Below, in pieces: positions 1-32,000 of a DNA stretch of 32,000 nucleotides. Made by a program: the position numbers and the translations under genes. The stretch lies in NCBI RefSeq assembly GCF_000016745.1, contig NC_009483.1, positions 4,110,001-4,142,000 on the forward strand. Reading direction: 5' to 3'. Numbering within the stretch: position 1 is the stretch's first letter; every line of letters begins with the position of its first letter. Origin of the DNA: Geotalea uraniireducens Rf4 (lineage in GTDB: Bacteria > Desulfobacterota > Desulfuromonadia > Geobacterales > Geobacteraceae). The notes under the pieces are model-generated. The model did not search any database, was not told where the DNA came from, and saw nothing but the letters and a program-made list of their open reading frames with translations.

Positions 1-228
1 GATGACGGCATACACCTTTCCTTCGTCGCGGGTCCCGACAAACAGGGTGCCTTTGGCGCCGAGGGCCATGGAGCGGGCACCCGACACGTTGCCGGCATAG
101 ACGGCGATGCTGAAGCCCGCCGGCAGTGTGATGTCGGTCGCCAATGGCCGGGCTGCGCTGCAGCCTGAAGCGGCTGCCAGACAGAGCGGCAGTGTCAGCA
201 GAATCCAGAGGGCCGTGTGAAGACGCAT
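1..228 (-). CDS. PQQ-dependent glucose/sorbosone dehydrogenase-like lipoprotein, N-terminal 76 aa only (continues beyond window start)
   Basis: Minus-strand ATG at 226-228 preceded by GGAGG. It translates MRLHTALWILLTLPLCLAAASGC (signal peptide plus lipobox), then LPAGFSIAVYAGNVSGARSMALGAKGTLFVGTRDEGKVYAVI, which is typical of the N-terminus of soluble PQQ sugar dehydrogenases. The frame is open to base 1. Confidence 0.55.
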   Translation of the reverse strand, partial: MRLHTALWILLTLPLCLAAASGCSAARPLATDITLPAGFSIAVYAGNVSGARSMALGAKGTLFVGTRDEGKVYAVI

Positions 229-349
229 GGGAACCTCCCGTACTTTCAACGTTCATGCTAATCATTTTATAGGTTGCCCTCGCCACGGGGAAGCCGCAAC
301 AGCCGATCCCGATATCCATATTTCCCTCCCGCGCCGCACGACGTGCGTA

Positions 350-1195
350 TTAGAGGGCCACATCACCGAACACCACCCGCTTCACCCCGGCGAGCGACCC
401 GAGGGGGGAGCGGAAGGTGATTCCTTCCCGGTCCGCCTCCATGACCAGGCCGAGCCCAAGGGTCTCATCCCCGTGGTTCAGGCCGATGACCGTGCCGGCG
501 GCCAGTTGTTCGTGCCTCAGGCTCACCCGCTCCCCCAACCGGTAGAGTTCGACCTCGTCCCCGTGGAGGAGCATCTCCGCCGGTGTGGCATTCGCGAAAT
601 AGGCGGCCAGCCGCTCCCGGCGTATCCGGCTGCGGCTTTCCTTGCTCCTGGTCCGGGCTGCCGGATGGGGGTGGATGCGGCGGATCACCAGCTCGTCGAG
701 CTGTCCGAGGATCGGCTCGCACTCATCCCGCCGCTGCAGGGCAATGATCTGGTCGGGCAAGGTCACGCGGATCTTGGCGAGCTTGAGGCCGCGCCCCAAT
801 TCGCCGCTGATCAGGCCGGTTGTGTCGATGAGCACGACCTCTGCCCGGCTGCGGGCCAGCTCCGTCAGCCGCCCGGTCGTCTCCAGCAGCCGGGGGACGA
901 GCCGGGCCGGATTGGCCGAGCCGAGGAAGGAGAACTGCTCGCAGCGGTAATCGGCCAGGTCGGCCGAAGAGCGAAAGAGCTTAACCCCCACCGTACCCGG
1001 CAGACAGAGGGCCGATTGCCCCACGTCGGTGTCGACAAGGGCAACAGTAAGCCCGGTTGCCGTCAGGCCCGCAACCAGAAAACGGGCCAGGGTCGATTTA
1101 CCGCTGTCGGTGGCGCCTAAAAGAAGGATTACCCCCCGCTCCCGGCGCAGCGTCTCCAGTAAATCCTCCCAGCCGGGGCCGGTTGTGCTCTCCAT
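350..1195 (-). CDS. Clp1/Grc3-family P-loop protein (putative polynucleotide 5'-hydroxyl kinase)
   Basis: Walker A LLGATDSGKST followed by ALVDTDVGQS, which matches the P-loop plus DxDxGQ pattern of Clp1/Nol9/Grc3 kinases. The ATG at 1195 has GGGAGA 8 nt upstream; the ORF-track start at 1237 is a TTG and is the alternative. Confidence 0.6.
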   Translation of the reverse strand: MESTTGPGWEDLLETLRRERGVILLLGATDSGKSTLARFLVAGLTATGLTVALVDTDVGQSALCLPGTVGVKLFRSSADLADYRCEQFSFLGSANPARLVPRLLETTGRLTELARSRAEVVLIDTTGLISGELGRGLKLAKIRVTLPDQIIALQRRDECEPILGQLDELVIRRIHPHPAARTRSKESRSRIRRERLAAYFANATPAEMLLHGDEVELYRLGERVSLRHEQLAAGTVIGLNHGDETLGLGLVMEADREGITFRSPLGSLAGVKRVVFGDVAL

Positions 1196-1543
1196 GCAGA
1201 TTGTCTCCCGCGTCCTGGTCACCAGTGCCTCATTCAATTGGTAGCGTCACCCTTTGACATACAGGGTAATCTGCCCATACGGCTGGCCCGGCGGGTCCAT
1301 TCACCAGGGTGTCGTATCCCCAATACGATTTTTCACGATATACATACACAGTGAACCATACATTTTAAAGGTTACAATATGCTAACGCTCGTTGATGGCT
1401 AAAATGGATGATGCGACTATAGGGGAAATAATCAGGCAGACAACGGGGGGATTGTCGGCAAACACTCGTGATGTCTCGTGTCAAGGGTTGCCATCTTTTC
1501 TTGTTGCCAGTTTCAGTTTGCGTTTCACTTGTTTCCTAAAAAA

Positions 1544-2170
1544 TCAATTTACTGACACGGACTCTATGAAGTCTTTTAGTTTTCCAACTAATGATTCTCG
1601 TTCTTTGGCAAAAAGTTCTGTCCCGTGAGCATCTCCCGGAAAAAATATTGTTTCTTTTGGCTCAATAAATATTTCATGCATTTTACGTGTATCGTCTGCC
1701 CCATCATCAGATTCAGAATTTATTAGTAATTTTGGTATTCTTATTTTGCACAATTCATCATTATTATAAAAGACGAATCCTTCATAACTGATAGGAGCAG
1801 AAAGAGCGACAACACCAACTATACAGTCGTTATCAATCGATCTTGCTGCGACTTTTATGGATGCAACACCACCTCTGCTCGCACCAATTAGGACGATTCT
1901 CTTTGCCCCTGAAGTCTTAACAAATGAAATCGCATCTTCTAGTGTTCTCGATTGATCATCCATATGCTGAAGATAATCATATGTAAGGATCATATGTTTT
2001 TCCGAAATTAGTTCATTAACTATCGGAAGCCATTCACTTTGATCATTGGTATCCATATTTGAAAATATAATTGCCGTACGGCCTGAACCATAAAGTTTGC
2101 CATTGGTATTCTTTTCTAAAGATGATTGTGAAATTGGAATGACGACTGATTTTGTGTTGATTAATTGCAT
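1544..2170 (-). CDS. alpha/beta hydrolase (small serine hydrolase, dienelactone-hydrolase-like), in an AT-rich insert
   Basis: Nucleophile elbow LIGASRGG, later acidic SESDDG and C-terminal GDAHG (Ser-Asp-His order). AAGGAT lies 9 nt upstream of the ATG. The composition is visibly AT-rich compared with the flanks. Confidence 0.65.
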   Translation of the reverse strand: MQLINTKSVVIPISQSSLEKNTNGKLYGSGRTAIIFSNMDTNDQSEWLPIVNELISEKHMILTYDYLQHMDDQSRTLEDAISFVKTSGAKRIVLIGASRGGVASIKVAARSIDNDCIVGVVALSAPISYEGFVFYNNDELCKIRIPKLLINSESDDGADDTRKMHEIFIEPKETIFFPGDAHGTELFAKERESLVGKLKDFIESVSVN

Positions 2171-2209
2171 TTTTGAAATCCTTAACTTTTCTTTGAGTTC
2201 TTTTCCTAA

Positions 2210-2304
2210 AACTCGTTATTGACCGCTTCACGTGCGCGCGTGAACTGGTGATCTACCCAAACGGAACATTTAGTCCGTGAACATGAAAAAACATAAGCAA
2301 TGCA
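2210..2304. repeat. Copy 1 (degenerate) of a ~95-nt two-hairpin repeat with a CTAC box; second copy at 23192-23289
   Basis: By eye it aligns end to end with 23192-23289, from aactcRttatt to gcaatgca. It contains ttcacg..cgtgaa inverted repeats, CTAC at 2253-2256 and a small second hairpin at 2262-2277. The 11-mer aactcgttatt occurs at both edges (2210-2220 and 2304-2314). Confidence 0.75.
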
Positions 2305-2572
2305 ACTCGTTATTAATCAGCCGCTGCCAACACCCCACCAGATTTGGATACCTCTATATGATCCTTAATATAACATTGACGTAACCTATCAAATTATAAA
2401 TAAAAGCGACATTGACCAACATGCCATTTGGGCATGTTGAAAAGTTTCTCGCCAACAACCTGGTCTGAAGTTTTTCCCGCTGAAGGGGCGCACAGGAGTG
2501 CCACCTACGCAGGTGAAAACCAATTAATGCGCAATATAAGCCGGCTTTTAATCAATGTCAAAAGGAGATTAC

Positions 2573-2674
2573 ATGCTTCTTATTCCGAACGTTGTCTTTA
2601 GCCGCTATTTTGCGCATCTCGGAAAAACTGGTAATAAGAAGCCCCGGCCGTTTCCGACCGGGGCTTCTTTATAA
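2573..2674 (+). CDS. possible 33-aa micro-ORF (MLLIPNVVFSRYFAHLGKTGNKKPRPFPTGASL)
   Basis: ATG at 2573 with a strong AAAGGAGA Shine-Dalgarno 6-7 nt upstream. It is the only SD-led ORF in a ~390-nt gene-free stretch, and its 3' end runs through the terminator hairpin. No homology is recognisable. Confidence 0.2.
   Translation: MLLIPNVVFSRYFAHLGKTGNKKPRPFPTGASL
2638..2667. terminator. bidirectional Rho-independent terminator (ends vapBC on the minus strand)
   Basis: gaagccccgg / ccggggcttc is a 10-bp GC-rich stem with a 10-nt loop. It is followed by TTTAT on the + strand and by TTATTACCAGTTTTT on the - strand, 30 nt downstream of the vapC stop. Confidence 0.7.
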
Positions 2675-2696
2675 CTTCCCTTTCCCAAACCTTTAT

Positions 2697-3107
2697 TTAC
2701 GGCTCTTTCCGGGAAATCGCCTGAATGCGGGATATATGCTTCCGATCAAATGAATAAAGCTCCGTTATCCCCTGCTTTTCCATCACCGCAGCGATGTAGC
2801 CATCGATAAAATCTATGTTTTTCGACTCGTAATGCTCCAGCGCCCGCGCTACCAGCGGAGCATTGAGCACGTCAAGCCCGGACGTGGCAAGGATGGCCCT
2901 TATCAGCGGGGCAATCTCGGCGCTTTTCAGATCATAGGACGATTCAAGCACCCAGACAACCTCCGCAATCACCATTTCCGCAGTCACCAGCCGCACCTTC
3001 CCCGCGGCAGCCTCCTTGAGAAGACGCTCTACCCGTTCGGCCTTTGCCGGATCGTCGTTGGTCAGATAACGGATAAAGAGGTTGGTATCGACAAAACACG
3101 TCGTCAT
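2697..3107 (-). CDS. vapC: PIN-domain ribonuclease toxin VapC
   Basis: N-terminus MTTCFVDTNLFIRYL (PIN acidic residue D7), later acidic residues (FDRK near the C-terminus), 136 aa. Its start overlaps the upstream antitoxin stop by 4 nt (ATGA). Confidence 0.85.
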   Translation of the reverse strand: MTTCFVDTNLFIRYLTNDDPAKAERVERLLKEAAAGKVRLVTAEMVIAEVVWVLESSYDLKSAEIAPLIRAILATSGLDVLNAPLVARALEHYESKNIDFIDGYIAAVMEKQGITELYSFDRKHISRIQAISRKEP

Positions 3108-3349
3108 TTCATCTCCTCACGTACCCGCTTCGCTACGGCAGTCTTGGCCCGCGCCCGTTCCTCGGAAAAATCGCCTTTCCCTCTGGCCCGAACGGCGCCG
3201 CGCAGATCCAGAAGTGTCTTGACCGGCACCAGCAGCACCCTGTCCCCATCCAGAACAAAATCTACCTTGTCGTTCGAGCGGATGTGGAGGAGGTCGCGAA
3301 TTTCTTTCGGAATGGTGACCTGTCCTTTGGATGTAACCGTTGACAGCAT
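3104..3349 (-). CDS. vapB: AbrB/SpoVT-family antitoxin VapB
   Basis: MLSTVTSKGQVTIPKEIRDLL is the canonical SpoVT/AbrB swapped-hairpin motif. The ATG at 3349 has GGAGGT 7 nt upstream (the ORF-track start 3364 is less likely). Translationally coupled to vapC. Confidence 0.85.
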   Translation of the reverse strand: MLSTVTSKGQVTIPKEIRDLLHIRSNDKVDFVLDGDRVLLVPVKTLLDLRGAVRARGKGDFSEERARAKTAVAKRVREEMK

Positions 3350-3381
3350 GATTCTTACCTCCATACTAATTCTTACTTATG

Positions 3382-3410
3382 AGTATAGGTAAGGATTAGC
3401 AGACTGTCAA
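3382..3410 (-). promoter_or_regulatory. sigma70-type promoter of vapBC with an overlapping inverted repeat (likely VapB operator)
   Basis: Minus strand reads TTGACA (3410-3405), a 17-nt spacer, then TATACT (3387-3382). The inverted repeat cttacct..atact / agtat.aggtaag spans the -10 region and the RBS. Confidence 0.65.
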
Positions 3411-3468
3411 GAAATGAGCAGGGTCACATTGTTGCAAACCTGGCGATATTACGCCTCATATTATCCTT

Positions 3469-4431
3469 TTAAGCAGGCTGCCTCTCGTTGATTATCGCCA
3501 CAAAATGTTCGAACAAATCCGGGTTGAAGGCCCCGTTTTTGGAATCCTCGCGCATGACCTTGATTGCATCGGCATGCGAACGCGCCTTGCGGTGCGCCCG
3601 GTCCATGATCAAGGCGCTGTAAACGTCGCAAATCGCCGTCACTTGTCCGCTTCGCGGGATATCACCACCCTTCAGCCCGGTTGGATAGCCGTTTCCGTCG
3701 TATCTTTCATGATGGTAACGGACAATATTGAGCACAACCCCGCTATAATTTCCGCAGCGCTTCAAATACTCATAGCCTTTCTGGGTGTGTTGCTTGACGA
3801 TGTAATATTCGATACCGGAGAGGGCGTCGTTCTTTTCGAGAACGTCGCTGGAGATGAAGGTCATGCCGTAATCGTGAATAAGAGAACCGATTCCCACATC
3901 GACCATCTCGTCAGGGGCCAGTTCAAACAGCTTTTCATGAACCAGCAGGGAAAGGGCAGCTACCTGGACTGCATGGGCAAAGATATAGAAGTTGTGGCTT
4001 ATTACCGTTTTGAGTGATTCCAGGGCATGAGAATCCGTAGCTACATGTTGCATGATATGCTGAACCATGTTGCGGCATCGCAGCAGATTGGCGGCTGTTT
4101 CCGGTGATTCGAACATGTCGATCACGCAGTTCACCGATGTCTGATAAAGTATCCGGCCCTTGGCGGTGCTGCTGAGATCGTTTCTGGCGAGCATTTCCGT
4201 CAAGTTGTTCTCCATGAATTCGTTAAGAATATCCATGTCGCCGCTCCGGACATAGAGAAACTCCGTACGACTTCTCTCCAGACGGAGATGGTCCTCTATC
4301 GTGAACATCCTGTCAGGATCTTTGTAGAGCACGTAATTGCCGCCGCTCCTGAGATAGAGGGCCACGTTGGGGAAACATTCAGGGGAGATACTGTCGATGC
4401 TTATCGCCCGCCAGTAACGGTCTTTGCTCAT
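3469..4431 (-). CDS. HD-GYP domain cyclic-di-GMP phosphodiesterase
   Basis: Contains the HD motif (LIHDYGM) and HHERYDGNGYPTGL (GYP motif), with an uncharacterised N-terminal domain of about 150 aa. Confidence 0.85.
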   Translation of the reverse strand: MSKDRYWRAISIDSISPECFPNVALYLRSGGNYVLYKDPDRMFTIEDHLRLERSRTEFLYVRSGDMDILNEFMENNLTEMLARNDLSSTAKGRILYQTSVNCVIDMFESPETAANLLRCRNMVQHIMQHVATDSHALESLKTVISHNFYIFAHAVQVAALSLLVHEKLFELAPDEMVDVGIGSLIHDYGMTFISSDVLEKNDALSGIEYYIVKQHTQKGYEYLKRCGNYSGVVLNIVRYHHERYDGNGYPTGLKGGDIPRSGQVTAICDVYSALIMDRAHRKARSHADAIKVMREDSKNGAFNPDLFEHFVAIINERQPA

Positions 4432-4470
4432 AGATTATCCTCATTCCATTCGGTGGGGACGTTCATCGGT

Positions 4471-4671
4471 TCACCAATTGTCAAGCAGCCGGCAGTTGAT
4501 GGCATTCTTTACTTCCTGTCTGAATTTGAGAAGCATCTCTTGCTCTTCGCCGTACGTGCGGTTTATGTATTCGGTAAGAACGGAGTGCAATTTGATCAGT
4601 TTGTTGCGATCCCCCATGGAAGCCCTCAGTTCCCTACGAAGATCTTTAATCGGTATAGTCGGAATCGCCAT
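4471..4671 (-). CDS. hypothetical small protein (66 aa from ATG 4671; 80 aa if 4713)
   Basis: ORF 40 nt upstream of the HD-GYP gene on the same strand. AGAGGTG lies upstream of the ATG at 4671. No recognisable motif. Confidence 0.4.
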   Translation of the reverse strand: MAIPTIPIKDLRRELRASMGDRNKLIKLHSVLTEYINRTYGEEQEMLLKFRQEVKNAINCRLLDNW

Positions 4672-4873
4672 GTCGCACCTCTTGGGTCTGCTTGATAGAA
4701 TATATCCGACCATGTATTGTGAGGCCGCCTGAAAACCTTGATCCCCTCGCGTTCATTGATGCGTCCACGACTGAAATATCCGGACACTGTCATCTCATCT
4801 TTATCGGCGCCAAAGATTGTTACTTGAGTGAAATTACAAGAATTGGGAAGAATTCGGGGACGGACTGGTTTTT

Positions 4874-4990
4874 CAGGAGCGTGGGCATCCTGCCCGTGTT
4901 TCGGGCGGGTTTATGCCCGAATACGGTTTGCTTGTAACCAATTCAAGCGATACATCCGCTTGAAACGCAGGCAGGATGCCTACACTCCTG
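4874..4990. other. 117-nt three-way-junction secondary-structure element (ncRNA or ssDNA-structured repeat; strand unknown)
   Basis: P1 pairs 4874-4894 with 4970-4990 (19 Watson-Crick pairs, 1 G:T, 1 mismatch over 21 positions). P2 is 4900-4906/4915-4921 (7 bp) and P3 is 4942-4949/4957-4964 (8 bp). There is no flanking T-tract on either strand. Confidence 0.5.
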
Positions 4991-5039
4991 GATATGCTGA
5001 AGTGACGATCTGAGTCTTTACTTTCCGATGGCAAACTTA

Positions 5040-6452
5040 TCAGCTTCCTCCGCCCAGCACCTTGTAGAGGGTCGCCAGATTGTTGAGGCGGGCAAGACGG
5101 ACGCTGATCATGTTCTGCTGGGCACCGTAGAGGGAACGCTGGGAGTCGAGGACGTTCAGGTAGCTGTCCACCCCTTTTTCGTAGCGCGCCTGGGAGAGGT
5201 TGTAGCTCTCGCCCGTGGCGTCGGTAAGGGACTGCTGCGCCGCAAGCTGGTCGTCGATGGTCCCCCGCTGGGCGAGGGCGTCAGCCACTTCCCGGAAAGC
5301 GGTCTGGATGGACTTCTCGTATTGGGCCACGGCGATATCACGATCCACTTCCGCCACCTTCAGGTTGGCCTGTCTGCTGCCGGCGTCGAAGATGGGAAGT
5401 GTTATCTGCGGCGCGAAGCTCCAGGCAAAGGCCCCCCCCTTGAATAGCCCGGATAGGCCGTCGCTCCCGACGCCCACTGAGGAGGTCAGGGTGATGCGCG
5501 GGAAGAACGCCGCCCGTGCCGCGCCGATGTTGGCGTTTGCACCTTTGAGGAAGCCTTCGGCCTGGAGAATGTCGGGGCGGCGGAGCAATACGTCCGACGG
5601 AAGGCCGGGCGCGACATCCTTTAGTGCGGTGAGCGTTTCGGAGAGGGCTGCGGGAAGTAGCTCGGCCGGAACTGGGGAGCCGACCACCAGGTTCAGGGCG
5701 TTCTCGTCCTGGGCCACGAAGGTGGTGTAGCGGGCAATGTCGACCCGCGCCGTATCTACGCTGGTCTGGGCCTGATGGAGGTCGAGGGCGGAGGAGACAC
5801 CCGCCTCGACGCGGCTCTTGACAAGCTGGTAGGATGCCTGTTGACTCACCAGGGTCTCTTTGGCGAGCTGTAACCGCTCCCGGTCGGCGGCCAGGGCGAG
5901 CCAATTACCGGCCACCTCGGCCACCAGGCTGATCTGGACGCTGCGCCGGGCCTGCTCGGTGGCGAGGTACTGCTCCAGGGCCTGGTCCTTGAGGCTCCGC
6001 ACCCGGCCGAAGAGATCCAGCTCGTAAGAACTGACGCCGAGGCCGACGTTGTACTGGTGGCGGATCATTGCCTGGCCGCTACCTGAGAGGTCCGCCGGCA
6101 CCCTCTGGACGCTGCCGGCGGCGGAGGCATCGACCTTCGGGAAGAGGTCGGAACGCTGGATCTGGTACTGTGCCCGGGATCTCTCGATATTCAGGGCGGC
6201 AACGCGCAGATCGCGGTTGTTGTCCAGTGACAGGGCGACCACCTTGCGCAGCTGCGGGTCGAGGAAAAACTCAGCCCAGGGAATGTCGGCCACTGCCATG
6301 TCAGCCGGTTTCCCCGCAACGTCCTTGTATGCGGGGCCGCTCGGCCAGGCAGCGGGGACGGGCGGCTCGGGGCGGGTGTATTTCGGGGCCATGGTCGCAC
6401 AGCCGGCGAGGGCGCCGGCCAGAACGGCAACGATAACTGTAGTACGGATCAT
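5040..6452 (-). CDS. RND efflux outer membrane factor lipoprotein (NodT/OprM family)
   Basis: Start [18 protein letters not shown] (lipobox) with AGGAGA upstream. The two-repeat OMF architecture is present, including the typical C-terminal [17 protein letters not shown]. Confidence 0.9.
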
Positions 6453-6602
6453 ATTGTCATCTCCTGGAAAACTTAAAACCTTAACGGGCACGGAAAAGGC
6501 GGAAAAATCTGATAACGGCGGATTAATCAAAACCCCAAATACGGTTTATAAATCCGCTTTGATCCGTTTTTTCCGAGTTCAATTGGCCTTTTCGGGTTCA
6601 TC

Positions 6603-9600
6603 TCAAGATCCCTCCGGGGCGGGGGTAGCGGTTGCCGGTTCTACGGAAGGTTGCTCCGCCCGTTTCCTGGCAAAGAGTCTTGAGACCAGGACAAAGAAAA
6701 ACGGGATGAAGATCAGGTCGATGAAGGTGGCCGAGAGCAGTCCGCCGGTTACGGCGGTGCCGATGGCGTTCTGGGCTCCGGCCCCGGCCCCCTTGGTCAG
6801 GGCCAGGGGGAGTGTGCCGAAAAAGAACGCCAGTGACGTCATAATGACCGGCCGCAGCCTGATCTTCACCGCCGCCAGGGTGGCCTCCATCAATCCAAGC
6901 CCCTGCTGCATCTGGTCCTTGATGAACTGGATGATCAGGATGGCGTTCTTCGTGGAAAGCCCAATGGTGGTGAGGAGCCCGATCTGGAGATAGATGTCGT
7001 TGGGGAGCATCCGCAAGGAAACCGCGGTGACCGCTCCCACGAGCCCCAGCGGCAGCATCAGCAGGTTGACGAAGGGGATGGTCCAGCTTTCGTACAGGGC
7101 CGCTACGGCAAGAAACACCACCAGGAGTGAGATGGCATAGAGCGCCGGCGCCTGGGCTCCCGCCTTCTTCTCCTCGTAGGAGAGGCCGGTCCACTCGTAG
7201 CCGATCCCCTCGGGGAGCTTTGATGCCATCCGCTCCATCTCGGCCATCGCCTCGCCGGTGCTGACGCCCGGCGCCGCCTGCCCCTGGATCTCCATGGAGG
7301 GGATCCCGTTGTAGCGCTCCAGGCGCGGCGAGCCATACTGCCAGCGGGGTGTGGCGAAGGCGGAGAAGGGGACCATCTCCCCCCGGTTGTTGCGGACATA
7401 CCATTTGCCGATATCCTCCGGCACCATCCGGTATTTCGCCTCTGACTGGAGATAGACCTTCTTCACCCGGCCGTTCTGGATGAAGTCGTTGACATAGGCG
7501 CTTCCCCAGGCGGTGGAAAGCACGTTGTTGATGTCGGTGACCGACACACCCAGGCTGCCGGCGCGCACGTCGTCGATGTCGAGCTTGAATTGCGGGGTGT
7601 CGTCCTGGCCGTTGGGGCGGACCGCCATCAGCTTAGGGTTTTTCATTGCCATGCCGAGGAGCTGGTTTCGAGCCTCCATCAGCTTGTCGTGCCCCATCCC
7701 GCCGCGGTCCTGCAGCTGGAAGTCGAAGCCGTTGGCCATCCCCAGTTCGATCACCGCCGGCGGCGCAAAGGCGAAGGCCATCCCGTCCTTGATCCTGGAG
7801 AAGGCCCCCATTGCCCGGCCGGCGACGGCCTGCGCCTTGAGATCGGGGGTTTGCCGGAGTTTCCAGTCCTTGAGCTTGACGAAGGCAAGCCCCATGTTCT
7901 GGCCGCGGCCGGCAAAGCTGAAGCCGGCAACGGTGATCAGCGAATCGACCGCCTTTGTCTCCTTCTCCAGGAAGTGCTGCTCCAGCTGCTCGATCACCTT
8001 CAGGGTCCGTTCCTGGGTCGCCCCGGCCGGGAGCTGCACCTGGCAGATGATGAACCCCTGGTCCTCGTCCGGAAGGAAGGCGGTGGGACGCCGTACGAAG
8101 AGTACCACCATCACGACGACGATGGTTCCGTAAATGACCAGGTAGCGCACCGGCTTCCCGAACGAGCGGCGGACGAGCCCCTCGTACCGTCCCCTGCTGC
8201 GGTCGAACAGTCTGTTGAACCGGCGGAAGAACCCCCTGAACCAGCCGGACTCTCCCGGCGAATGCCCCGTCGGCACCGGCTTGAGCAGGGTCGCGCAGAG
8301 GGCCGGGGTGAGGATCAGTGCCACAAGAACGGACAGGATCATGGCGGAGACGATGGTGATGGAGAACTGGCGGTAGATGACGCCGGTAGATCCGGGGAAA
8401 AACGCCATCGGCACGAAGACCGCCGTCAGCACGGTGGCGATTCCGATAAGGGCGCTGGTGATCTGTCCCATGGACTTGATGGTCGCCTCACGGGGGGGGA
8501 GCCCCTCCTCGGACATGATCCGTTCCACGTTCTCCACCACCACGATGGCGTCGTCCACCAGGAGGCCGATGACGATCACCAGGGCGAACATGGTCAGGGT
8601 ATTGATGGAGAAACCGCTGGCGAACAGCACCCCCATGGTGCCCAAGAGGACCACCGGCACGGCGATGGTGGGGATCAGGGTGGCCCGGATGTTCTGCAGG
8701 AAGAGGAACATCACGATGAAGACCAGGAAGACCGCCTCGATCAGGGTATGGAGCACCTCCTCGATGGAGATCTTCACGAACGGGGTGGTGTCGTAGGGGT
8801 AGACGACCTTCACGCCGGGGGGACAGAACTTTTCCAGCTCCGCCATCTTCGCCTTCACCCGCTCGGCGGTGTCCAGCGCATTGGCGCCGGCCGCGAGCCT
8901 GAGCGCCATGGCGGCGACCGGTTTCCCCTTGTAGCGGGCCAGCATCTCGTAGTTTTCGGTGCCGACCTTGCTCTCGGCCACGTCCTTGAGCTTGACCGTG
9001 GAGCCGTCGGGGTTGGTGCGGAGCACGATGGCGTCGAACTGCTCCGGGGTCTGCAGGAGCGACCGGGCGGTAATGGTGGCATTCAGCTGCTGTCCCTGGC
9101 TGGCCGGCATGCCGCCCAGCTGGCCGGCGGAAACCTGGGCATTCTGCGCTTGGAGCGCGGTGATCACGTCGTTGGGGGTGAGCCTGTAGTTATTCAGCTT
9201 GTCGGGGTTCAGCCAGATCCGCATGGCGTTCTGGGAGCCGAAGACCGTCACCTCTCCGACCCCCTGCACCCGACTGATGATGTCCTGGATGTTGGAGACC
9301 ATGTAGTCGGTGAGATCGTTCCGGCTGAGCGTTCCGTCCTCGGAGACGAGGCCGGCGATCAACAGGAAGTTCCGGGTCGATTTGACCACCTGTATCCCCT
9401 GGCGCTGCACCACCTGGGGGAGGAGCGGCACGGCGAGCTGGAGCTTGTTCTGCACCTGCACCTGGGCCACGTTCGGGTCGGTACCCGCCTTGAAGGTGAG
9501 GTTGATCGCGACCGCCCCGGCCGAGTCGCTGGTGGACGACATGTAGAGGAGGTTGTCGATCCCGTTCATCTTCTGCTCGATGACCTGGGTGACCGTGTCC

Positions 9601-9773
9601 TGCACGGTCTGGGCCGACGCCCCCGGATACATGGCGTTTATGGAGATCTGCGGTGGCGCGATGGGAGGGTACTGAGAGACCGGCAGCGCCTTGATCGCCA
9701 GCAGGCCTGTCAGCATGATGACGATGGCGATGACCCAGGCGAAGATGGGTCTGTTTATGAAGAACCTGGACAT
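6603..9773 (-). CDS. RND multidrug efflux permease (HAE1, AcrB/MexB family)
   Basis: 1056 aa with the canonical N-terminus [21 protein letters not shown] and the 12-TM/large-loop organisation. It sits between the MFP and OMF genes. Confidence 0.95.
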
Positions 9774-9828
9774 GGAAAGCTCCTTGAAATAATCGGTCCG
9801 ATCCTATTGATCCGACCGATCGGTCTGA

Positions 9829-11016
9829 TTATTTATTTACCGCAACGGCAGCCGGTGCAGCAGGCTTGGCTGCGAACTGCACGGCCTTGACCGGCGTCCC
9901 CGGTTTCGCCTTTTGCAGCCCCTCCAGTATGACGCGATCCCCCGCCTTCAACCCGTCGCTCACCAGCCAGTTGTCGCCAACCGTCCGGACAACCTTGATG
10001 GGGCGTGGCTCTACCTTCTCCCCGGCCCCTATCGCCATGACCATGGCTTCACCTTGCGGATTACGGGTCACGCCACGTTGTGGGACAAGGATGGCGTTCT
10101 CGTTTACCCCCTCCTCCAGAATTGCGCGGACAAACATGCCCGGCAGCAGGGTCTGCTTCGGGTTGGGGAAGATCGCCCGCAGGGTGACTGAGCCGGTACT
10201 CTGGTCAACGGTCACTTCCGAAAACTTCAGGGTGCCCGGCAACGGATAGGCGCTGCCGTCCTCCAGCAACAGCTTTACCCGCGCCTGGCTGGCGCCGCCG
10301 CTCTTCAGCAGGCCGCTGGCCAGGTTCTGCTTCAGTTTCAACAGGTCTGCACTGGACTGGGTGACATCCACATACATGGAATCGAGCTGCTGGATGGTGG
10401 CCAGCGCTGCAGGCTGGCTGGCGGTTACCAGGGCGCCATTGGTCACGGTCGAACGGCCGATTCGACCGGAGATGGGGGCAGTTACCTTGGTATAGGCCAG
10501 GTTGATGCGGGCGGTTTCCACCGCAGCCCTGCTGGAAGCCAGATCGGCCTCGGCCAGCTTGAGTGAGGCACTTGCGTCGTCATAGTCCTGCTGGCTCACC
10601 GCCTTGATCTTCACCAGATCATGGAAACGCCCCTCCTTCAGCCTGGCCGGGACGAGATTTGCTTCGGCCCGGGCCTCGGCAGCCTTTGCGCTGGCGAAGG
10701 CTGCCTGGTAGGTGGCGGGATCGATCTGGTAGAGCACCTGGCCCGCTTTCACATCGGACCCTTCGGTGAACAGGCGCTTCTGGATAATTCCCCCCACCTG
10801 GGGGCGCACTTCGGCAATCAGTTGGGGTGAGGTGCGGCCCGGCAATTCCGTAGTAAGCGACACACTCTCCGGCTGGACAACAACCACTCCCACCTCGGGT
10901 GGGCCGCTTGGCGGCGGGCCGCCGGCATTGGTTTTCTTTCCGCATCCGGTCACCATTACTCCGGCAACCAGCAGCCCCGCGACGATGATCAGTTTGGTTC
11001 TGCACTTGTTTTGCAT
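9829..11016 (-). CDS. RND efflux periplasmic adaptor (MFP, AcrA/MexA family) lipoprotein
   Basis: Lipobox VTGC, then GQVLYQIDP and the coiled-coil/lipoyl/beta-barrel pattern. The ATG at 11016 has GAGG 5 nt upstream; the ORF-track start at 11022 is a GTG. Confidence 0.9.
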   Translation of the reverse strand: MQNKCRTKLIIVAGLLVAGVMVTGCGKKTNAGGPPPSGPPEVGVVVVQPESVSLTTELPGRTSPQLIAEVRPQVGGIIQKRLFTEGSDVKAGQVLYQIDPATYQAAFASAKAAEARAEANLVPARLKEGRFHDLVKIKAVSQQDYDDASASLKLAEADLASSRAAVETARINLAYTKVTAPISGRIGRSTVTNGALVTASQPAALATIQQLDSMYVDVTQSSADLLKLKQNLASGLLKSGGASQARVKLLLEDGSAYPLPGTLKFSEVTVDQSTGSVTLRAIFPNPKQTLLPGMFVRAILEEGVNENAILVPQRGVTRNPQGEAMVMAIGAGEKVEPRPIKVVRTVGDNWLVSDGLKAGDRVILEGLQKAKPGTPVKAVQFAAKPAAPAAVAVNK

Positions 11017-11041
11017 ATGCACCTCATAGTTTGAAGAAATT

Positions 11042-11060
11042 GCCGGCCCAATCGGCCGGC
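11042..11060 (-). other. GC hairpin between the micro-ORF and the MFP gene (possible attenuator or partial terminator)
   Basis: gccggcc / ggccggc is a 7-bp stem with a 5-nt loop that overlaps the TAG of the micro-ORF. On the minus strand it is followed by AATTTCTT and then the MFP RBS. Confidence 0.35.
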
Positions 11061-11137
11061 TACTTGTCTTTTCTCACGAAGGCGATGAGGGCGATCAGCG
11101 CCCAGACCGCTATTACGAATGCGACAAATATGGTCAT
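11060..11137 (-). CDS. 25-aa single-TM micro-protein MTIFVAFVIAVWALIALIAFVRKDK, first ORF of the efflux operon
   Basis: ATG at 11137 with AAGGA 7 nt upstream. The product has a hydrophobic helix followed by a basic tail (RKDK). It lies between the TetR operator copy and the MFP gene and is below the ORF-track length cutoff. Confidence 0.35.
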   Translation of the reverse strand: MTIFVAFVIAVWALIALIAFVRKDK

Positions 11138-11192
11138 CGCGTCATCCTTTTGCAGCAGATTTGACGTCATGTCACTGCCGGCCACACTAACA

Positions 11193-11210
11193 AGAATGAA
11201 CATTCATTCC
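11193..11210. promoter_or_regulatory. TetR operator copy O2 (aGAATGAAcATTCATTCc) upstream of the efflux operon
   Basis: 16 of 18 positions are identical to the perfect palindrome at 11848-11865. It lies between the tetR stop (11255) and the micro-ORF/MFP genes. Confidence 0.6.
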
Positions 11211-11254
11211 GAAATGGCGAGCAAAAAAAGCTTCAACAGGGTCGCCCCCGCCCC

Positions 11255-11830
11255 CTATCTCCTGATCCCGTCCCAGCAGGCGTCCACGATCCGGGCGATC
11301 AAGGCATCGTCCAGCGAGATGAAGCTGAGGATATGGTCCCGCGCCACGGTCAGGAGCGGGCCGAAGGCCAGGGCAAAGAGGACGGGAAGGGGGAGATCCT
11401 TCATCACCTGTTGGGAGATCCCATCCTCGAAAAGCTCGCGGAAAACGTCGCACTCGCCCTTTTTTCCCAGAATCTTGTCCCGGCGAAACGCCACGCCGTA
11501 GGGGGAGTTGTGAAACTGCTCCAGGTAGCGGAAATGGAGAGGATTCTGGATGAAGTAGCGCAACAGCGCCGTGCCGAGGTGAAGAAACCGCTCCCTGAAC
11601 GGTTTTTCCGTCGCGTATCCCTCCAGGAGAACCGCGTAGAGCTTCTCTTCCACCTCCCGGTAGAGCTCGGTGATCAGCACGTCCTTGTTCTCGAAGTAGC
11701 GGTAGATCGTCCCGGCCCCCACTCCGGCCCGGTCGGCGATCATCGCCATGGGGGCGCCGTGAAAACCGTATTCGGCAATAAGTTCCAAAGCAGCACGGAC
11801 TATCTCGTCACGTTTGTCTGGCTTTGTCAT
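11255..11830 (-). CDS. TetR/AcrR-family transcriptional repressor of the adjacent RND operon
   Basis: N-terminal HTH (RDEIVRAALELIAEYGFHGAPMAMIADRAGVGAGTIYRYFENKD). ATG at 11830. It sits directly upstream of the efflux genes. Confidence 0.9.
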   Translation of the reverse strand: MTKPDKRDEIVRAALELIAEYGFHGAPMAMIADRAGVGAGTIYRYFENKDVLITELYREVEEKLYAVLLEGYATEKPFRERFLHLGTALLRYFIQNPLHFRYLEQFHNSPYGVAFRRDKILGKKGECDVFRELFEDGISQQVMKDLPLPVLFALAFGPLLTVARDHILSFISLDDALIARIVDACWDGIRR

Positions 11831-11847
11831 GTAACAACTCCCCATTC

Positions 11848-11894
11848 GGAATGAATATTCATTCCATAATTACTTCTTTGAATTTTTTTGTCAA
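11848..11894 (-). promoter_or_regulatory. tetR promoter (TTGACA-N16-TAATTA) with perfect 18-bp operator palindrome O1
   Basis: Minus strand reads TTGACA (11894-11889), a 16-nt spacer, TAATTA (11872-11867), and then GGAATGAATATTCATTCC (11865-11848) directly downstream of the -10 box. Confidence 0.7.
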
Positions 11895-11991
11895 TACATT
11901 CTTTGCCGGCTTCGCTTCACCCCGAACCGACGCGCGCTTTCACTGTTTGGATATAGTCCGGACCAGTCATACGTATTCCCCGATGCCCCCC

Positions 11992-12642
11992 CTACTCTAT
12001 CAACCGCCCAATGCTCCCCCAGCGCACCCGCCACGAAGCCTGGTCCCATGACCAGTACTTGATGAACGCCTTCCCCCTGATGTCGCTATCCTTGATGAAT
12101 CCCCAGAAGCGGCTGTCATAGGAGCGATCCCGGTTATCCCCCATCATGAAATAGGATCCGGCCGGGACCCGCACCGGTCCGAAATTGTCTCGCGGTGCCA
12201 TATCCCGAGACAAAACCGCCGCTTCCTTGTGGACTTCGTGGGGATTCTTATAGAGCACCCCGTTCACGTACACATGCTTGTCCCGCACAAGGATCTCGTC
12301 ACCCGGAACGCCGATCACCCGCTTGATAAAGTCCTTGGAGCGGTCCTCCGGGTATTCGAACACCATCACGTCGCCGCGCATCGGGTCGCGGAGCGTCAAT
12401 ATCCGCGTATCGGTAAAGGGGAGCTTGATGCCGTAGATGAACTTGTTCACGAAAAGATGGTCGCCGACGGCAAGTGTATTCTCCATGGAGCCGGACGGGA
12501 TCTTGAAGGCCTGCACCACGCAGGACCTGATGATGAACGCCAGGACGATCGCCCAGATGATCGATTCGGCATATTCGCGGAATTTGGATTTTACTTTGGT
12601 GGTGGCCTCGTTCAGGGGCGCGGTTGCGGTTGCGTCAGTCAT
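11992..12642 (-). CDS. lepB: signal peptidase I
   Basis: Catalytic boxes IPSGSMENTL (Ser box), KRVIGVPGD (Lys box) and GDNRDRSYDSRFWG. Confidence 0.9.
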   Translation of the reverse strand: MTDATATAPLNEATTKVKSKFREYAESIIWAIVLAFIIRSCVVQAFKIPSGSMENTLAVGDHLFVNKFIYGIKLPFTDTRILTLRDPMRGDVMVFEYPEDRSKDFIKRVIGVPGDEILVRDKHVYVNGVLYKNPHEVHKEAAVLSRDMAPRDNFGPVRVPAGSYFMMGDNRDRSYDSRFWGFIKDSDIRGKAFIKYWSWDQASWRVRWGSIGRLIE

Positions 12643-12687
12643 GTGATTAATCCTTTCTCTTTCTGGTTGTGATGGGTCGCACAGGTG

Positions 12688-12867
12688 TCAGAATACCGGT
12701 ACCGCCTTGAGTATGCCGAAGACGGTTCCACCGCCCGCCAACGCATAGCGCAGTGGACGGGACCAGAAAAACCGTTCAACGAATGAGACTTTTTCCGTCT
12801 CATAGGCATGAACCCGCGCCATAACCTTTGCTACGAAATCGGGAGAAGGCTTAAATTCTTCGTTCAT
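12688..12867 (-). CDS. small membrane-anchored protein, probable minimal anti-sigma factor
   Basis: ATG at 12867 with GGAGG 8 nt upstream, overlapping the sigma gene stop by 17 nt. It contains the PDFVAKVMARV motif common in anti-sigma N-termini and a C-terminal TM segment (YALAGGGTVFGILKAVPVF). Confidence 0.5.
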   Translation of the reverse strand: MNEEFKPSPDFVAKVMARVHAYETEKVSFVERFFWSRPLRYALAGGGTVFGILKAVPVF

Positions 12868-13417
12868 GGCCGACACCTCCGAAATGCTCTTTCAGCAAGA
12901 GCTTTATCTTTTCCTTGGCCCGAAACAGCCGGGTCTTTACCGTGGCCTGCGGCACGCCGCAGCTGCGGGCGATATCGTCAAGCGTTGCCCCTTGGAGGCT
13001 CATGAGGATGGTGGATTGGAACGGCTCGGGAAGCTCCGCCAATGTGGCCGCCAGCGCTTCATGATCTTCCCGCCTGATCAGCGCAGCCTCCGCTGTTTCC
13101 CCGCCGGCGGCGAGTTGATAAAACTGTTCCACCGGCACGAGTTCCATGCGGCCCTGCTTCCGCAACTCGCTGATGCACTGATTGCGTGCGACGATACAGA
13201 GCCAGGCCGGAAATGGGGTTCCACGGCTGAGGTCGAAGCGCGGCAGTTCCTTATATACGTTCAGAAACACCTCCTGGCCGATATCCTCCGCCAGATGGGG
13301 GTCTCTGACGATACGGAAGATGAACGCAAGCAGGTTGCGGTGGTACTTACGAACGAGCAGGGCATAGGCATCGACGTCTCCGTCTTGAATGCGCTTGATT
13401 ATGATGTCATCGTCCAT
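12851..13417 (-). CDS. ECF (group IV) sigma-70 family RNA polymerase sigma factor
   Basis: Region 2 (LAEDIGQEVFLNVYKEL) and region 4 HTH (ATLDDIARSCGVPQATVKTRLFRAKEKI); 188 aa. Confidence 0.9.
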   Translation of the reverse strand: MDDDIIIKRIQDGDVDAYALLVRKYHRNLLAFIFRIVRDPHLAEDIGQEVFLNVYKELPRFDLSRGTPFPAWLCIVARNQCISELRKQGRMELVPVEQFYQLAAGGETAEAALIRREDHEALAATLAELPEPFQSTILMSLQGATLDDIARSCGVPQATVKTRLFRAKEKIKLLLKEHFGGVGHERRI

Positions 13418-13447
13418 CCGCTCTCCGCTGTTTCGTTTCTAACTTTA

Positions 13448-13474
13448 TATACGCCGGATTGCCGCAAAGGTTCC
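13448..13474 (-). promoter_or_regulatory. ECF-type autoregulated promoter (GGAAC-N16-CGTATA)
   Basis: Minus strand reads GGAACC (13474-13469), a 16-nt spacer from GGAAC, then CGTATA (13453-13448). It lies ~30 nt upstream of the sigma gene start. Confidence 0.6.
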
Positions 13475-13503
13475 CGGAAAAATATTATTGTACCCCATTG
13501 CGC

Positions 13504-13531
13504 AAAAAAAGGGATGCCTGAATGGCATCCC
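13504..13531 (-). terminator. Rho-independent terminator (for the AraC-family gene transcript)
   Basis: Minus strand reads GGGATGCC-attca-GGCATCCC followed by TTTTTTT. Confidence 0.75.
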
Positions 13532-13562
13532 CCTGAGCAAAATGTTAAAGCAAGACATGACT

Positions 13563-13690
13563 CACGCGACGACGCCCCAAAAGTAGGCGCTATTAAGCGA
13601 CGAAAGGCTTTTAAACAAATTATTGGTTCATGGTTTTTTAAACGTTGCGTCGTCGCGTCGTCGCTTAAAAGCGCCTACTTTTGGTGCGTG
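13563..13690. repeat. REPIN-like doublet: two inverted 27-nt units, each beginning with GTAG, around a ~54-nt spacer
   Basis: Left arm 13577-13603 is ccaaaaGTAGgcgctattaagcgacga. Right arm 13658-13684 is its reverse complement with one mismatch. The outer cacgc/gcgtg sequences extend the pairing. Confidence 0.55.
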
Positions 13691-13733
13691 AAATACAATA
13701 TTTGGGTTCCGGCTTGTCCGGCTTAGGTTTATT

Positions 13734-14735
13734 CTACACGACCGGCACCCAGATCTCGGTGCGCAGATTCTCCGGCTTGGTCCGGCGCGGGTCGCGGTTC
13801 AGGTAAACCTCGAAGCATGGTTGGTCACGCAGGGTGCACCCACTGGTCGCAAGCCAGCCGGCGAAGATGTTCCGGTAAATCTCCGGCAGCCCGGTGTATG
13901 CCCCCTTGTGCAGAAACACGGCATAGCGACCCCCGGCAATGGTCTGGATCCCCACTTCCCCTTCCGGCTTCACATCCCCGGAAAAGGTGACACAGGCGTC
14001 ATAGCGGATCTTCTCCTCTGCCGTGATAGCCGGGTCGTCGTGACCGATACCGACCATCAGCGTCTCGCCGGTCATCAGGCGATTTTTGTAGGCAAAGCCC
14101 ATGAGCGCCTCCCAGGCGGCCGTGGCAGCCTCTCCATACGCTCCGGTCCGCCTCACGAACAGCACCTTGGTTTTCGAAAACTCCCTCATCTCTGGTTTCA
14201 TGACAATTATCTCCTTCGCAGTCGAATTTTCGGCAAAGGAAAGAATCGTTTCACGCTGCTGTCCACGGAACTCGCTGGGACTCATGCCGAACCGCTCGCG
14301 AAAGGCGCGGGTAAAAGCTGCCGGCGTCTCGTACCCCACCCCCAGAGCCGTATCCGTCACGCTTTCGCCTGTGAAGGCGATCCTCGTAGCGGCCCGTTCC
14401 AGGCGCAACCGGCGCACGTACCCGGTCACAGTCTCCCCTACATGGGCGCTGAAGATGCGATGGAAGTGGAACGGAGAGAGGCAGGCAACCTCGGCCAACC
14501 GTTCGATGGTAAGCGGTTCGTCCAGGTTCTTCTGGATGTGGATCAGAACCCGGTTCAGACGTTCCTGATAGCTGTTGGTGGTGCTGGGGCGCACTACGTA
14601 TCCCTCCTTGCCGAACATCACCGTAGCATCTTTACGATGAGCGGCGCTATTCCGTGCTTGCTGTTTTTTAAAGCGTACGTTGGCGGAAAGACGATAGCGC
14701 TGTGTCGTACTGTGGTCGCTTCCCTTCTTAACCAT
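13734..14735 (-). CDS. AraC-family transcriptional regulator with C-terminal GyrI-like effector-binding domain (Rob-like architecture)
   Basis: AraC HTH (LSPFHFHRIFSAHVGETVTGYVRRLRLERA ... AAFTRAFRERFGMSPSEFR) followed by a GyrI-like half (YAVFLHKGAYTGLPEIYRNIFAGWL). The start is uncertain between 14735 and the ATG at 14618. Confidence 0.8.
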   Translation of the reverse strand: MVKKGSDHSTTQRYRLSANVRFKKQQARNSAAHRKDATVMFGKEGYVVRPSTTNSYQERLNRVLIHIQKNLDEPLTIERLAEVACLSPFHFHRIFSAHVGETVTGYVRRLRLERAATRIAFTGESVTDTALGVGYETPAAFTRAFRERFGMSPSEFRGQQRETILSFAENSTAKEIIVMKPEMREFSKTKVLFVRRTGAYGEAATAAWEALMGFAYKNRLMTGETLMVGIGHDDPAITAEEKIRYDACVTFSGDVKPEGEVGIQTIAGGRYAVFLHKGAYTGLPEIYRNIFAGWLATSGCTLRDQPCFEVYLNRDPRRTKPENLRTEIWVPVV

Positions 14736-14755
14736 CCCCCCATGACTTGCCTCCG

Positions 14756-16036
14756 CTATAACGCCCCAAACAGATACCAGTCAGGAACGCCCCAAACGTT
14801 TTTGCGCAACTCGACTATTTCGTTACCCGGATAGACCACCAGCCCGACGTGCGCAGCTTTCGGATGCTCCGCCAAGAACATCTCCACGCTCCTGGCATCA
14901 GTGCTGGTCACGCGCTCAGAGGACTTGGCTTCGATGGGAATGATACCCCGTTCGTCGGCCAGGAGAAAATCCACCTCTAACCCGGCAGCAGTACGGTAAA
15001 AATACAGCTCCGGTTCCAGCGGCTGAAGTTGTTTCCACTTCAGCAGTTCGGCACAGACCCAACTCTCGTAGGCCGCGCCGCGACTGACGGAGAGTTCTCC
15101 CAATACGGCCCGGTTCACCCCCATATCGGGGAAATAGAGCTTCGGACTCTTGATCAGGCGTTTGCCGACGTTCTCGTGCCAGGGGGAGAGCAGATAGCAC
15201 TGGAACGACATGGTCAACAGCTCCAGATAACGCTTGAGCGTATTGACCGCCACTCCCAGACCCCGCGCCACCTCGCTAATTGAGAGCAAGTTGGCGGTAC
15301 GGCTGCACAGAAGCTTCTGCGCCAGGGCAAAGGTATCAATGTTCGCTACCTGCCCCACATCGGCAATATCGCGTTCCAGGTAAGTTTTGCGATAATCCTT
15401 GAGCCAGTTTAGCCGCGCAGTGTCACCTGTGCGTTGCCATACCGGTGGATAACCGCCCCACAATTGATGCTCATCCCGCACCTTCCTCAGGGTGCGCAAC
15501 CGTTGCGGCGAAGCCAGTTGCAGTCGCTCCACATCCTGGCGTGAAACAGCGTGATCACGCCATATCCGGGAAAGGAATGGCGGTTCGCCATCGCTGGTCA
15601 GCTCATGCAGCGAGAACGGGTACATCTGGCAGAGTGCCACCCGACCGGCCAGGGTCTCTTGGATGTTCTTCATCATCAGCAGTTGCGAGGATCCGGTCAT
15701 CACGAAGCGCTTGCGCTCGGCGACCGGCTTTTTGCATTCCCGATCCACCACCAGTTTCAGTGGATCAAACAGCTGAGGGATCTTCTGCACCTCGTCAAGC
15801 ACCACCAGCGGCGTTGTGATGCTTTCAAGGATCGACACTGCAGAACGCTGAAAACGGAGCCGTTCGTCGGGATCGTCGAATGATATGTAGGTAAAGGGAA
15901 GATTAAGCAGCTTGGGAAGCTGCACTTCGCAGAGGGTAGTCTTGCCGGTCTGGCGAGCGCCGGTCAGGGCTACAATCTGCTCATGTTGCAAACGGGAGAT
16001 TACGGTGTCGAGTATGGAACGTTTGATAGAGTTCAT
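14756..16036 (-). CDS. AAA+ ATPase of the AAA_14 / DUF4143 family
   Basis: Walker A LTGARQTGKTT, Walker B VVLDEVQ, and a C-terminal DUF4143-like block (KRLIKSPKLYFPDMG). Confidence 0.8.
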   Translation of the reverse strand: MNSIKRSILDTVISRLQHEQIVALTGARQTGKTTLCEVQLPKLLNLPFTYISFDDPDERLRFQRSAVSILESITTPLVVLDEVQKIPQLFDPLKLVVDRECKKPVAERKRFVMTGSSQLLMMKNIQETLAGRVALCQMYPFSLHELTSDGEPPFLSRIWRDHAVSRQDVERLQLASPQRLRTLRKVRDEHQLWGGYPPVWQRTGDTARLNWLKDYRKTYLERDIADVGQVANIDTFALAQKLLCSRTANLLSISEVARGLGVAVNTLKRYLELLTMSFQCYLLSPWHENVGKRLIKSPKLYFPDMGVNRAVLGELSVSRGAAYESWVCAELLKWKQLQPLEPELYFYRTAAGLEVDFLLADERGIIPIEAKSSERVTSTDARSVEMFLAEHPKAAHVGLVVYPGNEIVELRKNVWGVPDWYLFGAL

Positions 16037-16049
16037 GCGGTATATCTAT

Positions 16050-16092
16050 CAGAGTGATTGCAAAATTACAAGGTGAATTTGCAATCACTCTG
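16050..16092. other. 15-bp perfect inverted repeat (cagagtgattgcaaa N13 tttgcaatcactctg) between bla and the ATPase gene
   Basis: Seen directly in the sequence. It ends 14 nt upstream of the ATPase ATG and lies ~50 nt downstream of the beta-lactamase stop. No T-tract follows it on the minus strand. Confidence 0.5.
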
Positions 16093-16142
16093 AATTTTCT
16101 TCCATTTTCATTTTCTTCTTTTGTGGAAAATAAAACCCGGCG

Positions 16143-16931
16143 CTATTTCAGAATCCCCTTCTGCCGCAGCGCCGCCATCGTCAGCTCTTGCCGAAGCCGC
16201 CCATCTTCGGGCCTGGCAATCTCCATGTTCATGGCGAAAAACCAGACCTTGCCGCCAGTTTCCAGATAACCCACATACCAGCCGATCTGGGGTGAAACCT
16301 TCTGCCCCCAGCCGACTATCCCGGTCTTTGTCCGCAGGGTGTAGGCGGGGGTCTGCTCAATGATCATCAGTTTGCGCAGCAGTTCGTAGGAAGAGGCCTT
16401 GAAGGGGAACTCCCGGCGATACAACCGTTTCAGAAAGGCGATCTGCTCCTGGGCGCTGATCCGCAAAGCCCCTTCCAGCCAGAAGTTGCTCAGCTCCGGC
16501 CCAGCCTGTCCGTTGCCGTACTGTAGCTTCGCCAGCCAGGCGTTGTAGCGTTCCGTGCCCACCCGCCGGGCCAGATCCTGGTAAAACCAGATACACGAGG
16601 ATTTGAAGGCGCTTTCAAGCGTCTGGTCCTTGTTCCAGGCCGCCACACCTTTGTCCGTGCCATCCCATTTCAACACTTTCTCATCGGCAATGGCCCCCTC
16701 CTCCAGCGCAATCAGGGTATTGGGGATCTTGAAGGTGGAGGCGGGGAGCATCCGGGTGGCGGCGCGTTCGTCGTTGTGGCTGTAAGTGGTCGCGCCATCC
16801 AGTGACGAGATGACTATCGTTCCCCGGATGTTTTTTTCCTTGAACAGCCGGGCGATGCCGGCGTCTTCAGCAAAGGCGGAGGAGGTCAGGGTAAACAAGA
16901 GAAGGGCGAAAAATGAGAAAGTACGGGGCAT
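16143..16931 (-). CDS. class D (OXA-type) beta-lactamase, secreted
   Basis: Signal peptide MPRTFSFFALLLFTLTSSAFA, active-site STFK (PASTFKIPN), FKSSCIWFYQ (SxV-box position), YGNG and KTG (TKTGIVGW). It is 262 aa and stand-alone, not a BlaR sensor fusion. Confidence 0.85.
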   Translation of the reverse strand: MPRTFSFFALLLFTLTSSAFAEDAGIARLFKEKNIRGTIVISSLDGATTYSHNDERAATRMLPASTFKIPNTLIALEEGAIADEKVLKWDGTDKGVAAWNKDQTLESAFKSSCIWFYQDLARRVGTERYNAWLAKLQYGNGQAGPELSNFWLEGALRISAQEQIAFLKRLYRREFPFKASSYELLRKLMIIEQTPAYTLRTKTGIVGWGQKVSPQIGWYVGYLETGGKVWFFAMNMEIARPEDGRLRQELTMAALRQKGILK

Positions 16932-16978
16932 GGTGGTGTCCTTTCAGGGTTAGCAGGGTAGTTGCTGTAAGGTCTATT

Positions 16979-17908
16979 CTACTTTGTTCCAATTGTGTAA
17001 AGCACGCCTATATCAAGCCATATACCATCTTTGGTCGCGAGTTCGGCAACTTCCTGCATATGCTCCTGTCGGAAGCGCTCCAGAACATCCGGCTGAAGTT
17101 GCTTCAGCATACCGCGAAACCCGGCGTTCCATATCAGATCCCACCACTCGCTCGCGTCTGCCAGATAATAGCCCATGTTCTTCTGTTCCACCCTGATATC
17201 CCGAATGCCCGCCTTCTCGAAAAGCACTCTGCATCCCGCCTCAGTGGCGATCCGCTTCCAGGTCTGGGGTGGCAGTTGCACATGGTAATCGGTCAGCCGC
17301 TTTATCATGAGGTCTCTGAGCGGGTTGAAGTAGCTCTCCTGGAAATTGCAGATGGCAATTGTCCCGCCGTCCCTGACCAGTGAAGCGATCTGCGCAAGCT
17401 GGGTATCCATGTCTTCGACGAAAAAGATTCCGAAAGCGCATGTTGCCACGTCAAATCGGGCCTCGGCAAGATCGATATCCTGCATATCCATTTCGAGGAA
17501 CTCGACATTTCGGACATTCTGTAACTCGGCTTTTTTTCGTGCCTGCGCCAGCATTCCCGAAGAGAAATCAATCCCTTTCACAGAGCCGTGCGGAAGATAC
17601 GCGGATAGCGCCAACGCGGCGTTGCCCGTACCGGTCGCAATATCGATTACCCGTTCATTACCGTGCAGGCATAAGGTGGATGCAAGGTATTTGGCGCTTT
17701 CGGGAAAAAAACGGAGCGCCTTGCTGTCGTATGCTTCGGAGACGGTATTGAAGGTTTCTTTGATAATGGTCTTGCGTTGCGCGTTTTCCATATAGTTTGT
17801 CCTTTGGCTTTTCAACGGGTTGATGGTTTCCTCACCGGCAGGCGACAGTGATGCTTCCTTCGATATCTGTTCCAACACTTGGCTCCTGTTGTTTATGGTT
17901 CTTTCCAT
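16979..17908 (-). CDS. class I SAM-dependent methyltransferase
   Basis: Motif I VIDIATGTGNAAL, then GIDFSSGML and FDVATCAFGIFF. The alternative start is ATG 17791 (MENAQRK). Confidence 0.75.
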   Translation of the reverse strand: MERTINNRSQVLEQISKEASLSPAGEETINPLKSQRTNYMENAQRKTIIKETFNTVSEAYDSKALRFFPESAKYLASTLCLHGNERVIDIATGTGNAALALSAYLPHGSVKGIDFSSGMLAQARKKAELQNVRNVEFLEMDMQDIDLAEARFDVATCAFGIFFVEDMDTQLAQIASLVRDGGTIAICNFQESYFNPLRDLMIKRLTDYHVQLPPQTWKRIATEAGCRVLFEKAGIRDIRVEQKNMGYYLADASEWWDLIWNAGFRGMLKQLQPDVLERFRQEHMQEVAELATKDGIWLDIGVLYTIGTK

Positions 17909-17921
17909 AATTTATCTTTCC

Positions 17922-17972
17922 AACCAAATAAAGTTTATGCGGTGCGTAGCGAAGCGGGGCACCGCATAAACT
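17922..17972 (-). terminator. Rho-independent terminator of the pentapeptide-repeat gene
   Basis: 14-bp perfect stem (17932-17945 / 17959-17972), followed on the minus strand by TTTATTTGG. Confidence 0.7.
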
Positions 17973-18010
17973 GGTGTTGAACTAAACCGCTTGTGCACAC
18001 TCTTGAGAAT

Positions 18011-19468
18011 TTAAGGTGACAGGCTACTTTTTGTTGCAGGCTTAAAAGTATCGGGTTTGGTAGCGTTCAGGAGTTCAGCAGTTACTCCGATCGCTCCGGT
18101 CAGGTTTGCATCTTTCATGTTTGCATCTTTCAGGTTTGCCTCCGTCAGGTTTGCGTCTGTCAGATTTGCATTTGTCAGGTCTGCTTCCGTCAGGTTTGCA
18201 TTGGTCAGATTGGCCTTGGAGAGGTTGGCTGATACCAGATTGGCTTTGGTAAGGTTGGCGCTTGTTAGATTATGGGATCTCAGATCAAATTTATTGAGAT
18301 CCATGCCGGAAAGATTCACTCCTTGCAGATTGGAAACTCTGCGCAGTTGATCACTTTTCAAATTGGTCACTCCGGTCAGCACGGCTCCGTCAAAATTTAC
18401 TTTGGAAAGGCTGGCGTTGGCCAGGCTGGCATTGGTCAGGTCGGCTCCGGAGAGGTTGGCACCGGAAAAGTTGGTGTTGTCAAGAGTGGCTTCGGCCAGA
18501 TTCAATGAATTCAGATCAAAGTTGCTCAAGTTGAGACCGGAAAGATTTACCCGCTTCAAGATGGCAGCACTGCAAAGCTGGTATTCCGTAATGTTTGTTT
18601 TAATCAGGATGGCAGCGGTGAGGTTGGCGTTGGCCAGGTTGGCGTAAGTCAGATTCGCTCCGGTCAGGTTTGCTCCGGTCAGATTAGCTGAGAAGCCCAG
18701 ATCGGCTGATTCCAGGCTTGCCTTGGACAGATCGGCCCCGGTCAAGTCGCGGGAACTGAAATCAAATCTGCTCAGGTTGAGCCCTGAAAGATTCACACCC
18801 AGCAGATTGTCGGCACTGCGCAATTGGGCGCTTGTTACGTTATTCACTCCCACCAGGACGGATTTGTTCAGGATGGCTCCTTGCAGTTTGGCTCCTTTCA
18901 GGTTGGCACCGTTCAGGTTAGCTTCTGTCAGGTTGGTATTGGTAAGGTTGGTATTGGTGAGGTTGGTATTGGCAAGGTTGGCTTTGGTCAGGTTAACGGA
19001 ACTCAGGTCAAATCCGCTGAGATCGAAGTTTGAAAGATTCACCCCCTGCAGATTGGAAGCCTGAAGCAGTTGTGCGTCCGTTAGACCGATCACTCCGGTA
19101 AGATTCGCATTGGCCAGGATGGTTCCCCTGAAATCTGCTCCTTCCAGATCCGCCCCGGACAGGCTGGCACCGGACAGATTAGCATGACTCAGATTGGCCA
19201 CTTCCAGATTGGCACTATTCAAGCTGGCACCGGACAGATCAGCATAACTCAGGTTGGCCATCATGAGATTGACAGCAGTCAGATTGGCAGTGCGTTTATC
19301 ACAATGGCTCCAGTCAACATCCGCTAATGGCGGATTACCACAAGATGCAAGTGCAGGGGAAATATTTGAAAGCAATACCATCAAGACAGCAGTAATGGCC
19401 AACAGATGAATCGAGAAGGCTGATTGAGCAAAATTGACATTATGTAACGATTTTACCATCATTCTCAC
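18011..19468 (-). CDS. secreted pentapeptide-repeat lipoprotein (485 aa)
   Basis: Signal peptide with lipobox ALASC, then almost the whole protein is A(N/D)L(S/T)x pentapeptides. These form four runs separated by linkers such as GVxxLTxAQL...GVNLSGxDLSxFDLSS. The annotated first codon is GTG; ATGs occur at 19462 and 19459. Confidence 0.85.
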   Translation of the reverse strand: MRMMVKSLHNVNFAQSAFSIHLLAITAVLMVLLSNISPALASCGNPPLADVDWSHCDKRTANLTAVNLMMANLSYADLSGASLNSANLEVANLSHANLSGASLSGADLEGADFRGTILANANLTGVIGLTDAQLLQASNLQGVNLSNFDLSGFDLSSVNLTKANLANTNLTNTNLTNTNLTEANLNGANLKGAKLQGAILNKSVLVGVNNVTSAQLRSADNLLGVNLSGLNLSRFDFSSRDLTGADLSKASLESADLGFSANLTGANLTGANLTYANLANANLTAAILIKTNITEYQLCSAAILKRVNLSGLNLSNFDLNSLNLAEATLDNTNFSGANLSGADLTNASLANASLSKVNFDGAVLTGVTNLKSDQLRRVSNLQGVNLSGMDLNKFDLRSHNLTSANLTKANLVSANLSKANLTNANLTEADLTNANLTDANLTEANLKDANMKDANLTGAIGVTAELLNATKPDTFKPATKSSLSP

Positions 19469-19556
19469 GAGCGCCCTAAGGGGACATTCTATGGTTCACC
19501 TGTCAACTGAAAAGCATAAAGAAACTGCGGCAATAGTAACTGATGTCGGTGAGGAT

Positions 19557-19784
19557 TCAAGGGGACAGAGAACATAAATCATCGGGAACGGCAATAAAAT
19601 GGACGTGTTTGGTCATGAGGCACCAGGAAAGAAATTGAACCCCTGCTCGCCCAGCCTCTTCAGAAAGAAAATGGAGGTATGCCCAACGTGCATCATCATC
19701 AGGGAAAATGTCTATTGATCTAACGCCACCCTGCCTCACATGATGAGGGTATCCGGGAACGATTAGGCGAGACATTCTTGGCAT
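19557..19784 (-). pseudogene. truncated RAYT / IS200-like Y1 transposase N-terminal fragment (75 aa)
   Basis: MPRMSRLIVPGYPHHVRQGG...IFPDDDARWAYLHFLSEEAGRAGVQFLSWCLMTKHVHFIAVP matches the N-terminal HUH-containing third of REP-associated tyrosine transposases. It stops long before the catalytic Tyr region. Confidence 0.6.
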
Positions 19785-20043
19785 AGCCAGAGATTATTAA
19801 ATGCCTTTTATGGAGTCAAGCTAAAACTGCCGTCGGAAATCAGAAGCTCTCTCGGTTAAATAAAAATACGTATTGATGTCACCAGATTTTCTCCCAAGTG
19901 GCGGTCAAGGTACAATTCCAGCTGTAGTTAAAGTAAACTTCGCTAAGCGGCCTGTGGGTGCCGATAGGGATCATGTCTCAACAGCGTACATTTAATGTAC
20001 TTGTAAAGTGTTGGACCTGATAGTTTCTTCATTTCGCTTGTAT

Positions 20044-20116
20044 GTACAACGGTTCGCGCAGTTGACCCGTTCGGGCAGCCTTTCCGCCCGACCGGTGTCC
20101 AACTGCCTGGTTGGGA
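20044..20116 (-). mobile_element. attC-like recombination site A1 (3' of the methyltransferase cassette)
   Basis: + strand reads GTACAAC, a 7-nt spacer, arm 20058-20076, a 9-nt loop, arm 20086-20106, a 3-nt spacer, then GTTGGGA. The arms pair except for one mismatch and unpaired T20096 and C20099, both on the 3' arm. It is near identical to 21835-21907. Confidence 0.6.
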
Positions 20117-20197
20117 CTTCGCATTTTTAGCCCTTGGCTTAGCCATTTCTGTCAGATGTGTAGGCCTGACACTTCCGTTACTTGCAGCTGCCCCTCA

Positions 20198-20944
20198 TCA
20201 CCGCGTCATCAGCGCGAACACACCCCAGCCTAGGTATTCACGCGTGTAAGCGGCGTAGCGCTCGGGTTCCGAGGTCAGTTTGGCTCGAACATCTTTCGCG
20301 AACTCGTCGTCGGGATTGGCTTCAAGCCATCGGCGCATGGTGAGCCACTTGGCCGCCTCGTATCTGTCCCAGCCGTCTTGGTCTGCCAAAACCATTTCCA
20401 CCACGTCGTAGTCGAGGTGGCCGAAAGACGCGAGAAGTTCTGGAAGCATGAGAAAGTCGGAGATTGAGCCGGCAAGACACCCCTTGGCAACATCTTCCGT
20501 CGGCGGTAACTGCCGCCAGTAGGGCTCGCCGATGAGGATGATCCCTCCGGTGCGGAGGCTCTGCGCCAGAAGCTCGATGGTGCCGACGACTCCCCCAGCG
20601 ATCCACGTGGCACCGAGACATGCTGCCACACCGGCCTTCTCGTCAGAGACGTAGCCGGCAGCATCGCCATGGATGAACTCGACTTGATCGGCGACACCGA
20701 GTTCTTCAGCGCGGAGTTTCGCTTGCTCGGTGAACAACTGGCTCATGTCGATGCCGGTGCCGATGACTCCGTAATCGCGTGCCCAAGTGCACAGCATCTC
20801 CCCCGAACCGCTGCCGAGGTCGAGCACTCGGGTCCCCGTTTCCAGACGCAGCGCCGCGCCGAGAGTGGCGAGCTTTTCGGGTGTGAACGGGTTATGGATG
20901 CGGTGAGCACTTTCGGTGATGTTGAAGATCCGTGGAATGTCCAT
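20198..20944 (-). CDS. class I SAM-dependent methyltransferase (cassette ORF, GC-rich)
   Basis: Motif I VLDLGSGSGEM, then GIDMS and VEFIHGDA. AAGGAG lies 10 nt upstream of the ATG. The ORF is bounded by attC-like sites on both sides. No DNA-methyltransferase (D/N)PPY motif was seen. Confidence 0.8.
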   Translation of the reverse strand: MDIPRIFNITESAHRIHNPFTPEKLATLGAALRLETGTRVLDLGSGSGEMLCTWARDYGVIGTGIDMSQLFTEQAKLRAEELGVADQVEFIHGDAAGYVSDEKAGVAACLGATWIAGGVVGTIELLAQSLRTGGIILIGEPYWRQLPPTEDVAKGCLAGSISDFLMLPELLASFGHLDYDVVEMVLADQDGWDRYEAAKWLTMRRWLEANPDDEFAKDVRAKLTSEPERYAAYTREYLGWGVFALMTR

Positions 20945-20986
20945 TGCAGAAAATCTCCTTACGGGTGTGAATAGATTCGGTCACGG

Positions 20987-21056
20987 CACTAACGGCTATG
21001 AGTGTGACCGGCGCGGCAGGTTTTTCGCCGCGACCGAGTCCACACGAGAGTTGGAA
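20987..21056 (-). mobile_element. attC-like recombination site A3 (3' of the Mrr-nuclease cassette)
   Basis: + strand reads CACTAAC, a spacer, arm 21002-21017, a 9-nt loop, arm 21027-21045, a spacer, then GTTGGAA. Unpaired A21033, A21037 and C21040 are all on the 3' arm. The sequence is unrelated to A1/A2 but the structure is the same. Confidence 0.6.
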
Positions 21057-21120
21057 CATCCCTTATACTCAAATGTGAAAATGTGAAGAGCGCCCCCAAA
21101 AGTTCCCCTGTCTTCGTTGT

Positions 21121-21822
21121 TCATTTTGGCTTTGAGCCCAGTTGGGAATTCAAGGTAGATTCGGCTTCACTAATCACTTCGGATGCTCTTGCGACGAATT
21201 CGTCCAGTGTATCCACAACAATTTGGCGTTGCCCGGTTTCGTCGAACTTGATCGGATAAGGCGGCTTCTGGAGACGCACGCGGTCGAAACCATACTCCAG
21301 GATTGCAAGAGTCCCAATTGTGCTTATGACGGATTTGCTGTCAACCCCAGGTAGCGGTTTGGATGACCAGATGTGAGGGTTTGTCTGCTCTGATCTAAAT
21401 AGATTGTGAAGTGCGTACTTGAGTTCAACAGCCCTTGTCTCGATGCAATGAAGCACTGAAGCCGACAGATCTTGCTGAGCTGTCTCTTTTAGCCCGTCGA
21501 GATCGGTAAGCGTAACGTTAGTTTTTTCCGCTGCCCGTACTGCACCACTTTGATAGCCGGAGGAAGAGATTAAAATGCCTCGATCTGCACCGACATCTTC
21601 TACAATGGAGCGGAGCACTAGCACCTTCTCTTTTGTCACGCTTGAGTTCCAGTGTTTACATTCGATTACCCATCTTGTTTCGAGGCCGAACTTCCTGAAA
21701 CGAACCCATACGTCAATCTTGTGATCTGTGCGGGCGCCAGAAACCTTTGCCTCGATATCAGCTTCGCAGCCGAGGCTACGAAAGAATTCTGCGGTCTCTT
21801 CTTGATATCGTCTCCAATTCAT
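21121..21822 (-). CDS. Mrr-cat (PD-(D/E)xK) restriction-endonuclease-domain protein with an unknown ~120-aa C-terminal domain (cassette ORF)
   Basis: HKIDVWV ... RWVIECKHW ... GADRGILISSSGYQSGAVRAAEKTNVTLTDLDGL fits the D...(E/Q)xK core and following helix of the Mrr_cat family. The ATG lies ~13 nt from attC-like site A2. Confidence 0.7.
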   Translation of the reverse strand: MNWRRYQEETAEFFRSLGCEADIEAKVSGARTDHKIDVWVRFRKFGLETRWVIECKHWNSSVTKEKVLVLRSIVEDVGADRGILISSSGYQSGAVRAAEKTNVTLTDLDGLKETAQQDLSASVLHCIETRAVELKYALHNLFRSEQTNPHIWSSKPLPGVDSKSVISTIGTLAILEYGFDRVRLQKPPYPIKFDETGQRQIVVDTLDEFVARASEVISEAESTLNSQLGSKPK

Positions 21823-21834
21823 AAATCACTCGTG

Positions 21835-21907
21835 TGCCAACGGCTCGCGCAGTTGACCCGTTCGGGCAGCTTTTCCGCCCGACCGGCGTCCAACTGCCTG
21901 GTTGGGA
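21835..21907 (-). mobile_element. attC-like recombination site A2 (3' of the AT-rich 355-aa ORF)
   Basis: It has the same architecture as A1. Comparing 21838-21922 with 20047-20132 gives 3 substitutions and one 1-nt indel. The unpaired bases are C21887 and C21890. Confidence 0.6.
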
Positions 21908-21986
21908 CTTCGCTTTTTAGCCTTCTGTCTTTTTACTTTTGTCTCGTGTCAAGGGCTGCCCCCCCATTTACATAAATTTACTGAAA

Positions 21987-23054
21987 TCAGTGCTGCTCCT
22001 CGCCAAAAAGTATTATTTCCAGTTTCTTTTTAAATTCATCGTAATCTTCAGCACGATTTCTGATGATTGAAACATCAAGAATGCTTTTGTTTTCACGCAA
22101 GTAGTCAACAAAATGGTCATTTTCATCTTCAGCAATATATACTTTGATAATATGATTTTTGCGAATCTTACTGCCAAATTCAGCCCATGTTGCGGCATCA
22201 TCTTCCTTGCTGAAATACACAATAAGTAAATCGCATAAAAACAGAAAGGCTCCAATTCTTGGGACAGCGGCCCCTCCAGCGCGAACATCTAATGCCTGAT
22301 ATATATTCGACATTCGACGTATAAAATCGCCATTCTTAGTCAAGTCACAGCAAAATATACCAACTTCTAGTTTGAGCCATGCTTGTTTGCCTATTGCTTC
22401 AGGCGTTAGAAATTCTTCAGAAAATATACTTTCTACTACTTCTTCCATTATCTTTGAAGGCATCAGACATTCGTCTTTTGTAGAATTTACTAAAAAACCG
22501 AGACGGGTCAGTTTTTGAAGGGACACAATTTTTAACGGATCACCGGGAGATACTAGAGACTTTACCTGAGCAGAGATTGAATTTGGCCCTTTGAATACAT
22601 GCTTAGAGGCTATATAGATTTCTTTTGCATAATCAATGTCTTCGCTTGAAAGCTCTTTTAGTGATTTCAATATATGTATTTTATAAACAGGGTTTATTTT
22701 ATTCAGTATGACTGACTTCAGTAAGGTTGAGTAGTATTGCAGCTTAACTTGCTCATCGTCAGCAATAGCACTTGATAAAAGCGAACAATAATCCTCTATC
22801 GAAAATTCGTTGTTTATCAGTTTATCTTGTTCCGACTCTGGAACTCCTTCAAGTAACAGCTTGTTAAATTCGTCTATTCGAGACTCGTTACGGTCTTGGA
22901 TATATCTCCTACCGTGTTCAAACAGAACTTTGCCTATTTCATACATGGCGCTTCCACCCGGTACAATCAACCCCAAACCTTCCTTAACGCCGATTTCAGC
23001 AAGAGTGATGGTAGATTTTTTGGACCGCTGTATACTTGTTTCCTTATTTGGCAT
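21987..23054 (-). CDS. hypothetical 355-aa protein, strongly AT-rich (foreign cassette-like ORF)
   Basis: Long uninterrupted ORF in the most AT-rich stretch of the window. AAGGG lies 8 nt upstream of the ATG. I recognise no motif with confidence. It is followed 3' by attC-like site A2 and preceded 5' by the two-hairpin repeat. Confidence 0.7.
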   Translation of the reverse strand: MPNKETSIQRSKKSTITLAEIGVKEGLGLIVPGGSAMYEIGKVLFEHGRRYIQDRNESRIDEFNKLLLEGVPESEQDKLINNEFSIEDYCSLLSSAIADDEQVKLQYYSTLLKSVILNKINPVYKIHILKSLKELSSEDIDYAKEIYIASKHVFKGPNSISAQVKSLVSPGDPLKIVSLQKLTRLGFLVNSTKDECLMPSKIMEEVVESIFSEEFLTPEAIGKQAWLKLEVGIFCCDLTKNGDFIRRMSNIYQALDVRAGGAAVPRIGAFLFLCDLLIVYFSKEDDAATWAEFGSKIRKNHIIKVYIAEDENDHFVDYLRENKSILDVSIIRNRAEDYDEFKKKLEIILFGEEQH

Positions 23055-23191
23055 AGATCAACCCTTTGTAAATGCTTAACTGTCTTTTGCTGTAGGAAAT
23101 TTCTTAAACACTCAAGGTTATCAGAAATCCTCCGCAAATGATTCGAAGCAGTTGTGACATACAATTATCATCTATATTTCAATCTGGGACC

Positions 23192-23289
23192 AACTCATTA
23201 TTCACCGGTTCACGCGCATGCGCGCGTGAACCGGTGATCTACCCAAATGGAATATTTATCCAGTGAACATGAAAAAAATCTGCAATGCA
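23192..23289. repeat. Copy 2 (intact) of the ~95-nt two-hairpin repeat with a CTAC box
   Basis: Hairpin 1 is a 16-bp perfect stem with a 4-nt loop (23202-23237), followed after 1 nt by CTAC (23239-23242). Hairpin 2 is 23248-23262. The element then reads gtgaacatgaaaaaaa...gcaatgca and aligns with 2210-2304. Confidence 0.75.
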
Positions 23290-23389
23290 TATCTGATCAT
23301 GCCCCGATAATCTCCTGTCATTTCAGCCGCCTTGTGTTGAGGGTAGCACAAAATTCAGCGTTATCCATGAGAAGAGCGTCGAGCCTCCA

Positions 23390-24181
23390 TCAAAACAAAC
23401 TCAACAGCATCTTGGTCCCCATCACGATCAGCAGCAGGGCAAAAATCTTCTTCAATTTATCAATCGGCAGGCTGTGCGCCAACTTTGCACCAAACGGGGC
23501 GGTCGCGATACTGGCAGCGGCGATACCAATCAGTGCGGGGAGATAGACGAAGCCGAGGCTGTACGGGGGAAGCGGGGCTGACAGGCCGTTGACCACATAA
23601 CCGACCGCACCGGCCAGGGCGATGGGGAAACCGATTGCTGCCGAGGTGCCGATTGCACGATGAATGGCGACGTTGCACCAGACCAGAAACGGCACCGACA
23701 TGCTGCCGCCGCCGATGCCGACCAGGCTGGAGACGCCGCCGATCAGTCCGCCGACGCCGAACATCGCTGTCTGTCCGGGGAGCTGGCGATGCGGTTTGGG
23801 CTTGATGTTGAGCAGCATCTGGGTGGCGACGTAGTAGAGGAAGACGACGAAAAACACTTTGAGGAAGCGGGTGGAGAGCTGGGCGGCGACCCATGAGCCG
23901 CCGAAGGTGCCGACCATGATGCCGAGGCTGATGCGCCGCACCACGGGCCAGTCAACGGCGCCGCGCCCATGGTGGGCCCGCAGGCTGGAAATCGAGGTGA
24001 ACATGATGCTGGCCAGGGAGGTGCCGAGGGCCAGATGGAGGATGTGCCCCTCCGGCAGGTGCTGGGCGGTGAAAATAAAGGTAAGTACCGGCACGATCAC
24101 CAGACCGCCACCGACACCGAGCAGGCCGGCCAGTACCCCTGCGAACGCCCCAAGGGCGATATACATCAACCAAACTGTCAT
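23390..24181 (-). CDS. TauE/SafE (DUF81) family anion exporter
   Basis: Polytopic membrane protein with the duplicated glycine motifs LLGVGGGLVIVP and LVGIGGGSMSVP. The ATG at 24181 has GGGGAGAAG upstream. Confidence 0.8.
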   Translation of the reverse strand: MTVWLMYIALGAFAGVLAGLLGVGGGLVIVPVLTFIFTAQHLPEGHILHLALGTSLASIMFTSISSLRAHHGRGAVDWPVVRRISLGIMVGTFGGSWVAAQLSTRFLKVFFVVFLYYVATQMLLNIKPKPHRQLPGQTAMFGVGGLIGGVSSLVGIGGGSMSVPFLVWCNVAIHRAIGTSAAIGFPIALAGAVGYVVNGLSAPLPPYSLGFVYLPALIGIAAASIATAPFGAKLAHSLPIDKLKKIFALLLIVMGTKMLLSLF

Positions 24182-24265
24182 TCCGCTTCTCCCCAATCAG
24201 ATGTTGGCTGCCATCATACGCGGTGATTCAGGTTTTTTCAAACATCGTTTTTGTACCTGCAACGT

Positions 24266-24643
24266 TCATTCGTCAGGAGCCTCAGACGCAGCCTTGGTGT
24301 CGTAGTCACCCTGAGCTTTTAACACATCTTCAATGTTACGCTCCGCCCACTCACGTACCGACTCGAATATATGCACCAGTGTTCGCCCGAGTTCGGTAAG
24401 AGAATACTCCACTTTCGGCGGCACGGAGGCATACACCACACGGGTCACAAGTCCGTCCCGCTCCAGTCCGCGCAGTGTCTGGGTCAGCATCTTTTGCGAC
24501 ACCCCACCGATCTCCCGTCGTAGCTCTCCAAACCGCTTCGTACCGTTTTCAAGCGCGACCACGATGAGAACGGTCCATTTATCGGCGATCCGGTCCAGTA
24601 CGATTCTTGTCGGACATTTCTCGTTATACACATCCCAGTTCAT
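24266..24643 (-). CDS. HxlR-family winged-helix transcriptional regulator
   Basis: CPTRIVLDRIADKWTVLIVVAL..GTKRFGELRREIGGVSQKMLTQTLRGLERDGLVTR is the HxlR signature. It is divergent from a small FMN-binding gene. Confidence 0.85.
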   Translation of the reverse strand: MNWDVYNEKCPTRIVLDRIADKWTVLIVVALENGTKRFGELRREIGGVSQKMLTQTLRGLERDGLVTRVVYASVPPKVEYSLTELGRTLVHIFESVREWAERNIEDVLKAQGDYDTKAASEAPDE

Positions 24644-24716
24644 GTCAGCCTCTTTCCCTTGGAATAAACAATAGTTTCCAAAAGGTTCCTATATAACAAA
24701 AAGGTGCCTACTTGCG

Positions 24717-24741
24717 AACAATACTATTACCATCTATTGTT
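24717..24741. promoter_or_regulatory. candidate HxlR operator (aacaata N11 tattgtt) in the divergent intergenic region
   Basis: 7-bp inverted repeat, with a third ACAATAG copy at 24668-24674. It lies between the HxlR gene and the divergently transcribed PNPOx-like gene. Confidence 0.3.
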
Positions 24742-24783
24742 GTCAACAGGTCGTCATGGTGAAAAAAAAGATAGGAGAGAGTC

Positions 24784-25188
24784 ATGAAAGAGGTCGTTGA
24801 TTTCCTTATGAAAAGTCAGATTCAGTATTTCGCAACAGTCGGAACCGACGGCAAGCCGAAGGTCAGGCCCTTCCAGTTAATGATGGAAGAAGGAGGAAAG
24901 CTCTATTTCTGTACGTCTAATAAAAAAGAAGTATTCAAGGAAGTACAGAAGCAGCCCCATGTTGAACTGTGCGCATCCGGGGAAAATTTTTCGTGGCTGC
25001 GTCTCAAGGGGAAGGTGGTTTTTTCAAATGAACTTACGCTGAAGGCAAAGGTTCTGGAGGCGAGCCCCCTGGTGAAGTCCATCTATAACAGCCCGGACAA
25101 TCCGGCATTTGAGGTGTTTTACCTCGCAGACGCGGTCGCGACAATTGCCGACTTCAGCGGTAATCCGCCTAGAACCTACAACCTGTGA
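24784..25188 (+). CDS. pyridoxamine 5'-phosphate oxidase-like FMN-binding split-barrel protein
   Basis: 134 aa with FATVGTDGKPKVRPF and GKLYFCTSNKK motifs. GGAGAG RBS upstream. This is the classic HxlR-divergent partner. Confidence 0.7.
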   Translation: MKEVVDFLMKSQIQYFATVGTDGKPKVRPFQLMMEEGGKLYFCTSNKKEVFKEVQKQPHVELCASGENFSWLRLKGKVVFSNELTLKAKVLEASPLVKSIYNSPDNPAFEVFYLADAVATIADFSGNPPRTYNL

Positions 25189-25223
25189 TCAATTATTGAT
25201 GAATGCTCCCCAGACTTAACCTG

Positions 25224-25784
25224 CTACAACTGCCACTTCCCGTAATGAACAAATTCACTCAGCGGCTTACGTGACGGACCACCCTTGGCGTCACCGGCAG
25301 GATAGCCGAGCGGAAACAACCCGACAATCCGGATGCCGGAAGGTATTCCCAACAGTTTTCCGATCTGCTCTTCATCGAACACTCCGACGAAGACGCTGCC
25401 AAGTCCCTGATCATGGGCTGCCAGCATCAGATTTTCCGTGGCGATCCCCATATCCGCCACGTAATACTGTACCCCGTGAAGTTCACCCGACTGTTGCGGA
25501 TTTGCACAAGCCACAATCACGATCGGTGCCTGTGCCAGCGCCTTCTGGGCCGGGTTAGTCTTGTACCCGTAGGTAGCAAAGAACGACTCCACGTAAGAAA
25601 GCTCGCTGATTTTATTGCGAGCCTCCTGGTCCTGCACTACAACCAGATTCCAGCACTGCTTGTTCGACCATGAAGGGGCTTGCTGCACCGCTTCCAGCAC
25701 CGCCTGGAGTTTTTCCGGCTCCACCGGTTGATCTGAAAATCTTCGCACACTTCTTCTTGTTTTGATCGCTTCCAATGTTTCCAT
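25224..25784 (-). CDS. nitroreductase-family oxidoreductase
   Basis: Start [21 protein letters not shown] with GGAGGG upstream (the ORF-track start at 25958 is an unlikely extension); 186 aa. Confidence 0.8.
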
Positions 25785-25909
25785 GAGATTCCCTCCGATG
25801 CAGTTGGATAGCCTATTTGTAATACGACTTGAAATATGACAACGGCGGCAGATGCTTCTGCGTCTCGGCATCAAGCGAGGTTTTGCAGCCGCGTCTGCTA
25901 CACAGTAGC

Positions 25910-26809
25910 TCACTTCTTCCCCAGATACCTGCTCTTCACATTGTACGCGATCATCCAATCAGCCATGGAGCGCTTCGGCAGGGTCTTCTTCAACTCTGCC
26001 GCAATGGCATCGACATCCTGCGACGTAGCCGCCAGTTCCCGCGCCTTGCTGTCGAACAGCAACAGATACGCCTTCATTTCCTTGAGATCATTCTTGCCGG
26101 AGAGCGGGCCATGGCCGGGGATGATCCGCTCCACGTCCATGGTCAGCAGGGCATCGATGGTCCTGGTCCAGCCGGCAATGTCGCCGTCGGCCAGGAAGGG
26201 GTGGAAGTCGGTAAAGAGGATGTCGCCGGCAAAGAGCAGTTTTTTGGATGGGACATATACTACCACGCTCCCCTCCGTGTGGGACGGCGCCACGCGGATC
26301 AGTTCCACCGCCTCGTCACCCAGATCGATCTGCATACGATCGCTGAAGGTCAGGGCCGGGTAGACGATCTCGGTGCCGGCCATATCCTCCGGCTTCAGGC
26401 CGAAATTACCGATGTTCTTCAAGGTGTCTGCGCCGACCCGCTCCAGCATCTTGCGGTCAGCCGTATGGGAGATCACGGTGGCGCCCAGCCTGGCAAAGAC
26501 ACAGTTGCCGAAGGCATGGTCCAGGTGGGTGTGGGTGTTGACCACGTACTTGATCGGCTTGTCGGTCACCTTGCGGATATCTGCCAGGAAGCGCTCCCCT
26601 TCCTTGGCCGAGATCAGGGTATCCACCACCAGCACGCCGTCCCGGCCGATGACGATCCCGGCATTGGCGGCAAAGCTGCGGGCAGGCGAGGCGTCTTTGA
26701 CGCCTACGTAGGCGTAGACGTTATCCGCCAGTTTGGTCAATTCGGCAAAGGCGGTCTGGACGAACAACAGGGTCAGGGCCAGCGTGGATAATGCGACGAT
26801 TCTTTTCAT
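25910..26809 (-). CDS. periplasmic MBL-fold metallo-hydrolase
   Basis: Signal peptide [22 protein letters not shown], metal motif [12 protein letters not shown], later HTEGS and GHGP. AGGAGG RBS upstream. Confidence 0.8.
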
Positions 26810-26842
26810 CTGCTTCCTCCTTGATTGATTATAATATTGCCA

Positions 26843-27307
26843 TCATCGACGTGCCTTGCCGCAGATGGCCTCGATGCCGATCCTGAACACCCTGGTCCGC
26901 CCACCTTGGGCGGCGATATACTGGAGTCCTTCCGCATGAAATCCGGCAGAGTACTTCGCCAGGAGCCCTTCCAGGGCCTGCAGCTTTTCCCCGTCAAAAA
27001 CCTCTGCCGCACTGCCGGAGATGATGACGCTTTCGTACCTGGTGGCAAACTGGTCCGGCAGCACCTCGGTTTTTCCCACCACGCAGAACGACACCCTGCT
27101 GTCGGCGGCAATGTTCTCCAGCTTGTGACCTTCCACGGCACAATGGAAGTAGATGGCGTTGTTCATCACACAGTAGCTGAGCGGAATACCGTACGGCTGG
27201 CCGGCGAGGCCGCAGGTGGAGAGTATTCCGTATTCGCCACGCTCCAGCAGTTCCCTCGCCTCTGTCTCGGCGATACCCCGTTCCGTGCGGCGTAGTTCAT
27301 GATGCAT
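26843..27307 (-). CDS. pyridoxamine 5'-phosphate oxidase family protein, NimA-like (Pyridox_ox_2)
   Basis: RRTERGIAETEARELLERGEYGILST..GQPYGIPLSY..IYFHCAVEGHKL resembles Nim/5-nitroimidazole reductase-type split barrels. GGGAGGA RBS upstream. Confidence 0.7.
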   Translation of the reverse strand: MHHELRRTERGIAETEARELLERGEYGILSTCGLAGQPYGIPLSYCVMNNAIYFHCAVEGHKLENIAADSRVSFCVVGKTEVLPDQFATRYESVIISGSAAEVFDGEKLQALEGLLAKYSAGFHAEGLQYIAAQGGRTRVFRIGIEAICGKARR

Positions 27308-27358
27308 CTCTCTATCCTCCCTTGTTGTGCAGCTTATGTCGCTCCTTTCACGGCTGTC

Positions 27359-27967
27359 TCACTCTTGTCGGCTTCCTTCGTCGCAGCATCCCCCCAGTTC
27401 CTGCCAGCGGAAACAGTCGACAGTGTGGTCATTCACCATGCCGACGGCCTGCATATGGGCATAGCAGATTGTGGTCCCCACGAAGCGAAAACCGCGCTTC
27501 TTCAGATCGCGGCTCATGGCATCCGATACCTGCGTACTAGCCGGGACCTCCTTGATACTGCGCCAGGCATTCCGGATCGGTCGACCGTCCACAAAGCGCC
27601 ACATGTAGGCATCGAAAGAGCCATATTCCTCTTGCACTTTCAGAAAGACACGGGCATTGGTTATCGCCGACTCCACCTTCAAGCGGTTGCGGACGATGCC
27701 GGCGTTGGTCAGCAGTTCTGCCACTCTTGCCTGATCGAAACGGGCCACCAGTTCGGGATCGAATCCGGCAAAGGCGGCGCGGTAGGCATCGCGTTTCCTG
27801 AGAATCGTTATCCAGGAGAGCCCGGCCTGAGCACCCTCCAGGGTCAGGAACTCGAACAGCAGCCGATCGTCGTGAACCGGTACGCCCCATTCCTGGTCGT
27901 GGTACTCCCGGTAGAGCAGGTCACTGCCCACCCAGGCGCAGCGGTTAACCGTTGCGACATTTTCCAT
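27359..27967 (-). CDS. tag: DNA-3-methyladenine glycosylase I
   Basis: RCAWVGSDLLYREYHDQEWGVPVHDDRLLFEFLTLEGAQAGLSWITILRKR closely parallels E. coli Tag (RCGWV..YHDNEWGVP..LEGQQAGLSWITVLKKR). Confidence 0.9.
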   Translation of the reverse strand: MENVATVNRCAWVGSDLLYREYHDQEWGVPVHDDRLLFEFLTLEGAQAGLSWITILRKRDAYRAAFAGFDPELVARFDQARVAELLTNAGIVRNRLKVESAITNARVFLKVQEEYGSFDAYMWRFVDGRPIRNAWRSIKEVPASTQVSDAMSRDLKKRGFRFVGTTICYAHMQAVGMVNDHTVDCFRWQELGGCCDEGSRQE

Positions 27968-28003
27968 TGGTTCCTCCAGGTGCCGGGTAGCTGAGTTTAT
28001 CTA

Positions 28004-28432
28004 TCATAACGGGACCGTTTGCTCCTCATCGGTGATTCGGCACAAGAGGCCACTCTTATAGTGCTGTCGCCCGAGGAGGTTGGCATTCTCGTAAATATTG
28101 CCGATAACTTCAACCGACTGTTCCGTGGAATCCGCGTCACCACCTGTCAGATTCCAGCGAATGCCGCCAGATTCCCGATACAGAACAAACCCGGCACACT
28201 CCTTTCCCCATCTCACTTCGCAGACAACATGTTGACCTTGTCTGACTGCCTCCACGATATCCCCTTCATAGATTTCCTTGCCATTCTTGTCCCAATGTCC
28301 GGTGAACTGCATATACCGGAATTCCCCGGATTCTCCGGCAAGAGCACTTATGGGCAACTCAGTTATCTCTTCCCATGGCCACATGCATTTACTTTTTGGC
28401 CCCCAGGCCCTGAACTTGTATTCTCTTACCAT
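28004..28432 (-). CDS. YopX-family protein (phage-derived orphan)
   Basis: KFRAW ... MQFTGHWDKNGKEIYEGDIV ... VEVIGNIYEN are the hallmark YopX motifs. No other phage genes are adjacent. Confidence 0.7.
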   Translation of the reverse strand: MVREYKFRAWGPKSKCMWPWEEITELPISALAGESGEFRYMQFTGHWDKNGKEIYEGDIVEAVRQGQHVVCEVRWGKECAGFVLYRESGGIRWNLTGGDADSTEQSVEVIGNIYENANLLGRQHYKSGLLCRITDEEQTVPL

Positions 28433-28460
28433 GATCAGATCTTCCTTTGCCCAGTAAAGG

Positions 28461-28500
28461 TCGTGTCTCCATTATTCGAAAGCGAATTTTGGAGACACGA
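28461..28500. other. nested hairpin (10-bp outer stem enclosing a 5-bp hairpin) between the VOC and YopX genes
   Basis: tcgtgtctcc (28461-28470) pairs with ggagacacga (28491-28500). The inner hairpin attcg-aaag-cgaat is at 28474-28487. There is no T-tract. Confidence 0.4.
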
Positions 28501-28537
28501 TACTATTAATGCAGGCGTTCAACGCATTCGCCGTATC

Positions 28538-28975
28538 TTATTGTGCGAAGCGCGCCGCCATTCGCCGCTGCAACTCGTCTGCTGATACATCCTCAACATG
28601 TGTTGCCAGGTTCCATACGTTGCCGAACCGGTCTTTCACAGCACCCAAACGGTCGCCCCAGAACTGATCGGCCGGTGCCATCGTGGAGGTTGCTCCCGCC
28701 TCCAGGGCGCGCTTGTAAACGGTATCCATGTCATCCACGTACAGGTAGAATGAGCCCGGCATCGGCACGCAATCACCTGTCAGCTCACCCAGCATGATGA
28801 TAGAGTCACCGATCCACACCTCGGCATGAGCGAGGGAGCCATTGGGCATCATAATCCGTTCCTTCTCACGGGCATGGAAGGCCATCTTCAAGAAGTCAAT
28901 CAACTCTACTGCGCCAGGGACTGTCAGGAAAGGGGTCAAGGTGTGGTATCCTTCGGGAATCGGTTTTACGCTCAT
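28538..28975 (-). CDS. VOC/glyoxalase-family protein (PhnB-like)
   Basis: MSVKPIPEGYHTLTPFLTVPGAVELIDFLKMAF...LAHAEVWIGDSIIMLGE. The ATG at 28975 has AAGGAG upstream. Confidence 0.75.
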   Translation of the reverse strand: MSVKPIPEGYHTLTPFLTVPGAVELIDFLKMAFHAREKERIMMPNGSLAHAEVWIGDSIIMLGELTGDCVPMPGSFYLYVDDMDTVYKRALEAGATSTMAPADQFWGDRLGAVKDRFGNVWNLATHVEDVSADELQRRMAARFAQ

Positions 28976-29031
28976 CTTCGTTCTCCTTTGAGATTGATTT
29001 GCGAGCATCAGCTCACAAATCCCACACTACG

Positions 29032-29064
29032 CGACACTACTGTCAGAACCTGTCAGTAGTGTCG
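29032..29064. promoter_or_regulatory. 15-bp inverted repeat (cgacactactgtcag aac ctgtcagtagtgtcg), candidate operator between the YafY-like regulator and the VOC gene
   Basis: 14 of 15 positions pair. It lies 15 nt after the regulator stop and ~57 nt upstream of the VOC start, with no T-tract. Confidence 0.35.
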
Positions 29065-29078
29065 GGCAGCCCCATCGC

Positions 29079-29774
29079 CTAACCCGGATCACGCATCCCG
29101 ACAACGCTTTGCAGATAGTGGGTAATGCTGATGTCGTCCACGAGAGCGAAGTACTCTTCAAGCAGTTCCAACGCCTCAAAGCGGTCGAAACGGAAGTTCC
29201 GGTAATCCCGGCGCAGTTCGCACCAAGCCAACAGAGTCCATTTCCCGGTCCAGCCGACTATCCCCAGCGGCCAGATGATCCGCTCGGTTTTCTCCTGCTT
29301 TTCGTCCAGGTAGACCGCGCGGACTTTTTGCCGTTGCTCGCAGGCCCGGCGGAGTTTCCCGTGGACCTCGCGCAGGCCGTCGTCGCTCTCCAGTATCGGT
29401 ATACGGTACGGCTGCTGTTCCGCATGCCGTTGCAATGGCTCCGTCAGAATGGACCTGATCTTCAATTCCGCACTGCGCGCTCCCCGCGCCAAATCCTTAT
29501 CGGTGAACGCCTGCACCATGCGGCTTCCCACGATCAGCGCCTGTAACTCATCGGGGGTGAACATGAGCGGCGGCAGGTGCTGGCCGGGACGTATGAGATA
29601 GCCGACCCCCGGTTCCCCTTCGATGGGGACCCCGGAAAGGACAAGCGCTTGCACGTCCCGATACACCGTGCGCATCGAGACCTGCATGGCCTCCGCAATG
29701 GCTTCCGCCGTTATGGCGGTGCGCCGGGAGCGGAGCAACGTAACCAGTTGAAAGAGCCGTTCGGATTTGTTCAT
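29079..29774 (-). CDS. YafY-family (HTH plus WYL domain) transcriptional regulator
   Basis: ERLFQLVTLLRSRRTAITAEAIAEAMQVSMRTVYRDVQALVLSGVPIEGEPGVGY is the YafY N-terminal HTH; 231 aa. Confidence 0.8.
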   Translation of the reverse strand: MNKSERLFQLVTLLRSRRTAITAEAIAEAMQVSMRTVYRDVQALVLSGVPIEGEPGVGYLIRPGQHLPPLMFTPDELQALIVGSRMVQAFTDKDLARGARSAELKIRSILTEPLQRHAEQQPYRIPILESDDGLREVHGKLRRACEQRQKVRAVYLDEKQEKTERIIWPLGIVGWTGKWTLLAWCELRRDYRNFRFDRFEALELLEEYFALVDDISITHYLQSVVGMRDPG

Positions 29775-29838
29775 GGCAGATCCTGATTCATGATGCGTAT
29801 AAAAGCCTCCGCCCGGGTCTACTTATGCTACTTGAACC

Positions 29839-30213
29839 TTACCGCTTGCCTGTTTTCTTCGAGTTCTCCATTACACGAAATTCGACAATCTTTTTAATAA
29901 GTTCGAGTGGCAATGGTTTGTCAATCGGAAACTGGACTGAGCCTTTCGCATGTTTATAGCCACTGAGTTTTTCTGCAAATGCAGCTATGCCACTAGGAGT
30001 GGGATAGAAGCCAATGTGATTCTTGAATGCCGCGAAATGCACCAGATTGCCATTAAGATAAAAGGTAGGCATTTGATAGCTGATCTTCTCAATGGCTTGT
30101 GGAGCTGCCAGCTGGATCGTCGAACGCATTTCCGTCAGGAGGGCCTGTATCTCCTTTGGAAATTCTTGAATGTACTGATCAATTGATTTCATGTCGGAGC
30201 TCGGACGAATCAT
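29839..30213 (-). CDS. DUF1801 (YdhG-like) domain protein
   Basis: IDQYIQEFPKEIQALLTEMRSTI ... ISYQMPTFYLNGNLVHFAAFKNHIGFYP is typical of DUF1801. AAGGAGA lies upstream of the ATG at 30213. Confidence 0.75.
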   Translation of the reverse strand: MIRPSSDMKSIDQYIQEFPKEIQALLTEMRSTIQLAAPQAIEKISYQMPTFYLNGNLVHFAAFKNHIGFYPTPSGIAAFAEKLSGYKHAKGSVQFPIDKPLPLELIKKIVEFRVMENSKKTGKR

Positions 30214-30276
30214 CTTGATTCTCCTTTATCGGTATGTTGAGAACCGCCACCGGTTCTTGCCCATGGTGCCCCTCCG

Positions 30277-30369
30277 CTAACGGCTGACTTCGCGTACGAA
30301 GCGGGAAAGTTCATCGTTGAAACGGACGGTATCGTCGAAGAACGGCGCATGGCCTGCCTCACAGAATGT
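30277..30369 (-). pseudogene. C-terminal remnant of an alpha/beta hydrolase gene
   Basis: Minus frame reads TFCEAGHAPFFDDTVRFNDELSRFVREVSR-stop. This is the catalytic-His end of alpha/beta hydrolases, preceded by an in-frame TGA, with no upstream body. Confidence 0.55.
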
Positions 30370-30426
30370 TCAGAATCTTCATGGTGAATACCTGCTCTCT
30401 ATCCTGAAATAGAACTCTGCCGCCGC

Positions 30427-31083
30427 CTACTCGCTCCTTTTTCCGGCTAGTCTGGCTCCCAGCTCATACGCTCTTTTGCAGTCCAGGGGAAATACCTCCT
30501 CGCGCCGTTGCGCCTTATGGACGGGATCGAAGCTCTCCATCAATACCTTCGAATAATCATTGAACTGGCAGGTGTCAAAGCTGCAGAGCGACTCGGCCTG
30601 CTGCCCGAAGATCAGTTGCAGGTAACGTGCATGGGAGTTGAAGAGGTACTCGTAGCCGAACACCTTGCTCTGCTCTTCCGCAACATTCATCGTATAGATA
30701 AAGCCGGTGGCGATTTTCCTGGGAGCTATGGAGGCATACGGCACGGTATAGGTCAGGTACGGGAACAGCAAACGTTCGAGAAAGGAGCGCGTCTCGCCGG
30801 TCACCGAGCCGAAATAGATCGGCGAACCGATGATTATGGCATCGGCGTCAACGATCTTTTTAAGAATCGGCGTCAGGCCATCGTTCAATCCACAGGTTCC
30901 ATAGCTTTTGCCGCCTTTGGTCTTACAGGCGAAACAGCTCATGCACCCCTTGAAATCAAGGTCATACAGGTGGATAAGCTCCGTCTCGGCTCCTTGGGCG
31001 ACAGCGCCTTCCAGAGCCTTGGTCAGCAGGGTTGCCGTATTCCACTTTTTTCTTGGGCTTCCGTTGATACCGATGACAGTCAT
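30427..31083 (-). CDS. FMN reductase / iron-sulfur flavoprotein-like NAD(P)H oxidoreductase
   Basis: IGINGSPRKKWNT, a compact Cys cluster CMSCFACKTKGGKSYGTC, and IIGSPIYFGSVTG. GGAGAGGAG RBS upstream. Confidence 0.75.
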   Translation of the reverse strand: MTVIGINGSPRKKWNTATLLTKALEGAVAQGAETELIHLYDLDFKGCMSCFACKTKGGKSYGTCGLNDGLTPILKKIVDADAIIIGSPIYFGSVTGETRSFLERLLFPYLTYTVPYASIAPRKIATGFIYTMNVAEEQSKVFGYEYLFNSHARYLQLIFGQQAESLCSFDTCQFNDYSKVLMESFDPVHKAQRREEVFPLDCKRAYELGARLAGKRSE

Positions 31084-31149
31084 TTGATTTTCTCCTCTCC
31101 AGGTGTCTTTTACGCTGAATACAACCAGACGGTGGCTTCGGCGAAAACG

Positions 31150-31512
31150 TTATTCCGATCCTTTTGGCACAGAAACACCAAGTATGGCGAGGCGTTCGGA
31201 AAGCCGGCGGCGCCGTTCGGTAAGGAGGTTGATCATTTCGTCAAGCTCTTGCAGTTTTGCAATGTGCTTGGCGGTGCATTTCTGCGGATCGATATTCCCG
31301 TTTTCCAGACAGGGCAAAAACTCTCGAATTTGCCGCGTGCTGAAACCGCATGCAAGCAGGTCCCTGACCCATTGCACTCTCTCCACGGCATGAAAATGGT
31401 AGTCCCGGTAGCCGTTGGAAAGCCGTTGCGATTTGATCAACCCCTGAGTCTCATAGTGTCGTAAGACGCGGACGCTTACTCCAGTCTTTGATGCCAACTC
31501 ACCTATTCTCAT
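31150..31512 (-). CDS. MerR-family transcriptional regulator
   Basis: MRIGELASKTGVSVRVLRHYETQGLI HTH, a coiled-coil C-terminus and several Cys residues. The ATG at 31512 has AGGTGA 5 nt upstream. Confidence 0.85.
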   Translation of the reverse strand: MRIGELASKTGVSVRVLRHYETQGLIKSQRLSNGYRDYHFHAVERVQWVRDLLACGFSTRQIREFLPCLENGNIDPQKCTAKHIAKLQELDEMINLLTERRRRLSERLAILGVSVPKGSE

Positions 31513-31536
31513 CGCATTCACCTAAAACCAGGATAC

Positions 31537-31562
31537 AACATTGACACTAATGTTAGGGTCAA
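31537..31562 (-). promoter_or_regulatory. candidate MerR-type promoter/operator (TTGACC followed by the dyad ACATT-N6-AATGT in the spacer)
   Basis: Minus strand reads TTGACC (31562-31557) then CTAACATTAGTGTCAATGTTG, which contains the dyad aacatt/aatgtt (31537-31554). The -10 element is ambiguous (TGTATC at 19 nt or TATCCT at 21 nt). Confidence 0.4.
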
Positions 31563-31570
31563 GAGGGTTT

Positions 31571-31648
31571 TTAGTGCCTTGGAAGCTTATCGACATCACG
31601 TTCGTTAAATGCATCAACCCAAGCTTTCACAAGTTCTTTTGGTCGCAT
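31571..31648 (-). pseudogene. N-terminal remnant (25 aa) of a SnoaL/NTF2-like gene
   Basis: AGGAGAGGA RBS, then MRPKELVKAWVDAFNERDVDKLPRH-stop. This is the opening helix of SnoaL-like proteins, which are normally ~110-130 aa. Confidence 0.45.
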
Positions 31649-31719
31649 CAACTGATTCCTCTCCTGTCACGGCCCCACTCGTTATAAAGGGGGCCGGGGT
31701 GCAGTACAAGCGCGTCCCG

Positions 31720-32000
31720 TTAAAAATTTTCTTTCGCTAACGCCAAGATTTTGCTCACGGTCCGCCAGTTTCGACCCGTCATCAGGACACCCAGCAATTT
31801 TTCGGCATTTGCGCCCAGTTTGGACCTGCCGATGCCGTCAGGAGCATGCAGGTAGAAAACTTTGTCTTTCAGTTCGTATCGTTCGTTTTCGCTCCTTAGT
31901 TTCTCAAGCCCTTTAAGATCAGGGTTTACAGGTATAGAGCTCAAAAAATTCAGGTGCAGCGTATTGGGTTCGGTTACAGCTTCAGGGAACGGGTTCGCTG
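31720..32000 (-). CDS. DUF1697 family protein, C-terminal part (continues beyond window end)
   Basis: ANPFPEAVTEPNTLHLNFL ... VFYLHAPDGIGRSKLGANAEKLLGVLMTGRNWRTVSKILAL matches the conserved C-terminal half of DUF1697. The frame is open from the ORF-track TTG at 31944 up to base 32000. Confidence 0.7.
   Translation of the reverse strand, partial: ANPFPEAVTEPNTLHLNFLSSIPVNPDLKGLEKLRSENERYELKDKVFYLHAPDGIGRSKLGANAEKLLGVLMTGRNWRTVSKILALAKENF

Follow-up and report, generated by a model that had tools for sequence, protein, structure and literature searches.

A probable integrase-less cluster of three integron gene cassettes, headed by an attI-like site, in a Geobacteraceae-type chromosome

A stretch of 32,000 nt of chromosomal DNA (hereafter the window) contains three imperfect hairpins which, with a probability of about 90%, are integron attC sites; the G/TT-bounded DNA between them would then make up three minus-strand gene cassettes and, no intI being nearby, the cluster would be a CALIN. 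The cassettes lie in a chromosomal intergenic region and encode, in order, a 355-aa protein, a Mrr-like nuclease and a SAM methyltransferase. This reading had been proposed in a preliminary description of the sequence. It is supported here by covariance models (CMs), by a sharp GTT boundary, by cassette polymorphism, by absence of the cassettes from relatives and by a link to integrons.

Results

Three attC-like sites share a strand-specific fold

The sites and the units that they delimit are as follows.

20044-20116, minus strand: attC S1 (S-type), last canonical site; G/TT between 20050 and 20049 (fold and CM R1)
20987-21056, minus strand: attC S2; G/TT between 20993 and 20992 (CM R1 and a family copy in L151)
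21835-21907, minus strand: attC S3 (S-type); R'' 21907 to 21901, R' 21841 to 21835, G/TT between 21841 and 21840 (fold and CM R1)
21908-21959, minus strand: conserved 5' extension of S3, CAGCCCTTGACACGAGACAAAAGTAAAAAGACAGAAGGCTAAAAAGCGAAG (copy alignment and conservation profile)
21841-23193, minus strand: cassette A, 1353 nt; ORF 21987-23054 (355 aa, about 37% GC) plus attC S3
20993-21840, minus strand: cassette B, 848 nt; ORF 21121-21822 (233 aa) plus attC S2
20050-20992, minus strand: cassette C, 943 nt; ORF 20198-20944 (248 aa, about 60% GC) plus attC S1

Reading of the sequence placed the three hairpins at the positions given in the preliminary description, and folding of the + strand as ssDNA reproduced their architecture: xxxxAAC, a spacer of 5-7 nt, a stem, a 9-nt loop, a stem, a spacer of 3-4 nt and GTTGGRA. 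The same unpaired bases were recovered (T20096/C20099 in S1, A21033/A21037/C21040 in S2 and C21887/C21890 in S3), all of them on the 3' arm when the + strand, the bottom strand of the sites, is folded. The fold also contained a mismatch in S1 (T20070xC20092) and one in S3; the stem irregularities are spaced 3 bp + 3 bp. The outer sites S1 and S3 are near identical, as had been noted (95% over 81 nt, ungapped; repeat family D5), and the middle site S2 shares their architecture while being unrelated in sequence. The top strand of all three sites is the minus strand of the window, on which R''...R' reads TCCCAAC...GTTGTAC in S1, TTCCAAC...GTTAGTG in S2 and TCCCAAC...GTTGGCA in S3. Each site therefore carries the inverse core R'' (RYYYAAC) and the core R' (GTTRRRY) of an attC, paired through AAC/GTT, and an imperfect L''/L' stem whose extrahelical bases are restricted to the R''-L'' arm, which is the attC polarity. 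When the + strand of the window was scanned for single hairpins of 55-90 nt and at most -13 kcal/mol that are closed by AAC/GTT, 4 were obtained, all within 17918-21907, against a mean of 0.67 expected by chance from 30 block-wise dinucleotide shuffles of the 32 kb. Three other inverted repeats, I1, I2 and I10 (4874-4990, 13572-13689 and 16049-16093), were rejected as not attC-like on reading. The window contained no gathering-score match to any Rfam 15 family, and a tRNA scan of it found nothing.

CM R1 was trained on 10 sites that represent two families and come from other genomes only, with no S2-family sequence among them; 97% of the cells in its training alignment (A2) are paired and 8 pairs show compensatory (both-side) changes. 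In the window R1 found S1, S3 and S2 and nothing else with E<1, so that S2 was recognised by a model devoid of its own family. The minus-strand scores were 94.7 bits for S1 (E=1.6e-28), 92.8 bits for S3 and 31.1 bits for S2 (E=1.3e-7), E-values of R1 and of a second model, R2, being rough; on the plus strand the same sites reached at most about 14 bits (14.3 for S3). The strand asymmetry proposed for minus-strand cassettes was thus recovered, R1 detecting S1-S3 on the minus strand only. On related contigs R1 identified 78 sites with 94% of cells paired, compared with 20-37% in slid controls. In the resulting alignment A3, which had been fitted to the structure of the model, 16 of 22 pairs show compensatory changes and 0/500 shuffles reached the observed score, and 71-74 of the 77 distinct sequences of this wider family retain the AAC/GTT pairs. 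Structure is thus conserved over sequence, with compensatory changes between families, as in attC sites, an assignment that uses the purpose-built R1 and R2 together with context rather than the curated attc_4 model of IntegronFinder.

Conservation of the S-type family ends at the crossover

About 31 true S-type copies were found in Geobacteraceae/Desulfuromonadales assemblies; an exact 20-mer served as the seed of this collection, which limits its diversity. Of 37 genome matches to the 20-mer, four were discarded as chance occurrences inside genes of unrelated taxa (L015, L034, L043) or as truncated copies (L041). In 35 copies, positions up to GTT have consensus fractions of 0.89-0.97; immediately beyond it the values drop to 0.4-0.6, and the four bases after the GTT read R (94%), R, R and Y (83%), i.e. 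GTTRRRY. A co-oriented ORF precedes 32 of the 35 copies, and these ORFs fall into 29 unrelated protein clusters; none of the 21 ORFs downstream is related to another. The concern of the preliminary description that the hairpins might be an ordinary dispersed repeat was therefore not borne out, since the copies end at GTT and follow unrelated ORFs. Many S-type copies have in common a 5' extension of about 50 nt that had previously been overlooked and in which a promoter scan found no sigma-70-like promoter. Altogether four site families were delimited, namely S, T, S2 and P.

Each site closes a single-gene cassette

In agreement with the earlier reading, each site lies 3' of exactly one minus-strand ORF (355 aa, 233 aa and 248 aa). 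Direct counting gave the expected cassette lengths of 848 and 943 nt and short distances from GTT to the start codon (18 and 48 nt), and the ORFs do differ strongly in base composition, with GC fractions of roughly 0.37, 0.50 and 0.60. A promoter scan returned no promoter-like match upstream of the ORF starts. The three units, of 1353, 848 and 943 nt, are thus G/TT-bounded, hold one promoterless ORF and one attC each and occur in varied contexts, as gene cassettes do. The 355-aa protein of cassette A matched no Pfam, NCBIfam or PADLOC family. Cassette B encodes a protein with the Mrr_cat restriction-endonuclease fold (Pfam E=5.9e-19), a Mrr-like nuclease, and cassette C a class I SAM-dependent methyltransferase, whose PADLOC match to mad2 is confined to the methyltransferase domain; none of the three proteins could be assigned convincingly to a defence system with PADLOC. 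Exact-protein look-ups yielded no new contexts for the methyltransferase and the 355-aa protein, and no contigs for MerR and TauE.

The cassettes are absent from syntenic relatives

Comparison by blastn with two relatives, L007 and L009, delimited the region in which the cassettes lie.

19569-23303, no strand: strain-specific block of 3,735 bp comprising P1 (described below), the three cassettes and a distal remainder (blastn against L007 and L009)
19569-20043, minus strand: distal remainder of the block, non-coding DNA and a RAYT-like fragment (limits from the same comparison)

L007 and L009 are 94-99% identical to the window on both flanks and lack the whole block, in the place of which they have about 129 nt; the genes are thus not part of a conserved core synteny, the alternative that had been raised at the outset. 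In a third contig, L002, a P-type site is immediately followed by sequence 100% identical to the Mrr cassette with S2 and to the first part of cassette C; cassette A is missing from between the P-type site and the Mrr cassette. The two alignments of L002 with the window overlap in GTTGG only, which places the crossover inside GTTGG. The distal remainder is not followed by an attC. A truncated 75-aa fragment at 19557-19784, 260 nt from S1, is tentatively identified as IS200/RAYT-like because the match to Y1_Tnp in Pfam is only E=0.1. The 8.7 kb upstream of P1 (TauE, HxlR, PNPOx, nitroreductase, MBL and others) consists of ordinary chromosomal DNA; it is collinear with cassette-free relatives and 94-98% identical to them.

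No integron integrase is encoded in the window

The window had been described as free of tyrosine recombinase genes, and scanning every ORF of 110 aa or more against Pfam indeed found none. Likewise, tblastn with IntI1 and clade-specific IntIs gave no match in the window, and an HMM of 29 full-length IntIs of the clade, run over the six frames of the 32 kb, reached a best E-value of 4.6. With neither intI nor a remnant of it in six frames, the cluster is of the CALIN type, a CALIN being a cluster of attC sites that lacks an integron integrase (Cury et al. 2016, PMC4889954). That study clustered sites at a distance of 4 kb, sought intI pseudogenes within 10 kb and found fewer than six attC sites in 83% of CALINs (PMC4889954). 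The integrase search reached 20 kb on one side of the cluster and 8.7 kb on the array-head side, 1.3 kb short of the 10 kb used in 2016. Within the 32 kb, three attC sites lie on the minus strand at spacings of 848 and 943 nt, R2 detected no canonical site besides S1-S3, and the combination that makes a complete integron, an intI with the IntI-specific insertion beside attI and the array, is absent.

Site families of the cluster occur in complete integrons

The link of the window's sites to IntI comes from other genomes with the same site families. The complete integron L151 encodes an IntI scoring 352 bits on TIGR02249 (cut-off 265), and its array carries a co-oriented S2-family site that shows a compensatory change in the stem and diverges beyond GTT. 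In L044 an S-type site lies in an array beside an internally deleted intI. Related complete integrons are present in L151, L150 and L154; in L150, the 1.5 kb of array examined gave no canonical R2 match. The integron integrases linked to the cluster form a clade with an N-terminal extension, and in the complete integrons of this clade a DUF5710-like gene accompanies attI. An IntI1-like match in L033 was rejected as an IntI, as it scored 208 bits against the cut-off of 265, lacks the IntI insertion and adjoins an IS91-like transposase.

We also compared the sites with class 1 attC. The best R2 matches in two class 1 integron regions were the attC after aadA5 (E=0.014) and the attC after aac(6')-IIc (E=0.16), both on the correct strand; this cross-recognition is weak (17 and 13 bits), several known sites being missed. 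The sites of the window resemble class 1 attC (59-be) in RYYYAAC...GTTRRRY, in L''/L' with an extra base in L'', in unpaired spacers, a variable loop and the G/TT crossover. Class 1 attC have about 6 bp between two extrahelical bases, as does the aadA5 attC as aligned, whereas the sites studied here follow the order 6 bp, bulge, 3 bp, bulge, 3 bp, mismatch or bulge, 6 bp, with three additional base pairs below L''; sequence similarity is low, as the bit scores indicate.

P-type sites and a possible further attC in the window

Besides the three canonical sites, the window contains a fourth, attI-like site that the preliminary description had missed, a second unit of the same type and a possible further attC.

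23188-23290, minus strand: P1, non-canonical P-type site heading the array (sequence; same site in L002; attI-core comparison)
1440-2321, minus strand: second P-type unit with P2 (repeat D6, sequence and P-type listing)
17918-17982, minus strand: S0, possible further attC, GTTCAAC, a perfect 14-bp stem and GTTGGAA (hairpin scan)

P1 consists of a GC-rich palindrome (CACCGGTTCACGCGC..GCGCGTGAACCGGTG), followed by AATAATGA and by R' GTTGGTC (23194 to 23188); its crossover lies between 23194 and 23193, at the GTT by comparison with L002. The last 19-20 nt of P1 match the attI cores of L151, L150, L044 and L154, the core shared by P1 and P2 being AAC-13 nt-GTT (for example AACCGGTGAATAATGA/GTT, compared with CTAACTGCTCAATAACGA/GTT in the attI of L151). 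P1 is beside neither intI nor a DUF5710-like gene and carries a hairpin that attI sites are without. No R'' AAC was found in the 5' half of P-type sites of any subfamily, and R' has no pairing partner. The family comprises about 100 copies in different contexts, in environmental metagenomes, and its conservation ends at GTT. P2 occupies about 2206-2321 and has its R' GTT at 2212-2210 and a second tail in tandem at about 2304-2321. The unit that it heads comprises an ORF of 208 aa and low GC (1544-2170) and, after that ORF, the degenerate remnant of an S-type site. S0 lies 3' of a pentapeptide-repeat gene, is conserved in relatives without the cassettes, and has a related copy preceding a cassette in L033; it is retained as a possible site only, because neither R1 nor R2 detected it in searches of the window.

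Discussion

By analogy with what is established for integrons, the + strand of the window, being the bottom strand of the sites, would fold into a hairpin in which AAC/GTT pairing joins R'' to R', and which strand is used would be dictated by the extra bases of the R''-L'' arm. An integron integrase supplied in trans would cleave AA/C of the bottom strand, equivalent to G/TT of the top strand, after which it could release a cassette in circular form or integrate one. Such an integrase may belong to the clade described above and be encoded elsewhere; the sites may still recombine, and the cassettes may be expressed. The putatively newest cassette (the 355-aa gene with S3) lies directly beside the attI-core-like P1, as expected for attI x attC insertion.

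Other origins of the hairpins were considered. They could be REP-like or terminator-like intergenic repeats, perhaps tied to the RAYT-like fragment, whose likeness to attC arose by chance. S-type copies are indeed dispersed, mostly one per 8-kb stretch, over about 30 Geobacteraceae assemblies, about half of their loci lack a second canonical site, the truncated fragment is close to S1, and the position of the sites 3' of ORFs is that of a terminator. REP/RAYT repeats, however, do not have a fixed boundary such as that of the S-type sites, where conservation halts exactly at GTT and continues as GTTRRRY. Nor would they account for the fit of the sequence-unrelated S2 to the same strand-specific model, for a cassette swap with its crossover in GTTGG, or for members of the same site families in arrays beside intI. 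A terminator scan of the minus strand from 19400 to 23500 was blank and no T-tract follows S1-S3 on the coding strand, so that they do not qualify as intrinsic terminators; the RAYT-like ORF, for its part, is a fragment with a marginal Pfam value. This explanation is thus largely refuted, and we regard it as very improbable. Movement by a system other than an integron integrase, such as Xer-dependent dif-like modules or MITE-type transposition, is less probable still. It would agree with the lack of an integrase in cis within the window, with the non-canonical palindromes of the P-type sites and with the IS91-associated tyrosine recombinases beside some arrays (L033, L154). The four-box layout R''-L''...L'-R' with AAC/GTT is not the 11-6-11 layout of dif, though, terminal inverted repeats and target duplications are absent, the L033 recombinase falls below the IntI cut-off and is next to an IS91 transposase rather than to the sites as such, and the same site families occupy arrays of bona fide integrons.

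If the hairpins are attC, the cluster might still be no true CALIN but the distal portion of a complete integron, with an intI just beyond the limit of the window. The window spans only 8.7 kb upstream of P1, and assemblies often break in arrays. That upstream DNA is nonetheless ordinary and collinear with cassette-free relatives, R2 finds no further canonical site in the 32 kb, and P1 adjoins neither of the genes that accompany attI in the clade, which makes this arrangement unlikely. We therefore prefer an integrase-less cluster of three cassettes. It resembles known CALINs in its small size of three canonical sites, in having at least two co-oriented attC less than 4 kb apart and in its single-gene, non-resistance cassettes. 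It differs from them in being headed by the attI-core-like P1, which is outside the CALIN definition, and in forming a strain-specific block within an otherwise conserved chromosomal neighbourhood. Sedentary chromosomal integrons, such as those with the VCRs of Vibrio, likewise have a lineage-wide attC family, to which the near identity of S1 and S3 corresponds; here, by contrast, there are three cassettes, no integrase and a mixture of S-, S2- and P-type sites, and in other places S-type copies mostly stand alone or in small groups.

The P-type sites could tentatively represent a previously undescribed class of integron recombination site, in which an attI core (L-box AAC, a 13-nt spacer and then G/TTRRRY) has been made portable by a fused inverted L-box arm. 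As they have no R'', they presumably recombine as duplex DNA, like attI. Sites derived from attI have been reported inside mobile-integron arrays, together with delta-attI-type gene cassettes (PMC12901181), and P1 and P2 similarly carry an attI core at cassette boundaries away from intI; unlike those sites, the P-type adds an inverted copy of the L-box arm that produces a perfect GC-rich hairpin, and it is found in about 100 metagenome contexts. Cassettes also reach genomes outside the integron platform by the attG insertion route (Loot et al., 10.1101/2022.09.11.507474), and the cassettes described here are likewise located outside such a platform. If the proposal is correct, P-type sites would give integrase-less clusters a cassette-capture point of their own that an integrase could use in trans, and one capture of this kind would have placed the 355-aa cassette precisely at P1, a position at which L002 lacks it.

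The cluster is genuine but an unremarkable representative of a familiar type of element; CALINs are common and have been described before, so that it changes no concept. It is nevertheless a well-documented integrase-less cassette cluster of a Geobacteraceae-type chromosome, with exact junctions and a natural insertion/absence polymorphism, tied to one particular clade of integron integrases, whose members are extended at the N terminus. The analysis also yielded, as useful by-products, the four site families (S, T, S2 and P), the core of attI in integrons of this clade and a candidate for a portable attI-like site, which could help to explain how clusters away from an integrase acquire cassettes.

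Three attC-like sites follow single ORFs

The preliminary description placed three hairpins in the window, and all three were recovered at those positions. Single-stranded DNA folding reproduced the claimed + strand layout (xxxxAAC, a 5–7-nt spacer, the stem, a 9-nt loop, a 3–4-nt spacer and GTTGGRA) and returned exactly the unpaired bases described, with stem interruptions confined to the 3' arm. The outer sites are near identical (95% over 81 nt); the middle site is unrelated to them in sequence and has the same architecture. The strong difference in GC content among the three ORFs was likewise confirmed.

Features of the cluster

20044–20116, site S1, outer (S-type) family
20987–21056, site S2, middle (S2) family
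21835–21907, site S3, outer (S-type) family
23188–23290, site P1, P-type family
Minus strand, 355-aa ORF, no family, GC ~0.37
Minus strand, 233-aa ORF, Mrr_cat protein, GC ~0.50
Minus strand, 248-aa ORF, SAM methyltransferase, GC ~0.60

A hairpin scan found four AAC/GTT-closed single hairpins on the window + strand, all inside 17918–21907, where shuffled sequence averages 0.67 for every 32 kb. A pentapeptide-repeat gene (485 aa; 416 aa in the syntenic relative L007) and then the S0 hairpin, GTTCAAC...GTTGGAA, occupy 17918–19468; both are kept in relatives without the cassettes, and an S0-related hairpin precedes a cassette in L033.

Covariance models recognize the sites

An Rfam search of the window gave no matching family for the hairpins, and an attC test was therefore built from independent data. 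An exact 20-mer of the S1/S3 core, searched in one genome per species, recovered ~31 true S-type copies, nearly all from Geobacter, Geobacteraceae or Desulfuromonadales assemblies, and hairpin scans revealed at those loci a second family, T-type, of shared architecture and different sequence. The covariance model R1 was trained on six S-type and four T-type sites that were unambiguously alignable, all from other genomes. Their common structure starts with a 4-bp R box and closes with a 9-nt loop; in between, paired segments of 6, 3, 3 and 6 bp are separated in turn by a bulge, a second bulge and a 1x1 mismatch. Over the 10 sites, 97% of cells are paired and 8 pairs have compensatory changes. 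Searched against the entire window with filters off, R1 scored S1 at 94.7 bits, S3 at 92.8 bits and S2 at 31.1 bits (E=1.3e-7) on the minus strand; there was no further match at E<1 anywhere in the window, and the opposite (plus) strand of the three sites scored <=14 bits. Because the S2 family was absent from the training set, S2 was recognized via architecture and polarity, not via similarity to its neighbours' sequence.

R1 found 78 sites on 80 related contigs. In their alignment, 94% of cells were paired and 16/22 pairs showed compensatory changes, figures somewhat inflated by fitting to the model, against 20–37% paired in slid controls. A second model, R2, was applied to two class 1 integron regions: both times its top match coincided with a true attC in position and strand, behind aadA5 in one (E=0.014) and behind aac(6')-IIc in the other (E=0.16), and other known sites were missed.

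Cassette boundaries and a natural insertion

The consensus fraction among 35 S-type copies stays at 0.89–0.97 up to GTT and drops to 0.4–0.6 immediately beyond, where the next four bases are R (94%), R, R and Y (83%); this reads as the classical GTTRRRY core. A co-oriented ORF precedes the site in 32/35 copies, these ORFs falling into 29 unrelated clusters, and none of 21 ORFs starting shortly past the GTT is related to another. A ~50-nt conserved extension lies upstream of the S-type R'' (window 21908–21959 and 20117–20132; L013–L049), in two subfamilies that both hold TTGACA and GGCTAAAAAG; a promoter scan of it found no sigma-70-like promoter.

On the related contig L002, a stretch 100% identical to the window runs from the Mrr cassette through S2 into the first part of the methyltransferase cassette. 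There the Mrr cassette is preceded by a P-type site whose window counterpart is P1, not S3. The two alignments of the window with L002 overlap only in GTTGG, so the window has an additional unit relative to L002, inserted precisely at the P1 G|TT: 23193 down to 21841, 1353 nt, holding the 355-aa ORF and S3. This natural polymorphism is the most direct evidence for cassette mobility.

The preliminary description had also raised the alternative that these genes belong to conserved core synteny in related genomes. In L007 and L009, both flanks are 94–99% identical to the window and 19569–23303 is missing entirely, with ~129 nt in its place; it is the flanking genes that are core, and the cassettes are absent. 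Judged from these alignments, the cluster is a strain-specific block inside a conserved chromosomal neighbourhood. At its distal edge lies a truncated 75-aa IS200/RAYT-like Y1 transposase fragment (19557–19784, minus), with an HVH (HUH-like) motif by eye and a Pfam Y1_Tnp match at only E=0.1.

Further strain-specific indels relative to L007 lie at 13534–14735, with an AraC/GyrI-like regulator carrying a Cass2 (integron-associated effector-binding) domain, and at 14820–16976, with a class D beta-lactamase-like protein and a DUF4143 ATPase; neither had attC-like sites beside it. An inverted repeat with 41-nt arms (4874–4990), with an 87% identical, non-syntenic copy in L007 (7400–7460), may be another small repeat family.

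P-type sites resemble attI cores

P1 and P2 (near 2206–2321) belong to one family with ~100 copies in metagenomes. Conservation stops at the 3' GTT, followed by GTTRRRY and then an unrelated ORF, as in the other site families, and P-type sites are co-oriented with canonical sites in 17/18 contigs holding both kinds. Only one stem position varies, and it covaries with the base it pairs with (G-C 55, A-T 8, T-A 2, G-T 9, mismatch 1). There is no AAC in the 5' half, and P-type sites thus have no canonical R''. Over their last 19–20 nt they match attI cores from four independent integrons, all belonging to the clade described below.

P-type and attI cores, with ^ set ahead of GTT

P-type: GTGAACCGGTCAATAACGA^GTT
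L151 attI: CTAACTGCTCAATAACGA^GTT
L150 attI: CTAACTGGTCAATAAGTA^GTT
L044 attI: CTAACCGGTGATTTACGA^GTT
L154 attI: CTAACGGGTGATTAACGA^GTT

We read P1, from this resemblance, as an attI-core-like site heading the cluster, which fits the newest cassette directly adjoining it. Mobile integrons are already known to contain cassettes that end in attI-derived sites (PMC12901181).

P2 (in the unit 1440–2321) has a second tail in tandem and stands at the head of a low-GC, alpha/beta-hydrolase-like ORF of 208 aa (1544–2170, minus). Beyond the ORF come a leftover of the S-type 5' extension and GACAATCCCCCCGTTGTC, which is R''/R'-like and lacks a hairpin. The whole, 18 kb away from the main cluster, resembles a single-cassette unit that has decayed.

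A clade of integron integrases

As claimed, no tyrosine recombinase gene was found in searches of the window, nor any remnant; the IntI1 query used was 100% identical to real IntI1. In L044, an S-type site lies in an array divergent from an internally deleted intI (N-terminal 80 aa joined to the last 25 aa). A search with this fragment retrieved a large clade of integron integrases of ~430 aa with an N-terminal extension, three of which score 352–358 bits on TIGR02249 (cut-off 265). The extension measures ~115–130 aa ahead of the TIGR02249-matching region (P0050, P0062, P0007). One complete integron in the clade, L151, has a co-oriented S2-family site within its array (49.8 bits); relative to the window S2, this copy shows a compensatory stem change, and divergence starts right past GTT.

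In complete and degenerate clade integrons, a small DUF5710-like gene (102–131 aa) always lies between intI and attI (L151 9534–9890, L150 1003–1311, L154 2701–3087 and L044 4479–4844, all minus). After it, several copies of a ~16–18 bp palindromic motif (like GCATCTAATATTAGATGC) precede the attI core, and L055, L062, L085 and L086 hold the gene, the motifs and a P-type site without intI. The gene may encode a DNA-binding accessory protein associated with integrons. In L154 (4585–9161), intI is directly followed by three more tyrosine recombinase genes plus an IS91-like transposase; past these, canonical attC sites occur again, this second set being on the strand opposite to the intI-proximal array.

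Almost all other S-type copies are in Geobacteraceae; L014, L016 and protein P0012 ('Pedobacter sp.' MAG SO_2017_CLC_61) place S-type sites and a clade integrase under a Pedobacter label, through either mis-binning or cross-phylum transfer.

We infer from other genomes which integrase would act on the cluster, and the sites are presumably active in recombination. The cluster is CALIN-type (attC sites lacking an integron integrase), with three integron cassettes, as originally proposed. CALINs are frequent and well described (PMC4889954), and this cluster therefore adds one more case of a known kind of element.
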